A stretch of DNA of 64,000 nucleotides from a virus (taxonomy: Duplodnaviria; Caudoviricetes): the IMG/VR virus record IMGVR_UViG_3300032462_000002, positions 1-64,000 of that record; one strand, given 5' to 3'. Under the pieces are notes generated by a model, which was given only the letters and a program-made list of their open reading frames with translations, did not search any database and was not told the DNA's origin. This document shows positions 1 through 64,000 of this stretch, piece by piece (within the stretch, counting starts at the first letter, position 1; each line of letters opens with the position of its first letter). The position numbers and the translations under genes were made by a program.

Positions 1-125
1 CCGATCAGTTTTGGTCCAACGCCAACATTAGGGCCGATCAGTTTTGGTCCAACGCCAACATTAGGTCCGATCAGTTTTGGTCCAACGCCAACATTAGGTC
101 CGATCAGTTTTGGTCCAACGCCAAC
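1..125 (+). repeat. 33-bp coding tandem repeat, about 3.8 copies visible
   Basis: ccgatcagttttggtccaacgccaacattagg(g/t) repeated. Confidence 0.95.
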
Positions 126-801
126 GGTGTCTGTGAATTGGGGTACGCCGCCAACTTGTTCCTGTACCGTTACTATCAGTTGTCCTAGTGGTGGAGGTGG
201 ACCTTCTGCGTTTCGTGCTGCGTCAATGGCTCTAAATGATGGATTGTCTAGCGACTTTGATCCTATTGAAGTTCAAATGACTGACTTGGGCATTCCTTCA
301 GAAATCTTCTTGAGAGTTCCAGAGATTCCCGACATTAGGGTATTGCATGACATACCGCAGATTATTCGAGTAGAGGCCCCAAAAATTCCAGACATCAAGA
401 TCATTGGGCCTGCTACTCCTTTGCCATCAGAGATTAGGATTGTCTCAGATAGCATTCCTTCATTTATTGAACTGGTTGCGTATAGTCTGCCAAAATCAAT
501 CATTTTGGACACAGCTAGTTTGCCACGCTCAATTAAGCTGGAAGTGCCGGAATCATTCCCGTCTATCAAAATTGATGCGAGTGGTATACCTACCTCAATT
601 CAGGTTGTTGGAATTCCATCATCCATTGAATTGATTGGCGCACCATCTGAAATTAGATTGGTAATGCCTGAAAAGCCAGAAATAGAACTGGTTTACAAGG
701 GTGCGCCAATTGATGTTAAGATCAACTTAGACATCAGCCGATTAACAGGAGATGATGGCAATGCGCAGTGCGTTGCTATTGTGCCATGCACGCCAAAGTA
801 A
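1..801 (+). CDS. Pro/Ile-rich repeat protein, probably structural; 5' end lies outside the window
   Basis: Frame is open from base 1; PISFGPTPTLG repeats, then P-x-I-x-I/L repeats. Confidence 0.6.
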   Translation, partial: PISFGPTPTLGPISFGPTPTLGPISFGPTPTLGPISFGPTPTVSVNWGTPPTCSCTVTISCPSGGGGPSAFRAASMALNDGLSSDFDPIEVQMTDLGIPSEIFLRVPEIPDIRVLHDIPQIIRVEAPKIPDIKIIGPATPLPSEIRIVSDSIPSFIELVAYSLPKSIILDTASLPRSIKLEVPESFPSIKIDASGIPTSIQVVGIPSSIELIGAPSEIRLVMPEKPEIELVYKGAPIDVKINLDISRLTGDDGNAQCVAIVPCTPK

Positions 802-802
802 C

Positions 803-1669
803 ATGAGAATAAAAAAACACTCTAACGGCAATCAATATTTGTTGACCCCCCAAAACAAGTGGGTTCGCAATTTCACTGCCAACAATGTTCAATATATTGA
901 CATCAACAATACCATTGATGTCAAAGATCATTTTGCATTCCTACAAAATGAAGTGCAAAATGGTTTTCAAAGAAACCAATGGATTGATTCAGAACAAATT
1001 CATCATCCCGATGTTGTGATTGTATCCGATGGCTATGGATTCAAAGAGAAACAAAAGATTCTCAGTAAATTGCCAAAAAATATAACCATAATAGGCGTGA
1101 ATGGCTCTTTGTCTAAATGGGAAATCACAAACAGAAACATTAACTATTATGTGGTTAACAATCCGTATGACGAGTGCATGAAATACTTGCCACGGCGAGG
1201 AAAGGTTTTGCCAAAGTGTATAGCATCACCTAGAACTAACCATGAGTTTCTGAGCAACTACAGAGGGACCAAAATGAGGTACTATCCTGTAGGCGAGCAG
1301 AGCTACACCACGCTTGGTGCGAAAGAAGTGCAATGGCAAGTAGACGATTATCGCAACCCAATTTGTGCGGCCATTGGATTGGCCTACCGATTCGGAGCAG
1401 AACGCTTAATGTTGTTTTGCTGCGACGACTCGTTTAAGGATGAACGACCAGGGGCAGTACAATTGGAAAACGGATTGTGGATGTACCCACAACACGAAGT
1501 TGCACACGGTTTAATTGATGGCAATTTATACTGGCTGGGGAGCCAGCGATACCAAGAAGTCTTAACAGGCGATTGCTCAAGCGGACCAAACTACACAAAT
1601 GCTTCATACATAGAAGAAGATAAGATATTATCCTTCTTCGGGGTTGAGAATAATGAACAAACGGAGTGA
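803..1669 (+). CDS. DUF115/MptE-like (glycosyltransferase-related) protein
   Basis: VVIVSDGYG and IIGVNG motifs and AIGLAYRFGAERL segment typical of this fold. Confidence 0.45.
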   Translation: MRIKKHSNGNQYLLTPQNKWVRNFTANNVQYIDINNTIDVKDHFAFLQNEVQNGFQRNQWIDSEQIHHPDVVIVSDGYGFKEKQKILSKLPKNITIIGVNGSLSKWEITNRNINYYVVNNPYDECMKYLPRRGKVLPKCIASPRTNHEFLSNYRGTKMRYYPVGEQSYTTLGAKEVQWQVDDYRNPICAAIGLAYRFGAERLMLFCCDDSFKDERPGAVQLENGLWMYPQHEVAHGLIDGNLYWLGSQRYQEVLTGDCSSGPNYTNASYIEEDKILSFFGVENNEQTE

Positions 1670-1967
1670 CGAAAAGGGTGATCCCTTCGGACCATTTAAC
1701 TTTGGTGATTTCAAAAAGTGGATGGAACATCAGCAAGATACTAAGGCTAAACCAAACATGGTTGGTCTACAGGTTGAATCTAAAGTCGCATTCAAGAAAT
1801 TGCTGTCTCGTATAGAAACGCAAGATGGTGAAATTGAAGAAGTTGCCAGAGACTTCAAAAAGAACGGTGGAACCATAACCAGTGTTGATGGACACAATGT
1901 TCTTGTTGAAGTTGATAGTGGCTCTTTCATGATTCATAGAATGTACATCAAGAGAGAAGACGACTAA
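1653..1967 (+). CDS. hypothetical protein
   Basis: ORF overlapping the upstream stop. Confidence 0.6.
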   Translation: MNKRSDEKGDPFGPFNFGDFKKWMEHQQDTKAKPNMVGLQVESKVAFKKLLSRIETQDGEIEEVARDFKKNGGTITSVDGHNVLVEVDSGSFMIHRMYIKREDD

Positions 1968-2332
1968 ACTCCTTTTCTAAGCATTGTTGTCTTTATTGGA
2001 AGATGTGACATATTGACGGTTGGTACCTGTACTGCCGCTGGCACGAATTCAGGTTGTGCGCTAACCGGAATGTTTGAAAATCCTCTGATTTTAAGACTTG
2101 AACGAAAATATTCAAATGAATCGGACGATTCAATCCAAGGCTCCCACAACATTCGTGAGTCAAAGATGATTTGCTCTAATTGAGCTTCCCAACCAACTGG
2201 TAGCTGCAATGGGCCTAAATCATCGACTCGAACGGCCATTTGTGTTCGTCCTTGAAATTTAGCTAGGATTCTAATGCCAGTTTTATCTCTTCTTCCAAGA
2301 TAGAGATATAGATTATTCGTCTTTATTGCCAT
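1964..2332 (-). CDS. hypothetical protein (intact copy)
   Basis: ORF; a homologous fragment lies immediately upstream. Confidence 0.65.
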   Translation of the reverse strand: MAIKTNNLYLYLGRRDKTGIRILAKFQGRTQMAVRVDDLGPLQLPVGWEAQLEQIIFDSRMLWEPWIESSDSFEYFRSSLKIRGFSNIPVSAQPEFVPAAVQVPTVNMSHLPIKTTMLRKGV

Positions 2333-2582
2333 CTTTCTTTTCCTCGGCATCTTTATCTTTGATGCCTAAAAGTGCCTTTAGAATTTCTTCAACTATGTTC
2401 GTATATCCCCTGATCTTGAGCGAGGCCCTGAGTTCTTCAAACGTGTTCGCCGACTCCACCCACGGCTCCCACAGCATTCTGGCGTCGTAGATGATCTGCG
2501 TGATCTGCCCGTCCAGGATGCGGATGCCGCTCTTATCTCGGCGGGCCAGATACAGGTACAAATCACTTACTAGCTGGGGCAT
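2313..2582 (-). pseudogene. GC-rich, internally deleted paralog of 1964-2332 fused to an unrelated C-terminus
   Basis: LYLYLARRDKSGIRIL and QIIYDARMLWEPW match the neighbour; about 25 aa are missing; codons are GC-rich. Confidence 0.6.
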
Positions 2583-3297
2583 CGGGCTTCTCCTGATAAA
2601 CCGCCACTGTCCTGCAAAAATCAAGGAAGTCAGAGTCAGTCATGTTTTGTTTCATCTTGTTAATCGTTTTATGTAACCATTGCACATTTCCAACAAGGTA
2701 ACCTTTGCCAGAATCTATTCGATCTAAGGAAGCCGTGGTTTCTTCAGAGTAGTAGCTGCCGAATTTCAAAGGCATTCCACTCAATGTGCATCTTCTGTTC
2801 TGGAGTAAGAATAATTCCCAAGCGTACTCCACAGTGATCTCGACAAGAAGTTGTTTGTTTGACCTTTTCGCATTCCTCAATATGCGTTTCCAATGGGTGT
2901 TGCTGATTTCGCCGTGGCCTTTCCAGTTGGCATGACGAACTCCATACTTGTATTTGCATTCATTGCAACACTTACTTTGGCCCAATCTAAGCGCTGTGCC
3001 TGTGACGGTGGAAGAATGACCACATTCACATACTACACACCAACAAGACTTACCCTTATAAGAAGCAGCTTTTTCGAGAACCGACCATTTGCCAAATTTC
3101 ACACCGACCAGATTCCTACCTGCTTCTTTAGCCCAATATCTCGAAACAGCCCGTCTTCGTGGAACGCCATACTCCTTCAACCTTCTATTTATGGTCGTTT
3201 TTGGACAACCGCTTTCTTTGGCGATTTCGTCTAGCGTCTTCTGCTTTTTCACATACTCACTTATCAGGTAGCGTTTGTCTACTTGCTGGTGTTTCAT
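2563..3297 (-). CDS. HNH-type homing endonuclease with N-terminal HTH and Zn-ribbon
   Basis: TLDEIAKESGCPKTTINRRL HTH; CVVCECG..SKCCNEC; ASLDRIDSGKGYLVGNVQWLHKTINKMK nuclease motif. Confidence 0.8.
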   Translation of the reverse strand: MKHQQVDKRYLISEYVKKQKTLDEIAKESGCPKTTINRRLKEYGVPRRRAVSRYWAKEAGRNLVGVKFGKWSVLEKAASYKGKSCWCVVCECGHSSTVTGTALRLGQSKCCNECKYKYGVRHANWKGHGEISNTHWKRILRNAKRSNKQLLVEITVEYAWELFLLQNRRCTLSGMPLKFGSYYSEETTASLDRIDSGKGYLVGNVQWLHKTINKMKQNMTDSDFLDFCRTVAVYQEKPDAPASK

Positions 3298-3454
3298 TTG
3301 TTTTTGCCTCACCAGTATAATATGATGGACGTAGAAGTTCTTCCAATAGAATTTCCAAGATAATTTTATTGTAAACATCGTCCGGGCCAAACTCTTTTGC
3401 AAAAGCCTGAAACGCATTCACTCCAGCAATAGCTTCATTATGGTTTTTACTCAT
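3257..3454 (-). CDS. small hypothetical protein, possibly interrupted by the HNH insertion
   Basis: 65-aa ORF upstream of the HNH gene. Confidence 0.4.
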   Translation of the reverse strand: MSKNHNEAIAGVNAFQAFAKEFGPDDVYNKIILEILLEELLRPSYYTGEAKTNETPASRQTLPDK

Positions 3455-4070
3455 GCCACTACCTTTACCTCAGTACGCCAAAGTCAAAGACAACTATTGT
3501 ATAGCCTACTTCGGCAATAACAAAGAACACTTGGTTCAGTTAAAGTTGCTCCGGCCTTATATGGAGGCCGCTTTTCTCGGCGTCAAGGTTTACTTGTCGT
3601 GTCGAGAAGACTCAGCTTATTTACTCAAAGGTGAAGAGAGAATAATCACACGAGAGGAATTAAAGGAAAATAAACATCTATTTGGATACATTCGTGAATT
3701 GTTATGTGACATGCAGTCACATCCAGTAGAGGAATTCATGAATGAATCTGACATCAGATATGGACCGATTCGTGTAGAACAACCTTTGAAAAACAAAAAA
3801 TGTGTTCTTTTAACAAATGGCGTGACGCCTGTTGGTTCCCTTACAGGAAACCAAATCAAATTGGCAATTTCTCACATTCAAAACAAAGGCTACCAACCAG
3901 AAATCAATGGAACGACTGAAGATGCTGGATGGGTGGTCGGTGTAGAAAACGAACAATTCTACAACGCTGCCGCCATTGGCAGGGCCGTTACGTTAATTCC
4001 AACGGGATTTGGTGAAAATATGTTCAAGAAACTCTTCCCTAGCGGACAAATCCTCAAGCTACCTGCATAG
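3453..4070 (+). CDS. hypothetical protein, degenerate GT-B-like
   Basis: ORF with a weak GT9-like C-terminal pattern. Confidence 0.5.
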   Translation: MPLPLPQYAKVKDNYCIAYFGNNKEHLVQLKLLRPYMEAAFLGVKVYLSCREDSAYLLKGEERIITREELKENKHLFGYIRELLCDMQSHPVEEFMNESDIRYGPIRVEQPLKNKKCVLLTNGVTPVGSLTGNQIKLAISHIQNKGYQPEINGTTEDAGWVVGVENEQFYNAAAIGRAVTLIPTGFGENMFKKLFPSGQILKLPA

Positions 4071-4127
4071 CTAATGTGAAGTTAGGGGAATCACACACAA
4101 CTCTGTTACACTCTTAGGAGAAAACAC

Positions 4128-4742
4128 ATGAGCGTATTTAAGGTAGCTTTGAACAGCATTGCTCAGGGATATATGGACCTGAACCCTGCTACAGCAACAT
4201 CAATTTCGGGATTGGACCACAGCCAATTGGGCGCAGGAATGAGTCCTTCCATTCAGCGTACAATCTACGTTTCTGGACCGAATCACACATATCGTAATTT
4301 GAAGGACGGCGAGCAGTTCACCGACTGCAACTACTGGAAGCGTTTTGCTTATCCACAGGTCGCATTGGCTGACGCCTTCATTGAAGTCGTTACCGATGAC
4401 GGTTCTGTATACAGCGACGTTTCGGACGAGAATGTATTCCCGAAGGTTTACAACCTGTCTGTAGTCAATGGTACAACCTACACGGCTAACGTCGTAGACA
4501 TTCTTGGCGACACAGGCGGTTTCGCAGTGTTCGTACAGATTGCCAACCAGGGCGGCACTGCTGTCAAGGTTCGTCTGAACGGCACAGCAAACGCAATCTT
4601 CGATCTTGGTGCTGGCGAAACCCAGGTCTTCAACCACGGCGACCTCTCGGTCACTAAGTTGGAGTTCGCAAACACTGTTTCTGGTGGAGCCACCACAACA
4701 GTTCAGGTTCTTGTCTCTGTCAAGAGCGTCTGCAATAGCTAA
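4128..4742 (+). CDS. putative virion structural protein (beta-rich)
   Basis: Strong AGGAG SD; capsid-like codon usage; terminator follows. Confidence 0.6.
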   Translation: MSVFKVALNSIAQGYMDLNPATATSISGLDHSQLGAGMSPSIQRTIYVSGPNHTYRNLKDGEQFTDCNYWKRFAYPQVALADAFIEVVTDDGSVYSDVSDENVFPKVYNLSVVNGTTYTANVVDILGDTGGFAVFVQIANQGGTAVKVRLNGTANAIFDLGAGETQVFNHGDLSVTKLEFANTVSGGATTTVQVLVSVKSVCNS

Positions 4743-4764
4743 TTGGATTCTTTGAATTTCAGGC

Positions 4765-4797
4765 CCCGGTAGGAACCTTCCTACCGGGGTTTTTTTA
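4765..4797 (+). terminator. intrinsic terminator
   Basis: ccccggtagg-aacctt-cctaccgggg followed by a T-run. Confidence 0.85.
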
Positions 4798-4817
4798 TTG
4801 ACACACTCTATCAAAGC

Positions 4818-5804
4818 ATGGGACAACTTCGCAAACCAGCCGCCATTTCTAAACCTAAGCCATTAAGCATTAGGGACTTCTACAACAAACGAAATCGCAT
4901 CCTGGTATGGCATGACAAAGGCGGATTAGGCGATGTGTTGATGCAGCGAATGATGTTCGCCGATTTCAAATCTATATGTCCAGATGCCGATTTGATTTTT
5001 GCTTGTTTGCCAGAATACATGGACGCTGCCAAAGACCACCCTTGTATTAGTGAAGTAATTGATTCTAGGACGGTGAACGTCAACGACTATACCAATCATT
5101 ACAACACTTGCGTTTCTATTGCAGATAGGTATGAAAACCTAAATGCTCCTTTTTGTTTAGAACACAGAGCCGATATATGGGCTAAATATTGCGGCGTCAC
5201 TTTGACTAAACACGAAATGCAATTCAGATTTAATCCAGCATTCCTAGAACATTGCCGCAAGCGATTGAGAGCAATCGCTCCTGAAAGCAAGCCAACAGTA
5301 TTGTTTGCGCCAGTATCAAAAATGGCAGTCAAAACACTATTGCCATTTCAAATTCAAGCCGTAGTAGATGCCACAAAAGATTGCAATTTAATTGGACTAC
5401 ATAACAAAGAGATAGCCGAACTTACCCGCCTGGGACTGCCCGGCGTATATGGTGCTACTCTCAAAGAGTGGATGGGATACATTGCAGTAGCAGATTATGT
5501 CATATCTGTTGATACTGCAACTTTTCACATGGCTGGAGGGCTTAAAAAGCCGCTTGTGGGCATTTTTACATTTGCAGATGGAAAGGCTTATGGGAAGTAT
5601 TTCGACTTCGTGTTGGTTCAGAAACATCGGGACAACGGCAATTGGGATTGTGGACCATGTTTCAAATTTGGCGACTGTCCAAAGTGCAACAAGGCTCAAA
5701 AACCCTGTTTAACTGAATTAAGTCGAGAAGAATTGCAGACCGGAATCAAACAGATGTTTGAAAGATGTCCATTCAATCAAAAGACGCCTTTATTGCAATT
5801 TTGA
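4818..5804 (+). CDS. glycosyltransferase family 9 (heptosyltransferase-like)
   Basis: GGLGDVLM; ADYVISVDTATFHMAGGLKKPLVGIF; C-terminal CGPC..CP..C..PCL. Confidence 0.85.
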   Translation: MGQLRKPAAISKPKPLSIRDFYNKRNRILVWHDKGGLGDVLMQRMMFADFKSICPDADLIFACLPEYMDAAKDHPCISEVIDSRTVNVNDYTNHYNTCVSIADRYENLNAPFCLEHRADIWAKYCGVTLTKHEMQFRFNPAFLEHCRKRLRAIAPESKPTVLFAPVSKMAVKTLLPFQIQAVVDATKDCNLIGLHNKEIAELTRLGLPGVYGATLKEWMGYIAVADYVISVDTATFHMAGGLKKPLVGIFTFADGKAYGKYFDFVLVQKHRDNGNWDCGPCFKFGDCPKCNKAQKPCLTELSREELQTGIKQMFERCPFNQKTPLLQF

Positions 5805-5970
5805 CATCTAGTACCCGCACGGAAATTATTCCGACTAATAAGAGATTCTGTGCCACGATGACATAAATATGTCATCGGATGCAGATCGCCGATGTAATGC
5901 TCTGCGAGCAGAAAACAACCTTTTCTGCAAAGACTTCTTGTAGTTCTATCAATGTCTTTTTAGTAGGCAT
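5777..5970 (-). pseudogene. frameshifted Zn-ribbon remnant of a homing-endonuclease N-terminus
   Basis: MPTKKTLIELQEVFAE, frameshift, then GCFLLAEHYIGDLHPMTYLCHRG...NNFRAGTRCQNC. Confidence 0.55.
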
Positions 5971-6003
5971 TTTTAATCTTCAAGTGAATAACTACTTTAT
6001 TGT

Positions 6004-6261
6004 ATGGTTGATGGAGATATTTTTGTGCCACAGCTAATTAAACCAGGATCGGTCAAAATCACGACCCAAGATGGGGAAGTCCAAGTGACAATTGCCTTGG
6101 AGCTAACCATAAATCTAAACACGGATGGTGTTAAGGTTTATGCACAAGCAGTGGAACAGAAAAAAGAAGAAATTCAACAAGAAATTCAACAAGAAAAGGA
6201 TGAATGGATGATTCCTGATTTTGGAGCTTCTCCTAAACTTGATTTCGGAAAACGGGAGTAA
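6004..6261 (+). CDS. hypothetical protein
   Basis: ORF directly before the actin-like gene. Confidence 0.55.
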   Translation: MVDGDIFVPQLIKPGSVKITTQDGEVQVTIALELTINLNTDGVKVYAQAVEQKKEEIQQEIQQEKDEWMIPDFGASPKLDFGKRE

Positions 6262-6264
6262 ATT

Positions 6265-7269
6265 ATGCCAATTGGATTTGACTGCGGAACATTCAATCTC
6301 GTCTGCTGCCACAGAGACGATAAAGGGGACTTCGTATACAAGAGAGAAGTCAATGCTTTCTTGGAACTCCCATTGGATAATCGTTTCGTCTTCAACATGA
6401 TGAAGACAGCGGGCGTGCCATTGATTGAACGAGACAAGGTTGCTTATGCTTTGGGCGAGGCGGCTTGCAATATGACTTACACAATGAGCCAGCTTGAACT
6501 CAAACGTCCCATGATTCACGGATGTGTCAATCCAAAAGAAAAAGACGCATTCCAGATTATGTCGATCATGATTCACTCATTGATTGATGGAATTACAAAA
6601 GATGGGGAGACGCTTTACTATTGCGTACCAGCCAATGCCATCAATGAAGATACAGACGCCGATTATCATCAAAGAATCCTTGAAGCAATCTTCAAGGCAT
6701 ACAAGGATGAAACGGGTCGCAAAGTAGATGCACACCCAATCAACGAAGCCCTAGCCCTGGTCTATGCAGAACTTGGAAAGAAGGCGTTTACGGGCATTGG
6801 TGTGAGTTTTGGTGCTGGCATGGTTAATCTATGTTATGCGATGTATGGAAATCCTGTTTTCGCTTTTTCGATTGTCAACTCAGGCGATTGGATCGACCGT
6901 CAAGCTGCTAAAGCAACGGGCGAGTCAATCTCTTTCATCAATAAAGAAAAAACGAAAATTGATTTGACTAAAGCTCCCGCCTCGTTGGTGGAACGGGCTA
7001 TTCATACTCAATACAGGCTGATGATAGAACATACCGTACAGGGAATCAAGAAAGGTTTTGCAGACATTACCAAATCGGTTCGTGCCGACGCTCCGGTTGA
7101 CGTGGTAATTGCTGGTGGAACATCTTCTCCTTATGGTTTTGCTACTATCTTCAAGGAAACGATTCAGCAGGCCGACTTGCCAATCAAGATCGGAGAGATC
7201 ATTAAACCTAATGATCCGTTATACAGTGTTGCTCGTGGCTGTCTGCTGGCAGCGGAAGCAGCAAAGTAA
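6265..7269 (+). CDS. actin-fold ATPase (MreB/FtsA/ParM-like)
   Basis: IGFDCGT (phosphate 1), INEALA (connect 1), SFGAGMVN (phosphate 2), IAGGTS (adenosine), SVARG (connect 2). Confidence 0.8.
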   Translation: MPIGFDCGTFNLVCCHRDDKGDFVYKREVNAFLELPLDNRFVFNMMKTAGVPLIERDKVAYALGEAACNMTYTMSQLELKRPMIHGCVNPKEKDAFQIMSIMIHSLIDGITKDGETLYYCVPANAINEDTDADYHQRILEAIFKAYKDETGRKVDAHPINEALALVYAELGKKAFTGIGVSFGAGMVNLCYAMYGNPVFAFSIVNSGDWIDRQAAKATGESISFINKEKTKIDLTKAPASLVERAIHTQYRLMIEHTVQGIKKGFADITKSVRADAPVDVVIAGGTSSPYGFATIFKETIQQADLPIKIGEIIKPNDPLYSVARGCLLAAEAAK

Positions 7270-7292
7270 ATTAGAAAAAGGATGAGAACCAA

Positions 7293-8342
7293 ATGAATGA
7301 AGTAACAACAGAAAATACAGATCGCTTTTATGTGCCAGAATCAATTGCTGATGAGTACAAAGAAAAAGCAACCATCGTGACAAATGCCAATCTCGATGAA
7401 AAAAAATACTATCCTATGTTGGAATATGCTCCAGAACCTCAACACATGATTGAATCTAAAACAAAACACTTGAGATTCACCGTTGGGAAAAAGTATCCAG
7501 TCATTGAAAAGAGACATGAATATACTGGTTGTAAAGCGAATTATGGATTCAAGACTTTGAACGACAAAGAAGAGAATGTTTGGGTTGATGAAAAATATTT
7601 CATTTTAGCAAATTCTCTAAGGTATGAAGAAGAAGTCGGCGGATTTACACCAAAGGGAGACAATCTGGTTTGGGATGCTGTCGCTGAAGATGGAATTGTT
7701 AATCTGTGTGATATTCGGAAAATGGCTTCTGAAAAGAACGTCAAACCACTCGAAGTAGGCAACGACGGACTGAAGTACATCGCCGAAAATATGAATCGCT
7801 TTTATGTACCAGAAATAATTGCTATGCCTGAAAAGCCAGAAATAGAACTGGTTTACAAGGGTGAGCCAATTGATGTTAAGATCAACTTAGACATCGACGG
7901 ACTGAAGGACAGCATCACCGAAAATATGACTCTTTCGGGAATCATCGGCGCTCGAAGCACAGGATTTAGTCACAATAATTTATGGACTTGCCGCAAAGAT
8001 AAAAAACCCGTAAAGCAAAGCACCTTCAACGAAGGCGTCGTAAAAGACGACGGGAACGAATTGATGAACAATGCCACAAAATGTATGGCAGCAATTGACA
8101 AGGTTTTTGGATACAACAAGATTGTAGACCCAGATGGAATTATCACAGCAATTGCTGTAAATGTTCCTCATCTATGTTTACAATGGGATAACGATGTTCT
8201 TTGTGTTAGCGGTGTGAAAACAAAGATTGCATACAAAGAAGTTCAAGCTGCGTACAGTGGATTGAAAGGTCTAGTTTCTGTCAAAATTGCAGAAAGGACC
8301 ATAGGAAAGCTGGTTGCAGGCCAGTTGAAGAAAGTATTCTAA
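7293..8342 (+). CDS. mosaic hypothetical protein containing a segment copied from 664-735
   Basis: 72-bp near-identical block plus internal direct repeats. Confidence 0.6.
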   Translation: MNEVTTENTDRFYVPESIADEYKEKATIVTNANLDEKKYYPMLEYAPEPQHMIESKTKHLRFTVGKKYPVIEKRHEYTGCKANYGFKTLNDKEENVWVDEKYFILANSLRYEEEVGGFTPKGDNLVWDAVAEDGIVNLCDIRKMASEKNVKPLEVGNDGLKYIAENMNRFYVPEIIAMPEKPEIELVYKGEPIDVKINLDIDGLKDSITENMTLSGIIGARSTGFSHNNLWTCRKDKKPVKQSTFNEGVVKDDGNELMNNATKCMAAIDKVFGYNKIVDPDGIITAIAVNVPHLCLQWDNDVLCVSGVKTKIAYKEVQAAYSGLKGLVSVKIAERTIGKLVAGQLKKVF

Positions 8343-8418
8343 GAATAAGAGAACACATCCCGCACTCAATTTGGGTGCGGGATTTGGGTGCGGGATTTAT
8401 AGAAAAGAAAGGCTAGAA

Positions 8419-8877
8419 ATGAAAAAGAACCAGAAGAGTGTTAGCGACCTTGGGGCCGCAGCATATTTGTTAATGCACGAAATTAAGGTCATTGGTCGTC
8501 GAGGCAAGGATATTTACTTCTTGCTTACAGAGGATCATACGTCTGAGAAGTTTGACCAGTTAACCCTTGATTATTTGTCAAGTGAATTTCACCGATTTGA
8601 TGCTTGCATCATGTCGCTGAAAAAGATCGGCGAATACAACTTTGAAACGAGGAATCATCGCTTCGTTACTGATTTGGGCGCTGCTGCTTATATTCTCATG
8701 CACAAATACAAGGTTGTAGGTAAAAAGGGCAAAGCAATCTACTTTGAATTAGACGATGAGATTTCGGACAAATTTGATGAAGTTGCTCTGGACTACATCT
8801 CCAGCGATTATCACCGATTCGATTCTTGCCTAATGTCCCTGAAAAAGATTGGGGAATACGTTAGCGATCATAACTAA
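8419..8877 (+). CDS. protein with two tandem copies of a ~70-aa domain (DUF5659-like)
   Basis: DLGAAAY..MH..KV.G..IYF..HRFD.C.MSLKKIGEY occurs twice. Confidence 0.65.
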   Translation: MKKNQKSVSDLGAAAYLLMHEIKVIGRRGKDIYFLLTEDHTSEKFDQLTLDYLSSEFHRFDACIMSLKKIGEYNFETRNHRFVTDLGAAAYILMHKYKVVGKKGKAIYFELDDEISDKFDEVALDYISSDYHRFDSCLMSLKKIGEYVSDHN

Positions 8878-8911
8878 TCTCAGCAGAGATATATAAGGGC
8901 AAGGAGAAATC

Positions 8912-10825
8912 ATGCTGGGATTCAAAGAATATCGTAATAGGTTTACAGAAGCCACACCTGATGAGGGAGCGGTGCAGCCTGAAGACGTGCTAAAACACGA
9001 AAAGGCAGCAAGCATCCAAAATCAAGTCAATCAAATTGTTGACACTTGGGTTGCGGACTTGAAACGAACTCTCATAAACCCAATGACGCCTCTTGCAGAT
9101 CGTCGGGGTCTATGGGACCGTTTCAAGAATACCATGTCTAATGTGTGGCACGGACGTTACAACCAAACCAATCCGTATTTCTGGAAAAATAAACTTGGCG
9201 ATGACTTGGGAGCTACCCAGGAATCTTTCAATCCCAATAACCTTTCTTTGTCCGATTACAAATCTCTTCGAGACATCTGCGAATCCCTTGAAGAACAACT
9301 CAACGAAGATGTACCAGAGGGCGCTGAAAACCTTCGTTTGGTTCGTATGATTGATACGAAGGCAATGGAACTCAAGCAGAAACTCATGTCTATTGTCGGC
9401 GATGCTGGAGACTCTTCTAATGCCTCTGTGTTAACACCAGATGAGCCTTCAACATCGCCTTCAACATCGCCTTCAGCAGCCAATCCCGAAGATGGGGAAG
9501 TAGATTCCAAAGTCCCAGGTGGATTTTTGAGTTTAGTCAAAGTTGTAGAACAATGGGCAAAGTCCAAAAAAATGGATATGAAAGAAGCTCAAGATTTGAT
9601 CGACAGACTAACCAGCAAAAGAGATTCAATCAGACAAAAAGCCGCCGACGATTTCACAAAATACAACAATCAGTTCAATGGTGAATCAGACAAATCGACT
9701 CTTGGAACATCTGCATCACCGGATGCCACTGCATCCTCAGATGCTCCTGAATCTGACAAGGGAGCTTTGTTTACGCCGCCTTCTACTGGCAAACGATGGG
9801 AAGAACTCAATCCTGATGAGAAGTCCAAATGGGACATCTATGGCGGCGGTGCATCACATGGTTCTGGAACCAAAGTTGATGGTTGTTTGAATGACCACGG
9901 AATCTTTAAGATGCCTTGGATCATGAGAATTGGTGATCCACGCCGACAAATATTGGCGGATCAAAAAGAAGGCAAATTGCCAGATAGCAAAAAGTGCGGA
10001 AACAAGAAAGTTGGATCGCATTGGTTTGACTTCCTGCATCGTTTAGGACGTTGGGAATTGGATAGCGATCCCATCAAAGACGCAATGGGACTACAATCCA
10101 GAGTAGAAAAAGCAAAAGCAACAACAGAAGAAGCTCGTAGGAAGATGCCTCGCTCGACGGCACCTTCAGACGTTGATGCTGCTCGTGATGCGGCAATGGG
10201 AAGCGATCCAGCGGCTCCAGCGGCTCCAGCGGCTCCAGAAGCGGCTCCAGCGGCTCCAGCGGCTCCAGCGGCTCCAGAATCAATACCAACACCTACTCCA
10301 TCAATGAAAGATCGTGTTGGAAGTATTGGCGACGAAGTGCCAGAAGTAAAAAACAAGTTCACTGGAACTGGTTTAAGCGAACCAATGCACACTGGCGGTA
10401 GTGATGAACCAGAAAACACTCCACCTGATCTAAAGAGTAGAGTTGCTGGCATAGATGGCGCTGACGCTATTCCTAATCCAACTCCAAAAGAAGAACCAAA
10501 AGAAAAGCCTGTCAGACAAATGAAAAAAGAAATGGCGGCTCGCATTGAAGCATTGTCAGACGAAGACACAAAAGAACAATTGCTCAGAACATTGAAGAAA
10601 ATGAAAGATCGAACAGACCTTGCCCAACTTGAAAAAGAGTTGGGAATTCATGAATTAGCAAACATGGAAATAGAATGGACGGCAACAGATATGAAGAATT
10701 TCTACAAGCAACGTCTTCACGAAAGAAAAGGTGTGCCGCAACCTTTAGTGAACAACAAGAAGATTGAAATGCTTTCTTTCTCAGAAAGAACAAAGTATTT
10801 CAAAGAACAACTTCAAAAAAGGTAA
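8912..10825 (+). CDS. large low-complexity protein, putative internal head protein
   Basis: N-terminus MLGFKEYRNRFTE; AAP repeats at about 10207-10278; GGAG SD. Confidence 0.65.
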   Translation: MLGFKEYRNRFTEATPDEGAVQPEDVLKHEKAASIQNQVNQIVDTWVADLKRTLINPMTPLADRRGLWDRFKNTMSNVWHGRYNQTNPYFWKNKLGDDLGATQESFNPNNLSLSDYKSLRDICESLEEQLNEDVPEGAENLRLVRMIDTKAMELKQKLMSIVGDAGDSSNASVLTPDEPSTSPSTSPSAANPEDGEVDSKVPGGFLSLVKVVEQWAKSKKMDMKEAQDLIDRLTSKRDSIRQKAADDFTKYNNQFNGESDKSTLGTSASPDATASSDAPESDKGALFTPPSTGKRWEELNPDEKSKWDIYGGGASHGSGTKVDGCLNDHGIFKMPWIMRIGDPRRQILADQKEGKLPDSKKCGNKKVGSHWFDFLHRLGRWELDSDPIKDAMGLQSRVEKAKATTEEARRKMPRSTAPSDVDAARDAAMGSDPAAPAAPAAPEAAPAAPAAPAAPESIPTPTPSMKDRVGSIGDEVPEVKNKFTGTGLSEPMHTGGSDEPENTPPDLKSRVAGIDGADAIPNPTPKEEPKEKPVRQMKKEMAARIEALSDEDTKEQLLRTLKKMKDRTDLAQLEKELGIHELANMEIEWTATDMKNFYKQRLHERKGVPQPLVNNKKIEMLSFSERTKYFKEQLQKR

Positions 10826-10869
10826 TATGAAGTTATATTGGCAGCTTCAATTTGAAGACTAAAAAATAA

Positions 10870-11802
10870 TCAATTGCCGTGTCTAGTCTGAACCCAGCGA
10901 ACAGTACCACTTTCAGATCGCATAATGACGCTATGTGTTGTTGGTCCACGAGAGTTAACAGAAACTCCCTTCAATAGACTACCATCGGTAATGCCAGTGG
11001 CAGCGAAACAACAATGACTCCTCACCAAGTCATCGTGCGAGAAGGTATCGCCTTTTAGTCCCACATCTTTATCCCAAACTTGAGCCAAGAAGAAGCCTCG
11101 CAAACACTTTACGGCTGCTGCCGTTATCACAGCTTCAGGTGCGCCACCTACGCCATATTGCATATCAATATTTCCATCAGCAGCAGAAATCGCACCAGAG
11201 ATGTCGCAGTCTTGTATCAACTTAATTCTGACTCCCAATTCTCTCATCTGGGCAATGTATTCTTCGTGACGAGGGCGATTGAGAATACAAACCATCAATT
11301 TGTCCACAGGTTTATTTAAGACTTCAGCAACTTGCTTGCACAATTCAGACAATGGGGTGCTGAGATAAAGATTTGTTCTACGAGCCACATCCCCACTGAC
11401 TGCGAGCTTTAGCATGTAATGCTCATCTGTATCAAACATGGTTCCTTTGTCGGCCATAGCAATAACGCTCATGGCTTCTGGCCCTGATGTCACAGTAGGG
11501 GTTGTTCCATCAATAGGATCGAGAGCAATGTCTACTTCTTTTGTGAATAAAGTACGAAGAACAGTTCCACCAAGATGAAGCCAACCACATCCAACACGGT
11601 CGCCCTTAAACAACCCATAACTTTCATCTTTTTTGCCTTCACCAATCTGGACTGTTCCTGCAACGTCCATGCGGTCAAGTCTGTCACGCATTGCGTTGGT
11701 AGCAGCCAAATCAGCTTCGAGTTTCTTGCCACTGCCTACCCAGGCTGCGGCAGCAATTGCCGCAGCTTCAGTTACACGAATCAAGTCCATATTATTGCGC
11801 AT
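10870..11802 (-). CDS. glpX: class II fructose-1,6-bisphosphatase
   Basis: RVTEAAA, IGEG..DE, DPIDGT, RPRH, GGAPE, AATGITDG motifs. Confidence 0.9.
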   Translation of the reverse strand: MRNNMDLIRVTEAAAIAAAAWVGSGKKLEADLAATNAMRDRLDRMDVAGTVQIGEGKKDESYGLFKGDRVGCGWLHLGGTVLRTLFTKEVDIALDPIDGTTPTVTSGPEAMSVIAMADKGTMFDTDEHYMLKLAVSGDVARRTNLYLSTPLSELCKQVAEVLNKPVDKLMVCILNRPRHEEYIAQMRELGVRIKLIQDCDISGAISAADGNIDMQYGVGGAPEAVITAAAVKCLRGFFLAQVWDKDVGLKGDTFSHDDLVRSHCCFAATGITDGSLLKGVSVNSRGPTTHSVIMRSESGTVRWVQTRHGN

Positions 11803-12215
11803 TATTGTTTCCTTAACATTTTCCCTTGGGCTTCTTTAGCTTGTCTTGCTAGGTTCGCCATTAAGTCATGATCTACAAAAGGAGAAGCATTAGGGTCAAC
11901 AGGAAGGATTGTCTGTTGACGCTCGACAGGAGCTTTTTTGATCTCTTGCATAATTTCTTCATATTTAGGATCGTCTTGGAGAATCACTTGTTCTTCAAGA
12001 ATCCCTATGATGTGCTGCCAAGTGTAGTAGTTGCGACATCCTGTCATATGATGCTTGGCGAAAATGCCATCTTCATCTACAGATTCGATTATTGCCGTAA
12101 AAAAGTCAGAGAATTGCTGATCCTGGAAGTTGGTCTTGGCCACAGTAGAAGTAAGTATGGTGCATACTTTGCCCACGAAGGCTTCCTGGAGTTTTTTAAC
12201 TGTAAGTGCTTTCAT
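11802..12215 (-). CDS. hypothetical protein
   Basis: ORF coupled between primase and glpX. Confidence 0.6.
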   Translation of the reverse strand: MKALTVKKLQEAFVGKVCTILTSTVAKTNFQDQQFSDFFTAIIESVDEDGIFAKHHMTGCRNYYTWQHIIGILEEQVILQDDPKYEEIMQEIKKAPVERQQTILPVDPNASPFVDHDLMANLARQAKEAQGKMLRKQ

Positions 12216-12218
12216 GTT

Positions 12219-13268
12219 TTAACCGAGTAAATCCTTGACATAACTTGCATGAGTTCCGTGTGGCCAAGAATAGTCAAGTGGCCGTTGATTTTTTTGGATA
12301 TAATGATGCAAAACTGCTGGTCCTAATTTAATTAACATTTCATTCCAATCATTATATCCTGGTGGTGGGATTACGAATTTTAGTTTTTCATTTCCCTTGA
12401 CGGTTTCCACGGAAGAAATCATCGAAGTCATTTTCGTGGTGCCTTGTTTGCCAGCTTTGTCTCTATCCAGACACAAAACAATTTTGTAGTCTGTGAGCAT
12501 TAGAGCTTGTTTCTCGCTCATGTTCTTGCCGCCGCAAGCAGCAGCGTTCAAGTCGCAGAGTTTCAAGCTGATAGCGTTGAACTCTCCTTCGCACAGATAG
12601 ATGGTTTCGTCGGCACGGGGCCAATTCCCCGCCATAAATACGACATCTTCTTTGCCAACCCCAAGTTCCTTGGGTGGACCGAGATATTTGCACTTAGATT
12701 TACCGATATGCCGACCATTCCAATATACGAGTTTTTTGTTTCGGTCGTAATATGGAATGATGATTCTGGCTTTGTATCTGTCTTCAGTGCAGATATACAA
12801 ACCATCAATCGGAAGTTGGCGATTGACAAGATACTCTTCGGCCTTCTTTCGCCACCAATTATTGGTGCCAAGAGCCAAAATCAATTCACAACCTAAAGGC
12901 AATTCCAGATCAGGTTTGGGGACTATTGGTTCCTGTTCAACAGAATCACCAAACATCTCCTCAAATTGTCTTTCCAAGTCCCGAATGCTGGTGCGGCCAT
13001 CGAGCGTCGTCAGAGCGTCTTCTCGGTCGCAACTGTCAACGATTTGGACCAGCTTAACCAAGCTGCCTTTCTGGTCGGTCTTGAAGCAGTGGTATACGCC
13101 ACCCTTTCTTTTCTTTTTGCCACCCGTGGGCGAACACCAAAGGTGATAATCGTCGTCGCCTTTGTCGAATATACTGTTGATGCGTACTTCTTTACCTTTG
13201 ACGAGAATATTGTCCTCGCCAAAGCGGGCCTTTGCCCATTTCACAAATTTATTGAAGTCAACAGCCAT
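12219..13268 (-). CDS. DNA primase (T4 gp61/DnaG-like)
   Basis: YHCF Zn-binding region, RIIIPY..GR..KY, Toprim CEGEFNA and LDRD, DWNE. Confidence 0.85.
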   Translation of the reverse strand: MAVDFNKFVKWAKARFGEDNILVKGKEVRINSIFDKGDDDYHLWCSPTGGKKKRKGGVYHCFKTDQKGSLVKLVQIVDSCDREDALTTLDGRTSIRDLERQFEEMFGDSVEQEPIVPKPDLELPLGCELILALGTNNWWRKKAEEYLVNRQLPIDGLYICTEDRYKARIIIPYYDRNKKLVYWNGRHIGKSKCKYLGPPKELGVGKEDVVFMAGNWPRADETIYLCEGEFNAISLKLCDLNAAACGGKNMSEKQALMLTDYKIVLCLDRDKAGKQGTTKMTSMISSVETVKGNEKLKFVIPPPGYNDWNEMLIKLGPAVLHHYIQKNQRPLDYSWPHGTHASYVKDLLG

Positions 13269-13336
13269 ATTTCCCTCTAGTTCGACCGATCCATATACTT
13301 TACAATATACTCATCCTTACCTTTGGTGGAATCATT

Positions 13337-14119
13337 ATGAGCCAAGAACATTTGATTTGTGAACATATTTCTGTATCGAGAAAGCAGACCTGGAATGAGT
13401 GTCAGGCAAAATACAAATTCCGGTATCATCTCAAGGTTCCGGTTGAGGGACCAGTGCAGCCGTATTTTGTTTACGGCAAGCTAGTTCATAAGATAGCCGA
13501 AGTGTACGTCCAAGAACAAGGCCAACGTGCAATCGAAGATATTGCTCACGACTGTCTTCACGGGATTATCGAAGTCGAGAAGGGGCAAGGCCCACCAGTT
13601 CTGGAAGCGAGCTACAAAAAGAAATTACCAGAACACGTTCGGAATCTCAAACAATTAAGCGACCGTATTGGATTTGACGGACATCTGGAGTGGCAGTTCC
13701 ATTATGACCTTCAGCCGCCCGATCAACATTTCATCACGGGATTTATCGACAGACTGATTATCCGTGGCGACAAATATTTCATTTTGGATTACAAAACAAC
13801 GAAGAAAGGATTCTACCGAAAGAATACCAATACGATCCGCAACGATATTCAACTTCGCTGTTACGCACGGGTCGTACAAAAAGAATTCGGAGCCAAGGCT
13901 GAGAATATTCGGGCTGCGTTATATTACGTTGATGGCAATGGCGGAGATTTAATCGCCACCAAGTTCAGCCAGGAATCACTTGACGCAGCAGAAACAGAGA
14001 TGCACGACGCATTTAATGAAATCGTCGGCACTCATCCTGATGATGTGTATGGTCGTGTAGGCGACCAGTGCCGACGATGTGATTATCGAAAGATTTGTCC
14101 GTTCTATTCACTCACTTAA
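13337..14119 (+). CDS. PD-(D/E)XK exonuclease, Cas4/RecB-like
   Basis: GKLVH, GFIDRL..ILDYKT, QLRCY, C-terminal CxxCxxxxxC plus an N-terminal Cys. Confidence 0.85.
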   Translation: MSQEHLICEHISVSRKQTWNECQAKYKFRYHLKVPVEGPVQPYFVYGKLVHKIAEVYVQEQGQRAIEDIAHDCLHGIIEVEKGQGPPVLEASYKKKLPEHVRNLKQLSDRIGFDGHLEWQFHYDLQPPDQHFITGFIDRLIIRGDKYFILDYKTTKKGFYRKNTNTIRNDIQLRCYARVVQKEFGAKAENIRAALYYVDGNGGDLIATKFSQESLDAAETEMHDAFNEIVGTHPDDVYGRVGDQCRRCDYRKICPFYSLT

Positions 14120-14761
14120 ATGAATGATTAAATCATTCAGATATTTGAAAAATCGAACATCAGTTTTACTACTGTAAACGACTTTCTTCAAGTATCCCGA
14201 TCCGTAAGGTGGCTCATCATTTTCTGGCATATTTTGTAAAATTATACACATGGGTGCATTTACACTCATGCTAATATGTCCTATACCACTGGCGCAACCA
14301 ACAAATAATTTACAAGTGGATAACACTTCAATGATGTGAGACAACGGCTTGTGATTCCCCAAATTAACTGGAATGAGTCCAATAGAATGAATGTACGAAA
14401 TGAATTCATTAACTTCATTCATTGAGGGATTCTTGTGCCAGAAAGATGACCGTCCATCAAATTGATATGCAACGATTTTACTATCTGTATCTCTCCATAC
14501 GCTTTTTGTAGGAAGGTACTTTGTCAAAAAAGCCTTGCGATAATCACAAGGAATGATTTTCCTTGTTTTATCAAACTCAAGGCATCCTGTTGTGTTAAAA
14601 AAAGAAACCAATTCTTGAAGATGGCGTTCATCAAAATCACAATTTACAAAAATTGGTCTATTCTTTTCTTCAGATTCTCTGAGCAAACAAGAGATAGCGG
14701 CCCATCTATCTCCTAATCCAAATTGGATATAACGAGCAGGAATTTTATCTATTTTTAGCAT
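14108..14761 (-). CDS. glycosyltransferase, GT9-like
   Basis: GLGD at the N-terminus; LFVGCASGIGHI. Confidence 0.55.
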   Translation of the reverse strand: MLKIDKIPARYIQFGLGDRWAAISCLLRESEEKNRPIFVNCDFDERHLQELVSFFNTTGCLEFDKTRKIIPCDYRKAFLTKYLPTKSVWRDTDSKIVAYQFDGRSSFWHKNPSMNEVNEFISYIHSIGLIPVNLGNHKPLSHIIEVLSTCKLFVGCASGIGHISMSVNAPMCIILQNMPENDEPPYGSGYLKKVVYSSKTDVRFFKYLNDLIIHLSE

Positions 14762-14771
14762 CACGCCTCGT

Positions 14772-15671
14772 TTAACGACCACCCGGAAGCAGGACATATT
14801 CCGGTGTGTATGTGCCTTGAGGACCACTGCGATCTTTAACCGGAATCTGACGTGCTGCGGCACCACCCGGCTTCTGGCTTAACAAGAACTCATATCCACC
14901 TTGTTGATTCCAATATTTGTGGATAGCAGATAAAGGAGTAAAATATCCTTTACCGCTTCCGTCACGATATTGAGTTCCCCAACAAGTTGCGATATAATAA
15001 CCATCATCATCCATCAGCCCACCGCCAGAACGTCCTGGGCGTGGGCTGTTTTGGTTTGTGATTAAATCACCACCGCCAAGCCCAAGCATTTCAATGTCGT
15101 AGTGCGCAACCTCATTGGCACCATCACACCCCAAAGAGTGGGCGTGACGACCAGCTTTATACTCATAATTCACAGGAGCAATAGGGAAATAGTCAGGTTG
15201 CCAATCTGGGGTAAAAATCACAAGTGATGTATCCTGACCCTGGATGTAACTATAGAATACTACATTGGCATTGTAACTCTTGGGAGCATCCAACTTCTTG
15301 TCGTTATGATACCAAGCGATGACTTTGCAGGTCATATTTCTACGCTTGCCTTCTTCTGCGGACATGGTTCCTTGATTCCACATATGTCCACAGGATGCGA
15401 CGTAAGCAAGATTTTTAGCTGCATCGTAATAAACGATAGTTCCAGAACCAGAACCGCCACCAACACTGATCTTAACAGATACAGCGAGAAACTTACGGAA
15501 CTCTGGACCACGTTGTTCGTTGGGAGCCATGCCCGCAAAACCAGCCGGGCGACGCTCCATAATCGGCATATTGTCTAGCGCATCGTATGTGTACGCAGAA
15601 GGGGACTCAGCGGTGGCAACAGAAGCCAGAAAGCTGACCAAAAAGACAAAAACATAAGATAATTTGAACAT
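14772..15671 (-). CDS. exported trypsin-like serine protease
   Basis: Signal peptide; GSGTIV, SCGH, DTSL, GRSGGGL catalytic motifs. Confidence 0.85.
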   Translation of the reverse strand: MFKLSYVFVFLVSFLASVATAESPSAYTYDALDNMPIMERRPAGFAGMAPNEQRGPEFRKFLAVSVKISVGGGSGSGTIVYYDAAKNLAYVASCGHMWNQGTMSAEEGKRRNMTCKVIAWYHNDKKLDAPKSYNANVVFYSYIQGQDTSLVIFTPDWQPDYFPIAPVNYEYKAGRHAHSLGCDGANEVAHYDIEMLGLGGGDLITNQNSPRPGRSGGGLMDDDGYYIATCWGTQYRDGSGKGYFTPLSAIHKYWNQQGGYEFLLSQKPGGAAARQIPVKDRSGPQGTYTPEYVLLPGGR

Positions 15672-15747
15672 CGCTACTCCTTAGCATGAAGACGACTCTT
15701 AGCATGAAGACGACTCCTACCATCTATATATTCGTGAGGACCAAAGA

Positions 15748-16197
15748 ATGGCAACGCTGACTATTTCGCATTACATCTATTTGAACCGGAAACAACGCTA
15801 TAAGTTGCATTCTGGCGAATCGCTTGAAGTTACAGGCATTAGTGTGCCAGTATGGTTCCATCGTGGAACGACTTCTGAGCCTGCCAAAGAGATGTTCTGT
15901 AAGTACAAGTTGACGAATGAAGCGATCAACAAGGCAATTATGCCTATGGAAGAAGGCTACAATATCAATCTACCTCAGAAATTGGAACTTGGTGGCGATA
16001 ACGTGCCTAAAGAAGTGCAAGATGTTGTAACCGTCCAGCTAGGAACTTCCGAAAGACTTTTGGACTTAAAAGACGGCGGTTCAGAATGGCTGGAATTCAG
16101 ACAGTACAACAAGGTTCAACAAGGCATACACAAATTTAATGTTGTGCATTTTGTTGAAATTAAGCCTGATGAATTACTGCAAGACACCATGAATTAA
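15748..16197 (+). CDS. hypothetical protein
   Basis: ORF with GAGG SD. Confidence 0.6.
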   Translation: MATLTISHYIYLNRKQRYKLHSGESLEVTGISVPVWFHRGTTSEPAKEMFCKYKLTNEAINKAIMPMEEGYNINLPQKLELGGDNVPKEVQDVVTVQLGTSERLLDLKDGGSEWLEFRQYNKVQQGIHKFNVVHFVEIKPDELLQDTMN

Positions 16198-16697
16198 GCA
16201 GGAACATCTCTTAAAGCGAGGGCCATTCGCATATTGATGGCATCTCCACTTGTCAAAGTGAGTGTGTTAGACAATGGATTGCTGGCCAATAAAATTCCAT
16301 TCCCTACCATGAATAAATTAGACACTGGACCCCAGCCTGATCCTGTTGCGATAAACGTGACGATCTGGCTGGTGGCTCTGTAAGCTCCACTTACAACATC
16401 AATGGTGAACTGTCCTGATGAGCTTACAGCTTGTCGTAAATATCCATTGTCAGATGGCTCGTCGGCAATATCTGTCATGAGATCATCAACAGTGATAGCT
16501 GCACGATTGTCTAGTCCAAAGTAATAGTTTGCTGGTGGATATGTGCCTGGGCTGGAATCAAAGGCACAAGTCAACATAAACATTTCTCCACCAATGTGTA
16601 AAGTGTTGAGTAGGTTTTTTTCTTCCCAAATCACCTTGCCGTCTCGGACGTGTTGGATTTCAAGAATCTTAACTAAGCCATGCCAATCTTTTTTCAT
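16194..16697 (-). CDS. putative tail/baseplate structural protein
   Basis: NTLHIGGE..GYLRQAV..WGPVSNLF pattern of phage tail proteins. Confidence 0.5.
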   Translation of the reverse strand: MKKDWHGLVKILEIQHVRDGKVIWEEKNLLNTLHIGGEMFMLTCAFDSSPGTYPPANYYFGLDNRAAITVDDLMTDIADEPSDNGYLRQAVSSSGQFTIDVVSGAYRATSQIVTFIATGSGWGPVSNLFMVGNGILLASNPLSNTLTLTSGDAINMRMALALRDVPA

Positions 16698-17251
16698 TTT
16701 GAACCTAACTTTATTGGCGTTTTCTCGCCAGTTTTCGAGGAAAAGAAAATCTTATTGATCGTAAACTTTTCATTTACGAAGGCATCATTGCCAATGTATT
16801 GTCGGCCTTCACCTTTTCGCATGTAGCAAATTGTAACATGAGGCACATAAACAGGATAACTTTCTGTAGCCTCTAAACTTCTTCGCATCTTTCGGTTTAG
16901 CCTGTGTAGTTCTTCGCATTCCACACCTACAATCAGCACATCGAATTTGTCGCTTTTCGTAAACAAATCAATCTTGCCTAATTTACACTCAAACTCTTTC
17001 TCTTCGGTAAACAAGTCAGAGACTTCTTTTAAGTTGTCTGTATGAATGCCGTATATCAAAGTAATGTGAGGGTCATCCTCTCGACCGAAACCAGGGTCTT
17101 TAGGATCGAGAAATACTGATTCATTAGGTACATGATCCCACCCCCAAGAAATTGCATTGTCTGCAATTTCTTCTGGTAGTTCGACCAATAATGAAGAGTA
17201 ATCGTATTTGTTTCTACGAGTCTCATTAACCAAGAACTGCTTGAAGCTCAT
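16694..17251 (-). CDS. 2H phosphoesterase, Acb1/T4 gp57B-like
   Basis: Two HxT motifs: DPHITLIYG and YVPHVTICY. Confidence 0.75.
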   Translation of the reverse strand: MSFKQFLVNETRRNKYDYSSLLVELPEEIADNAISWGWDHVPNESVFLDPKDPGFGREDDPHITLIYGIHTDNLKEVSDLFTEEKEFECKLGKIDLFTKSDKFDVLIVGVECEELHRLNRKMRRSLEATESYPVYVPHVTICYMRKGEGRQYIGNDAFVNEKFTINKIFFSSKTGEKTPIKLGSK

Positions 17252-17567
17252 CGCCATCATCTTTCTCGTCATCTACCTTTCGGCGGCGTTGTTGGATGTC
17301 TTCAATCTTGGCTTTCTCTTTGGATATTTCCTCATCAATAGCCTGAATTGCTCGGAACGGGTCATACGCATACGCATTGCCTTGGCCCCGTGCCAATTCA
17401 CGACGTTCTGAGTTAACCTCACGACGATCCCGTTTCTTTTCAACAGTCTCTAGCTTTCCTAGAGCGGCCCGTATGTGATAACGTACTTCTGACAAAGAGT
17501 GATCCTGCGGTACTTGCGATAACGCTTTCTGCAAAGCCACCTTTGTTTCATTTGTGTTGTTTTTCAT
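17226..17567 (-). CDS. coiled-coil hypothetical protein
   Basis: ORF within the operon. Confidence 0.55.
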   Translation of the reverse strand: MKNNTNETKVALQKALSQVPQDHSLSEVRYHIRAALGKLETVEKKRDRREVNSERRELARGQGNAYAYDPFRAIQAIDEEISKEKAKIEDIQQRRRKVDDEKDDGDELQAVLG

Positions 17568-18526
17568 GTACTCATCCTCTCGATCCAGCGCATTGGGGCT
17601 TCTTCCCCTATGACTTGATATTCTTTTACATCTCCCTCATGGAGACATTCTTTGAGATATTTTTCTTCAACCCGGACTTTCCATACATCGGAGTTTCCAG
17701 GCAAAGGACTGTTCGCTAGGGTTATGTGGCTCGGCAAAACCGCTTCAATCCCAAGTGACAAATCTCTTTTTGCGATTTCAAAATATCTACGTTCAGATAA
17801 TGGTCTTGTCATATACAGAGTCAATATCTTGTTGTATTTAGGGTTGGTTCTGAGCTTTGCCAGCAAATCTTGCATGTCATTTTTTAGACTTCCGGGCAAC
17901 TCTTCTTCAGTGAGCAATTTGGACTTAAATCCTGTTGACGTGTGTTCGTACAAGAAAACTGCCTGGAACGCATCGCCTACCGAGATTTTAGCCTCGGACA
18001 CCACCCAGCCCACTTCTGGGCAGATGGCCTCTACTACAATTTTATGTTCATGCCATGTCGGGATTTTAGATATTGCCAAATTTATGTTGTGAATCATTTG
18101 GTCAATAATTGATGTTGATTCAGCAATCAACGATTTAACGACATCATCTGCTTCTTCTGGTCCGAAATCCTTGCCGTATAATTTAGCTTGATATTGAAAC
18201 ATTGCTGTTTCGATCTTATCGGACAAACTCTGATCTGGTTTGTGATAATCAGCCCATCGACGAAATGTCATGTGGGCGTGATTTACTCGTTTCGGATCGG
18301 CAGTGCGTATTGCCATCTTGAACTCATCCGACAAAGGATAAGCTAATTCTGATAAAGTTCTGGCTACTTCTTTGATGTTGACGATATTTTTGCGAGCTTC
18401 GACAAGCTGTTTATCTGGTTTGAGCATAAGGCTCGCCATGTCAGCGTGCAGCTTTTCCTTGTATTCGTCCATGACGACAAGGATGCTTGTTTGAGCTTTA
18501 TTTTCAAGGTATTTCATGAACGACAT
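17564..18526 (-). CDS. hypothetical protein with CTS-like N-terminus
   Basis: MSFMKYLE start. Confidence 0.6.
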   Translation of the reverse strand: MSFMKYLENKAQTSILVVMDEYKEKLHADMASLMLKPDKQLVEARKNIVNIKEVARTLSELAYPLSDEFKMAIRTADPKRVNHAHMTFRRWADYHKPDQSLSDKIETAMFQYQAKLYGKDFGPEEADDVVKSLIAESTSIIDQMIHNINLAISKIPTWHEHKIVVEAICPEVGWVVSEAKISVGDAFQAVFLYEHTSTGFKSKLLTEEELPGSLKNDMQDLLAKLRTNPKYNKILTLYMTRPLSERRYFEIAKRDLSLGIEAVLPSHITLANSPLPGNSDVWKVRVEEKYLKECLHEGDVKEYQVIGEEAPMRWIERMST

Positions 18527-18615
18527 TTAATTTCGCCTCTTTCGATGACAGGCGATATTCCGACATTCTGTCGAACACATACGCTGTGTTTTATATATTC
18601 TGTGAAACATAGTAA

Positions 18616-20487
18616 TCACCACCCGAATTCACGCAAAAGTCGGTCATTGTTCCTCTGAACATTAAAAAGAACGCCAGGCAGGACAGTATCTTTATCAGGT
18701 GCTAAAAGGTCTATTTCATCATCCATGAGGAAATCTTCTGGTTTTCCTTCCATCAACTCACGTTTGATTTCTTCGTACACTTGAGCTTTTAGCGTTGCCG
18801 TAACTTCTTTCGGAACCTCTGCTCCAAATGGTATGTCTCGCAGCATGGAATCACGGACATAAAGAGCCATACACATAGACATAATAGCGTCGTCGTGCTT
18901 GCCTTTCTGAGCTTCTGCTTTTCGAGTGACAGGGTTGTACTCAAAAGTCTGGAGTTCCATGACGAACCGCATACTGTTAATTCGGACAGTTTGATTCAAT
19001 AGCCTATTTTGGAGAGATTCCAAATACAGAGATCGGTTCGCAACACCGATTTTGATACCGGGCTTCACATTGGCCGATTTAAGACTTTCATAAAAGAGAT
19101 TCTCATAAAACAAAGTAAATTGCAAATTGCTCAATACGGCACCACCTGGACCCATATTTTCGACAACAACAAGAGCATTGTTGTAATAAATGCCCACTTC
19201 GTTCATTACTTGAGCGAATTCGTGGGGAACGATAATGTTGGAATAGAACTCAGCAACTTGTTCTAAGGTTGCTGTGTCAATTACCTGGAAACAGCAGTTG
19301 TCATTATTGTTGCCTTGCCCTTCAGAAGCGTCAGCGCCAATGATGTATTCATGACCATCAATTGGCTCTTTCCAAACCCACATAGCCCCCTTGTTGTGAT
19401 CTTCACTCTCAAGCACGGCAATACGGCCTGATTTGTTGACCCATTTTGGGAACAGTTTACGACTAGGGTAATTATTTCTGGTTTGTTCTGTAAGTTGCGT
19501 AATGATTTTGGCAGAGAAGTAGGTGTCACCAGAGCCGAGAAACTCTCGCAATACTTCCTGTAAGAAGCCTTTCTCTCCAAGCTGGGCCTTTTGTTCTTTG
19601 ACCCATTCATCATCGTTGTAGTCTGGGTGTTCCCAATAGTCTAAGTCGATGACGTTGAATCTATTTTGTTTTTCTTGTGCCTCGTGATACGTTTGTTCGT
19701 ACCAATTGCCAAGACCATTGACCGTCGAAACAAGGGTGCAACCACCACCCGTCGATAGAATAGGCCACATAGCCTTCCAGTGCTTGTCCATATCATCAAT
19801 GAACGCTGCTTCGTCCACAATCAAGAACGTAACGGACTTACCACGAGCGGCTTCAGGAGAGTGAAACTTTAAGGCCGATCCCGTATCTGTGAACATTTTC
19901 ATGTGGTCATTCCACTTCCCATCTTTCTTAGGCTTTAGCCATTCAGGGAAGTTTTCAATGGAACGATCCACCATCATTCCAATATCGGTGGCGTCACGGT
20001 CGGTTCGCCCCAATATCATGATCTGTTGGTCGAGTTGGAACATGCACCGCCACATGCCCCACAAAAGAGTAACTGTGGTCAGGCCCCCTTGACGAAATTT
20101 ACTGATGATGTTAAATCGGTGGTCTTCGTATTCTTGAATGACTTTACGCTGATAGTTATAAAGAACGAACGGAATCAAACCGTCCATAGGGTGAAGAATC
20201 TTCACATATTTGTGGCAAAAATAAGCGAAGCTGTTATAACACTTGATGATTTCTTTTCTTTGGCGATCAGCGTCGTAGGCTTCAACACTCTCTATCGTCT
20301 CGTCTGGGTCGATTTCGAGTTCATATTTGTCCAGAGTGAAATAATCTGGGTCGTATTGGAGGCGGCTTTTCTTGCCCTCTCCTCGCTTCAGGATTTTTCC
20401 CCCATGTTTGTAGAAATCTTCAAGGGTTTTATGCCTTGAACGCCAGATAGAGTCACGTTTGCTCTTGAAAAACACAGGTTGATCCAT
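18616..20487 (-). CDS. terL: terminase large subunit (T4 gp17-like)
   Basis: LYNYQ, KFRQGGLTT, LIVDEAAF, STVNG, RNase H-like GADASEG, HDDAIMS. Confidence 0.93.
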   Translation of the reverse strand: MDQPVFFKSKRDSIWRSRHKTLEDFYKHGGKILKRGEGKKSRLQYDPDYFTLDKYELEIDPDETIESVEAYDADRQRKEIIKCYNSFAYFCHKYVKILHPMDGLIPFVLYNYQRKVIQEYEDHRFNIISKFRQGGLTTVTLLWGMWRCMFQLDQQIMILGRTDRDATDIGMMVDRSIENFPEWLKPKKDGKWNDHMKMFTDTGSALKFHSPEAARGKSVTFLIVDEAAFIDDMDKHWKAMWPILSTGGGCTLVSTVNGLGNWYEQTYHEAQEKQNRFNVIDLDYWEHPDYNDDEWVKEQKAQLGEKGFLQEVLREFLGSGDTYFSAKIITQLTEQTRNNYPSRKLFPKWVNKSGRIAVLESEDHNKGAMWVWKEPIDGHEYIIGADASEGQGNNNDNCCFQVIDTATLEQVAEFYSNIIVPHEFAQVMNEVGIYYNNALVVVENMGPGGAVLSNLQFTLFYENLFYESLKSANVKPGIKIGVANRSLYLESLQNRLLNQTVRINSMRFVMELQTFEYNPVTRKAEAQKGKHDDAIMSMCMALYVRDSMLRDIPFGAEVPKEVTATLKAQVYEEIKRELMEGKPEDFLMDDEIDLLAPDKDTVLPGVLFNVQRNNDRLLREFGW

Positions 20488-20581
20488 TATATTCCTTTTC
20501 TAATTAAAGCGGCGTCCAGCTTCCTTGTAGGTAGTTTGGACAGAATATATAGCCAACACGCTAATAAATCAGGGTTTTGCT

Positions 20582-21712
20582 ATGCGTAAGCTGCAACTCG
20601 TTGTCATTGCTTTGAGTATTTTTTTGCTTGCCGTCTATGTTGGCAAGCGTATGGTTGTCGTACCACCAGTTGTGCAAAAGGAATTTGTACCACCCAAAAA
20701 ACCTTTGCTGCCTCCTGAAGTCAAACCGCCGCCAAAGAAGACTTATGATGAAGCCATTGCCGATATTTCCGAGGAAGAACTTCAAAAGCACTTGGAATAT
20801 TTGTGTTCTGCGGAATTAGAAGGTCGGATGTCTGGCAAAAAAGGAAATGTTATTGCTGCCGTATATCTTAAAAAGATATACGAGAGCTTTGGACTCGACA
20901 CGAATTACCAAAAATTCAATATTCAAAGAATGAATGCCGGGCCAAAAAATGAAACAGGTGATGACTTCACACAAAACATCATTGCTTGGATCGAAGGAAC
21001 CGAAATAAAAGATGAGATCGTAGTGGTTGGCGCACACATGGACCATATTGGGTGGGGGCCATCTATGAGTCGATCAGGGGGAAGAAAAATACACCCTGGG
21101 GCCGATGACAACGCATCTGGCACTGTGGCTTTACTTCAAATCGCCAAAACCTTCGCATCTTTACGAGGACAAAATAAAAGAACTGTCGTATTCATGTCTT
21201 TTAGTGCGGAAGAAATGGGATTGATTGGATCACGATATTATTGCGACAATCCACTGTTCCCGCAGGGCAGTCCAAATATACGCAATCACATATTCATGCT
21301 CAATATGGATATGGTTGGATATTTGGGCAAGGCTCGCACCGCAGTCGCATTCAACGAGGGAGAAAGTTCTCCTGATGTGTCCAGCATCATCGGAGAGTTG
21401 AGTGGCAAATACTCATTTGCTAAAAGCATAACAGGCAGAAGTAGTGGAGGCAGCGATCATGCCAGCTTCTACAATAAGAAAGTGCCAATTGCATTCTTGC
21501 ATACTGGAATGCACGACTATTATCACACGCCGAGAGACACAGCGGATAAAATCAATTTCGCTGGCATTGAAAAAGTGGCAAAGTATGGATTTGAATTGGC
21601 TTGGAAAGTCACCAATTCTACTACAAAGCCATCGTTTAATTACGGTGCATTCAGAGAGATGGAATACACTCATGACCACGGACACAAAGATACACCCTTT
21701 CACAAGGAATGA
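20582..21712 (+). CDS. membrane-anchored M28 family aminopeptidase
   Basis: N-terminal TM; GAHMDH, GADDNASG, SAEEMGL, NMDMVG, SDHASF, YH. Confidence 0.9.
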   Translation: MRKLQLVVIALSIFLLAVYVGKRMVVVPPVVQKEFVPPKKPLLPPEVKPPPKKTYDEAIADISEEELQKHLEYLCSAELEGRMSGKKGNVIAAVYLKKIYESFGLDTNYQKFNIQRMNAGPKNETGDDFTQNIIAWIEGTEIKDEIVVVGAHMDHIGWGPSMSRSGGRKIHPGADDNASGTVALLQIAKTFASLRGQNKRTVVFMSFSAEEMGLIGSRYYCDNPLFPQGSPNIRNHIFMLNMDMVGYLGKARTAVAFNEGESSPDVSSIIGELSGKYSFAKSITGRSSGGSDHASFYNKKVPIAFLHTGMHDYYHTPRDTADKINFAGIEKVAKYGFELAWKVTNSTTKPSFNYGAFREMEYTHDHGHKDTPFHKE

Positions 21713-22149
21713 TTGAAATGATGACGAAAGAAAAGCTAATCCAATTGTTGAATTGCGATCTTAAAAACGAATGGAAACATTTACGTTTTTACTTGTACCA
21801 TGCCAGCGCCGTAACTGGATTGCATTGCGCCGAATACAAGGAACTGTTTCTCAAAGAGGCAGCATCAGAAATGCTGCATGTCACACAATTCTCAGACGTT
21901 ATCATTGGATTAGGTGGAGTTGCCACTTTTGAGTCGAATGAATTTGGGAAATTCTCTGATCCTAAAGACATCATGGAATACGCAGTGACGATGGAAGATG
22001 ATGTCGTCAAGAATTATGTTCAAAGAATGAAAGATGCCGATGATTTGGGCGGCGTCGATGGAACTTGGCTTGAAATCTTCCTCGAAGGACAAGTTCAAGC
22101 CAGTCGTGAAGACCTGGATCACTTCAAGCAAATCGTGCGTGGACTCTAA
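21709..22149 (+). CDS. ferritin-like (bacterioferritin/Dps-type) protein
   Basis: NE..Y, E.LH, ME..VV..Y, E..DH di-iron spacing. Confidence 0.75.
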   Translation: MIEMMTKEKLIQLLNCDLKNEWKHLRFYLYHASAVTGLHCAEYKELFLKEAASEMLHVTQFSDVIIGLGGVATFESNEFGKFSDPKDIMEYAVTMEDDVVKNYVQRMKDADDLGGVDGTWLEIFLEGQVQASREDLDHFKQIVRGL

Positions 22150-22289
22150 AAACAAAGTATAAAAATGCCCACGGAAATATTGTTCAAAGTTCCGTTGACC
22201 GACAATCGGTTTTCAAATAAACTATTGAGTAATTCCAAATATGCGGCAGAACTGCTCAACTAAATTCTGAAGAAGTGAGAGGAAACAAG

Positions 22290-22592
22290 ATGAAGTACGA
22301 AATCGTAAAAAACATGCCTGTTGCTCGTTTCTGGTATAAGGGTACACATACTCATCCAGTGCGAAGAACCATCCTGATTATTGAACAAACCAGGGATTTA
22401 ATACGTGGATATGAACTCCGGGAAGGTCGAGTCATCAGAACTGCGGGAAAAGCACCTGTAAAGACCTACAGGCGTGACCGTATTGCCAAGGGCGTGTCTC
22501 TCCGAACGGATAGCCCTATTAGGAAGCTGAACCCTAACAAAAGCACATTGGTTAGGAAGCCACTTCTCGATATTATCGAGACGGGTGCCTAA
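22290..22592 (+). CDS. WYL-like domain protein
   Basis: FWY..RRT..LIRGY..KTYRRDRI resembles the WYL RxFRxDRI motif. Confidence 0.45.
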   Translation: MKYEIVKNMPVARFWYKGTHTHPVRRTILIIEQTRDLIRGYELREGRVIRTAGKAPVKTYRRDRIAKGVSLRTDSPIRKLNPNKSTLVRKPLLDIIETGA

Positions 22593-22694
22593 GCCTTGCT
22601 CTTGCCCGGTAAGTTTCTCAAAAAAATACCCGTCACGCTCTAAATACAGGAGCAAGATGGGTATTTCTTTTTGAACTTGAAATGAAGGTAAACA

Positions 22695-23735
22695 ATGTCA
22701 TTCTTCCAAAATCTATTTGACGCTGAATATGAAGGCTATTGGGCGCTAGGCGACTACAAAGGGTATTCTCTTACCTTCAAAGTCCCAGCAAACAAAAATA
22801 AAGGCGAGGCATTCATTGCCTGGAACGTAGAGCCTTATGATCTATCAGCCAGCGGGAATCTAACGATCAATTTTGCCTATGATCCAGACTTCAAAAACTT
22901 TGCCTCATTAACCGTAAACGTGGCAGGTGCGACACCTGGAGCGACACTAGCATCTGAAATCAGAGATATTCTGAATAGCACGACTGGTTTTTCGGATTGG
23001 TTTGTGGCAGGAATTGATAACGCCACAAGAGGCGGCGGGGAGCGGGCTGGTGGCCCATTTCGTTTATTTATCCGTCAAAAGAAAGGCAACACCGCTTTCC
23101 GCACTTACGTCTCAAATACAGGCGCAGAACTCAAGCTCAAGTTCAATAAGTTCGCTGGCGTTGCCGATATTCCCTCTTACTTCGAGAAGGATAGCATCGC
23201 CAATCGTTTTGCTACGCCTGAATCAAACGGAAGATTGATTCGCCTTAGTCATGCAATAAGTGGAAATACCGCTGCAAATCCATCTGTGATTACATCAACT
23301 GCTCACGGCTTGACAACGAATGACGTAGTGTATTTTGTAGACTCCAACAGCACGCCAACTCTCAGTGGCTCCATAGTAGTCGCTGTAACTGGAGCAGACA
23401 CATTCACGGTGCCAGTAAACGTAACAACGGCTGGGACAACAGGTGAATGGCTGACTGCAAGTGAATATGAAATGGTGACAGATTATGGCCTAGACTATAG
23501 TGCCATGTTAGGCGATTGGGCGCATTTGCGAGGCCGGACCAGCAGCTATATGTTCACTAAGAATACGCTTGATGGATCAAGTCGCATCACAACGCAAATT
23601 GTTTGGCAGGCTGGAGCAAAGGCCGGACAATTGGCAAAGAAGATTGCCAATACTTATTCAGGTGCCAGCACAACACCAAGTACAACAATTGAATTGCCAT
23701 ATGTGTTGACGGCTAGTGACTTGATAACGCCTTAA
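22695..23735 (+). CDS. putative virion structural protein
   Basis: Thr/Gly-rich; ANPSVITSTAHGLTTNDVV module seen in tail proteins. Confidence 0.55.
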   Translation: MSFFQNLFDAEYEGYWALGDYKGYSLTFKVPANKNKGEAFIAWNVEPYDLSASGNLTINFAYDPDFKNFASLTVNVAGATPGATLASEIRDILNSTTGFSDWFVAGIDNATRGGGERAGGPFRLFIRQKKGNTAFRTYVSNTGAELKLKFNKFAGVADIPSYFEKDSIANRFATPESNGRLIRLSHAISGNTAANPSVITSTAHGLTTNDVVYFVDSNSTPTLSGSIVVAVTGADTFTVPVNVTTAGTTGEWLTASEYEMVTDYGLDYSAMLGDWAHLRGRTSSYMFTKNTLDGSSRITTQIVWQAGAKAGQLAKKIANTYSGASTTPSTTIELPYVLTASDLITP

Positions 23736-23948
23736 AGTCAGGTAAGTCCCAAGAGGCAGCAGATTTCTGAAGCTCGTACATTGATGAGCGAGAATGCGAA
23801 ACAGTTGCTATGGATGCTGGCTTGATCTTCGCAACAACAATATCGGTATAACCAAAAGGGAGATTGTGCAAAGTAATAGCACAACCTCCCCATGTTGTTG
23901 ATTCTAACAATGACCGCCAGCCTTCAATTGGCATGGTTATATCCTAGC

Positions 23949-24563
23949 TTACATAAAGAAAATTATGTATCCAAGACCTATGACCTGAGCCGCAATAACT
24001 CCCAGCAATACCTTGTCCATCATTGACATTTCGCCGGAGTCAACACGACTCGCAATCTCATCGGCCAAACCAAGACTGTTTAGGCGACCGGCAAGGCTAC
24101 CTGGGCTTGGCATGGACTGTGCGTGAATTGTTGGAGCCGCTTCCCGAACGACTTCCCGAATCGGGGCTGTCTCACGAGTTGCTTTAATAGCTGCAACAAT
24201 TGTTTCAACCATTTCATCTTTGGTGACGTGGCAATCACAGTCGTCTTGCACAGATAGTGCGGATACGCTCTTGGCAGAAGCAATGTGCTCTACCAATTGC
24301 ATTTGAACTTTGGGTTCAATAGATTCAACCCTTTGCTCTACAACATTACCTGTCATTGGATCAAGAGTTTCAACCTTACGTTCGTAAACAATAGGCTTAC
24401 TCTTTTCCACTACACGCTGCTGGAGTCTAAGCGGTCGCTCATCTTCGACGTGCAATTCGACTACTCGTTCGGACTGCCCGTTTTCAGAAGCATTTTCCGT
24501 GACCCGACGCTCGGCTCGACGGCCATCATCCAGCGTCCATTTTTCAGTTTTGAAGTCATCCAT
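23949..24563 (-). CDS. protein with C-terminal membrane anchor
   Basis: GGAG SD; hydrophobic C-terminus. Confidence 0.6.
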   Translation of the reverse strand: MDDFKTEKWTLDDGRRAERRVTENASENGQSERVVELHVEDERPLRLQQRVVEKSKPIVYERKVETLDPMTGNVVEQRVESIEPKVQMQLVEHIASAKSVSALSVQDDCDCHVTKDEMVETIVAAIKATRETAPIREVVREAAPTIHAQSMPSPGSLAGRLNSLGLADEIASRVDSGEMSMMDKVLLGVIAAQVIGLGYIIFFM

Positions 24564-24616
24564 AATTATTCTCCTGTTTATGAAGAGACGGTCTATCAGT
24601 ATGTATCCTCGTCAGA

Positions 24617-24976
24617 TCAAATTTTGAGACGTACTTTAACTTCGGATATTACTACCGTAGAACCGACTAATAGTTCCCCTGCCGTATATTCGGCAAGAGC
24701 TTTGGCTTTTTCTTTGTTTGCTGCCCGAACATCCGGGAGATTTTTATATTCAATCCCTAAACCCCGATTATATCGGACAATTACAGTCCAATCCGCCATT
24801 TGGGGGGCATTAAGCATAACTTCAGCAGCTTCAACGGCAAACTCATAACTGTCATACTCGGTTTCTTTGATGACAATTAGGTTGGACGGGACGGCTTCTT
24901 TTTTGACGATAAATTTACCATTGTACGGGTAAATCATAAATCCATTTAACAATAGATCACGCAGGATGTCGTTCAT
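24617..24976 (-). CDS. hypothetical protein
   Basis: AAGGAG SD. Confidence 0.55.
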   Translation of the reverse strand: MNDILRDLLLNGFMIYPYNGKFIVKKEAVPSNLIVIKETEYDSYEFAVEAAEVMLNAPQMADWTVIVRYNRGLGIEYKNLPDVRAANKEKAKALAEYTAGELLVGSTVVISEVKVRLKI

Positions 24977-25022
24977 AGGATTGCTCCTTTTCCGTATGTA
25001 TTCATTTCAAATATCTCTTTCG

Positions 25023-25541
25023 TTACAGTCCCCATTTTAACTTCAAGTATTCAAGTATTTCGGTTCTTTTCTTTTGATTTGACTCGATTAACTTGGCCCG
25101 ATCAATCGGACGCTGCTGTCGCTCTGATTTTCTAGCGAGAGAAGAAAGTGTTTCTATTTTATCTTCCCAGGCAGGATCAGGCGCATAGCCTTCCAATTCG
25201 CCAGCGATTTCCTTGTAAACAATTCTGCCTTCGTACCTGCAAGTGATCTCTCGCAAATGATAAGCGACTGAAATGGTTAGATTCATTCCACGAGTCAGAC
25301 CATCGAATTGTTGTCCAACTTCATAGGAATTCTGATCTTCTTCCATCATAGGAATATCATCAGCTTCAGGAATTTCATAGGGATCATCAATAAAGCTCTG
25401 CTCAAACACACGACTTCCTTGATGGAATATTGGCTGACCAACATATTTGGCGATGCTGCAAAATTTGCCCTCTAAGCCCATGTAACCTTTTTTCATGGCT
25501 TCGATGGTACGAGCTTCTTTAATCTGATGTTCTCTACTCAT
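25023..25541 (-). CDS. hypothetical protein
   Basis: GAGG SD. Confidence 0.6.
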   Translation of the reverse strand: MSREHQIKEARTIEAMKKGYMGLEGKFCSIAKYVGQPIFHQGSRVFEQSFIDDPYEIPEADDIPMMEEDQNSYEVGQQFDGLTRGMNLTISVAYHLREITCRYEGRIVYKEIAGELEGYAPDPAWEDKIETLSSLARKSERQQRPIDRAKLIESNQKKRTEILEYLKLKWGL

Positions 25542-25597
25542 GATTCATTCCTCTTTTGGATATATACCAATGTCTTTGAAAACAAAAGGAGATTGGT

Positions 25598-27328
25598 ATG
25601 CTTAAAGGAATAATCAACTGGATTAAAAATCTAGGAAAGACAGCGGACGCTGTGACTGCTCAAGCAATTATTGTCAACAGAAAATCACGTCCTGTGACGC
25701 CACAACGTCCTACAGACCCGAACACCAAGGTTTATCTAAACGACCCGATTTATCCCAATTTAGTCGTCAATGAATTAGAGCCAAGAGACACAATGTTAGC
25801 AATGCGATCTCTTGGAGAAATGGGAGGCGGGTATCCATTGGGCAGTCTTCAGCAACAAGCGCTTGCTTTGAAGATTATGGTTCACAACGCCCTGGTTTAC
25901 ATGGCAGGAAAATCTCCTAAACAAATCAAACAATGGGCAGCAGTACAATCATTGATTTTGATGCCTCGTGCTGGAAAAGACCTCAACGCCTACTATGACC
26001 GTGGTTCACTGCGATTTTTCTTCTTTGGCGATCCAAAAATGAATAAGAATGTTTTTGCTTGCGATGCACGCCCGGTTGTGGTGCATGAATTTGGACATGC
26101 GTTTCTGGATATTCTACGTCCAGATTGGTGGGACACACAAGCTGTTGAAGTCTGGGCTTTTCATGAAGCATTTGGCGACATGACAGCGACTTTGATTTCT
26201 TTGCAATACGACGCATTGATCGACCACGCCATTACAGAAACAAATGGCGACTTGATGAAATCCAACATCTTGACACGTCTCGCTGCTGAAATGGGAACAG
26301 GACTACATCACATCACAGAAGGCAAGAATGGCGAATTGCTAAACTGCCTACGAGATATGACCCAATACTTCAAATATACAGAACCAGAAAAATTACCAGG
26401 AAAAGGTCGAGATGACCAACTCCTAAGCGAGTCTCACAGCTTCAGCCGTGTATTTACAGGAGCGTTCTGGGAGATATTGGTTCGTATTGGCGTGGCTCAC
26501 ATTAACCAGGGATACGTTTTGCGTGATGGCATGAAATTGTCCAGAGACATTATTGCACATTACTTGTTAAAGGCTGTCGTTCAAGTTCCAACCACAGTTC
26601 GATTATTTGATGCAATGGCACAACAAATATTGGCAATCGACCATGCCGAGGGTGGAAAATATCAAACAATTATTCGTGAAGTGTTTTCTCAGAGAGGCAT
26701 TCTTCGTCAACAAGTCATGATGTTGGAAGATGTTGACATTGATGCTGTCCTGAAGGACATTCAGGAGCCACACGAGGTTCAAATGCACGGAGATTTGAAA
26801 ATCGTTCGCACACTTACAACCAAAACAATGAGGTTGTCGGATAAACTTGGTCCAGTAACGGCCTTGGATGCAAATCCATTGTTTGATCTGGAAATCAGCG
26901 TGCCAGATCAAACAGCATATTATTTCGACAACGATAAATTGGTAGGGGTATCAGAATCCAATGAAGGGGAAATCCTGGATGCTGCGTATGCCTGCCTACG
27001 GCTGTTAAATGATGACGATTTGGTTGGCGATCATGATTCGGCATTGTTTGAAAACAGACACGGAAAGCTAATGAGAAAGCAGATCGTTTGCACCTGTGCA
27101 AAACCGAATTATTGTGACGCAAACGCTCCTGAATATGGAAAGCCGTGGAAACCAGCAAATAACTCTGGGTGCGTGGCCTGCCATAATGACAATTGCAAGC
27201 CTAGATCATGCGATTGTGACCCTGTGCCAACAACACCGGCCCCGAAAGTTGGTTGTTACACCACGGTTAGGGCCGGAGGTCGAACAACATATAAATATGG
27301 CAGCAATGCGTCAAGAAAAGTCTGTTAA
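25598..27328 (+). CDS. M4/M36-like zinc metallopeptidase with Cys-rich C-terminus
   Basis: NAYY, VVHEFGH, AFHEAFGD, ESH; 9 Cys in the C-terminal tail. Confidence 0.8.
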   Translation: MLKGIINWIKNLGKTADAVTAQAIIVNRKSRPVTPQRPTDPNTKVYLNDPIYPNLVVNELEPRDTMLAMRSLGEMGGGYPLGSLQQQALALKIMVHNALVYMAGKSPKQIKQWAAVQSLILMPRAGKDLNAYYDRGSLRFFFFGDPKMNKNVFACDARPVVVHEFGHAFLDILRPDWWDTQAVEVWAFHEAFGDMTATLISLQYDALIDHAITETNGDLMKSNILTRLAAEMGTGLHHITEGKNGELLNCLRDMTQYFKYTEPEKLPGKGRDDQLLSESHSFSRVFTGAFWEILVRIGVAHINQGYVLRDGMKLSRDIIAHYLLKAVVQVPTTVRLFDAMAQQILAIDHAEGGKYQTIIREVFSQRGILRQQVMMLEDVDIDAVLKDIQEPHEVQMHGDLKIVRTLTTKTMRLSDKLGPVTALDANPLFDLEISVPDQTAYYFDNDKLVGVSESNEGEILDAAYACLRLLNDDDLVGDHDSALFENRHGKLMRKQIVCTCAKPNYCDANAPEYGKPWKPANNSGCVACHNDNCKPRSCDCDPVPTTPAPKVGCYTTVRAGGRTTYKYGSNASRKVC

Positions 27329-27330
27329 AC

Positions 27331-27774
27331 CTATTGACCAGATTGCCGTCTTTGTTTACGTTTTGTCGGTTTGCCTTGGTCGTCAAAGTCGATAGTGTTG
27401 GTGTTTGAGTCAATTTGACCATACACCAATTCTGTATAAGGCTTGTTGCCCATGAAGTTTATGCGAATTTTGACCTCAGTGATGTGCGGTTTTACTTGTC
27501 GGATGACGATTTTGAATTTATCACCTTCGCCAGCCACTATGTAGCGACCGCCATCTTTTGTAGGTTCATCCTTTATAATTGGGTGATCCAATTCTTTTAA
27601 GGATATTTTCGTTGCCCGATACAGAGTATGGGCTTCCTCGTTATAATATTTGTGGGCTTCACCGTCTTTCCACATGATTACGCCCGTAACAATTGGGCTG
27701 ATAATCAATGGGGCTGCGGTGCAACCTGAGAAAAATGGCAAACACAAAGACAAAAATAGCAATAGTTTTTTCAT
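27331..27774 (-). CDS. lipoprotein (DUF3568-like)
   Basis: Signal peptide with FSGC lipobox. Confidence 0.65.
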   Translation of the reverse strand: MKKLLLFLSLCLPFFSGCTAAPLIISPIVTGVIMWKDGEAHKYYNEEAHTLYRATKISLKELDHPIIKDEPTKDGGRYIVAGEGDKFKIVIRQVKPHITEVKIRINFMGNKPYTELVYGQIDSNTNTIDFDDQGKPTKRKQRRQSGQ

Positions 27775-27828
27775 AGGCTCCTCCTATGATATGTATTGCC
27801 GTCACCATCAAAAAAAGGAGAATCAACC

Positions 27829-28155
27829 ATGAGCGGCCTGTACTACAGCAATTGTGAACTCGATTTCGACACTGAAGAGGATCGCATTATCTTTGCCCAA
27901 GACGAAGATTGGGATGAAGACGAAGAAGACGAAGAAGACAATGACGACGATGATGACGATGATAACGATCTTCTTGATGACGATGATGACGATGATGACG
28001 ATGATGACGATGATGACGACGATCTTCTCGACGATGATGACGATGATGACGATCTCGACGACGATTGGGATGATGACGAAGATGACGATGACGATTGGGA
28101 CGATGACGATGACGAAGACGAAGACGACGAAGACGAAGACGAAGACGATGAGTAA
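27829..28155 (+). CDS. extremely acidic Asp-rich protein
   Basis: AAGGAG SD; long gat/gac tract. Confidence 0.75.
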   Translation: MSGLYYSNCELDFDTEEDRIIFAQDEDWDEDEEDEEDNDDDDDDDNDLLDDDDDDDDDDDDDDDDLLDDDDDDDDLDDDWDDDEDDDDDWDDDDDEDEDDEDEDEDDE

Positions 28156-28784
28156 TGACTCCTGCAATTGAATACTTAATTCGCACCGATCTCATCAAAG
28201 AGTGGCTTGTCGTTCCGTGTTCAATATTCCTCTGCAATAGAAGCGATTATCAAAAAGTAGTCGTGACTATTGCAGAGGAATTCAAGCCTAGCGACCACTA
28301 TTCGGTGAAGCATTGGCATCTCAATAGATGTTCAGAGGAACAAGCTCTGCCATTTATGGACGAATGCCGTGTATCCAAAGATTTGGTATTCAATCACTCG
28401 GCAACGATACTGCCAAATCATCTTTTGCTTACTTATCATCAAGAATCAATAGCATCACATCACAACAGCTTTCGACAGCCCATGTCTCCTGAGTTGTATG
28501 ATTATTACTTTGAAAACACGACAGAAAGCACACTTCACACCAAAAAGCGGTTAAACTGGCTTTGGAGAGAGTTTGTTCGCACCTACGCTCCTCAATTATC
28601 TTCCTGCCAAGGCTATATATCTAATGTATATCGTTCGGATGCGAGCCTTGCAGATGAGCAACGGAATCTTGTTTGCAAGTATATGAAAAGACAATGGAAG
28701 TTCTGGCTAATGTGGCAAAAGCATTTGCTATTAGCGCCTGGAGAACTTGTCTTTTATAAGGAGTATCTGAACGTAATCGACTAA
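28155..28784 (+). CDS. hypothetical protein
   Basis: TAATG coupling to the acidic gene. Confidence 0.55.
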   Translation: MTPAIEYLIRTDLIKEWLVVPCSIFLCNRSDYQKVVVTIAEEFKPSDHYSVKHWHLNRCSEEQALPFMDECRVSKDLVFNHSATILPNHLLLTYHQESIASHHNSFRQPMSPELYDYYFENTTESTLHTKKRLNWLWREFVRTYAPQLSSCQGYISNVYRSDASLADEQRNLVCKYMKRQWKFWLMWQKHLLLAPGELVFYKEYLNVID

Positions 28785-28802
28785 TGCACGAGCAGGAGGC
28801 TC

Positions 28803-29525
28803 ATGAAGAAGTTGCTTACGGTTTTGGCCTGCCTAACAGTGGTGTTCATCGGCATTGCCATCACATTGCCAAAAAATCAGTTGCGTGGACAGGCAACTCA
28901 TCAATATCCAAATCCTGACATTCCAGCACAGATAAATCCTGTAGCTGAGTATGAAGGCGAGGCAGACGAAGACCTCACCGATGTCATGGTGCCGATCCCA
29001 ATGAAGGATCGAGTTTTCAACAAAACAGGCATTCAGTGTGTATGGTGTTCGCTGGAAACATGCGGACGATATGCTGAAGAACCAAAACTAATCAATATGA
29101 CAGACTTGGCTGATTGTAAAAGTTACGCCAGTCCAGGTAGTGCGGCTCAAAAATTGAAGCAACTGAGAGTAAGATATGAACAGACAACAAGTACGTCTGA
29201 TCGTAGCTTAATCATCAAATCGGTTGTTGTAGAAAGACGTGGTTGTTTATTTGCAGTCCCAGGTCACGCAATGACCTTGGTGCATTACGACGAAAAAAAG
29301 GGAATTGTCAAGTACATCAACAACAGTGATAGTTCACTCAAAATTCGTACTTGGACTATGGAAGAATTCAATCGTCGTTGGGACGGATGGATTTGCGTGG
29401 TGTATGCAGACAATGACATTGTGCCACATAAATACCGTCCAATAGTACCAGAGATTCCAATCGTGGACAGAAATGGACCACAAGGAATCTATCCAAAAGA
29501 TTACATACTTCAACCAAGTAAGTAA
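28803..29525 (+). CDS. exported papain-like (C39-like) cysteine peptidase
   Basis: Signal/TM segment; GIQCVWCSLE, GHAM, INN triad spacing. Confidence 0.65.
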   Translation: MKKLLTVLACLTVVFIGIAITLPKNQLRGQATHQYPNPDIPAQINPVAEYEGEADEDLTDVMVPIPMKDRVFNKTGIQCVWCSLETCGRYAEEPKLINMTDLADCKSYASPGSAAQKLKQLRVRYEQTTSTSDRSLIIKSVVVERRGCLFAVPGHAMTLVHYDEKKGIVKYINNSDSSLKIRTWTMEEFNRRWDGWICVVYADNDIVPHKYRPIVPEIPIVDRNGPQGIYPKDYILQPSK

Positions 29526-29526
29526 C

Positions 29527-29557
29527 GAAAAAGCCCGGCAAATCGCCGGGCTTTTTT
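29527..29557. terminator. bidirectional terminator
   Basis: aaaaagcccggc-aaatc-gccgggcttttt. Confidence 0.85.
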
Positions 29558-29792
29558 ATTTGCAGTTACACTTCTTCTTGCTGAAGATCACGCCGCCTGC
29601 ACGCCCGACAATTTTCTTGCTGCGATTCTTTGCAGTAATGGGACGATCACTTCCATCCAGGGCGGAATTGGGTTCGACCGTGATCTCTCGTTCTCCATTT
29701 TCAGGCTGATTCAGACCGGCATTTGATGGATCACCTGCCGATCCGCCAAAATTTTCATCTCGCCGTTGAAGCCAATTTATAAATCCCGACAT
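29556..29792 (-). CDS. small protein with CTS-like N-terminus
   Basis: MSGFINWLQRRDE. Confidence 0.5.
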   Translation of the reverse strand: MSGFINWLQRRDENFGGSAGDPSNAGLNQPENGEREITVEPNSALDGSDRPITAKNRSKKIVGRAGGVIFSKKKCNCK

Positions 29793-29869
29793 TGAGTCAC
29801 GCCCTTCGCAAATAAATACCCTGTGCCATATATAGAGTATACGGAAGTATTTGAAGCCAAGGGAGGCAC

Positions 29870-30184
29870 ATGAAAGGAGTCAATCTATCCTGGACCGTAG
29901 GAGTTCTTACAGTAATCCTATTTGTGGCATTCGGCGTCAAGACACACCATGCCAACCAAGAACCAACTCAACCAATAGCTCAAGTTCAACCACCTGAAGT
30001 CATTCCTGAGCCGCCAAAAACGCCACGCTTGCCGAACATCACAGTTCAGGTGCCGCCACATCTAAGTTATTCAGAAGTAGTCACCCAAGTAAAAAAATGG
30101 GAACAAGAAGCACCAGATTTGGTTGAAGTGGGCTTCTATGGAAAGACAAAAAGAGGCTTAAAAGAAAAGGAGCATCAATTTTAA
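29870..30184 (+). pseudogene. truncated M14 carboxypeptidase
   Basis: Signal peptide, then HLSYSEVVTQVKKWEQEAPDLVEVGFYGKT (M14 start); stops before the HxxE motif. Confidence 0.55.
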
Positions 30185-30254
30185 TGATGTTATGAATACT
30201 CTCGAACATGGACTGGTGTTTTGTGGTTTCTCAAAGAGGCTCCAGTAGTACCAA

Positions 30255-30866
30255 TTAAGACCAATGTTGAAGATTTTGACTTTTCAGGTAATACAGGTAT
30301 CGTTGGTAGGTATCTTCCACTTTGGAACGCACTTGCAGCCCAACAAGATCGGTAGAGTACGTTCTTTTGAATGGAGCAAGAGACGCAGGGTCGTAAACAA
30401 TAGGTTGTCTGAGATTAAGATAATCTTCAATTAAAGAAATGCCTCGGTTTTCGATTAAATCATCCCATGTCAATAATACAGCGCCCGGTGTCCGTTTGGC
30501 CATTTCGCACAACCGTCTGAGTCGATAGGTGTAATGCCTAACGGCAAAAGACGGTTTCATTTTTTCGTTACCTATCAATAAATTCAAAACAGCAGCAGGT
30601 TCTCTTACAATATAGATGAATTTACACTCTTTATAAGCTGCCTTAGTTGACAAGTGATGATTGTGAAGCAATTCATCCATGTAAATTGCAGAACGATTGT
30701 CTAATTTATGATGCTGCTCTGTAAGAGTCAATAAATTGGGTGGTCCCACATACGGACTGCGAACCGCTAAGTTGTAACCCTGAATCCGAGGATGGTGATT
30801 TAATGCGTCACATAACGCAGAAGAACCCGAATGTAGATGGCTGCAAACGAAAAGAACTTTCTTCAT
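30255..30866 (-). CDS. sulfotransferase-fold protein
   Basis: SHLHSGSSAL..LNHHP; IYIVREP. Confidence 0.6.
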   Translation of the reverse strand: MKKVLFVCSHLHSGSSALCDALNHHPRIQGYNLAVRSPYVGPPNLLTLTEQHHKLDNRSAIYMDELLHNHHLSTKAAYKECKFIYIVREPAAVLNLLIGNEKMKPSFAVRHYTYRLRRLCEMAKRTPGAVLLTWDDLIENRGISLIEDYLNLRQPIVYDPASLAPFKRTYSTDLVGLQVRSKVEDTYQRYLYYLKSQNLQHWS

Positions 30867-30954
30867 TATGGTCCTTTGGGAGAAAAAACACATTCACCTT
30901 AATAACTAACATCGTACCTGCCGGTACTTTACTTAATTAGAGAGGGATAAAAAC

Positions 30955-33900
30955 ATGCCACTTTGGTCAGACTTTTTCAAATTGTTCACATATGCCACAG
31001 AGAAAGACCCTCTGTCGGCTCGTAAAGACCCTAAGAACTTCGGGACTGCTGGCATTTCCCAGCCAGAAGCATTAGGGACAGATTTTCAAAGCGGTGGTGG
31101 ACCGGGTGGCCAAACAAGCTACCGTCAAACCAACGACATGATTGACACGACGACACTCTCCAATCGCTCTATGCGATATAAAGAGTATGAGCGTCTGCGT
31201 AATGTCCCGGAAATCGAAATGGCAATGACAGTCTTCGCTGATGAAGCGTGCGTTGCAGGTGATACTCCAATCACAACTCCATTCGGCGTTACAACCATAA
31301 AAGAGTTGGCAGAAAAAAGAGCCGATGAGAGATTTTTGGTTTATTGCTATGACTTCATTAAAAGAGATTACACTCTCGGTTGGGCTTTCGCTCCACGATT
31401 GGTCAAAAAAGCCAAAACTCTAACTATCATCCTGGACAATGGCACAAAGTACACTGCCACCCTGGATCACCTCGTTCTAAAGAAAAACGGGGAATGGATT
31501 GAAACAGGAGAACTTCAGTTCGGCGACGAACTAATGCCGTTTTACCGTCTGTCGGCTGCGTCCGATCTTAAACACAAACAATTTCCTCGTCTATTCAGTT
31601 TTGCAAAAGGCTGGATCAGTGAGCGTCAATTCATCGACGATTGGAAAACAGGCAAAAGTAATCCTGACTATGAAAAAGTAAATCGAGTAATTCGTATGGT
31701 TGGTGGCGGATTAACCACCCGACAAATTGCTAACAAACTAAATTTCGATTGGGCGACAATAGACGCCTGGGTAAAAAAAGAAGGATTCACCCCAAAGGAA
31801 ATCAGAACTCTTTACAAGCACGAAGATCGTCGTAGAGTTGTAGGGATTGAAGAAGGTCCAGAACAAGATGTTTATGACATTTCAGTTGAAGGACACAAAT
31901 GCTTCGCTACGGATTCTGTGATTCTACACAATTGCCAAAAAGATGAAGATGGCAACATATTCAAAGTGATTACAGCAAACGACGAAATTCGTGAAGAAGT
32001 TGAATTTCTGCTGTTGCACCGCAAGATGTTGAATATGAATCGCCAAGGTTGGACATGGTTCAAGAACCTGTGTATTTCTGGCGACTGGTTCGTAGAAATG
32101 GTCATCAATCCAGATAACCCTAAAGAGGGCATTTATCGAGCCATGCCATTGCCTCCCGAAACGATGTATCGCATCGAAACGGTAAAGGGCAAGATGATTG
32201 AGTACCAACAAAGCAAAGAAGGCCCTGATTATCAGGCCATCATACGAGGACCAGTCACCGGACAAAACGAAATGGAATTGAATCAAACGACGGCCATTAG
32301 GTTTGCTCCAAGCCAAGTCGTTCACTTCCGAATTGGCGATGATCGAAAGACATTCTTTCCATACGGTCAGAGCTTAATCGAGCCAGCCCGTGGACCGGCT
32401 CACAGCTTGAGATTGATGGAAGACGCAATGGTCGTATATAGGCTGTGTCTGGTGGGGGATTCCCGTGTTCGCACTGAAGACAGTTATAAACTGATTCGTA
32501 ATCTCAAAGTCGGAGATTGCGTTTGGTCACTTACTCCTAAAGGAATAATCCCAGCAAAGGTTTCCTGGTTCGTCAATAATGGCATTCAGGATATATTGAA
32601 AGTTCGCACTAAGCACGTTGAACTACGGGGAACAAAAACGCACCCAGTTTTGGTCAACAGAACAGGCGTCGTTCAGTATGTAGATATGCAAGATTTGCAA
32701 ATCGGTAAAGATCGCCTATTATTGGTTGACAATGATGCCAATCAACAGGTGGAAATTCCGTTTTTCGAGTCAGAACCGTGGGCTAAGTTATCCAAAGAAC
32801 AATTATTTACTTTCCGCAAAAAACAATACAAAAACAAATCAAACTTGTTGCGAGAATGCCATAATTTTGGTCGAGCCAAGCAATTCCTGTACTGTAAAAA
32901 CAAAGCTCTGCCATTATCCAAAGCAGAAAAGATCTGCGAGGTTTTTGGATTAGACAGTTCAAAATTGATCCAAGTCAATAAAAATCAAAGAAACGAAGAA
33001 CGTATTTCTTTACCATATATTGTTGACGAGGAATTTGCAAGATTGTTTGGTTTTCTATGCGGAGATGGGAACATCCACAATGGTTCTCAATTGTCTTTTT
33101 CAGCCGGAACAGACAAAACAATCAACGAAGTATATCGAGCAAAATTAGAGAACTATTTTGGGAAAGTGCGATTTGAGACAGACAAAAGAAGTTTGACGGG
33201 ATGCGGCAAGCATGTGGTAGATTCTACCTTTGCCTGTTCTTTAATGACGAGAATGGGTTACATCAACAATCATGATTGTAATCGTATTCCAAAATGGGTT
33301 TTCACAGCGCCGAAGAATATTCGCCGTGCATTCATAGAAGGTCTGTCAGACGCCGATGGATGCGAACGTCACACAAATAAAGGCACATGGTTCTCAACTA
33401 TTGAATTATGCAATGAAGAACTCGTCAGAGACATTAAAGAACTATGGTCATCCATTGGATTGAGTTCAGGACATCTAAAAACAAGACATCGTAAAGGTGG
33501 TCATGAAATTGAAATTGGCAGAGTAATGCCGCCAACAACTTCATACTCTGTAACCATTAGTGATGTTTTGCTGCCAGAAGAAGAAAACATTATTTCTATT
33601 GAAGAAGACGGAAAAGAAGAAGTATTTGATATTACAGTGGATAATGAATATCACAATTTCATTGTGAATGGCTGTTGTACACACAACACCCGTGCGCCAG
33701 AACGACGTGTGTTTTATATTGATGTTGGACAACTCCCTCCATTCAAGGCTGAAGCATTTATTGATCGACTGAAAGATCAATTCCGCAAGCGTAAAATCAC
33801 GAGTGGCCGGGGCGCACCAGGAGCAAACTCAGTAGAAGAACGCTGGCAACCACCGGCTCAAGACGAAGACTATTGGCTACCAATTCGTCCAAACAGCCTC

Positions 33901-34737
33901 ACTCGTATTGATACATTGCCGGGTGCTGAAAACTTAGGCGAAATTGACGATGCTGTTTACTTCAGAAACAAGTTGTTGACCAGTTTGAATTTCCCGAAGA
34001 ACTACTTCAACAATGAAGACCCAGGTGCAACCAGAATTACTCTGTCTACTCAAGATGTTAAGTTCGCTCGCATGATTGAGCGGCTACAGAGTCACTTCGA
34101 GGATGGAATCCTGGATATGGCAGAGAGACACTTACATTTGCGAGGTTATCCTGAAGAAAGTTATCAAGACCTAAAGATCAAGATGACGGCTCCTTCGGAT
34201 TGGCGAGAGCTTTCTCGTGCAGAAGTGGTAACGGCCCGCTATACTAATGCTGGTACATTAAAGAGTGGTCAGCTTATGGCTGACTATGATATTGTCACCA
34301 AGATATTAAAGTTTTCCGATGACGAAGCTGATGAAATGCTGGCTCGTTTGAAGTTGCAAAAATTGGAAGACCTCAAACTACAAGTATTGGCGCAGAATCC
34401 ACAACTATTGGGTGTGGGCATTCCTGGGGCTGATGCGGGTGGCGGTCAAGGAGAACTTGGAACCGAACCAGGTGGACCGGGCATGTCGCCTGACCCGATG
34501 GCGGGTGGTGATCCTATGGCAGCAGCAGGCGGTGGAGCAGGCGCTCCTCCACCAACGGCAACGGCTTCTGGGGCAGATGAAACACCCGATGCTGATCCCG
34601 GCTCAAAAGCACCTGAAGGTGCGAACATTCCAGAGCCAGATGGAGAAGACATCAAGAAGTATGATCTTGAGATTCAAGACTACGAGGCCGAGCAGGACCG
34701 AGAAGATATTGACTACAGCGTAGGTGACGAGGGTTAA
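30955..34737 (+). CDS. portal protein (T4 gp20-like) containing two inteins
   Basis: RLMEDAMVVYRL/TRAPERRVFYIDVGQLP and EDYWLP..IDTLPGAENLGEIDD; about 618 aa after splicing. Confidence 0.93.
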   Translation: MPLWSDFFKLFTYATEKDPLSARKDPKNFGTAGISQPEALGTDFQSGGGPGGQTSYRQTNDMIDTTTLSNRSMRYKEYERLRNVPEIEMAMTVFADEACVAGDTPITTPFGVTTIKELAEKRADERFLVYCYDFIKRDYTLGWAFAPRLVKKAKTLTIILDNGTKYTATLDHLVLKKNGEWIETGELQFGDELMPFYRLSAASDLKHKQFPRLFSFAKGWISERQFIDDWKTGKSNPDYEKVNRVIRMVGGGLTTRQIANKLNFDWATIDAWVKKEGFTPKEIRTLYKHEDRRRVVGIEEGPEQDVYDISVEGHKCFATDSVILHNCQKDEDGNIFKVITANDEIREEVEFLLLHRKMLNMNRQGWTWFKNLCISGDWFVEMVINPDNPKEGIYRAMPLPPETMYRIETVKGKMIEYQQSKEGPDYQAIIRGPVTGQNEMELNQTTAIRFAPSQVVHFRIGDDRKTFFPYGQSLIEPARGPAHSLRLMEDAMVVYRLCLVGDSRVRTEDSYKLIRNLKVGDCVWSLTPKGIIPAKVSWFVNNGIQDILKVRTKHVELRGTKTHPVLVNRTGVVQYVDMQDLQIGKDRLLLVDNDANQQVEIPFFESEPWAKLSKEQLFTFRKKQYKNKSNLLRECHNFGRAKQFLYCKNKALPLSKAEKICEVFGLDSSKLIQVNKNQRNEERISLPYIVDEEFARLFGFLCGDGNIHNGSQLSFSAGTDKTINEVYRAKLENYFGKVRFETDKRSLTGCGKHVVDSTFACSLMTRMGYINNHDCNRIPKWVFTAPKNIRRAFIEGLSDADGCERHTNKGTWFSTIELCNEELVRDIKELWSSIGLSSGHLKTRHRKGGHEIEIGRVMPPTTSYSVTISDVLLPEEENIISIEEDGKEEVFDITVDNEYHNFIVNGCCTHNTRAPERRVFYIDVGQLPPFKAEAFIDRLKDQFRKRKITSGRGAPGANSVEERWQPPAQDEDYWLPIRPNSLTRIDTLPGAENLGEIDDAVYFRNKLLTSLNFPKNYFNNEDPGATRITLSTQDVKFARMIERLQSHFEDGILDMAERHLHLRGYPEESYQDLKIKMTAPSDWRELSRAEVVTARYTNAGTLKSGQLMADYDIVTKILKFSDDEADEMLARLKLQKLEDLKLQVLAQNPQLLGVGIPGADAGGGQGELGTEPGGPGMSPDPMAGGDPMAAAGGGAGAPPPTATASGADETPDADPGSKAPEGANIPEPDGEDIKKYDLEIQDYEAEQDREDIDYSVGDEG
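31249..31932 (+). mobile_element. intein 1 (228 aa, no LAGLIDADG motifs, internal HTH)
   Basis: A|CVAGDT ... VYDISV..ILHN|C. Confidence 0.9.
32446..33687 (+). mobile_element. intein 2 (414 aa) with LAGLIDADG endonuclease
   Basis: L|CLVGDS ... LFGFLCGDG, FIEGLSDADG ... VFDITV..THN|T. Confidence 0.92.
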
Positions 34738-34988
34738 TGACAGGAATTACACAATTTCCCACGTTGGCAATAAAAAACCGGCAATTGGTGGAGCAATCCA
34801 CCAACGCCGGATGTTTTCATTGTTTGAAGATTTTCAATGTAACGGAAATCAAAAATTACACCGACAATGACAAAACTGTGATCTGTCCCCTTTGCGGGGT
34901 GGACTCAGTTGTTGGCGATATGTGCGGCTTTGAGCTTTCTGAGGAAATCCTCAAGACCGCTCATCAATTCTGGTACACCAAGCGTTAG
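34737..34988 (+). CDS. small Zn-finger protein
   Basis: GCFHC..CPLCGVDSV. Confidence 0.7.
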   Translation: MTGITQFPTLAIKNRQLVEQSTNAGCFHCLKIFNVTEIKNYTDNDKTVICPLCGVDSVVGDMCGFELSEEILKTAHQFWYTKR

Positions 34989-35902
34989 TCTTGGTCTTCT
35001 TGTCTATCAAAGAAGTATTGTCGGATGTCGTCGTGCATCCCAAACTTATCTGAAGACCATTCGTAGACATCGTTGACTAGCTTGATGTCGGCATTTGGGT
35101 TGTAGTCGTAGTTGAGAATAATGTCATGACGATCCATATACTTGCGATTCTTCAGGGAGCCGTGCCACAAATGAGAAATGTCCACGGGGATATAATCCAG
35201 GGTTGGTTTTTTGGCTCGCAATCCTTCGCACCATTTCATTAAGTCTACTTTCATATGATCGTTGAATTTACTAGCAAATCCGTGGATGTCCCACGAATCC
35301 AAGTAACAATCAACGAAAAATGTATCGCCACTTCCAACGATATTACGGTCGTACAGACCGCCTAATTCTTTGAATGTGTCACGACGAGCGGCCCAGGCGA
35401 ATCCTGGAACTGAAAAATTCAGTTCTCGATTACGGCGGCGTTGCAACCAATTGCGGTGAATCTTCCATTGCCATGCAACACTTTGCAAGTTTGGAATTTT
35501 GCTACCGTCATAGTTCAACATGCCTTTGGGCATGTAATACACTTTCTTGAATAGCTGAATCACATCAGCCGTTTTAAGTTTGTCGCAGGCTTGCTGCGCC
35601 CAATCTTCTGAATGGAAAAGCACATCGCAATCAATCCAAGCATAGTATTTGCAATCATCAGGCAATTTGGTAACACCATAGTTTATTAGGCGTTCCTTTT
35701 GCCACATGATACTATCGCTACGCAACCGATGGACATCCTGGCCATCTGGAATGTAGAAAGGACCGCCGTTGAAAGCACACTCAACGGTGATAAGTCTCAC
35801 TCCTTGCCGCTTTAATTGCTCGGCAAAAATGAAGTAGTTACTTAATAAAGATGTGAACCCGGCAGGGTTAAAAAACACAGTGATGACGCATAGTTCGTCC
35901 AT
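34985..35902 (-). CDS. GT-A glycosyltransferase-like protein
   Basis: WQKERLIN, AWIDCD (DxD), PGFAWAARR, GSGD, HLWHG. Confidence 0.7.
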   Translation of the reverse strand: MDELCVITVFFNPAGFTSLLSNYFIFAEQLKRQGVRLITVECAFNGGPFYIPDGQDVHRLRSDSIMWQKERLINYGVTKLPDDCKYYAWIDCDVLFHSEDWAQQACDKLKTADVIQLFKKVYYMPKGMLNYDGSKIPNLQSVAWQWKIHRNWLQRRRNRELNFSVPGFAWAARRDTFKELGGLYDRNIVGSGDTFFVDCYLDSWDIHGFASKFNDHMKVDLMKWCEGLRAKKPTLDYIPVDISHLWHGSLKNRKYMDRHDIILNYDYNPNADIKLVNDVYEWSSDKFGMHDDIRQYFFDRQEDQD

Positions 35903-35980
35903 TGAAGCTCCTTCTTGTTACAACGGGACTGATGACATCCTTATGTATTCAAAAAGATCAACAATTATTTGTTATGTGTT

Positions 35981-36382
35981 TTAACCAATTGGATTGTGGA
36001 AAGAATCTGCTGAATTTGTAGCCAATACATCGGTCCCGTGATTCTTAACATCATCGGGAGACACGTCGGCCAAGCCTTTGGAAATTACCCTGCGACCTTT
36101 TGTGGCCGCTTTTCGCATATCTCTTTTGAAATTTCCATCTTTGAAACTATCTAATCCATGTTGTTGAAGTATTGACTTGAGTTCAGGCATTACTTCAGAC
36201 ATACGGTTAAGAAATTGAGCAGCGGCCTGACTGTTCTTGGACATCACAATCTCGAACGCTTGTATGGCAGCAGTTAGAGCCTTCTCAGAGTCAGCATCTA
36301 AGCTGGATTTACCAAGCATATTGGTTCCAACATCGTAGGCTGCTAACTCTTTTAGACTCACATAGTCGTTAAATGTTTTCAT
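35981..36382 (-). CDS. putative internal head protein
   Basis: MKTFNDYVSLKE, close to the T4 CTS. Confidence 0.6.
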   Translation of the reverse strand: MKTFNDYVSLKELAAYDVGTNMLGKSSLDADSEKALTAAIQAFEIVMSKNSQAAAQFLNRMSEVMPELKSILQQHGLDSFKDGNFKRDMRKAATKGRRVISKGLADVSPDDVKNHGTDVLATNSADSFHNPIG

Positions 36383-36550
36383 TTTGATCCCCATTTTTAT
36401 TGTTCCCTGCATACCTATCTACTAGGTGACGAGGGATTTTACGAATTACGGTGTAAAATTTGAATCAGAGTTAATACATAACCTCATCACTAGCAGCAGA
36501 AGCAGTTGCCGATGACTGAATCCAACAACAGCACAGGGAGTCAATTGATT

Positions 36551-38455
36551 ATGAAAAGAAAACTAATCAGCTTCGATGCGTTTAAGAAAATCGAAGAAGC
36601 ATCACTTACAAACGCCCAGGAAGAGTTAATCGGGGCAGAAGAAGTGTTGGCAAAAACCTTGGGTGTAGATGACTTGAAGTTATTCACCTTCGGGGAATCC
36701 GACGTTACATACCAAGCACCGGACGGAAGTTTCGTACATGCCAGCTACAAGTTAGAAAAGGACCAATTGGTCCTTGAGAATCTTGAACAATTGGTTATTG
36801 AAGAGGAAAGCGAGAAGAAAAATGCCCGCCAAACCCTAGTCAATATGGTAGATTCGCTACTTGAGAACAACGAAGCAAAGGCAGGCCAGCAATTTGAGGC
36901 TTATCTTTCCATGCCGTTTGTTCGTAGAGAATTGCTAGTCAGCGAAGGGTTTAAGGTCACTGTTTCCAAGCCTACTGGCAGTAACTCACCGCTCAAAAAC
37001 AAAAAGCAGAGTCGTTCTTTGGTCGCAAAGCGTACTCGCTCCCGCAATAAGACCCTCTCCCGTATTTCCAAGAGCCAGAAAGAACAACTCGGTCGCAAGC
37101 GTACTTCCGCTTCTAAGCAACTAGGTGGTTCTAACAATCCACGTTGGCGTACATACGCTCGCAAAGTCAAGCCGAACACCATCAAAGAATGGTCGATGAT
37201 GTGCGAGAACGTCATGAGCTATTTGGACTACAAAGAATTTGGCCCTGTTATGTCTGAATCCATGATTCAGACAGACGACAGAGGTAACGTAACTGGTGTT
37301 GCAATGCAAACCATCCAGAAGCGTAATGAAGGCAAGATTTTGACCTTCAATTGGAAGACTATGGATCATGAGATCAAAGTTCTCCGTGGAAATGTCAAGA
37401 AGCTGTCAGAAGACCAGACCTTCATTAAGGCCATGACCGATCTGAAGCGATACAACAACATTTCTGACAACTCTTCACTCGAAGAAACACTAGAAGCTAT
37501 TGTCAGCCGTTGGCCAGATGTTCTTTACATCACCGAAGGCGAATTGGCAGAGCAAATTTCAACAGCGTTGGAGACAGCCAATGTCACCAACTATGACGAC
37601 AATATGTGTTCTTTCATGGCTGAAGCAATTCTTCGCACAGCACACAATGCTTTCACGGATCGTGTACGCAAAATCGGCTCCCTGGCTGGCAGCACAAACG
37701 ACCTGACTGCTGAGTGCAAGACCTGTGAGGATTCCTACAAAGAATTCAAGACTGTTGCTGACAAGTTCTACACCCAGCTAGACGAGTCTGACTCGGCTGA
37801 CCTGAGAGTATTTGCTGACTTGTTCAAGGCTCTCCACGAAGTCCACCGTGTTGCCGCCGAAACTGGTGATGAAGCAACCAAGGCTGAAGTTGAGAACTAC
37901 ATGCAGGAATGTGCTGCTGTTCTGAACCGTGAAACTCAAGTTGATCTAAGTCTTGCAGAGGCTATTGCCAATTATCTGCACGATCTAGTTGAAGCTAATG
38001 TTTCTGGTGCGGAAGCAACATGGAACGTTTCCAACAGTGATGTACATAGCACAATCAATGGCGATCACCCAAGAACATCTTGGAACGCCAAGCAAACTGA
38101 CGCAGTTCCTTCCAAGTATACCGGCGACTACGGCGACGAAGCCCCGGTATCTGACGGCAAGAGCTACAAGAATGGATTAGCAGATGAAATGCGAAATCGT
38201 TCGTGGAGCAACATTGGCGGTGCAGACACTTGGCCAGACATGAAGAACCCATATGTACCGAAGCCTTTCGGCGATTACAAGATGAAAGAAAAGTCGGCAG
38301 TTGATGATGGCGAAAGTGATTGGAGCCGTTGGCAGTCTGGCGACACATGGCCGAACTTGAAGAACCCGTATGTGCCTGACTCCCCTTGGGACAAGAGCAA
38401 ATACAAGATGAAGTCCGACAACCTAGTTGTCGATAAAGGCGAAACCAAGGTCTAA
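36551..38455 (+). CDS. large prohead core/internal protein
   Basis: Lies before the protease; C-terminal duplicated DTWP.(M/L)KNPYVP..YKMK. Confidence 0.65.
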   Translation: MKRKLISFDAFKKIEEASLTNAQEELIGAEEVLAKTLGVDDLKLFTFGESDVTYQAPDGSFVHASYKLEKDQLVLENLEQLVIEEESEKKNARQTLVNMVDSLLENNEAKAGQQFEAYLSMPFVRRELLVSEGFKVTVSKPTGSNSPLKNKKQSRSLVAKRTRSRNKTLSRISKSQKEQLGRKRTSASKQLGGSNNPRWRTYARKVKPNTIKEWSMMCENVMSYLDYKEFGPVMSESMIQTDDRGNVTGVAMQTIQKRNEGKILTFNWKTMDHEIKVLRGNVKKLSEDQTFIKAMTDLKRYNNISDNSSLEETLEAIVSRWPDVLYITEGELAEQISTALETANVTNYDDNMCSFMAEAILRTAHNAFTDRVRKIGSLAGSTNDLTAECKTCEDSYKEFKTVADKFYTQLDESDSADLRVFADLFKALHEVHRVAAETGDEATKAEVENYMQECAAVLNRETQVDLSLAEAIANYLHDLVEANVSGAEATWNVSNSDVHSTINGDHPRTSWNAKQTDAVPSKYTGDYGDEAPVSDGKSYKNGLADEMRNRSWSNIGGADTWPDMKNPYVPKPFGDYKMKEKSAVDDGESDWSRWQSGDTWPNLKNPYVPDSPWDKSKYKMKSDNLVVDKGETKV

Positions 38456-38476
38456 CACACAAAAAGGAGTGCGTCA

Positions 38477-39157
38477 ATGGATGAAAGATTAAGTCTATTC
38501 GTTGACTGCTGTGACAATGGCGGGTTTGTCTTGAATTTGAATGAGTCAGCTACCGACAAGGGGCTGACTAAGTTCAAAGGCAAGTTTCAAGAGGCCGAGG
38601 CAGTTAACAAAAACAAAAGAATTTACCCCTTTGGTGTTCTCGATGAGAACGTCAAGAAATTGGTTCCCATCGTAGAAGCCCGTGGGCTGGTGGGAGAATT
38701 AGATCACCCGACAGATTCGATCATTCACTTTGAGAAATGTTCTCACGTCATCACTAAGTTGTGGTGGGAGGGAAACAATCTTATGGGTGAAGGAGAAATT
38801 CTGAATACACCGCACGGCAGAATACTGCGAAGTCTTTTGTCAGACGGGGTGAGAGTTGGTATTAGCAGCCGGGGCGTTGGCAACGGTCGCAGTGATGAGA
38901 ATGGCATTCTAGTTATTGGCGAAAGCTACAAACTGATTACCTTCGATGCTGTTGCTGATCCAAGCACCTACAACGCCTTTCAGGAGAAAGTCGTTGGAAA
39001 GAAAGAGAGTTATACACCAATCCCAAGTGATATTCACAAAAATGTGGCGAAAAATGAAGACAGCCGCATACATAAAGTAAATAAAGAAGCACTTATTGCT
39101 TGCTTGGGCGGTATCATTGAACAACAAACTAGCAATATCAAAGCGAGGTTAGGCTAA
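38477..39157 (+). CDS. prohead protease (T4 gp21-like)
   Basis: NKNKRIY, GELDHP, GISSRG.G, FDAVADPS. Confidence 0.92.
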   Translation: MDERLSLFVDCCDNGGFVLNLNESATDKGLTKFKGKFQEAEAVNKNKRIYPFGVLDENVKKLVPIVEARGLVGELDHPTDSIIHFEKCSHVITKLWWEGNNLMGEGEILNTPHGRILRSLLSDGVRVGISSRGVGNGRSDENGILVIGESYKLITFDAVADPSTYNAFQEKVVGKKESYTPIPSDIHKNVAKNEDSRIHKVNKEALIACLGGIIEQQTSNIKARLG

Positions 39158-40053
39158 TGGATAAGATTACAGAAGCACTAAAAAAGCTCTTACCCGAATC
39201 TGAGATTAACGAAGTCGCAGCCGCCGTCAAGGACATGCTAGAGCAGGCTAAGGTAAATCTCGAAACTGAGTACAATCAGAAACTTGAAGAAGCCTATGCC
39301 GAGCTTACTAGCGAGTTGGCGAATGCTGAAAAGACAGCAGAGAAAGGCTACGAAGAAGCATATGCCATTATTGGCGATCTTCGTAACCGTCTTGAACTTC
39401 AAGGCGAAGAGTACAAGTCAGCACTTGAGGAAGGATATGAAGAAGCATATCAGATGCTCAAGGGCGAACGAGACAAGAATCAGCAGCTAGAAGTCGAGAT
39501 GTACGAAGAGTACGACAAGAAACTGTCTGAGATGAAGGAATACATTGTCGATAAGGTTGACCAGTTCTTGCAATTCAAGGGCCAGGAAATCTACGAACAA
39601 GCCAAGCGGGACGTATTGAACGATCCTCGTATGGCCGAACACAAGGTTACTCTGGACAAGATCATTGATCTGACCAGCAACTACTTGTCAGATGATGATT
39701 TCGCATCAGTATCTTCCACAAAGTTGGAAGAAGTCAACAAGAGTGTTGAAGAGATGAAGGGACAGCTTCGCATTATGGAAGCTAGAAACATTCGTCTATC
39801 TACAGACAACACCAAATTGAACGAAGCCGTGCGTCAGTCTCAGGAACTCATTACAGAAAGCCGTAAGGCCATCAAGTCTGTAAAGAAGTCCGAGGTTGTT
39901 AACGAGCAGAAAGAAAGAACACAGAAAGTAACGAATGTAACGGGGAGAGGTAAGACATCCGATGATGGTGTAGTGATTTCGGAATACGCTGCACCCACAA
40001 ACAATGACGTGGATCAACTGTTGATCCTGTCGGGTTTGAAACAAGCTCAATAA
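39157..40053 (+). CDS. prohead scaffold (T4 gp22-like)
   Basis: Acidic coiled coil between protease and capsid genes. Confidence 0.75.
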   Translation: MDKITEALKKLLPESEINEVAAAVKDMLEQAKVNLETEYNQKLEEAYAELTSELANAEKTAEKGYEEAYAIIGDLRNRLELQGEEYKSALEEGYEEAYQMLKGERDKNQQLEVEMYEEYDKKLSEMKEYIVDKVDQFLQFKGQEIYEQAKRDVLNDPRMAEHKVTLDKIIDLTSNYLSDDDFASVSSTKLEEVNKSVEEMKGQLRIMEARNIRLSTDNTKLNEAVRQSQELITESRKAIKSVKKSEVVNEQKERTQKVTNVTGRGKTSDDGVVISEYAAPTNNDVDQLLILSGLKQAQ

Positions 40054-40094
40054 GGCTAACTCCAGCAATAACATAACCAGAGGACAACTCTAAT

Positions 40095-41531
40095 ATGAAC
40101 GCAAATTCTCGATTTTTGAACGAAGCTAAGGAGCTAGAATCTCGTTGGGGCAAGACCGGACTCCTCGAAGGTATTCAGGACCGTTACGTTCGCTCTGCCA
40201 CAGCAGTTCTACTCGAAAACCAGAGACTCATGAATGAAGTCTCGACCGACACTGGCGACATCGCACAGTTCAAGCGCATCAGCATTCCGCTGGTACGTCG
40301 TATTTACCCACAGTTGATCGCCAACAAGATTGTTAGCGTTCAACCATTGCTAGGCCCAACAGGTCTGGTGTATTACCTACGCTTCCGTTACAGCAGCAAC
40401 AAGGGTGGAACCCGTGGTGCTTCTAACAACGGTGGTTTCCCAGGTGATGACGCCAACTCGTTGATGCAGACCGCTGACGGTACTGCCAACCTGGACATTT
40501 TCTACACCCACCAGTTCATTCAGAACGAAGTAACTTCGACTGATTCTGGTACTGACGCTTCTGCTGTATTCACTCCTTTGGAGCATACACCAGTTTTGGC
40601 CGGTACTGTAACTGGTACGATTTTTGATGGCAGCACTGCTGTTCAGACATTCATCGTATCGTCCGGTGGTAGCTTCACCTTCACTGACATTGGCGCTCCT
40701 AGCGTTAAGGTCACAGCAGGTAGCTTGAACAATAACACTGGCGAACTCGCCATGACCTGGAACTCGGCTCCTGGCGCTAACCACGCTGTCATCAGCTATG
40801 AGTACAACATGGAGTGCCAGCAAGACCTCCCAGAAATCAACCTCGTGATCGAGTCGGAAGAAATTGCCGCCAAGACCCGTAAGTTGAAGGCTGTTTGGTC
40901 ATACGAAGCACAGCAAGACCTCCGCAGCCAGCACAATCTGGATGCAGAAGCCGAACTGACCGCTGTATTGGCTCAGGAAATTAACCTGGAAATAGATCGT
41001 GAAGTTTTGACCGACCTGCGTAACAACGCTGGTACTGTCACAGCTTGGGACTTCAATACTGCTCTTGGTGAAACCATCAAGGAAAAGTATGAATCTCTGT
41101 ATGTTAAGGTTGTTGAAGTTTCTAACGTCATCCACCGTAAGACCCTCCGTGGTGGTGCTAACTGGCTCGTAACTAGCCCTGAAGTTGCCTCGATCTTCGA
41201 GACAGCAACAGCAGGCTTCGCACCAGCACCTAGCGAAACATTTACTAGCAGCCTGGGCATCCAGTATGTTGGTACAGTGAACAATAGGTGGCGTCTGTAC
41301 AAAGACCCTCTGTTCCCATCCAACCAGATTTTGATGGGTTACAAGGGCGATAGCTACATGGATAGCGGTTACTTCTACTGCCCATACGTTCCGCTGACAC
41401 AGACACCTGTGGTCCTCGACCCAGAATCGTTCTGTCCTCGTAAGGGAATTTTGACGAGATATGGAAAAAAATTATTGCGTGAGGGTGCTAAATTCTACGC
41501 ACGCATGTCGATTGCGAATTTCGTGATCTAG
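40095..41531 (+). CDS. major capsid protein (T4 gp23-like)
   Basis: LLENQ, VRR..P.LIA..VQP, AKTRKLKA.WS.EAQQDL, EINLEIDRE, YCPYVPL, TRYG. Confidence 0.95.
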   Translation: MNANSRFLNEAKELESRWGKTGLLEGIQDRYVRSATAVLLENQRLMNEVSTDTGDIAQFKRISIPLVRRIYPQLIANKIVSVQPLLGPTGLVYYLRFRYSSNKGGTRGASNNGGFPGDDANSLMQTADGTANLDIFYTHQFIQNEVTSTDSGTDASAVFTPLEHTPVLAGTVTGTIFDGSTAVQTFIVSSGGSFTFTDIGAPSVKVTAGSLNNNTGELAMTWNSAPGANHAVISYEYNMECQQDLPEINLVIESEEIAAKTRKLKAVWSYEAQQDLRSQHNLDAEAELTAVLAQEINLEIDREVLTDLRNNAGTVTAWDFNTALGETIKEKYESLYVKVVEVSNVIHRKTLRGGANWLVTSPEVASIFETATAGFAPAPSETFTSSLGIQYVGTVNNRWRLYKDPLFPSNQILMGYKGDSYMDSGYFYCPYVPLTQTPVVLDPESFCPRKGILTRYGKKLLREGAKFYARMSIANFVI

Positions 41532-41563
41532 TTTTTACGCTGCTATAAAAAGAAATCGTAAAA

Positions 41564-41598
41564 AAGAAACCTACCGACACTATGTCGGTAGGTTTCTT
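41564..41598. terminator. bidirectional terminator
   Basis: aagaaacctaccgaca-cta-tgtcggtaggtttctt. Confidence 0.85.
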
Positions 41599-42775
41599 AT
41601 TGGTTTTTACAAACGTAGCTGCGAAGAAGTGCTTCTTTCGTGTCCACGTTTAGCGACTTGAGGTAAACTTCGTCCCACACCAGGAACACCCCGCCCTCAT
41701 CCCTCGCAAGTTCCTTGCCTCGATTTTCCTTCGCTATATTGATCTCGTCTGTCCTCTTAAAACCCGGCTTCACTTCGACAAAGTAAAGTTTTTCGTCACC
41801 AATGTATTTGACTAGAAAATCTAGCACATATCTATGGGTTTTTCCCAGGTAGACATAATCAATCCCGAACGGCTCGAAATCATACCACTCGACTGATTGA
41901 TTTTCGCTTAGGTGGATGTGAGCGATCAATTCCAGATGCGATCTGAAATAAGGGTTCGTTTTCCTGCATTTGCCTGCCGGATGAGAAATCCATCCTGTTA
42001 TGTGTCCTTGATTCCATCGTCCTCCAGCCCACTTTCCCGACGTAATTAAGTCGATCATCGTTTTGCTTTGCTTCTGATTCCACTCTTCTGGCCTTGTAAT
42101 GCCTTTTGCCCAAGGATTTGCGTAGCTTTCAGCGAGCCATGTTGTGCAGTTCTGGCGTAGATAATCTTTCATTTCTGGTAGTTGGTTGTAGTGTTCAACT
42201 CCATATTTCTCCAGAGTGGTGATTGCTCCTTTAACTCGGACTTCAGGCAAGCTCAAAGGATTATCTACTCCATACCGTTCTTGACAAGTTTGTCGCATTT
42301 TCTCCTGGATTTTTTCAGATTGAAGAGGAAAGTCTACGCCATATTTTTCTTGCATAGCTTCATTAAGTCGCCGTATGCCTTCATCGGTTTTCATGATATG
42401 GTCGGCCCCATATCGCTTCACAGAAGTTTCCCGTCGTTTGTTGACAATTTTCTGCGTAGATTCCTCAGTACCGAACATCTTTTCAACCCGTTCAGCGATC
42501 TTTTCCGGTGTATTGATCGGCATGGCAGTGCCATATTTTGCGATATTGGTTTTCTCAATTTTATCTCGAACCTCTTTGCGATTAGCGGGGTTATTCGCTG
42601 CCATTTGACATGAACGGCAAATATGCTTGCCGCCATGTGCATCAGCATTCTTTTGAGCAACGCTGTATATTGGCGTAGACTCCGTTCCGCACAATTTGAA
42701 CCCGCCGTTACAATCGTACTTGATCCGCACCCGTTGTCCAGGTAGTAGATTCGCAGGAATCTTTTCGATGTACAT
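41597..42775 (-). CDS. putative free-standing homing endonuclease (KYG repeats plus TnsA_N-like PD-(D/E)XK domain)
   Basis: Repeated (E/K)(K/R)YG(V/A)D blocks; FRSHLE..FEP..Y..RYVLDFLV..VEVKP. Confidence 0.7.
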   Translation of the reverse strand: MYIEKIPANLLPGQRVRIKYDCNGGFKLCGTESTPIYSVAQKNADAHGGKHICRSCQMAANNPANRKEVRDKIEKTNIAKYGTAMPINTPEKIAERVEKMFGTEESTQKIVNKRRETSVKRYGADHIMKTDEGIRRLNEAMQEKYGVDFPLQSEKIQEKMRQTCQERYGVDNPLSLPEVRVKGAITTLEKYGVEHYNQLPEMKDYLRQNCTTWLAESYANPWAKGITRPEEWNQKQSKTMIDLITSGKWAGGRWNQGHITGWISHPAGKCRKTNPYFRSHLELIAHIHLSENQSVEWYDFEPFGIDYVYLGKTHRYVLDFLVKYIGDEKLYFVEVKPGFKRTDEINIAKENRGKELARDEGGVFLVWDEVYLKSLNVDTKEALLRSYVCKNQ

Positions 42776-42819
42776 ATTTGCTCCTTGTACGGGTCAAAAA
42801 AGTTTTCAAAAATAAAATA

Positions 42820-42852
42820 AAAACCCGTAGTCGTTTCCAACTACGGGTTTTT
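42820..42852 (-). terminator. terminator closing the helicase/repeat cassette
   Basis: aaaacccgtagt-cgtttcca-actacgggtttt. Confidence 0.8.
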
Positions 42853-42874
42853 CGTTGCATCGACCTAGTCGAGA

Positions 42875-43039
42875 TCAGTTGGTTTTCTTAAACCAATCAG
42901 GACGCATTTTGCGAATCTCCGCATCAAACTCAGGATCATATCCTTGACTGTTGAATACAGCTTTTGAGAGCGGTCGTGGCTCGCCATTACGAGCCATTTC
43001 CATAAGTTGTTGCTTCTTCGCCTTTGCTTCGTCACTCAT
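42875..43039 (-). CDS. 54-aa single-repeat protein (absent from the ORF track)
   Basis: MSDEAKAKKQQLMEMARNGEPRPLSKAVFNSQGYDPEFDAEIRKMRPDWFKKTN. Confidence 0.65.
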   Translation of the reverse strand: MSDEAKAKKQQLMEMARNGEPRPLSKAVFNSQGYDPEFDAEIRKMRPDWFKKTN

Positions 43040-43104
43040 CGCTACATTATCCAAATCAGATAATTAAGTAACCACTACGCATCATACCAAAAGATTATTG
43101 AGTG

Positions 43105-44436
43105 TCAACTCCTGAACCAATCAGACCGCAGTTTTCGAATTTCTTTGTCGAAGTCTGGGTCGTAAGAACCACCTTGATTAGTATAATGAGTTAAAACCTT
43201 TCCTAATTCTCCCGTCTTTTGACTGGGTCTTAGTTCACCATTCTTTGCCATGTCCAGAAGTTGTTGTTTCTTCTGGTCAGCAATATCAGATGTTAATACA
43301 AACCAATCAGGTCTTAAATTTCTGATTTCCTTATCAAATTCTGGATTATAACAGCCATTTTTTAGACTTGTATAAGAAGACAACATGCCTCCTAATTCAT
43401 GTTTTTTATTATTTGGTCTTGGTTCACCATTTTTAGCCATTTCCAATAGTTGTTGTTTAGCAATATTAGATGTTGAGATAAACCAATCAGGTCTGAGATT
43501 GCGAATCTCTGCGGCAAATTTAGGATCGTAACATTTTGATACAGTACAAATGTAATTATTAAACACCGATCCCAATTTAGTTTTTCTCTTTGGTTTTGGC
43601 TCACAGTTTCTCGCCATTTCCAGAAGTTGTTGTTTCTTCTCGCTTGCAACATCGAACTGAGATATAAACCAATCAGGTCTAAGTTCACGGACTTCCTTGT
43701 CAAATTCTGGATTATAACAGCCATTTTTTGGATTAGTATAAGAAGACAACGTGCTTCCTAATTCATGTTTTTTATCATTTGGTCTTGGTTCACCGTTTCT
43801 CGCCATTTCCAGAAGTTGTTGTTTAGCAATATTAGATGTTGAGATAAACCAATCAGGTCTAAGCCTACGAATTTCTGCATTAAATTCAGGATCAGATCTC
43901 ATGTAATGATTAAACGCAATTCCTAATTCATGTTTTTTATCATTTGGTCTTGGTTCACCATTCTTTGCCATTTCCAGAAGTTGTTGTTTTTTATCGCTTG
44001 CAACATCGAACTGAGATATAAACCAATCAGGTCTGAGATTGCGAATCTCTGTGGAAAAATTAGAATCGTAACATGGGTTTTTTGGATTAGTATAAATTCT
44101 CAAAAAAATTCCCAAGTTATGCGTCCGTACTTTTGGTATTGGATGTTCTTTACGAGCCATTTCCAAAAGTCGCTGTTTCTTCTGTACGGAATTATCAAAC
44201 CAATCAGGTCTAAGTTCACGGATTTCTGCGTCAAACACATCATCATAACAGCCACCTTTAAGGCGTATATAGTTGCGAAAAACCGATCCCAATTTAGTTT
44301 TTTTCTTTGGTTTTGGCTCTCCGTTTCTCGCCATTTCCAGAAGTTGTTGTTTATTCTGGTCAGATTGAGTTAAGCAGAACTTCTCCCAGCCGTCAATTGA
44401 TTCTAAGAGTTGTAATTGCCATGTTTTGAGTGTCAT
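43105..44436 (-). CDS. repeat-array protein B (7 x ~60-aa HA-like repeats)
   Basis: KQQLLEMA..P..LG..Y..F..EIR.LRPDWF x7; ATGA overlap with A. Confidence 0.85.
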   Translation of the reverse strand: MTLKTWQLQLLESIDGWEKFCLTQSDQNKQQLLEMARNGEPKPKKKTKLGSVFRNYIRLKGGCYDDVFDAEIRELRPDWFDNSVQKKQRLLEMARKEHPIPKVRTHNLGIFLRIYTNPKNPCYDSNFSTEIRNLRPDWFISQFDVASDKKQQLLEMAKNGEPRPNDKKHELGIAFNHYMRSDPEFNAEIRRLRPDWFISTSNIAKQQLLEMARNGEPRPNDKKHELGSTLSSYTNPKNGCYNPEFDKEVRELRPDWFISQFDVASEKKQQLLEMARNCEPKPKRKTKLGSVFNNYICTVSKCYDPKFAAEIRNLRPDWFISTSNIAKQQLLEMAKNGEPRPNNKKHELGGMLSSYTSLKNGCYNPEFDKEIRNLRPDWFVLTSDIADQKKQQLLDMAKNGELRPSQKTGELGKVLTHYTNQGGSYDPDFDKEIRKLRSDWFRS

Positions 44437-45794
44437 TTTATTTTTCTGAACCAATCAGACCGCAGTTTTCGAATTTTTTTGTCGAAGTCTGGGTCGTAAG
44501 ATTTATGTTTTAGTCTTGTGTAACAACCCAAAACCGATCCCAGTTTATGTGTTTTTTGATTTGGTCTAGGCTCGCCGTTCCTTGCTATCTCCAGAAGTTG
44601 TTGTTTCTTCTGGTCAACAATATCAGATTGAGTTTTTTTATTTCTGAACCAATCAGGCATAAGTTCACGAATTTTTTTGTCGAAATCTGGATCGTAAGAA
44701 CTGTCTTTTGGTTTTGTGTAATAAACCAAAGCCGATGCCAATTTATGTGATTTCCTATTTGGTCTTGGTTTGCCACGACGTGCCATATCGATAAGTTGTT
44801 TTTTTTTATGATTTACGGCATAACGAAACCAGTCGGGTCTAAGGCTGCGAATTTCCTTATCAAAATTTTTGTCAAAGGTATTGCCTACGGTTGTATATTT
44901 GCTTAAACAACTACCAATGTGTTCTGAAATTTTTGGTCTTAGTTTTCCTCGTCGTGCCATCTCTAAGAGTTGTTTCTTCTTTTGGTTGGCACGCTCAGAT
45001 AGAGACACAAACCAATCAGACCGCAGTTTTCGAATTTCTTTGTCGAAGTCTAGGTCGTAACAATTAGATTTTGTAGTGTATAAAGTCAATGAATGGCCCA
45101 ACTCATGTACTTTTTGAATAGGTCTTGGTTCACCACGACGTGCCATCTCCAAAAGTTGTTGTTTCTTCTGATCGGCAATATCAGATAAAGATGAAAACCA
45201 GTCAGGTACGATTTTGCGGATTACCTTGTCAAACTCTGGATCGTAGCAATCTCGCTTGTGTTCTGTGTAAATACGCAAGACATTTCCTAGACCATCTCGT
45301 TTAGGTTTTTTCTCTCCATTCCTTGCCATCTCCAAAAGTTGTTGTTTCTTCTGATCGGAAATATTAGATCGAGACACGAACCAATCAGGTCTGATCTTAC
45401 GAATTTTTTTATCAAAGTCTTGGTCGTAGCTGCCGCTTTTTTGACTCGTATAGCAAGTCAAACCAGATCCCAATTTATGTGATTTCTTATTTGGTCTTGG
45501 TTTGCCACTATATGCCATCTCTAAGAGTTGTTGTTTCCTTTTCTTGGCACACATGAACCAGCGGGGTATGCGTTCTCTGATTTGCTTGTTGAATTCTGAA
45601 TCATAAGAACTGCTGTTGTGTCTCGTGTATTCATTCAAAACATACCCCAGAGGATGCTTTCCCGGAATGGGTTTTGTCTCGCCATTCTTTGCCATCTCCA
45701 TAAGTTTCTGTTTCTTCTGACTTGATTTAGATAAACAGAACTCCTTCCAGCCACTTTTGGAATCCAAAAGTTGTATTTGCCAAATACTAAGCAT
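44433..45794 (-). CDS. repeat-array protein A (7 x ~60-aa HA-like repeats)
   Basis: Same repeat x7; ATG overlaps the helicase stop. Confidence 0.85.
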   Translation of the reverse strand: MLSIWQIQLLDSKSGWKEFCLSKSSQKKQKLMEMAKNGETKPIPGKHPLGYVLNEYTRHNSSSYDSEFNKQIRERIPRWFMCAKKRKQQLLEMAYSGKPRPNKKSHKLGSGLTCYTSQKSGSYDQDFDKKIRKIRPDWFVSRSNISDQKKQQLLEMARNGEKKPKRDGLGNVLRIYTEHKRDCYDPEFDKVIRKIVPDWFSSLSDIADQKKQQLLEMARRGEPRPIQKVHELGHSLTLYTTKSNCYDLDFDKEIRKLRSDWFVSLSERANQKKKQLLEMARRGKLRPKISEHIGSCLSKYTTVGNTFDKNFDKEIRSLRPDWFRYAVNHKKKQLIDMARRGKPRPNRKSHKLASALVYYTKPKDSSYDPDFDKKIRELMPDWFRNKKTQSDIVDQKKQQLLEIARNGEPRPNQKTHKLGSVLGCYTRLKHKSYDPDFDKKIRKLRSDWFRKIK

Positions 45795-47679
45795 TCTCTG
45801 TCTGCCTTTTATAATGTGCTCGTTGAACTGCCATAAATCGGTACAGCGAGCTATCTTTGTCAAGATTTTCAAAGCCAATTCGACTTGCTTCTTCAACTTT
45901 TTCTTTCCAATCTGTTCCTAAGAACTGTTGGAGTCTTTGAAGGTCATTTGTATTGGCTCGACCTTCAAATGGAGAATGCGGAGCTATATGAGTTCTGACG
46001 ACTACGTCCCAACCATGTTCACGCACAAAATCAACAATCATTCCATCAAGTCGTAGATCAGGGTTATTTGGATTTTGTCGTCTTAGGAGTTCTTTACGGA
46101 GTCGTTCTTTGAGGACTTCATAAGAGACATTTTCCAAGATATAATCATCAAATGATTCGATGATATCTTCGATTACTTCGTTGATGGCATCTGGAGTGCG
46201 AAGGTCTTCTGGGATTGCAAGTACAGCTTGGAGCATTTCTTCGATTACATCGTTACGTTTAGAGCCGTAAACATCTTCAAGGCTGACGTATTTAACTGGT
46301 TCAGTGTCTTCTTCGTCGTCATCAAATGGCAATGTGGGCATGAGGATGGGATAGAACATATCATCGAGCATTGACGAGACGATAACTGCGTTAAACATAT
46401 CCGAGATGTTTTGGCGGATTTTATCTGATGGTGAGTCCCATTGTGCGAAGTATTCGATGTAATTGACCATTTTGACATCTTGTTTGTCTTTATGGTCTCG
46501 AAGACTGCGGCCCAATTTTTGGATGGCCAAGTGTACCGAACGATCAAAACTAGCGTTGTGGATTCGTGAGCATGGAGGCCAATCTGTCCCTTCTCGACCT
46601 ATCATGCAGGTGACAGCAACTTGAAAGTCATGGTCATCTGACATGAGTCGATCTTTATCTCGTTTTTGTCGATCTGGTCGTACTAGATCGAGAACCAATT
46701 TTGGTCCATAGATTTGTTCTAGTTTTTCTACTAATGTCTTAACCCATTCGGTTTTATTGGTGGTCTTAAAAAAGCTATTGCCATCTGAGGGAACAATAAT
46801 GAGGGCAGGTTCGTTTGATTCTTCTTTGACAGAATCAATGATCTGATTCATGAGTTGAGTGCTATTTTCATAGCAAACATAATTTTGTCGTAATTCACGC
46901 AGTCCAAGGACATTCCAGTGTTCCATGAATGGCACTCTGAAAATCTCGAAATCACTAAGATAATCGGTGTCAATAATGGCTTGTTTATTGCCACGATAGA
47001 AGAGTGCGGTCATTACATGAAGAAATCCCTCTTGATCCAAGAGGTATTTGCAAAATTCACCCAATCTATTCATTTCATAATCATCTTCACTTACGCCTGA
47101 AACATGTTGTATTTCATCGATGCGAAACGATGTATTTTTGATCGCACGTTTCTTTTCAGAATTGCTCATATTCTGAAAGGCTTTTATGAAGGCGGCGTAT
47201 GTAGCAACGCAAGTGACTCCTCCGAGGACATCTTGTTTTCTGAAGGAATCTAGGCTTTTTTTAGTTCGTTTTTCCAGAAGAAATTTACGAACACTTTCGA
47301 CTGAGCCATCATTTTCTTCACAGCAATTGGTGGTTATTTCCCAATGATAAATTTTGCCATCTATATTCAACATGGGGTGTTTTTTCTCAGTGAACCCATA
47401 TCCGATATTGAGTTGTGGCACAATAAAGATTTGTTTTCGTTCATAGTCAGTTTGGATAATTTCACGAGCTGCGTCGAAGATTTGCATTAAACTTTTACCA
47501 CTCCCTGTTGGTGCAACGGTGAGGGTGCGAGTTTTGCCGTCAAAGCTCTTAAATCTACGTATTTGATAATCTCGTCCAGCATACCCAAGCTCTCTTGGTT
47601 GAGATTGTTTTATCGCAGGCAGTTTGGCTTGATGTGGTTTCCAATTTGGATCTCTAAAACTGAAATCGGCAGGCTTCAT
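45787..47679 (-). CDS. SF2 (DExH, ResIII-like) helicase/translocase
   Basis: APTGSGKS, IDEIQH, MTA, IGREGTDWP, QKLGRSLR. Confidence 0.85.
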   Translation of the reverse strand: MKPADFSFRDPNWKPHQAKLPAIKQSQPRELGYAGRDYQIRRFKSFDGKTRTLTVAPTGSGKSLMQIFDAAREIIQTDYERKQIFIVPQLNIGYGFTEKKHPMLNIDGKIYHWEITTNCCEENDGSVESVRKFLLEKRTKKSLDSFRKQDVLGGVTCVATYAAFIKAFQNMSNSEKKRAIKNTSFRIDEIQHVSGVSEDDYEMNRLGEFCKYLLDQEGFLHVMTALFYRGNKQAIIDTDYLSDFEIFRVPFMEHWNVLGLRELRQNYVCYENSTQLMNQIIDSVKEESNEPALIIVPSDGNSFFKTTNKTEWVKTLVEKLEQIYGPKLVLDLVRPDRQKRDKDRLMSDDHDFQVAVTCMIGREGTDWPPCSRIHNASFDRSVHLAIQKLGRSLRDHKDKQDVKMVNYIEYFAQWDSPSDKIRQNISDMFNAVIVSSMLDDMFYPILMPTLPFDDDEEDTEPVKYVSLEDVYGSKRNDVIEEMLQAVLAIPEDLRTPDAINEVIEDIIESFDDYILENVSYEVLKERLRKELLRRQNPNNPDLRLDGMIVDFVREHGWDVVVRTHIAPHSPFEGRANTNDLQRLQQFLGTDWKEKVEEASRIGFENLDKDSSLYRFMAVQRAHYKRQTENA

Positions 47680-47680
47680 A

Positions 47681-48316
47681 TCATGACCTTATAAAGAGGA
47701 AGGTTCCCATGTCGGTTCTGGACGCTTTGTAGCAATAAAGCTGTTCTGAAACAGTCCAATCTGTTGGATTTCTCAGATGTTTTACTACTGATTCGACCAA
47801 AATTTTTGGATCAAATCTTTTACTGGAATGCCCATCTGACAACATCAGATTTGCCGCCACAACAGTTTTTGGTGGGCAGAGATTCATGGTTTTAGCGAGA
47901 TATTTGTGGCAACTCGTTTTGAGCACAGTTTTTGTGTAATCGAAATACACAAGTGCTGGATTGAAAATCTCGAAATTATCTTCGATTGTTTCGAGCCAAT
48001 CTCCGCACAGCCAGTTGGCTTCGGGATGGTTTTTTTTATTGAATTCAATTACACCTTCACCTTTGAGGTCGTTGTCGATTCCAAAAAATTGATTTTTGGT
48101 GATAAATCCAGCTTGGACCAACTGAACGATTTCTGATCCTTCTGTATCGGGTTGTTTATTGCAGAAGGTCCAGTAAGATTTTTCCATTGGAATTGAATGG
48201 ATGCCGGTAATTTTTCTATAAGCATTGATCAATTCTTGTCTTGCCTTTATCTTGGCAGAGTTCTTATAATATTCTGGCTGTTCGGCGAAATGATGTTTGT
48301 CGAATGGATTTTGCAT
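47681..48316 (-). CDS. putative SAM-methyltransferase-fold protein
   Basis: FFGID, LCGDW and LVYFD resemble class I motifs II-IV; the glycine-rich motif I is degenerate. Confidence 0.45.
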   Translation of the reverse strand: MQNPFDKHHFAEQPEYYKNSAKIKARQELINAYRKITGIHSIPMEKSYWTFCNKQPDTEGSEIVQLVQAGFITKNQFFGIDNDLKGEGVIEFNKKNHPEANWLCGDWLETIEDNFEIFNPALVYFDYTKTVLKTSCHKYLAKTMNLCPPKTVVAANLMLSDGHSSKRFDPKILVESVVKHLRNPTDWTVSEQLYCYKASRTDMGTFLFIRS

Positions 48317-48376
48317 GTGTGATTTATAGCACAAATCACACAATTGTTCAAGGACAAAATAACTGATGAAGATTGA

Positions 48377-48565
48377 CACTGTCACAAGCCTTTAGATGGC
48401 AAAGCATCCGAGGATGTAATGAGCAATCAGATCAATGAAAATTTGTTTCCACCAAAGTTCTTAAACTGGCCTGTTCATTTGCATCACGATCATAAGACTG
48501 GCATGACAGTAGGTGCAGTTCATTCCCACTGCAACGCTGTATTATGGCAATATCATAATGAGTAA
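48377..48565 (+). pseudogene. 5'-truncated endonuclease VII-like gene
   Basis: In-frame TGA, then HCHKPLDG...PVHLHHDHKTGMTVGAVHSHCNAVLWQYHNE. Confidence 0.6.
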
Positions 48566-48567
48566 AT

Positions 48568-48948
48568 ATGAATTACATCATCGTTCAAGTAGATCAAGAT
48601 TATGGTCAAGTAGTAGGCGTCAGGTACATTGAAAGTTTTGAAGACAAAGAATCTGCGAATGCGTTTATTTTAGGAAAGAATGAACAGCGGATCGCAGAAT
48701 GGAAAAATAGATTAGAATACATTGAACAATGGGTCGATGCTATTGAACTTCCTGAGACAGATTATCATGGCTGGATTAAATATCTCGAACAATACCATCC
48801 ATTTGGTGTCATGTATGTGACTCCCGATGACTTCAAAGAAAATTTGAAGAGTTATTTAACAACACACTCGGTGAAATTGAATGAATATGAGCCGCCTCCA
48901 GTAGATTTAGAATGCAACGGTTTTCATATAGTGAAGATGAGTCGGTAG
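48568..48948 (+). CDS. hypothetical protein
   Basis: ORF. Confidence 0.55.
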   Translation: MNYIIVQVDQDYGQVVGVRYIESFEDKESANAFILGKNEQRIAEWKNRLEYIEQWVDAIELPETDYHGWIKYLEQYHPFGVMYVTPDDFKENLKSYLTTHSVKLNEYEPPPVDLECNGFHIVKMSR

Positions 48949-49178
48949 GATTTCAAAGGCTTTTGCAGCCTTTGAAACTCGCTTGGCGTGCAACTTCTGA
49001 AACATTTCAATCCACAAAGGCTTTTGTCCCCGTATCCCGCAGCCTTTGAAACCGGCTGGCGTCGATAGACAAATGCCCGGATCTTGTATGAGTGATTCTC
49101 GTTATGTAATGATATTTGATAGTTAAATCGTAAATATCTAAAGGAAAGATATTCGATAAAACAAACATAGAGGCGAAG

Positions 49179-50030
49179 ATGAAATTCAGAAAATGGTTTG
49201 AAGTTGTGGAGTTAATGAAGCCGAAAGGTGCAAGAAAGAGCAACATTGTAAGGGATGCTGGCACGAATACAGCCAGAGGTGCGATTCAGTACAAATGGAA
49301 AACACAACTGGGAAGCGAAGTAAAGTTATTGTTTACTCCTGAAGGCAATGACGAATACACGGTTGTTTTTTATGTAAACAATACATTGTATGACGATGCT
49401 GCATCTAACACAGAAAATGGTAGAGACCCAGAGATTTTGTCTGGTATTTTTTACTTATTAAAGTCCAAGTCGGAAGTAATTGGAGCAAAGACTTTATCGT
49501 TTAGGGCACATCAATCTCCTGGCGACACTAAAATTGTGCGAAGTCTAAACATAGATTTGTATAAGCAACAAGCATTGACAGACATTTTCAATTTCTCAAA
49601 AGAATCGTCTACAGTTGTTCCTAATGTTGTACCTCCGAGCGAGAGATCGCTGTCGCTTATGAAAAAAATCAACAGGCCGATTCTAACAGTATACGATTTT
49701 GAAAAGGATCGTTGGTTGAATTTTGCAAAACAAGTAAAATCAGCAATTGAACAAAACGAATCGATTTACAATTATGTGAATCAGTTAAAAACTGGAGTAG
49801 GGGTTGGCGACTTCCGTACTTTGAATTTTGATATCAACAAATTGATTTATTCTTTAAGCAATTATCAAAACGCATTTATATCAAATACAGAGCAGGGCTG
49901 GAGCAAAACCAAAAACAGACGTGCTGTGATATATGAAAAGCTGTTGAATCGTCATATGTCTAATGACTGGTCTATTAGTGTTGTTCGTGGCGACAATTTT
50001 TTGTTGACTAAAAAACATGATGTGGTTTAA
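49179..50030 (+). CDS. hypothetical protein with CTS-like N-terminus
   Basis: MKFRKWFEVVE; GAGG SD. Confidence 0.65.
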   Translation: MKFRKWFEVVELMKPKGARKSNIVRDAGTNTARGAIQYKWKTQLGSEVKLLFTPEGNDEYTVVFYVNNTLYDDAASNTENGRDPEILSGIFYLLKSKSEVIGAKTLSFRAHQSPGDTKIVRSLNIDLYKQQALTDIFNFSKESSTVVPNVVPPSERSLSLMKKINRPILTVYDFEKDRWLNFAKQVKSAIEQNESIYNYVNQLKTGVGVGDFRTLNFDINKLIYSLSNYQNAFISNTEQGWSKTKNRRAVIYEKLLNRHMSNDWSISVVRGDNFLLTKKHDVV

Positions 50031-50082
50031 TGAATGCGTGAAACAGTGAAACAGTGAAACAGTGAAAGTTGAATAAGGAAAC

Positions 50083-50346
50083 ATGATGTCAGACGAGAAT
50101 TGGGAATGGGCCGAGCGAGGAATAAGTCCTAATGACAATTTCAAGCCTACGGTGATAACGGATGGTGGTCCTTGGGCGACTCACAACATGCCTTGTGCTG
50201 TATTGAATCAAACGGAGAAGGCTGTATTGGACATGAATAGTAATGTATTTCAACCGTCTTGGAAGGCACAATCTGAGGGCTGGCGATTAGTTCATGCTCG
50301 GAGTTGGTTTCAAAGGTTTTTGTTAAAAGTTGCGGGTTTGGTTTAG
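50083..50346 (+). CDS. hypothetical protein
   Basis: TAAGGA SD. Confidence 0.55.
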   Translation: MMSDENWEWAERGISPNDNFKPTVITDGGPWATHNMPCAVLNQTEKAVLDMNSNVFQPSWKAQSEGWRLVHARSWFQRFLLKVAGLV

Positions 50347-50394
50347 CAATTGTCTATAATGTAGCTTAAAGCTATTTATGGACAATTGCGATCT

Positions 50395-50907
50395 ATGATT
50401 GACGAAAGACTTCTTCAAGATAAGTACATATTAACAAATGTAAGACAAGGTGGAGTTTCTGATTTCATTGAAGATGAAATACGTCGCATTTGCGATTGTC
50501 CGAAGAAAGGCGAAAAGTCGATTGGCGATTTGTTTATTGATGGAAGTCCGTTAAACATAAAGACGATTGACATAGGAAAGAGTTTTCATATGCCCAATTT
50601 AGTTTCTGCAAAGAAGGCGTTTGATTTTCTTCAGAAACCAGAAAACAAGCTGCGATATATGTTTGTTGAATACGAAAAAAATGGAGACATAGTGGAAATC
50701 AAAAGAGAAACCATCAAAGAGATCGAAGAGTTGTCTGACGTTAAAATACAAGCTCAAGGAGAGGGAGTAATTCAACTTCAAAGTTTGACATTTAGGGATC
50801 ACATTGATGAATTCAGAGTGCTTATGCGAGACTTCATCAATAGACAAAACAAAAAATGGGAAATGCGATGGGACTATTATGGTTTACAACAAAAAACTTT
50901 GTTGTAA
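50395..50907 (+). CDS. restriction-endonuclease-like PD-(D/E)XK protein
   Basis: SIGDLF..PLNIKT..MPNLVS. Confidence 0.45.
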   Translation: MIDERLLQDKYILTNVRQGGVSDFIEDEIRRICDCPKKGEKSIGDLFIDGSPLNIKTIDIGKSFHMPNLVSAKKAFDFLQKPENKLRYMFVEYEKNGDIVEIKRETIKEIEELSDVKIQAQGEGVIQLQSLTFRDHIDEFRVLMRDFINRQNKKWEMRWDYYGLQQKTLL

Positions 50908-50922
50908 ACCATAAATACAATT

Positions 50923-51279
50923 ATGACAGCATCATCAGTAACAGGCGTATCAGGACCAGGCGCAGCAACAAGCAAAGGTCCACACAACAATCGTGACACT
51001 TATGTACCATTGGCTGGTCCAAGAGTGATTGTGGCAGGATCGGCAACACTAGACGGAGGGGGCGGCTTTACACTAGAGTTTCCTACGCCACTACCCGGTG
51101 GATTCTACAACTATTCTTACGCTGTAACGCCTCTAGGTTCGGAACGATTCTCTGTAACTGTCGGTGGAGCCGAAAACGCTGAAGGCGAGCTAGCAAGCAT
51201 CACCATCATTGGCAACAGCAACAAGACGATTACTTATATGGTAGTCAGCAATGGGCAAGCAGCCATTCCTTTAAGCTAA
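50923..51279 (+). CDS. small beta-rich structural protein, paralog 1
   Basis: MTASSVTGVSGPG; TAAATA just upstream. Confidence 0.65.
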   Translation: MTASSVTGVSGPGAATSKGPHNNRDTYVPLAGPRVIVAGSATLDGGGGFTLEFPTPLPGGFYNYSYAVTPLGSERFSVTVGGAENAEGELASITIIGNSNKTITYMVVSNGQAAIPLS

Positions 51280-51291
51280 AGGAGCAGGCTC

Positions 51292-51744
51292 TTATTCCTT
51301 CAGCACAGCCTTCTTGACGTGCTTGTTTTTATTCATCCATTCTAAAAACGCAGGTCTGCTTTTGCGTGTTGACACTTTGACTTCATAGGTGAATTCTTCT
51401 GTTTGTTTCACGGCAAGAATTTTTCCCCCATCATCAGATACAATCTTGGCCAAGGATCGTGCGTCGGATTCTTTGGTGACATCTACGACAACCGTAAGTT
51501 GCTGTGTTGAGGTTAGCTCATAGGTTATCACGCCTATTCCAGCCAAAGCCATAACCGAAGCCATTGACAAAACAATTCGCTGAGTCCATTTCATGAATGA
51601 GTTGGACTTCTGTTTTGCTGGCATTACGATTCGCCCCATGTCAACAAGACAGTCTTCCATACTTCCTTGTTCTTTCATAAATTTCAAATGTCCCGGTAGG
51701 TTCTCAAGGGACATTGGAATTTGTTCATCTTTTGGTGTTGCCAT
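51292..51744 (-). CDS. membrane protein
   Basis: AAGGAG SD; one TM segment. Confidence 0.6.
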   Translation of the reverse strand: MATPKDEQIPMSLENLPGHLKFMKEQGSMEDCLVDMGRIVMPAKQKSNSFMKWTQRIVLSMASVMALAGIGVITYELTSTQQLTVVVDVTKESDARSLAKIVSDDGGKILAVKQTEEFTYEVKVSTRKSRPAFLEWMNKNKHVKKAVLKE

Positions 51745-51779
51745 TTTATCTCCTTTTTGGTGGCTAACGTATTTAGTAT

Positions 51780-52058
51780 ATGCTCAATACAATTACACCA
51801 GAATTCGTCCACTACATCCCTGAAGACATGCAAGAAGGCGTACTGTATGTTTCTTTGGAGTACAGCACAGCGATCCACAAGTGCTGCTGTGGCTGCGGAC
51901 ATCAAGTCTGTACGCCAATTGATCCCAATCCACCACACAACGGCTGGACGCTTATAAACGACGATGGCAAGGTATCTCTCAGCCCGTCAATAGGCAACTT
52001 CCAGTTGTCTTGTAAAACACACTACTTCATCAAAGAAAACCAAGTCATGTGGTGTTAA
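51780..52058 (+). CDS. DUF6527-like Cys-rich protein
   Basis: HKCCCGCG, W.L..VSLSPSIGN..C..HYFI..V.WC. Confidence 0.7.
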   Translation: MLNTITPEFVHYIPEDMQEGVLYVSLEYSTAIHKCCCGCGHQVCTPIDPNPPHNGWTLINDDGKVSLSPSIGNFQLSCKTHYFIKENQVMWC

Positions 52059-52134
52059 TTACTTCACGACATATTAGCAAATTAGTGGAGGAAATGTACG
52101 CTGAAGATTACAAACTATTTGAGTATATATTTTA

Positions 52135-52377
52135 ATGGAATCATTCAAAGAATATATCAACGAAGGAAAAGATCGAGGCAACAATAGGATTGAGGCCATA
52201 TCGACTCTCGTATCTGCTTTGAAAACAGCACTCGGTCAGTACGATATATCAACCCGTCATTTCGTCTGGGAGCATCTCAACAGCCAAAAAGGGAAAGAAT
52301 TGATGGAAAAGATTCTACGCAATCCGAAAACCTACCTTTCCGACAGCGAATTCACCAAGTTGGTTATAAAGAAATGA
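52135..52377 (+). CDS. small putative internal protein
   Basis: MESFKEYINE. Confidence 0.6.
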   Translation: MESFKEYINEGKDRGNNRIEAISTLVSALKTALGQYDISTRHFVWEHLNSQKGKELMEKILRNPKTYLSDSEFTKLVIKK

Positions 52378-52467
52378 CGTGTTGACTTCAGACGAGAAAA
52401 GAGTAAATTGTGTTGGATCAGTTGGATCGCCGACTGAAATTTCCGATTCTCTCGAAGGAGTCTTGCA

Positions 52468-53007
52468 GTGAAGAAGTTTCTCTCAGTTATGGCTGCAATC
52501 GCAGTCCTCGTGGCCTGGAGTGGCACAGCTCCGGCTCAATGTGGCAGCGGGCGTTTCTTTAGTGGCCAAAACCAATGCGAGAATGGCTACTTCGGTGGTT
52601 GGCGAGTGATTCACTCGAACTATTCCCCCGTCTACTCGCACAGCAGCTTTGGATCGTGTTCCAGTGGAGGATATGTGACGGCGAGTCAACCAGTGCCTCA
52701 GACGGTGCCATACATCGAAAACAAAGGCACCAACAAGGCCGTGATGCCTGATCCAAATTACCAACCCTATAAGGGTGGCAATTTGCCAGCTCCTACTCCA
52801 AAGAAGACTTCCCAACCGGGAGACCTTCCTCTGCCTCCGAAGAAGATTCAGCCGCCGAATCCTCGCCAAGATGGATTTCCCGAAGGGACCATTCAGATTG
52901 ACAACCAATCGTATGGCAGATTGCTTGACGGTACTTACGCCAAGATTTCCGATGGGACGTACTCTCGCTTGAAGGGCAATACGGCATACGGAAGTTACTC
53001 GAAGTAA
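52468..53007 (+). CDS. secreted Pro-rich protein
   Basis: AAGGAG SD; GTG start; signal peptide. Confidence 0.6.
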   Translation: MKKFLSVMAAIAVLVAWSGTAPAQCGSGRFFSGQNQCENGYFGGWRVIHSNYSPVYSHSSFGSCSSGGYVTASQPVPQTVPYIENKGTNKAVMPDPNYQPYKGGNLPAPTPKKTSQPGDLPLPPKKIQPPNPRQDGFPEGTIQIDNQSYGRLLDGTYAKISDGTYSRLKGNTAYGSYSK

Positions 53008-53027
53008 TTTGAGTCAGTATCAAAAAG

Positions 53028-53056
53028 CAAAAGCCAGGGATCAAACCCTGGCTTTT
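53028..53056. terminator. bidirectional terminator
   Basis: aaaagccaggg-atcaaa-ccctggctttt. Confidence 0.8.
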
Positions 53057-53060
53057 GTCG

Positions 53061-53429
53061 TTATTTGGGGGCTGGATAACGGTCTATTCTGTTTTTTCGG
53101 TCATAAGACCCAAGCATATGACCCTGACGATAATCGTCACTTAATGTCCAACGGATTGGACCCAGCCACTTGCCATGCCCCCCATCCCAATATCCAGTCA
53201 TAAATGTAGCTGACGGGGTTGCTGGTTGTGTAGTCGCTCCCACTGCGGGGGCAACTGGACTTGATTCTGACGGTACAGGAACAGGTTGAACCTGCCTGAT
53301 TTCTGACATAGGCGATTCGTTGATTGGACGAGCCTCCGGCTTAACTCGCACAATGCTAATGATACCTAAGATCACAAGTGGAGTCGAAAGTATCGCCAAC
53401 AATAATACGACAAAGAAACTCTTTTTCAT
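53061..53429 (-). CDS. membrane-anchored protein
   Basis: AAGGAGG SD; N-terminal TM; GYWDG..YRQG motif. Confidence 0.65.
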   Translation of the reverse strand: MKKSFFVVLLLAILSTPLVILGIISIVRVKPEARPINESPMSEIRQVQPVPVPSESSPVAPAVGATTQPATPSATFMTGYWDGGHGKWLGPIRWTLSDDYRQGHMLGSYDRKNRIDRYPAPK

Positions 53430-53490
53430 AAGTCCTCCTTTATCGTATATACCTGCACACTGGAATAATTCAGAGGTTACAAGAAGTTAA

Positions 53491-54441
53491 ATGCGAGTTG
53501 CATCTATCACTATGATCGGTCAGTTTCCCGATGGGATCAACATTCATGTAAGAAATTTGAAATGGGCATTGACGGAAGATGACCACATTTTCATCATTAC
53601 TTTGCCATCTTTTATTGAATCTCTTGATCTAAAAAACGATAAGCAAGTCACCTACATTCCCTTCCATACACAACTTAATTCGGAAAAAGGATTCATCAAC
53701 TTTTGGAAATATTTTCCGAAAATAATCAAAGAGTACAAAATATACCCTGAGTGGTTTTTGTTCATGGAGGAAGACATTTGGTTTTTTGCCAAGCCACTAC
53801 TCCAAAGCGATCCTAAAATTATCCGTGGATATTTACCTCGTGGCTCGTACAGAAACATCTTACTCGACGACCAAATCATACACAATCGAGTGTGGGAAGG
53901 TGCGCAGGTAATCCACAGTGATATTGTGAAAAACGCCATCAATTTCGGCATCGACTTTTCTTTTGTGCGAAACACATTCTTGGTCAAGAACAGAAAAAAA
54001 TACGAAGATGAATTTGGTGGCGAGATTACCATGTCCATGTATCAGAACCCTGATACATTTGACGAGTTTGGTCTATATTGCGCTTTGGTCGAAAAGACGA
54101 AAATGCAACATGAAGTTAAAGCTCTGCATGTTCGTGGGCCGGAAAGTCTGCACCGCATGTATCCCGATGCTTATTTGCACGCAACCAAACAACGCATAGA
54201 TGAAATACAAAAGAAATTGCCATATATTGATGTTCTACTTGCTGTTGCTGTATATTACACAGTTGGATTGTGGAAGCACATTCATCATTTGGACTGGACC
54301 AAGGCTCAGATAGAAAGTAAGAGAGAAATACAGCGGCTGTTGTTGACTGGTAACGAATGGATTACATTCGAGGAATACACCAAATTAGATTCATTGCATG
54401 TCTTAATGAATGGCTTATCTCCGAGCAGGAAGAAGGTATAA
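53491..54441 (+). CDS. glycosyltransferase-like protein
   Basis: FLFMEEDIW (DxD-like). Confidence 0.45.
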   Translation: MRVASITMIGQFPDGINIHVRNLKWALTEDDHIFIITLPSFIESLDLKNDKQVTYIPFHTQLNSEKGFINFWKYFPKIIKEYKIYPEWFLFMEEDIWFFAKPLLQSDPKIIRGYLPRGSYRNILLDDQIIHNRVWEGAQVIHSDIVKNAINFGIDFSFVRNTFLVKNRKKYEDEFGGEITMSMYQNPDTFDEFGLYCALVEKTKMQHEVKALHVRGPESLHRMYPDAYLHATKQRIDEIQKKLPYIDVLLAVAVYYTVGLWKHIHHLDWTKAQIESKREIQRLLLTGNEWITFEEYTKLDSLHVLMNGLSPSRKKV

Positions 54442-54593
54442 TGCGATATACTCATTCTCCGGGCGATCTCGATCAGCAATCGTCGGTTTCTATGTGAGAA
54501 AGCCGGACTTCTATCGGTACGAGCAAGACTGATAAGCCAAGCTGGTTTCACCCGGAGAGTGAGTTGTCTTTGGTCAAATTTATTGGATTCGAT

Positions 54594-54971
54594 ATGATAC
54601 GCAAAATTACTGATCCGTGGGAAGTAAGCAAAGATGCACCGCCCAAGACTCTGGAAGGAGCCATCGTATTTTTGAATAATTGGTTATCTCAAACATCAGG
54701 TAAAGAAAAAGACGAAGACCCTGAGCAACCTATGATTGAGGTAGTTACAAAGATGATAAACGAAAACCCAACCGAATGGTGGCTTGGACATCATTTCGGT
54801 TGGGGCATGGGTATGAGAAACATACTTCGCAAGAATGGATACGACGAGCAAACGCTCGGCGTCAGCAATCTTGACGATTACTACATTGGGCTGATCGAGC
54901 AAGCATGTTTAGGCAAGGGAAACCATCACCATGAAATGCCTAGTCTCGACGCCGATAGTACAAAAGAATGA
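54594..54971 (+). CDS. hypothetical protein (DUF6794-like)
   Basis: PKTLEGAI..HFGWGMGMRN..DD. Confidence 0.5.
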   Translation: MIRKITDPWEVSKDAPPKTLEGAIVFLNNWLSQTSGKEKDEDPEQPMIEVVTKMINENPTEWWLGHHFGWGMGMRNILRKNGYDEQTLGVSNLDDYYIGLIEQACLGKGNHHHEMPSLDADSTKE

Positions 54972-55089
54972 CTCGTCTAATGTGATCTGCTTCGATTTTT
55001 CCCCACGATCCATCGTCGTGAAAAATCTCTTTAATGAATTTCCATATTCGGTTCATATAGCCTCCTTTGCCAAAAGGAACCGAATGTAT

Positions 55090-55686
55090 TTATCCTACCT
55101 GTCGATACTTCACTTTTTCTTGGAATTCATTTGGATGAATTAAACCCAACAAACTGGGTTTATCAGTTGCAAATTGATCCCAACTGATGCTTCTGTTGAA
55201 ATTATTGATTTGAGTTGCTTGGATGTCACATTCGATGACGCCGCAGCCCCAATCAATATCGAAGAACATCAAACTTATTTTCCAACTACGGTCGCATGGA
55301 CAGGCGACGTGTGGAAGTCATTCGTAAAGTTCCGAAACTCCTGGAATCTTCCAGCGTATGTTGTTGAGATAAGGATTGCAATCATGGACAACAATAGTGC
55401 CACCAATATTGATGCTCCGAATGGAATTCAAGATGTCTTTGTCTACTTGATCTGATTGATGCAATCCATCAATGAAAATCAAATCAAACTTTTGTGTATT
55501 GAAAGCAAAGAATTCATCTGAAGTGATTTGATATGTGGCCGCAGTATTATTCGGGTCTACACAAAATTTGTGTTCACATTGGATGTGCTGGTATGTGTCA
55601 AATGTACCAATACCTATTTCCAAGTAGCTTTTGTAAGATAGCTCTTTAATCAAGAACGAAATCAATTCGAGTCGAGTTGAAAACAT
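55090..55686 (-). pseudogene. class I SAM methyltransferase (Methyltransf_24-like) split by an internal inversion
   Basis: YLEIG, FDLIFIDGLH and VVHDCNP on minus; WTGDVWK segment on plus; DIDWGCGVI on minus. Confidence 0.85.
55261..55365 (+). other. 105-bp inverted segment
   Basis: Flipping it restores a 198-aa ORF. Confidence 0.85.
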
Positions 55687-55688
55687 CC

Positions 55689-56417
55689 TTAAAATTTCAC
55701 TTGAGCCAAACACGGCGGCATAATTTGTTTGAGCATTGACACTGGAATATACGCCATGAGTTTATCTTGCTGGCTTCTAGGATCAGGGCGAACTCGCAAT
55801 GTTGCAGCACCCATCCGATAGTTACCTCGTTGATCGAATCCCTCATCTTCGGCCCCGGCTCGCATCTCTTCTATGAGCTTTTTGGCTTCAGCAACGCTTA
55901 CCAACACGATTTTGCCGCCAACTCGACTTAGAACAGCATAGAACTCAGCTTTGCCAACCATGTCTCTACCAGGGACGCCACGGCGATAATCCTTCATGAC
56001 TTCAAAGAGAATATCATCTCCAGTATCACGATATTTGATTTGAATGGGTTTTTCACCGCTGGGAGTGTCCCACCATCCGTCAACCTTGTCATATTTATCT
56101 TCTTGAGTGGATGGCTCTCTAAGTTTCATTCCACATTGAACCAAGCTATCAAATATCTGCTTTTCAATACTTTTGCCATATTGAACTCTCTGGTCAATGT
56201 CCTGAAATCTATTGCCCATACGCATTTGAGGCGGTGAAGTACGATCAGCAGGGTTTGGAGCATGACCAAGAGATGGCTTAGGAATTTCTTCTTCAGGATT
56301 TGTCACAGGTATCACCGGCTTTTGTTGTTGCATACGACGAGGATCACGGCCAAAGGCTCCACCTACGGGGCCTCGCCAGCGAGCTTCATTAGTTGATAAC
56401 CATTTTGAAAAGTTCAT
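55689..56417 (-). CDS. PD-(D/E)XK-like nuclease-fold protein with CTS-like N-terminus
   Basis: MNFSKWLSTNE; GKSIE..EDKYDKVD..IQIKYR. Confidence 0.55.
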   Translation of the reverse strand: MNFSKWLSTNEARWRGPVGGAFGRDPRRMQQQKPVIPVTNPEEEIPKPSLGHAPNPADRTSPPQMRMGNRFQDIDQRVQYGKSIEKQIFDSLVQCGMKLREPSTQEDKYDKVDGWWDTPSGEKPIQIKYRDTGDDILFEVMKDYRRGVPGRDMVGKAEFYAVLSRVGGKIVLVSVAEAKKLIEEMRAGAEDEGFDQRGNYRMGAATLRVRPDPRSQQDKLMAYIPVSMLKQIMPPCLAQVKF

Positions 56418-56469
56418 AGCTTATTTATCTCCCAAGCTACATATTATTCAAAGTTAAATATAATGAAAT

Positions 56470-56746
56470 ATGATTGAGCATGAACCAGAAGAAATCCGAA
56501 TCAAAACATACAAAGACCCTTTAATGGATGGGAAGCTCCTCATGGGACACACACACACAATATAAAGGCAACAGCCATATGGGTGCTGGATATTTCTTTG
56601 CGCCTTACGTCCCTTTGACTCGAACTCCGACCGTTTTTGGTCAGACGCACCAAGCTGTTGATTACGCTCGTGGTGATGATGTTGTAAAGCCAACAAAAGC
56701 TCACAGAAGCATCACCGATCCGTGGGAAGTTTCTCGATTCGACTGA
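56470..56746 (+). pseudogene. major-capsid C-terminal fragment minigene frameshifted at (AC)6
   Basis: YKDPL..LLMG / YKGNSHMGAGYFFAPYVPLTRTP versus capsid YKDPL..ILMGYKGDSYMDSGYFYCPYVPLTQTP. Confidence 0.7.
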
Positions 56747-56857
56747 AATAAACTGCTTGTATTCGGCTGTCCAGCAAGTAAAATGAAAGTTGACAGTACA
56801 AGACCAGCGTGCCGTCCAATTTCAATTCTGCTGGCCAATCCCTCACGGAGTCAAAAC

Positions 56858-57340
56858 ATGACCACAACACAAGAGGGCATGGACGCCACAACAGAAGAAC
56901 CCGAAAAAATTGTTGTCCCTGTCTTAACAGACACGGATGAACAAGAAATTCTTGGTCTTCACAATGCCATCGGAAAGGTCTTGGAAAAGATCAAATGGCA
57001 TGAAGAACAGATCAAAGAACGACGACAAGACATCACCGGCCACGAAAATCAAATCAATGATTTGCGAAATTCATTAAGGCAACACGTCGGTCCATTGATG
57101 AGTCAAGCTCTGAGTCAGCCTCAAAAAACTGAGAGCCGAACTCGTGAATCGACTGATGCGACAGGAACTTTGATTACAGACTGTCTTCGCAAAAGCAGCA
57201 AGCCGCTGGATACAAACCACATCAAAAAGTTCCTGGTGAAGCATGGAAATACCACCAACCCTAGTGTCGAACTCAGTCGAATGGTCAAGCGTGGATTCAT
57301 CGAACGGTCAGGACGTGGGCTTTACCAACTGAAGAAGTAG
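56858..57340 (+). CDS. coiled-coil plus winged-HTH protein
   Basis: C-terminal ELSRMVKRGFIERSGRGLY. Confidence 0.65.
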   Translation: MTTTQEGMDATTEEPEKIVVPVLTDTDEQEILGLHNAIGKVLEKIKWHEEQIKERRQDITGHENQINDLRNSLRQHVGPLMSQALSQPQKTESRTRESTDATGTLITDCLRKSSKPLDTNHIKKFLVKHGNTTNPSVELSRMVKRGFIERSGRGLYQLKK

Positions 57341-57354
57341 AATTTCGAGGAAGG

Positions 57355-57387
57355 AAAAAAGGACGGCTTTCAGGCCGTCCTTTTTTA
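57355..57387. terminator. terminator
   Basis: aaaaaaggacggc-tttcag-gccgtcctttttt. Confidence 0.85.
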
Positions 57388-57411
57388 TTGCGCCAAGTCG
57401 TACATACCTTC

Positions 57412-57615
57412 ATGAATTTCAAACATTGGTTATCTCTGAACGAGGGCGGTTGGATTAGCAAAGGCAAAGCACAAAACTCTTTGTTCAAGCCCGGCCCCAA
57501 AGATACAACACCAAAACCACACGATCTAAAACTTTGTGGTATCGGCGGCGGTCCAGGTCCTGGTGGTGCATGCGCAAGTGCCGGAGGCGGGGCAACGGCT
57601 GTTCCTGTTAAGTAA
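57412..57615 (+). CDS. small Gly-rich protein with CTS-like N-terminus
   Basis: MNFKHWLSLNE. Confidence 0.5.
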   Translation: MNFKHWLSLNEGGWISKGKAQNSLFKPGPKDTTPKPHDLKLCGIGGGPGPGGACASAGGGATAVPVK

Positions 57616-58096
57616 GTGGCTTCAACCAACTGGTAGGATTAGGCGTAGAATAACTAACATCAGAATATCTGACTGTTACATTTATCTCATAGTCTAACGA
57701 GCTTGTGATGTCCATGCTACCAAAGTCCAGAGCGGAGATAAGTGAATTTTCTAAATACAACAATTCTAAAACTTCACCATTTTCACCATGTAGCCTCAAT
57801 ACCACAGTCGCTTTTTCTGATTGCCACTTGCGATCTTCTAACGCACGAAATTGCTCAGACACCCAACACATGAACAATGCGCCACCTTCGTCGTTTTCAA
57901 CATCGTTGTAGGTGATTTTCATTTCGTCCCATGACGATTTGCCCGGCAACCAAGTGGTGTTCCCATTATGTTGAACAGTCGTTGATTGAACGGTCATTGA
58001 TGGAAGCGAACCAATTTTAACTGGAGACGGTGGGGCTATGAGTTGCCATGTCTTATCGTCTCGCCATTCCGCAGACCAATTGAATTTGTGAGGCAT
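57608..58096 (-). CDS. divergent T4 gp19-like tail tube paralog
   Basis: WLPGKSSWDEMKITY..W..LDFG..VTVRYS. Confidence 0.6.
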   Translation of the reverse strand: MPHKFNWSAEWRDDKTWQLIAPPSPVKIGSLPSMTVQSTTVQHNGNTTWLPGKSSWDEMKITYNDVENDEGGALFMCWVSEQFRALEDRKWQSEKATVVLRLHGENGEVLELLYLENSLISALDFGSMDITSSLDYEINVTVRYSDVSYSTPNPTSWLKPLT

Positions 58097-58201
58097 ATAT
58101 TTTCTCCTGCATCCATTATAAGAAAATGAACTTCTCAAAAAGCCTATGCGGAGCATAAATACTTATTGATAGAGGTTAAATCAACCATCAAGGAGGAAGA
58201 T

Positions 58202-58678
58202 ATGAGCAACAACAACTCTGTCGCTGTTATTGTTGTGGGCCTGTTAGGGTTCATGGCAATTGCCATCACAGGAAAATGGATTCTCGATCAAAATAATGAG
58301 TGTAATCATCATCGCCAAGATCATCGAGATCGAATTGAAATAAACACACCGGCACCACAAGTTGTGACACCACCGGCTCAACAAATAATTGTGACACCAC
58401 CGGCTCAACAAATAATTGTGACACCACCGGCTCAACAAATCATCATTGGTCGTCCTTACCCACAAGCCTACCCACAATATCACAGCAGAAACGAATTCTG
58501 GATGGGATATTCCGATGGATGGAATGGTATGGGAATGCGTCAGAATTGCCCTGAATATATTCAGGGCTATCAGATCGGCACGCATGATCGCAGTTGTCAT
58601 CGACCATATTATCACGAACGACATTGCCCACCAGGGTTCTCTTTGAGAGTCCCTGGCTTTAGCTTGAATATCCGTTAA
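58202..58678 (+). CDS. membrane-anchored protein with 30-bp tandem repeats
   Basis: AGGAGG SD; TM; VTPPAQQII x3; GYSDG..YIQG. Confidence 0.65.
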   Translation: MSNNNSVAVIVVGLLGFMAIAITGKWILDQNNECNHHRQDHRDRIEINTPAPQVVTPPAQQIIVTPPAQQIIVTPPAQQIIIGRPYPQAYPQYHSRNEFWMGYSDGWNGMGMRQNCPEYIQGYQIGTHDRSCHRPYYHERHCPPGFSLRVPGFSLNIR

Positions 58679-58682
58679 GCAA

Positions 58683-58716
58683 AAAAACACCCCATGATTT
58701 TTCATGGGGTGTTTTT
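58683..58716. terminator. bidirectional terminator
   Basis: aaaaacaccccatga-ttt-tcatggggtgttttt. Confidence 0.85.
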
Positions 58717-58721
58717 GTTTT

Positions 58722-59297
58722 TTACTCGTATTTTTCAATCAAGAAATTTGGCAACTTAGGAGCGATGATTGAAAGCAATTCAAACGCTCCTTTATTGGTA
58801 AACACGATTTCGTATCTGCCTCTACACTGATGCAGATCACAGGTGCAATCTAGCGAATTGAAATATTCAGCTATGATCTTTGTGCCTTCTTCGCCAAACT
58901 TGTGAGTCCGCAAATAGGCTTTTCTTTTACTTTTCCGACCGGCATCAACAAACCAAACCATCCAGGCTTCGTCTGTCAATATTTCCAGCATCTCACGAGT
59001 CACTGTCTTAGCGCCATCTTTGTAATACATTTCGTATGCTTCATTGAAGATTGGAAAAGCAACACTGTAACACCTGTAAGTGTTTTTGTCTTTCTTGATG
59101 GTATTTTGGTCGATCTTGAAGAAATCCTTTAAGACCTCGATCTTATAAGACAACCACATATTGTCGTGGTCACGCATGGCGAGGTAACAATTCTTACCAC
59201 GCTCAGGGTGAATGATAGAGGAGCCTCCAAGGATGGTCCCGTATAGCACTTGTCTCTGGCTGTCTTTTAAGTTTGGTCCGCACTGATAAGTCATCAT
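58722..59297 (-). CDS. LAGLIDADG-fold protein, probably catalytically inactive
   Basis: LYGTILGGSSI and WMVWFVDAG lack the canonical GDG and DDG. Confidence 0.7.
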   Translation of the reverse strand: MMTYQCGPNLKDSQRQVLYGTILGGSSIIHPERGKNCYLAMRDHDNMWLSYKIEVLKDFFKIDQNTIKKDKNTYRCYSVAFPIFNEAYEMYYKDGAKTVTREMLEILTDEAWMVWFVDAGRKSKRKAYLRTHKFGEEGTKIIAEYFNSLDCTCDLHQCRGRYEIVFTNKGAFELLSIIAPKLPNFLIEKYE

Positions 59298-59432
59298 TGT
59301 CTCCTTGTTGCCATATATACGTTTCGCAACATTGTTCCCGAAGATATGTAGTAGAAATCGGAATAAAAATATGAGCAGCATAGCTATTGTGAACAAAAAG
59401 TTCACTCGCATTAAAAAAAGGAGATAAATACT

Positions 59433-59771
59433 ATGGGAGCAACAAGCGTAACAGGCGTTAGTGGTCCAGGAAGCGTAGCCGGTCTTCAGAAGGGTTCGGA
59501 GCATATGTCTCTTGGCGTAGCCAAGTTGATTGGTCCGAAGGTTTCTGCTGCTGGTAAGATTACTTTGACTGGCACAACTGGCGTTGTAGAATTTCCAGAA
59601 TTGGTTGGTGTAGTTGGCGATTACGTCGTCATGTTGACTGCTAATAGCGTCACACATGTTTTCGTTTCGACACCATTGGCCGCTATTGCAAGCACAGATC
59701 AGTGGGGATTCGTCGCAACTGGTGGTACTAATGCAGTAGTTAATTGGGCAGTCGTTAAAGTCGGCAACTAA
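59433..59771 (+). CDS. small beta-rich structural protein, paralog 2
   Basis: MGATSVTGVSGPG; AGGAG SD. Confidence 0.7.
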   Translation: MGATSVTGVSGPGSVAGLQKGSEHMSLGVAKLIGPKVSAAGKITLTGTTGVVEFPELVGVVGDYVVMLTANSVTHVFVSTPLAAIASTDQWGFVATGGTNAVVNWAVVKVGN

Positions 59772-60026
59772 TTGATGACAAAATGAAAGAATTGAATGAA
59801 GCAAAAAAGTGATGCCCGGCAGCATTGCTCTTTTGGAAAAAGGCAAAACTCATCCTTATTAGCCTTTCTAATTAAGCTAACAAAACCTTGACATTGTGTG
59901 ATGTCAAGGTTTTGTTTTTATATCAGGTCGCCATTCTCATCGAGACAACACAGAGGCATTTGCGAACCTGCGATTTACTCTGTTCAGCCCGGTCTTTTGA
60001 GTAGACTGCTACCTTGTCTTTATTTT

Positions 60027-60593
60027 CTATTCAGTCTCATCTTTTGGACGATAGAACTTGAAGTTTTTGTCGGCCCATTCGATTGCCATGTGCGATCCCC
60101 TTGCCAAAAGACCTACAAGTTGCGTTGGATTGCCACTTCCTTCAATGGCGATGTTGTCTCGCTCATTGTTTTCAATCCAAACCAGAGCAAACGTCAAATT
60201 AGGTCGCTGCTTCAACTCCATTGCCATCTGACGAATAGTCACAAGAGAAAGATCAGGTAGTCCCAATTCTTTGAGAGTGGCCCGCAGAGCATCACCGCCA
60301 GCTTCCAAAATGTTGTTTAACTTCTTTGTCAGAACTTTCATAGCCATCAGTCGATCATCGGCTTCGATGATGAGTTGATACGAGAAATCATCTACATTGT
60401 CCTGATTAGACAGGACTAAAAGACTGCAAGGGTGTTGTTCTTTAACATCTGAAACTTGGTTTGATATGCTCACCAAACTTTTTTCATCTGTTAGCTTAAA
60501 ATGTATCCAACTTCCTTCAGCACTGGTGTCGATTAGCGTAAGCCCATCAAATTTTTTCAGTGCCTCAATCAATAATTCAAATTCCTTTTCCAT
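60027..60593 (-). CDS. hypothetical protein
   Basis: GGAGG SD. Confidence 0.6.
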   Translation of the reverse strand: MEKEFELLIEALKKFDGLTLIDTSAEGSWIHFKLTDEKSLVSISNQVSDVKEQHPCSLLVLSNQDNVDDFSYQLIIEADDRLMAMKVLTKKLNNILEAGGDALRATLKELGLPDLSLVTIRQMAMELKQRPNLTFALVWIENNERDNIAIEGSGNPTQLVGLLARGSHMAIEWADKNFKFYRPKDETE

Positions 60594-60597
60594 ATGG

Positions 60598-61134
60598 TTA
60601 ATCCTCCAAGATTCCAGCGTGATCGAGAGATTGCACGAGTTTGATTAGATGTTTGCACATTCCTGGCATTTCGAGCGGATTCGCCGAGCCAGGATTTACA
60701 TTCGCTTCGTACTTCTTTCTGACTCTTCCATACAACGATGTATCTATGTGATCTGTGTAGTTGAAACGCCATTTGAAATCGTTACAATCACACCGAACCA
60801 ACACATTGTTCTCTTTATCGAGTCTTTCAAAAACGTAGTGACGACCATCGTTCGCTACAATCTCGATCCAGTTCTGGTTGTCTTTGGAGTCGTGATAATT
60901 CACGCCTTTGAACAATACCATAGGGGAATATTCTTTTCCGCTTTCTTCACTATGCGCAATACCCTTTATGAACAGGGTTTTAACTCCCAAGAAAGGCGTC
61001 CAATTCAACTCGATGATCCGAACTAAATCGGTGGCATGTTGTCTTTTGGTCGTCTGGGGGAAGGCTTGAACCGTACTTGTGTAAAGGTCTTGAAGATTAG
61101 ATTCTTGAAAAACCAGCCAATTTTGGAAACGCAT
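60598..61134 (-). CDS. SWIM-type Zn-finger protein
   Basis: VRCDCNDF ... NP..PGMCKHL; N-terminus MRFQNWLVFQE. Confidence 0.7.
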   Translation of the reverse strand: MRFQNWLVFQESNLQDLYTSTVQAFPQTTKRQHATDLVRIIELNWTPFLGVKTLFIKGIAHSEESGKEYSPMVLFKGVNYHDSKDNQNWIEIVANDGRHYVFERLDKENNVLVRCDCNDFKWRFNYTDHIDTSLYGRVRKKYEANVNPGSANPLEMPGMCKHLIKLVQSLDHAGILED

Positions 61135-61167
61135 ACAATATTTAAGCAGCCAAACTATATTATTGAC

Positions 61168-61464
61168 ATGAGCGAAGAAATACTCCAATTCCCGACGCCT
61201 CCAGAGGGAAAAAAACGATTCGAGGTTAAAATGCGACCAGCCAACGGCGGCGGCATTGAGAAAGCAATTTTCATTGATAATGAAATTATGGATTGGCAAA
61301 TTGACCTAAATTCATATATGGAAGCCGTGAAAATGGGACCGATGTATCGCCGTGAAATTCAGCGAAGCATCGAAGAACATTTCATCGAATCGGTATCCGA
61401 TACCTTGGGCCGAAAGGTTACAATGGAAGAGATCAAAGTGGCAATCAAAACCGGATGGATTTAA
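61168..61464 (+). CDS. hypothetical protein
   Basis: ORF. Confidence 0.55.
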   Translation: MSEEILQFPTPPEGKKRFEVKMRPANGGGIEKAIFIDNEIMDWQIDLNSYMEAVKMGPMYRREIQRSIEEHFIESVSDTLGRKVTMEEIKVAIKTGWI

Positions 61465-61612
61465 CAGGGAAGTCATTAGTATCACAGAACAAGGAGGTGC
61501 GGCTTGTTGTAGAACATGTTGATGGAAGCAAACATTGGCATATTGATGGTATCTTTCATCGACCTTTGGAAAAAGCCTGTTGTAGAATATGCAGATGCTA
61601 GGATGTTACTCA

Positions 61613-62195
61613 ATGTTTAGACCAGATCAAGTCCATGATGTCATGAAGCTGTACACCATCGGTGACGGCGAGCCTAATACTTGATGAAGTTCAAACCGGC
61701 GTAGGCTTGACCGGGACAACATGGGCATACGAACATCATGCCGGGCTGCGGCCCGATATGATAGCGTTCGGGAAGAAAACGCAGGTCTGTGGCTTCGCTT
61801 CTACCACCCGTATTGATGAAGTGCCTGATAATGTATTCAAACAATCCAGTCGTATCAATTCGACCTGGGGTGGAAACATTATTGACATGATTAGATTCAC
61901 GCACATTGCAGAGATCATGAAAGAAGATGGAATCTTAAATCAAGTTGCCATAGTTGGCGACTACTTCTTAAAGCAGCTTCACACGATTCCACGCATCACT
62001 AATGTTCGTGGCAAAGGATTGATGCTGGCTTTTGATTTAGAGACGCCTGACGCACGCAACAAGGTCTTAGATAACCTACTAAAAAGAATGACCGTCCTGC
62101 CTTGTGGAGAACGGTCAATTCGATTAAGACCACATTTGATATTCTCAATGGCCGACGTAGACGAGGCCATCGACATCATTAAACACGCCGTTTAA
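61613..62195 (+). pseudogene. internally deleted class III (lysine 6-) aminotransferase
   Basis: N-terminus MFRPDQVHDVMKLYTIGDG joined out of frame to LILDEVQTG..AFGKK..SRINSTWGG. Confidence 0.75.
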
Positions 62196-63672
62196 GATAC
62201 TCAAAGAATAATGGCATCTTGTTTTTGTTCCTCAGATTGTGATCTGCAAATTTACTTGTGTGAGGAGTATCCAAATTTGGTTCTGGCAATCCAAGTTTAG
62301 CAAGATCGACTCCCTGTTTTTTCAGCATGGACAATAAGGTGTCCTTGTCTACGCCTGCCTTTTCAGCAGACGCCATGATTTCTGGAATTTCTGCCTGGAA
62401 AACCACAGGTGGCTCTTTTGAAACATCAATCAAATTTTTGAGATGAGACTGTAAAGGATCAGATTTTGCTTCTGGTGCTGTTTCTGGTGCTGTTTCTGGT
62501 GCTGTTTCTGGAGTTGTTTCTGGTGCTGTTTCTGGAGTTGCTTCTGGTGCTGTTTCTGGAGTTGCCGCCTGATTCAATCCAGCCTTAACTTGTTTGAGTG
62601 CAGCAGCAAAGTCTTCTGTTGGTTGACTTCCAGTCATACCCTTCTCAAGCTCTCCCAATGCGTGCATAGCTTGTTGGATAGCATCCGTGTCACGTCCTTG
62701 ATCTTTCTGTGCTTGATACTCATCGCCAGCTTTACCCCATTGGTTCCAAGCCCCTTTGGCATTAGCCCATTGACGACCAAACCAATCTTTAGCACCATCG
62801 AACATGCCTTCATTGAGGTATTGCCCTTCTTCGATATACCAATCAACAAATTTAACTGGATCAATACCATGTTCTTGAAGAGTTCGCAGCCCAGTCTTAA
62901 TTTCATTATGAAGCCTGATCTTACGAGTGAATTCGCCAAATCCATTTGATTCAAAAGATGGCGTATCAGCACTAGCCGCTTGAGCAATATTAGCTGGGTT
63001 GTTGAGTAGATGCAGCAAATTAACAACTGCTGCTTGGAAAGAAGGTCCGCCAAGTTTTTCCATCAATGACTTGGACTTAGACATACGCTTAGAAAGTGCA
63101 TCTACAGCGGTTGCTGCATTCTTGGCATGTTGTGTGTATGCTGGCTGTGGCGTTGATCCTGGTGGCGTTGATCCTGGTGGCGTTGATCCTGGTGGCGTTG
63201 ATCCTGGTGGCGTTGATCCTGGTGGCGTTGATCCTGGTGGCGTTGATCCTGGTGGCGTTGATCCTGGATGAATTGAAGAGTAGGGATTTCCCTCAACGCC
63301 TGAGTTAAAACTTTTTGCAATATCTCCTCCCTGCCCTTGTAGCCAGCCACCAACTTTGCCTCCTAATTCACTAGCTCCTCCTAATGCTCTACCTAATCCA
63401 TAAGTAACGGCGGAACTTTTTGGTCGATTGGCAGTTTGTTGATAGCCCTGTTTGAATCTATCGAAAAAACCTTCATTTAGATAAATCTCATTTTTAAGCC
63501 ATTCTTCAGATGCTTCTGTAAGCAATCCTTGGTCCTGCATACCGATTCCATCGGTTGTGTACCACTCGACAAAATCGTTAGGATCAATTCCACGTTCGGA
63601 CATCAAAATGAACGATTCTCTTACCATTCTGAGATTCGTGGTGGTTTTTAGGCTTTCAGTAAATGTTCTCAT
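62179..63672 (-). CDS. low-complexity putative internal protein with a duplicated domain
   Basis: GIDP..FV.WY...YLNEG.FD occurs twice; 15-bp PPGST x7 at 63149-63267; TAPE repeats. Confidence 0.65.
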   Translation of the reverse strand: MRTFTESLKTTTNLRMVRESFILMSERGIDPNDFVEWYTTDGIGMQDQGLLTEASEEWLKNEIYLNEGFFDRFKQGYQQTANRPKSSAVTYGLGRALGGASELGGKVGGWLQGQGGDIAKSFNSGVEGNPYSSIHPGSTPPGSTPPGSTPPGSTPPGSTPPGSTPPGSTPPGSTPQPAYTQHAKNAATAVDALSKRMSKSKSLMEKLGGPSFQAAVVNLLHLLNNPANIAQAASADTPSFESNGFGEFTRKIRLHNEIKTGLRTLQEHGIDPVKFVDWYIEEGQYLNEGMFDGAKDWFGRQWANAKGAWNQWGKAGDEYQAQKDQGRDTDAIQQAMHALGELEKGMTGSQPTEDFAAALKQVKAGLNQAATPETAPEATPETAPETTPETAPETAPETAPEAKSDPLQSHLKNLIDVSKEPPVVFQAEIPEIMASAEKAGVDKDTLLSMLKKQGVDLAKLGLPEPNLDTPHTSKFADHNLRNKNKMPLFFEYLKRRV

Positions 63673-63685
63673 TTAATTCCTCATA

Positions 63686-64000
63686 CTATTCTGACAACTG
63701 GTATTCGTAATCTTTCAGTTTTAACTTCACGAAGGGAAGTAAAGGCAACGCTGCCGACTCCGTATATACAGATTCGAGAACATTATTTAGCTCTGTGTCC
63801 CAGGTTTTGAGGTCTGAGATAGGACGATAATACGAGACATTAGGAAGCAGCATCTGCTTGTGAGAACGAAGTCCAACGCAAATTGCAATGACCTTGTAAT
63901 TATCAGTCAAAAACAACGGCCCGCCTGAATCACCCAGGAAAGCAAAACAATTGGCTCGAATCAAACCTTGAAATCCCTTCGGGAAAAGAGTTTTAGGCTG
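63686..64000 (-). CDS. trypsin-like serine protease C-terminus; 5' end lies outside the window
   Basis: GDSGGPLF; frame is open to the window edge. Confidence 0.75.
   Translation of the reverse strand, partial: QPKTLFPKGFQGLIRANCFAFLGDSGGPLFLTDNYKVIAICVGLRSHKQMLLPNVSYYRPISDLKTWDTELNNVLESVYTESAALPLLPFVKLKLKDYEYQLSE

Follow-up and report, generated by a model that had tools for sequence, protein, structure and literature searches.

The DNA analysed here (the window, 64,000 nucleotides of a 106,870-base record from an uncultured large phage) carries a cassette of five co-oriented minus-strand genes at 42875-48316, in which the repeats of two long arrays appear to have originated from the helicase-associated (HA) domain. 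With confidence evenly divided for and against, we propose that these HA-derived arrays are exchangeable targeting subunits that dock on the helicase of the cassette via an HA domain split across genes. The cassette would be an accessory element of large uncultured T4-like phages, having as its core an SF2 (ResIII-type) helicase and a small methyltransferase-fold protein, joined by a variable number of strongly basic tandem-repeat proteins derived from the HA domain. The two HA pieces would reassemble non-covalently, and hence alternative arrays A or B could dock on one helicase. The arrays would bind nucleic acid, most likely DNA, using a conserved basic scaffold and a variable face made of helix 2 and its flanking loops, and the ATP-driven helicase with its MTase-fold partner would then act at the chosen sites, with regulation, anti-restriction or DNA modification as possible roles. 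The features of the cassette are as follows.

47681-48316, minus strand: methyltransferase-like (MTase-like) gene, 211 aa, predicted class I SAM-methyltransferase fold (AF2, Foldseek, VIA)
45787-47679, minus strand: SF2 helicase (ResIII type), 630 aa, from Pfam ResIII, phrog_16 and motifs
45790-45912, minus strand: C-terminal ~41 aa of the helicase, read as the first two HA-domain helices
44433-45794, minus strand: array A, 453 aa, a 20-aa leader and seven ~60-aa three-helix repeats
43105-44436, minus strand: array B, 443 aa, leader MTLKTWQLQLLESIDGWEKF and seven repeats
43108-43081, minus strand: sigma70-like promoter match before the mini ORF, TTGACA-16-TATGAT with TG, 11/12
42875-43039/43054, minus strand: mini ORF with one repeat, 54 aa from ATG 43039 or 59 aa from TTG 43054
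42852-42819, minus strand: intrinsic-terminator-like hairpin, 15-bp stem, T-rich tail

These coordinates confirm what had been read from the letters alone, namely that five genes of the same orientation end at a terminator, which is strong, and that the first four are tightly coupled. The MTase-like gene lies 1 nt from the helicase gene, the helicase and array A genes overlap by 8 nt (ATGCTTAG), the array A ATG overlapping the helicase stop, and array B starts on the array A stop by an ATGA overlap. A gap of about 50-65 nt separates array B from the mini ORF and holds the sigma70-like site, which is a consensus match only, 13 such sites being found in the region as compared to 15.8 expected from shuffles.

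The proposed SF2 helicase identity was borne out by a Pfam ResIII match above the cut-off (27.1 vs 22.5 bits), by phrog_16 (E 1.7e-13) and by motif I (APTGSGKS), motif II (DEIQH) and motif VI (QKLGRSLR), whose positions are invariant in 28 homologues; in the window helicase, an acidic protein (pI 5.46), Q stands where most relatives carry the first H of DExHH. Pfam and PADLOC revealed no nuclease family in the five cassette genes, in agreement with the sequence-only reading that no nuclease domain is visible.

The designation of the first gene product as MTase-like is supported at the level of the fold only. The protein has no match in Pfam, PHROG, PADLOC or NCBIfam, and 35 homologues of about 204-256 aa agree with its gene start. 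Its AF2 model (pLDDT 90.2, pTM 0.87), which has the seven-stranded Rossmann-like fold of methyltransferases, gave at least 500 Foldseek matches in the PDB at E<=1e-3 with probability 1.00, the top rows among the matches listed being nearly all methyltransferases (best 3cgg_A, E 2.4e-6), and the VIA structural comparison gave Z 14.4-12.7 with up to 181 residues aligned. The alignment of the 35 homologues contains 28 invariant columns, including D81 in strand 77-81 and D126 in strand 120-130, acidic positions of the kind sought in a methyltransferase; from their position, these probably represent the acidic residue ending strand 2 and the motif ending strand 4. The same alignment lacks the GxGxG glycine-rich motif I and any (D/N)PP(Y/F) or DPPY-type motif, and the loop following strand 47-51 reads CNKQPxxEGxE, with Q55 and E62 invariant and C52, P56 and G60 present in at least 90% of the sequences. 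Because the glycine-rich SAM loop is missing, the protein may not methylate.

Many RNA base MTases, including RlmI-like 3c0k, Trm5, RsmD, RlmO and TrmN (Z 14.4-12.9), are found among the tied VIA rows, and helix 2 carries the variable residues of the array repeats, as in PUF repeats. Both would fit an RNA-directed system in which a DExH-type RNA helicase would work together with an RNA methyltransferase and with RNA-binding arrays of PUF-like logic on host or phage RNA, which we nevertheless consider distinctly improbable, since the tied structural rows also hold protein and small-molecule MTases, ResIII-type SF2 enzymes are typically DNA translocases and in the Atlas the helicase is closest to clusters of bacterial DEAD/ResIII helicases, one cluster being auto-named as an R-M helicase. 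The HA domain is also cited as DNA-binding in PMC12191111.

Arrays A and B each contain seven repeats of about 60 aa, as originally described, which with the mini protein gives 7 + 7 + 1 units in the cassette. Each of these 15 repeats matches the 15-repeat profile at E 3.9e-36 to 2.9e-20, far beyond chance, and the same profile found no additional copies elsewhere in the 106,870-base record. The mini protein (E 2.9e-20) is indeed made of one repeat, but this repeat is without the whole LGxxLxxYT helix (helix 2), and the leader is also missing; a similar mini ORF is present behind an array in another phage locus, L017. Array A has a pI of 10.0 and a net charge of +49 and array B a pI of 9.25, and from pI values of 9.3-10.0 together with the HA kinship described below we infer that the arrays bind nucleic acid. 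In the AF2 model of array B (pLDDT 89.6, pTM 0.37) three helices are predicted per repeat, and the leader is modelled less confidently (pLDDT 70-76).

The resemblance to HA repeats (PF03457) suggested earlier turned out to be real, but remote. The Pfam model (gathering score 28.4 bits) found nothing at E<=0.1 in the arrays, the helicase and the mini protein, nothing at E<=10 in the 15 single repeats and nothing at E<=10 in the six-frame translation of the whole 106,870-base record, leader and helicase tail included. Like the HA domain, represented by 2kta (Bacteroides vulgatus A6KY75), the repeats are three-helix units of about 60 aa that occur in several copies with SF2 helicases, and both share a layout of helix 1, a G..P loop, an [LI]G helix 2 and a helix 3 ending in P.W[FLW]. 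However, in the repeats L and YT take the place of the W and QR conserved in helix 2 of HA, with variable residues between them, and the window-type repeats escape the Pfam model, are metagenomic and phage-borne and often reside on separate genes. A connection is suggested by the relative L018, which has two canonical HA domains (63.9 bits) after three window-type repeats, and by hhalign, which placed 50 columns of canonical HA in register with 1160 repeats of the family (P 2.8e-4, probability 41.3%), the HA alignment used having 8 rows made of 2 full domains and 6 partial leaders. Structurally, the solved HA domain 2kta ranked 7th among 48,161 chains (Z 4.1, rmsd 6.6, 72/74 residues aligned), a match tied with many unrelated three-helix proteins.

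Attachment to SF2 helicases was observed in fused relatives. More than 350 aa precede the first repeat in 29 of the 215 family members fetched, and all five such long-N-terminus members that were scanned contain SF2 helicase domains. ResIII exceeds its cut-off in P0123, P0124, P0125 and P0130, and P0122 shows only a DEAD match below threshold. The fused homologue P0124 has 48% identity to the window helicase, and repeats are carried by 21/66 proteins of the helicase family.

Where helicase and arrays are encoded separately, a new observation is that the helicase is predicted to end in the first HA helices and the arrays to supply the remaining helix or helices at their start. Where the domain is split apparently differs between lineages, and yet the two sides stay complementary. 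The helicase tail shows the motif W..kvEEa..iGfenl...s.LYrFm.vQRahY, and the 20-aa leader of array A, MLSIWQIQLLDSKSGWKEF, reads as HA helix 3. In relatives, the leaders match positions 25-64 of PF03457 (P0061 at 31.6 bits, P0057 at 29.3, P0097 at 27.1 and P0065 at 26.4), those of P0057 and P0061 being above the cut-off, and leaders of L031 match at 24.2 and 19.9 bits. A half-HA HMM of the helicase tail matches 29/45 split helicases, 28 of these 29 having been used in building it; hhalign of the helicase tail with the repeat profile was not significant (probability 0.2-2.3%). The last helix before the split would be helix 2 in the window, L013, L016, L011 and L022, and helix 1 in L031 and the cultured phage Tunturi_5 (gp100 with gp99/gp98); L015, L019 and L029 were left unclassified. 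In about half of the stand-alone arrays other leader types are found, which are not recognisably HA (e.g. MLHK..SSY.EIAK.FPEL). The half-HA and leader HMMs matched 0/21 fused proteins, and this absence of HA halves from fused forms may be a matter of lineage and not of function.

The split domain could alternatively be a mere scar of gene fission, with the arrays acting independently, e.g. as DNA-binding regulators or phage nucleoid proteins, and the helicase and MT-like protein forming a separate two-gene unit. This would agree with the presence of helicase and MT-like gene without arrays in L036, with the arrays of L024, L027 and L028 that have no helicase within 10 kb, and with the lower model confidence of the array leader, which has no evident partner. 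We regard it as unlikely, however, since both HA halves are retained across helicases only 30-67% identical and at two split points, the leader persists in later arrays that do not adjoin the helicase gene, and fused relatives physically tie arrays to the same helicase. The array genes of L010 are located upstream of the helicase gene, so that read-through cannot join the products.

Docking of arrays on the helicase, our preferred reading, is also consistent with genomic linkage. Among 18 viral array loci, a helicase is present in 13, an MT-like gene in 10 and all three in 9, with no helicase found within 10 kb at the other 5. Of the earlier suggestion of a recognition array that aims a helicase, the linkage of arrays to the helicase is well supported; the suggested use in phage-versus-phage restriction or counter-defence is conjectural. 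A search of 185,579 species genomes returned a single match, a MAG contig with all three gene types, and the window-type repeat family was not found in 50,697 deposited phage records. The repeat family is large, metagenomic, mostly phage-borne and unrecognised by Pfam. Its profile matches 1120 cluster representatives (50% identity) at E<=1e-3, of which 452 reach E<=1e-30, and among the best 150 of the 1120 each protein has 3-13 repeats.

Variation among 1160 non-identical family repeats, analysed over 59 columns, peaks on the exposed face of helix 2 and is matched by that of the flanking loops. All 14 residue pairs (14/14) listed from the sequence at LG-xx-[LF]-xx-Y were correct, and the concentration of variation in this motif holds for x1, x3 and x4, which rank 2nd, 3rd and 6th of 59 columns (3.85, 3.79 and 3.39 bits), with S, N, R, K and Q frequent among their residues. 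It does not hold for x2, which ranks 16th with Ala in 42% of the repeats, nor does it set the motif apart, as two loop columns before helix 2 (3.86 and 3.54 bits) and one after it (3.59) are equally variable. Lys or Arg is retained at positions K7, R20 and R52.

Like TALE, PUF and PPR arrays, the cassette arrays repeat a helical unit in tandem, keeping the scaffold fixed while exposed helix residues vary, and a hypervariable array reading one base or short step per repeat by a small code at LG-xx-[LF]-xx-Y would accord with the rank and composition of x1, x3 and x4, with the conserved basic residues and with the repeat number, which varies from 1 to 13. Such a reading is nonetheless very hard to sustain. 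A small set of specificity residues of the TALE/PUF/PPR type was not found, as the 1160 repeats contain 986 distinct four-residue signatures, the commonest seen 7 times, and mutual information is 0.32-0.38, little above a shuffle baseline of 0.22. The array B model shows no confident superhelix or solenoid, and unlike in TALE, PUF and PPR proteins each repeat is a self-contained three-helix domain. A code of the TALE, zinc-finger or PPR kind is accordingly not supported. Nor are the arrays hypervariable at the strain level, since comparison with cluster mates of >90% identity revealed differences at 1/453 residues in array A and 3/443 in array B, none at an x position.

By its layout as one tightly coupled operon with an MTase-fold protein, an SF2 ATPase and multiple separate exchangeable candidate specificity subunits, the cassette recalls Type I restriction-modification (HsdM, HsdR and HsdS), an analogy of layout only. 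The cassette differs in that no nuclease domain was found, in that its MT-fold protein lacks the two motifs named above and in that its arrays are HA-like repeats instead of HsdS target-recognition domains. A fuller version of the docking proposal, in which a nuclease-free Type-I-like machine would use libraries of swappable HA arrays, plugged into one SF2 translocase by a split HA domain, to read extended DNA sites with helix 2 and its loops and to bring the MTase-fold partner or helicase remodelling to chosen sequences, with specificities exchanged by recombination at the conserved leader and junction, is offered as a speculative possibility that we would not expect to hold. Phage P1 DarB, an anti-restriction protein with methyltransferase and helicase in one very large protein, likewise combines a phage-borne methyltransferase-type module with a DExH-type helicase; DarB is not known to have HA arrays. 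TniQ-HA of Tn7-like elements (10.1101/2025.07.27.667033) and PLD nuclease-HA (PMC12191111) are described as using HA as an appended module for DNA binding or targeting. In those cases canonical HA domains are covalently fused in cells, whereas the phage arrays are long, have divergent repeats and would be joined via a split domain.

A cultured counterpart is Tunturiibacter phage Tunturi_5, whose gp100, gp99 and gp98 are all annotated 'DNA helicase'. Its helicase belongs to the same family as that of the window (HMM E 1e-104, 30% identity) and has a tail with the HA helix-1 motif, and the two downstream repeat proteins start with HA helices 2-3. However, the Tunturi_5 repeats are of a different, ~50-aa type that is not matched by the window repeat profile, and the MT-like gene was not found in the Tunturi_5 genome in a search without positive control.

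If the docking proposal is true, a large family (at least 1120 clusters at 50% identity) unseen by Pfam would be tied to the poorly understood HA domain, and targeting subunits would be interchangeable and attachable to a motor protein via a small domain split across genes. It would also supply modular basic three-helix repeats of natural origin for mapping nucleic-acid specificity, and an initial clue to the function of an accessory cassette found repeatedly in uncultured phage contigs as large as about 570 kb. The number of array genes per cassette ranges from 1 to about 10, and in some phages the cassette adjoins head genes. In favour of exchange, L017, with a capsid gene 75% identical, shares 126/126 nt with the array B leader, and yet this leader is followed by five unrelated repeats.

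The proposal that the cassette at 42875-48316 consists of five co-oriented genes ending at a terminator, the first four tightly coupled, is borne out by gene coordinates, overlaps and a 15-bp terminator stem. All five lie on the minus strand in the order methyltransferase-like (MT-like) gene, helicase, array A, array B and a mini ORF. The MT-like gene (47681-48316, minus strand, 211 aa), whose start was set by 35 homologues of about 204-256 aa, stops 1 nt from the helicase start, the helicase stop and array A start overlap by 8 nt (ATGCTTAG), the array A stop and array B start share an ATGA overlap, and array B is separated by about 50-65 nt from the mini ORF, 23 nt downstream of which lies the terminator. 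Among loci on other contigs, gene coordinates reveal three 8-nt overlaps in L009 and one in L010, and ATGCTTAA are the junction strings of L013 and L016, as printed in the contexts of a pattern scan. The overlapping junctions used are those read directly (the window, with L009 and L010 by coordinates), since the pattern scan across all loci was too crude. Given an MTase-fold protein, an SF2 ATPase, basic repeat proteins that are several in number and exchangeable, tight translational coupling and its own terminator, as well as low G+C and endonuclease genes on either side, this layout is that of an accessory cassette.

The window covers the initial 64 kb of a viral record of 106,870 bases (completeness 22% by CheckV). 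At 40095-41531 it encodes a major capsid protein of T4 type (Pfam Gp23, E 3.3e-87), whose gene has as its sole deposited nucleotide-level relative a 595-kb uncultured phage (72.9% identity); the cassette itself had no megablast match among deposited phages. Lower G+C in the interval 42001-50000 (0.378-0.402 vs 0.42-0.48 in the flanks) fits an acquired accessory island. The cassette is bordered by the following features:

41597-42775, minus strand: DUF7487/TnsA-like endonuclease gene, 392 aa, separating the capsid gene from the cassette
48419-48565, plus strand: 48-aa ORF with a weak recombination endonuclease VII match below threshold (18.1 bits vs a cut-off of 23.6)

The product of the first contains DUF7487 repeats scoring 83.6 bits and, at 31.5 bits, a TnsA-like endonuclease N domain, with PHROG homing-endonuclease matches, and a homologue of it is located near the cassette in L009 (14302-15462). 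The second, divergent from the cassette, may be what is left of an HNH-type mobile endonuclease.

Arrays A and B each contain seven repeats of about 60 aa, with every LG-xx-[LF]-xx-Y residue pair as listed in the sequence-only reading, and the mini ORF, described there as a one-repeat protein, does carry a single repeat unit but lacks the LGxxLxxYT helix. All 15 units match a joint profile (E 3.9e-36 to 2.9e-20), and no copies beyond these were found in the 106,870-base record. Searches with this profile revealed 1120 cluster representatives (50% identity) at E<=0.001, of which 787 pass 1e-10 and 452 pass 1e-30; the best 150 of the 1120 have 3 to 13 repeats per protein, as do 215 fetched members. 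Metagenomes are the source of the family, and most of it is viral: 18 loci are on viral contigs of 28-572 kb, 185,579 species genomes yielded one locus, on an 18.7-kb MAG contig, and tblastn of array B against 50,697 deposited phage records matched nothing. The AF2 model of array B gave confident three-helix repeats (pLDDT 89.6) but no confident overall arrangement (pTM 0.37), and the mutual arrangement of the repeats is left unfixed by the model. When this model was compared with the PDB by Foldseek, no match at E<=0.001 was obtained, only generic helical repeats with TM about 0.1, and the best E of the 15-repeat profile against PDB sequences was 0.22. Literature searches turned up no account of this phage repeat family, of the three-gene combination or of a connector made from a split HA domain.

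The suggested resemblance to the helicase-associated (HA) domain PF03457 is upheld, as a remote one, by helicase fusions, by a mixed polypeptide and by profile alignment, but not by the Pfam HA model, which does not detect the window repeats. Among the 215 fetched proteins, 29 have more than 350 residues ahead of the first repeat, and all five of these long N-termini that were scanned contain SF2 helicase domains, with ResIII above cut-off in four and a sub-threshold DEAD match alone in the protein P0122; the fused homologue P0124 is 48% identical to the window helicase. At locus L018, a single polypeptide proceeds from helicase through three repeats to two canonical HA domains (63.9 bits), and its repeats and HA domains align motif for motif. 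Using hhalign, a small canonical HA alignment and 1160 repeats were found to be in register over 50 columns (P 2.8e-4, probability 41%), and the solved HA domain 2kta ranked 7th of 48,161 chains, but with a Z of only 4.1 and tied with many three-helix proteins. On the basis of helicase association, the L018 polypeptide and the hhalign register, we call the repeats HA-derived, though they lie outside PF03457 as Pfam defines it. The HA domain is described as DNA-binding and occurs in fusions with PLD nuclease (PMC12191111) and with TniQ (10.1101/2025.07.27.667033). Compared with HA-type helicase accessory domains, the cassette is distinctive in its stand-alone arrays of variable number, in the putative connector formed by a split domain and in a partner of MTase fold that is conserved.

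A helicase gene accompanies the arrays in 13 of the 18 viral loci (12 by family HMM, L025 by Pfam), the MT-like gene in 10 and all three parts in 9. Two contigs, L013 and L014, carry nearly the same cassette. All three parts are likewise found in L031, and no other neighbour gene is common to array loci beyond close relatives. The interval 7872-10626 of L036 contains a further member of this helicase family (35% identity, basic C-terminal tail) and, directly after it, the MT-like gene; no repeat array lies within 8 kb, and thus the helicase and MT-like pair may be the older core. Array genes vary from one to about ten per locus (the latter in L021), with 1 to 8 repeats per array in these loci. 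The 20.2-kb locus L021 encodes two proteins in which helicase and array are fused (1365 and 1144 aa, stop-to-stop) and eight further array genes, with no MT-like gene within its reach; the approximately 200 residues behind the repeats in the 1316-1365-aa proteins match no Pfam family. A protein of 245-279 aa with a DPPY-type DNA methyltransferase motif is present within 10 kb of arrays only in L022, L028 and L029.

The helicase and the arrays appear to share a divided HA domain. The window helicase ends in ...DWKEKVEEASRIGFENLDKDSSLYRFMAVQRAHYKRQTENA, the pattern of HA helices 1 and 2, and array A starts with MLSIWQIQLLDSKSGWKEF and array B with MTLKTWQLQLLESIDGWEKF, both with the pattern of HA helix 3. 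The same division occurs in L009/L013 (three arrays), L010/L016 (four arrays, every one upstream of the helicase), L011 and L022; L015, L019 and L029 were left out of this classification. In L031, the helicase stops after helix 1 (NWDENFEKWKAFQNL) and the arrays start with helices 2-3, two of these leaders, as the N-terminal pieces of the arrays are termed, being weakly recognised by the Pfam HA model (24.2 and 19.9 bits). PF03457 also matches the leaders of four more arrays at profile positions 25-64. A helix-1 / helices-2-3 split is present as well in the cultured jumbo phage Tunturi_5, between the helicase gp100 and the downstream repeat proteins gp99/gp98, whose arrays are built from a different repeat of about 50 aa. 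In the fused relatives, repeats follow the helicase directly, with no HA halves between. A helicase-tail HMM matches 29 of 45 split helicases, 28 of which were used to build it, and none of 21 fused proteins, and a W-type leader HMM matches 33 of 201 stand-alone arrays and again 0/21 fused proteins; about half of the stand-alone arrays carry other leader types, which were likewise left out of the classification. Alignment of the helicase tail with the repeat profile by hhalign gave a probability of 0.2-2.3%, and prediction of a complex between helicase residues 480-630 and array B residues 1-86, both supplied as alignments, scored 0.13 and 0.00 against a mark of 0.32, giving the complex no support without deciding against it. 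The split HA domain would act as a non-covalent connector standing in for the covalent link, and the presence of a common leader on every array of a locus suggests that these arrays could be alternative partners of one helicase.

Variability was computed per column over 1160 non-identical repeats. The claim that variation is concentrated at the x positions of helix 2 holds for x1, x3 and x4 (3.85, 3.79 and 3.39 bits), but the flanking loops are comparable, with 3.86 bits in the most variable column, located in the loop before helix 2, 3.54 in another pre-helix column and 3.59 in a loop column after the helix, and x2, which is Ala in 42% of repeats, ranks only 16th. From helical periodicity, L, [LF] and Y are inferred to point toward the core, and x1, x3 and x4 outward. 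The residues S, N, R, K and Q are frequent at variable positions, K7, R20 and R52 are kept as Lys or Arg, and the arrays are basic (pI 10.0 for A and 9.25 for B), with an acidic helicase. Outward x positions, polar or basic residues, retained Lys/Arg and basic arrays fit a nucleic-acid-binding face. A small code like those of TALE, Zn-finger or PPR proteins finds no support, with 986 distinct signatures among the 1160 repeats and mutual information barely above shuffle.

The arrays are not hypervariable between strains, which differ at 1 of 453 residues in array A and 3 of 443 in array B, but a related phage gives another picture. Positions 1-126 of L017 are identical to window 44360-44485 over 126/126 nt, covering the array A end and the array B leader, and five unrelated repeats follow behind this identical leader region, with a capsid gene 75% identical. 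This combination suggests that array bodies are exchanged at a conserved leader. The identity itself could mark a recombination hot spot or, since L017 begins at a contig end, could be an assembly artefact. In a sequencing-run survey, 4 DNA runs contain 0.97 of sampled words, and one of these may be the source, with no RNA run among the matches listed. In contigs of four runs, long clean contigs span the helicase and MT genes, and in these same runs the arrays are split into short contigs or are uncovered where depth is low. Run X2 has a minor contig set in window 43100-45400 (depth 40.9 vs about 400), joining non-adjacent repeats with omission of 584, 1074 or 2015 nt, which may represent repeat-number variants or assembly artefacts.

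The MT-like protein is not named by any sequence library searched (Pfam, PHROG, PADLOC, NCBIfam). Its AF2 model, built with 35 homologues (pLDDT 90.2, pTM 0.87), shows a methyltransferase fold: PDB matches by Foldseek at E<=0.001 numbered at least 500 (best E 2.4e-6, TM about 0.5), methyltransferases nearly throughout among the matches listed, VIA-align gave Z 14.4-12.7, many of its tied rows being base methyltransferases of rRNA and tRNA, and the Atlas model of a homologue agrees with the fold (TM 0.54-0.63). The call of a methyltransferase-like protein hence stands as to fold, but in the alignment a conserved CNKQPxxEGxE loop replaces the glycine-rich SAM loop. Two aspartates show no variation, D81 closing strand 2 and D126 closing strand 4. 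No match was obtained by tblastn in 50,697 phage records, nor with the MT-like profile in the Tunturi_5 genome, a search run with no positive control.

The assignment of the 630-aa helicase to SF2 proved correct, with ResIII above cut-off (DEAD and Helicase_C below theirs) and motifs I, II and VI present and invariant across 28 homologues. It matches PHROG 16 'DNA helicase' (E 1.7e-13), and the Atlas clusters closest to it consist of bacterial DEAD/ResIII helicases 600-700 aa long; against PDB sequences the best E was 0.57, and neither it nor the other cassette proteins gave anything meaningful in NCBIfam. At the level of family searches (Pfam and PADLOC), no nuclease family was detected in it, in line with the earlier remark that no nuclease domain is visible. 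Cas3 was discarded, as PADLOC gave only a weak match (E 9e-5).

The earlier observation is thus confirmed, and its interpretation, a modular recognition array aiming a helicase, is partly supported. The cassette is similar in layout to a Type I restriction-modification system lacking a nuclease. Methyltransferase and helicase modules are also paired in DarB of phage P1, which is used against restriction, and the cassette resembles it in this pairing within a phage. An RNA-directed role is conceivable as well.

Two relatives carry further repetitive genes. Adjoining the L009 cassette, a 487-aa protein (12824-14287, minus strand) consists of five tandem zinc-ribbon-like units of about 60 aa with the motif CxCG...CxxCG (MPYICECGN..S.I.F.NF..G.RC..CG). 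In L010, three ORFs of 137, 112 and 130 aa (13786-15336, plus strand) have the common pattern ...F.F.D......C.SG.I......I.L.WN........SYEY, which recurs inside the window capsid protein, and these small ORFs may be freestanding versions of an insertion domain of the capsid.

Follow-up and report, generated by a model that had tools for sequence, protein, structure and literature searches.

A putative HA-like domain cut by a gene boundary between an SF2 helicase and the repeat arrays of a very large phage

How might a phage helicase be linked to the repeat proteins encoded next to it? In the 64,000 nucleotides analyzed here (positions 1 to 64,000 of IMG/VR record IMGVR_UViG_3300032462_000002, hereafter the window), which belong to the genome of a very large phage that has a T4-type capsid gene, an SF2 helicase gene runs directly into two genes for arrays of ~59-aa units. 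The original prediction held that the helicase tail and the array starts read together as one HA domain, one half of which would be a docking handle for the other. Everything that it pointed to in the sequence is present, i.e. the helicase end, the starts of arrays A and B, the stop-start overlaps, and a reading frame of array A that stays open for about 100 nt upstream. The features of the locus are as follows.

45787..47679, minus strand: SF2 helicase, ORF of 630 aa, acidic (pI 5.46)
45790..45909, minus strand: putative helicase half of the HA-like domain (helix 1, W591-I601; helix 2, S611-N629)
45787..45794, minus strand: helicase/array A stop-start overlap ATGCTTAG, 8 nt, comprising the helicase stop TAG and the array A ATG
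44433..45794, minus strand: array A, 453 aa, consisting of the helix-3 tag and 7 units of ~59 aa
45735..45794, minus strand: array A helix-3 tag, residues 1-20, MLSIWQIQLLDSKSGWKEF
44433..44436, minus strand: array A/array B stop-start overlap ATGA
43105..44436, minus strand: array B, 443 aa, 54% identical to A, basic (pI 9.25)
44374..44436, minus strand: array B helix-3 tag, residues 1-21, MTLKTWQLQLLESIDGWEKF
42875..43054, minus strand: single-unit ORF, 59 aa, TTG start, one array unit without a tag

The helicase, which terminates in ...DWKEKVEEASRIGFENLDKDSSLYRFMAVQRAHYKRQTENA*, contains two RecA-like motor domains with the Walker A and DExH motifs, and the residues G61, K62, D188 and E189 are invariant in 48 homologues. 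Pfam ResIII matches it above the cut-off (27.1 versus 22.5 bits), DEAD and Helicase_C stay under theirs (17.4 versus 23.5 for the latter), and among PHROGs it matches phrog_16 'DNA helicase' (E 1.7e-13). Its AF2 model (mean pLDDT 84.3), in which residues 591-601 and 611-629 form helices, retrieved generic SF2 helicases alone from the PDB with Foldseek (best E 3.5e-11), and a PDB profile search placed XPB/Rad25 (E 6.9e-11) ahead of UvsW (2oca; E 1.8e-7), which aligned only with query positions 31-110, in the N-terminal motor region. At E<=1e-3 there are 656 relatives of the helicase and 204 of array A, the latter on contigs of up to 618 kb; the phage GenBank collection yielded two weak relatives of the helicase and none of the array.

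The arrays, which begin at ATG codons at 45794 (MLSIWQIQLLDSKSGWKEFCL...) and 44436 (MTLKTWQLQLLESIDGWEKFCL...), are each made up of seven three-helix units and are strongly basic, array A most of all (pI 10.0, with 104 K+R against 55 D+E). The AF2 model of A (mean pLDDT 93.5) shows three helices plus a short one in each unit. Its 453 residues exceed the size range that is reliable for single-domain structure matches, and with this model Foldseek found nothing in the PDB at E<=0.001 (best E 0.031), VIA-align wide found nothing at Z>=5 (best Z 4.6), and no significant structural match emerged to known alpha-solenoid families such as HEAT, ARM and PUF. The single-unit ORF is 62% identical to array A in a search of its own genome (E 8.1e-11), and is possibly a remnant.

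Helicases of this family normally carry C-terminal three-helix HA domains (PF03457). HA-repeat helicases are common, and the role of the HA domain has barely been studied; an NMR structure exists for one HA domain from Bacteroides vulgatus (PDB 2KTA), and HA is said, going by the title of Mills et al. 2013, to bind DNA. When the PDB sequences were searched with a canonical HA helicase, the NMR entry for HA was not among the matches. We built a reference from 19 canonical HA units, taken from 6 proteins in which the Pfam HA model scores above its cut-off, and compared both halves with it. The alignment of 15 helicase C-termini fell on HA columns 7-42 of 62 (hhalign probability 90.8%, E 1.2e-6) and that of 30 array N-termini on columns 46-61 (91.3%, E 9.5e-7), so that likeness to bona fide HA units extends at the profile level over all three helices; none of 100 column shuffles per query reached the observed score, and reversed alignments gave noise. 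A local HMM made from the same 19 units gave 13.4 bits for the helicase tail (positions 7-42), 4.5 for array A and 7.7 for array B (46-59), and when the last 60 aa of the helicase were joined computationally to array residues 2-30, it returned a single hit over positions 7-59, scoring 19.9 bits with A and 20.2 with B, approximately the sum of the halves. In this respect the claim that tail and array starts read as one HA domain was supported beyond chance.

The Pfam HA model itself (gathering score 28.4 bits) left the helicase and both arrays without a match at E<=0.1; at E<=10 it detected neither the helicase tail (60 aa) nor the tag (26 aa) nor P0121, the +1 read-through, and at E<=1 it found nothing in the whole 106,870-base record. 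The assignment to HA therefore rests on profile-profile and custom-HMM comparison. Relatives are better recognized: all 6 distant helicase relatives tested match Pfam HA above the cut-off, and the model also matches, over its positions 25-64, all nine array homologues chosen for a longer N-terminus, with E values between 2.1e-7 and 0.056; two of these nine exceed the cut-off.

Two other readings, in which the split domain is one more array unit or the array units are diverged HA domains, were dropped, since an HMM of 59 units missed the tail, the tag and their join (all <=2.4 bits) and hhalign of the units against HA gave a probability of 0.3%, i.e. no detectable likeness; the VIA score of the array against 2KTA, Z 4.0, is likewise within noise. 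A second class of array N-termini (MLHK.../MLTEVKNNY...), seen in 26 of the 120 homologues listed, resembles neither HA nor the tag.

In its location the domain agrees with the HA-repeat SF2 helicases, with which it shares the helicase core family: it follows the SF2 core directly (residues 591-629 of 630), in the position occupied by the first HA unit of P0244, P0246, P0256, P0264, P0269 and P0271, and it retains the conserved pattern W..., LYxW..QR..Y, L..QI..LE..GW. It differs from them in being divided over two polypeptides, with a stop codon after helix 2 and helix 3 opening the next gene, and in that the third helix is duplicated on several genes, the Pfam model misses the window copy, and the downstream units are not detectably HA-like. 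The arrangement is a variation on the known HA-helicase architecture, and the profile comparisons support the reading that the first HA-like domain was cut by a gene boundary between helices 2 and 3. The tag of array B is a paralogous copy of helix 3, with no sequence upstream in cis that could supply the rest of the domain.

The boundary between the two genes is real. It had been pointed out that an indel error might have separated them artificially, and fused helicase-array homologues do exist; nevertheless, contigs from four runs in four studies span positions 45787-45794 with no gaps, and two of them, X5 and X6, carry SNPs and hence represent independent strains. The same split between helices 2 and 3 is kept in five other lineages (L004, L005, L006, L026 and L015), whose helicases are 27-67% identical to that of the window. 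The chance that sequencing or assembly created the split is accordingly negligible.

A different way of restoring the domain would be a programmed +1 frameshift, a possibility also raised in the original prediction, or a stop-codon bypass at the overlap; either one, in a fraction of translation events, would fuse the helicase to array A and complete the domain in cis. Measured against the helicase, the array is indeed read in the +1 frame, both in the window and in L004, L006, L026 and L015, read-through does yield a continuous domain, and in the window the frame of array A stays open over the 34 codons (102 nt) that precede its own ATG, but that open stretch shrinks to ~9-12 codons in L004, L006 and L026. 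The ATGCTTAA overlap found at the helicase-to-array junctions of L004 (as GTGCTTAA), L006 and L026 consists of the codons Met-Leu-Lys, upstream of which the junction sequences differ, and no common slippery site is discernible (GAG AAT GCT TAG, CAC AGT GCT TAA, ACA AAT GCT TAA); moreover, ATGCTTAA recurs at array-to-array junctions and, in L005, behind a gene that is unrelated and read in a different frame. L015 shows no stop-start overlap at all (TAATATG), several starts are preceded by purine runs that look by eye like Shine-Dalgarno sequences, and the gene orders do not fit: the tagged arrays of L005 all lie upstream of the helicase, and array B, like the second and third arrays elsewhere, follows a complete array and has no half-domain to be joined to. 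We regard such recoding as very improbable. The stop-start overlaps suggest translational coupling of separate array genes.

If the arrays are separate proteins, do they nevertheless belong with the helicase? Fused homologues, which the original prediction had proposed to look for, were found. In the metagenomic protein P0226, a single chain combines the helicase, the complete three-helix HA-like domain and array units, and is colinear with the two genes of the window: its residues 16-384 match helicase residues 244-620 (E 1e-41) and residues 400-530 match residues 8-139 of array A (E 2e-24), with 15 aa between the two matches as compared with 17 aa in the window. P0143 and P0138 have the entire HA-like domain in cis, and P0137 has a complete HA-like domain followed by the other of the two repeat families described below. 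Of the 27 longer proteins that bear arrays, at least 24 are fusions with an SF2 helicase. Natural fusions of this kind strongly support a working partnership between helicase and arrays. In their sources the metagenomic fusions are named only 'hypothetical protein' or 'superfamily II helicase'.

The same proteins also speak for a competing explanation, according to which the tag either survives from a past gene fission or just caps the N-terminus of the array, and the split domain has no docking role, with helicase and arrays acting separately or touching via other surfaces. None of the 27 longer array-bearing proteins has a half-domain or tag, and since the fused helicase-array proteins are mostly devoid of both, arrays need no such domain to work with a helicase. 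Untagged arrays also exist as separate genes, one in L005 and one in L006, and 31 of 120 listed homologues begin inside a unit, although some of these may be partial. Finally, when array A is modeled by itself, its tag already forms confident helices (residues 4-12 and 16-19, pLDDT 80-86), and so it might simply cap the array.

The way in which the tag is distributed speaks against this explanation. Tag and helicase half-domain are both retained across the 27-67% range of helicase identity, and the tag also persists on paralogues that have no half-domain upstream (B of the window, and arrays of L004 and L005), being kept in L005 on arrays that do not adjoin the helicase. In L026, the closest relative, the gene in the syntenic position has the tag in front of an unrelated family of PEEW repeats, so that two unrelated repeat families bear it. 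With a tag HMM at E<=1e-2, tags were recovered in five of the six lineages whose helicase has the half-domain, and in the sixth, L015, at E 1.8e-5 when it was searched alone; tags were found in 0 of 7 loci whose helicase is without the half-domain, the counts being small and the lineages mutually related. (A locus search with a smaller alignment gave 18 loci, of which only L026, L027 and the fragment L028 had a substantial helicase match and only L026 and L027 were of use; a degenerate DNA pattern led to no additional contigs.) These distributions support the view, implicit in the word handle, that the helix-3 tag is separable from the array that it precedes. The leftover-or-cap explanation as a whole appears to us rather unlikely.

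Does the tag complete the helicase half in trans? Prediction of a complex between the helicase and the tag of array A gave ipSAE scores of 0.47, 0.50 and 0.50, against 0.00 for the best of three controls, with a partner pLDDT not below 77 and with 90% or more of the contacts recurring between runs. These scores lie in the weak band of the tool, which returned no interface; in its calibration, the counts of which are approximate for the alignments used here, the pass mark is attained by 58 of 80 solved complexes but also by 2 of 110 mismatched pairs, and at scores of <=0.60 only 7 of the 80 solved complexes pass, both passing mismatches falling within that range. So weak a pass also leaves room for a tag without a docking role. 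For the claim of completion in trans, the prediction is weakly favorable, and the completion itself is best kept as a model-based inference.

With this in mind, we consider it somewhat probable that the split domain operates as a docking device, in which the helix-3 tag completes the helicase half in trans and the arrays attach as modules. Helices 1 and 2 would close the helicase, and helix 3, present as the N-terminal tag of A and as a paralogous copy on B, would pack onto the incomplete two-helix half. Through such docking the motor would be tethered to a single array at any time, A and B would be exchangeable, as the original prediction had it, and the arrays would act as alternative nucleic-acid-binding or targeting modules, which in relatives are attached covalently. 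The contrast in charge between the basic arrays and the acidic helicase counts in favor of docking. A further extension, that the tag is a portable split-domain docking tag, a case of natural fragment complementation in which the three-helix domain of a single phage helicase stays permanently incomplete and several alternative cargo proteins, drawn from at least two unrelated repeat families, compete for it, is possible, and we put it forward tentatively.

Comparison with other divided helicases and split phage genes sets this arrangement apart. In passages of PMC1524935 on T4-like phages, the UvsW region is described as 'divided into 2 ORFs', and UvsW.1 was once taken for the UvsW C-terminus, which resembles the present locus in having an SF2 helicase followed by a small separate ORF. 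UvsW.1, however, is a whole small domain encoded by a single gene, neither a missing helix nor a tag on several repeat proteins, and it is a stand-alone helical protein of ~76 aa, whereas the partners here are repeat proteins of 443-453 aa. The metagenomic fusions (P0124, P0141, P0149, P0226 and others) share the helicase family and the ~59-aa units, but are single polypeptides, most of them without an HA-like connector; P0226 has the whole domain in between. In other T4-like split genes, such as those for topoisomerase and ribonucleotide reductase subunits, an ancestral protein is represented by adjacent genes, the products of which presumably come together again, and the cuts lie between larger domains, often with an inserted mobile endonuclease, and leave one fixed partner. 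In the present case a three-helix domain of ~60 aa is itself cut, and the small fragment is common to several alternative partners. In the limited collection of literature on the HA domain and huge phages that we searched, there was no report of a split inside a bundle of ~60 aa with the fragment reused as a tag.

If the tag is portable, an exchange of cassettes could give a phage new targets for one and the same motor, and recombination at the conserved 5′ end that encodes the tag could move cargo between lineages. Should docking prove not to be real, the locus would still document clear gene fission and fusion dynamics in the helicases of huge phages. If it is real, it would assign to the HA-like domain a concrete function as a protein-protein connector, offer a handle on the role of the basic repeat arrays that are widespread in huge phages, and provide a small natural two-piece tag that would be a candidate tool for protein assembly.

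The helicase and its two arrays of ~59-aa basic repeat units lie on the minus strand, and the window that holds them covers the opening 64 kb of an IMG/VR virus record of 106,870 bases, for which a CheckV completeness of 22% indicates a very large phage. The head-gene block at 36506-41531 (+) presumably encodes, judging from sequence, 649-aa, 226-aa, 298-aa coiled-coil-like and 478-aa gp23-like major capsid proteins, the last of these (40095-41531) being what we take to be a gene resembling T4 gp23. The minus-strand genes are as follows.

Genes of the helicase-array region
47681-48385, minus: conserved 234-aa gene without Pfam or PHROG match, directly upstream of the helicase
45787-47679, minus: SF2 helicase, 630 aa
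44433-45794, minus: array A, 453 aa
43105-44436, minus: array B, 443 aa, 54% identical to A
42875-43054, minus: 59-aa ORF, exactly one untagged array unit, 50 nt downstream of array B
41597-42775, minus: homing-endonuclease-like gene, between the capsid gene and the arrays

The helicase ends in ...DWKEKVEEASRIGFENLDKDSSLYRFMAVQRAHYKRQTENA*, array A begins with MLSIWQIQLLDSKSGWKEF from an ATG within ATGCTTAG, and array B begins with MTLKTWQLQLLESIDGWEKF from an ATG within ATGA; these ends, starts and overlaps had all been read correctly in the original prediction. The single-unit ORF is possibly a remnant, or else a minimal protein of one unit. The endonuclease-like gene matches Pfam DUF7487 (E 2.5e-23), a TnsA-like endonuclease N-terminal domain (E 2.7e-7) and ‘homing endonuclease’ in PHROGs, and its homologues are found near arrays in the related loci L004 and L026 on other contigs. 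In L004, L005 and L006, too, the helicase has a homologue of the 234-aa gene upstream of it, with the arrays of L005 inserted between the two.

Pfam HA (PF03457), the three-helix helicase-associated domain, had no match in the helicase, A or B, none at E<=10 in the 60-aa helicase tail, the 26-aa N-terminal piece or the +1 read-through P0121, and none across the whole 106,870-base record. Of the 656 helicase relatives at E<=1e-3, six distant ones were tested, and all six carry Pfam HA above cut-off (38.7-107.8 bits), directly after the core. When 19 HA units cut from these six served as the reference for hhalign, 15 helicase C-termini aligned to HA columns 7-42 of 62 (probability 90.8%, E 1.2e-6), and 30 array N-termini to columns 46-61 (probability 91.3%, E 9.5e-7). 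In 100 column shuffles per query, scores peaked at 16.2 for the helicase ends and 12.6 for the array ends, short of the observed 32.7 and 27.8, and reversed alignments of both scored at noise level. A scripted join of the helicase tail to array residues 2-30 gave a single match to positions 7-59 of an HMM built from the 19 units, with 19.9 bits for A and 20.2 for B, approximately the sum of the halves (helicase tail 13.4, A 4.5, B 7.7 bits). AF2 models place helices at residues 591-601 and 611-629 in the helicase (mean pLDDT 84.3), and at 4-12 and 16-19 in array A (mean pLDDT 93.5). The complementary hhalign columns, the shuffles and the computed join bear out the proposal that both pieces belong to one HA-like domain, with helices 1-2 (the half-domain) on the helicase and helix 3 (the tag) on the arrays; this split domain is real and conserved.

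Could an indel artefact have split a single helicase-array gene, as the original prediction had allowed? Contigs of four runs, each from a different study, span 45787-45794 without a gap; two of them carry SNPs and thus represent independent strains, while the IMG/VR record may stem from the two that are identical to it. Since the same split between helices 2 and 3 also recurs in five other lineages, such an artefact is excluded.

Lineages that keep the split, with identity to the window helicase
L026/L027: 67%
L004/L007: 56%
L005 and L006: 51%
L015: 27%

The original prediction also offered a +1 frameshift fusing the helicase to array A, on the ground that the frame of A is open for about 100 nt upstream of its ATG, and we indeed found 34 open codons. 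The 8-nt overlap, which consists of Met-Leu-Lys codons with TAA in the upstream frame, is shared by L004 (as GTGCTTAA), L006 and L026, but in these the array frame is open upstream for just ~9-12 codons. Moreover, the same motif occurs at array-to-array junctions and, in L005, behind an unrelated gene with another frame; the codons ahead of it vary by lineage, leaving no common slip site; L015 lacks any overlap (TAATATG); and the three tagged arrays of L005 lie upstream of the helicase. We therefore regard a programmed +1 shift as highly improbable, and favor separate genes.

Fused homologues, which the original prediction suggested seeking, do exist. In the 540-aa fragment P0226, a single chain runs through helices 1, 2 and 3 into array units. 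Its residues 16-384 can be aligned with helicase 244-620 (E 1e-41) and 400-530 with array A 8-139 (E 2e-24), with 15 residues between the aligned parts vs 17 in the window. The whole domain forms the C-terminal end of helicases P0143 and P0138, and in P0137 it is followed by another repeat family. All nine array homologues picked for longer N-termini have helices 2+3 in cis; their matches to Pfam HA, over positions 25-64, have E-values between 2.1e-7 and 0.056, and two exceed the cut-off. In P0076, P0078, P0089 and P0098, a variant N-terminus (e.g. ...ARSLYKNNKLSQDI....FW) resembles by eye HA helix 3 preceded by the last part of helix 2, which hints that the cut point differs between lineages.

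Natural fusions give good support to the partnership of helicase and arrays: at least 24 of 27 longer proteins containing array units are fused to SF2 helicases (20 by precomputed helicase Pfam domains, three by similarity to the window helicase and one by source name), the remaining three being a pure array, a leucine-rich-repeat-like sequence with units, and a protein without assignment. Half-domain and tag are both absent from all 27, so that arrays function without needing the connector. With the exception of P0226, the HA-like connector is present where helicase and array are separate polypeptides and missing where they are covalently joined, as fits a connector role. On a 572-kb huge-phage contig (L017 and L018), two paralogous helicases of this family lie ~43 kb apart, one fused to eight array units (1091 aa) and the other plain (640 aa).

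Tags were detected (HMM, E<=1e-2) in five of six lineages whose helicase has the half-domain and in none of seven loci whose helicase is without it, although the numbers are small and the lineages related to one another; in the sixth, L015, the tag reached E 1.8e-5 when searched alone. Among 120 listed array homologues, 31 begin with the helix-3 tag only, nine with helices 2+3 in cis, 26 with an unrelated second N-terminal type, 31 within a unit (possibly partial) and 23 otherwise. The second type (MLHK.., MLTEVKNNY.., MISSINTSY..; P0006, P0010, P0013 and others) shows no relationship to HA in hhalign. An array of this type in L019 (10213-10854) comes after a helicase whose C-terminal region differs (...FNK.LPKGFEFF...), and the two may form another, independent connector pair. 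In L006, the tag and first unit of the fourth array (9933-11037, +) are in ORF 9933-10214 and its other five units in a different frame (10162-11037), which suggests a copy with a disrupted frame.

In L026, the closest relative, two proteins at 8874-10503 (+), downstream of the helicase, begin with the same tag (MLNKRQLQKLES...DWH.F) and are syntenic with window 43105-45794, between the capsid/endonuclease genes and the helicase. Their cargo is not the window's units, but a different ~57-aa repeat (..PEEWV..AEQLA..NGGKLP...WL.KNGY..L....RK.PELFKHI) that has no Pfam family and that some helicases, P0137 and P0261 among them, carry in cis as a fusion.

Complex prediction with helicase residues 460-630 (48-row alignment) and A residues 1-85 (11-row alignment) yielded ipSAE of 0.47, 0.50 and 0.50 vs 0.00 in three controls, with partner pLDDT of at least 77 and at least 90% contact agreement between runs, and returned no interface. 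By the tool's own counts, which apply just roughly to custom alignments, its pass mark was reached by 58 of 80 solved complexes and two of 110 mismatched pairs; at scores <=0.60 just seven of the 80 passed, and both passing mismatches scored there. The tool rated the result as weak support for the proposed docking. That the tag docks in trans on the helicase is the reading we prefer, and a fairly probable one.

Each array unit has three helices and a short fourth in the A model. Foldseek (best E 0.031) and VIA (best Z 4.6) found no known fold for the array, the HA NMR entry 2KTA (VIA Z 4.0) being within noise, and Pfam and PHROGs gave scattered sub-threshold matches only. Array A has a pI of 10.0 (104 K+R vs 55 D+E) and array B of 9.25, vs 5.46 for the helicase; from this charge and the helicase partnership, we infer that the arrays bind nucleic acid. 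The nearest known parallels are HA-repeat helicases and the T4 UvsW/UvsW.1 pair (PMC7824862, PMC1524935). Unlike in either, the cut here falls inside the small domain, and the helix that the helicase lacks serves repeatedly, as a tag on several alternative partners.
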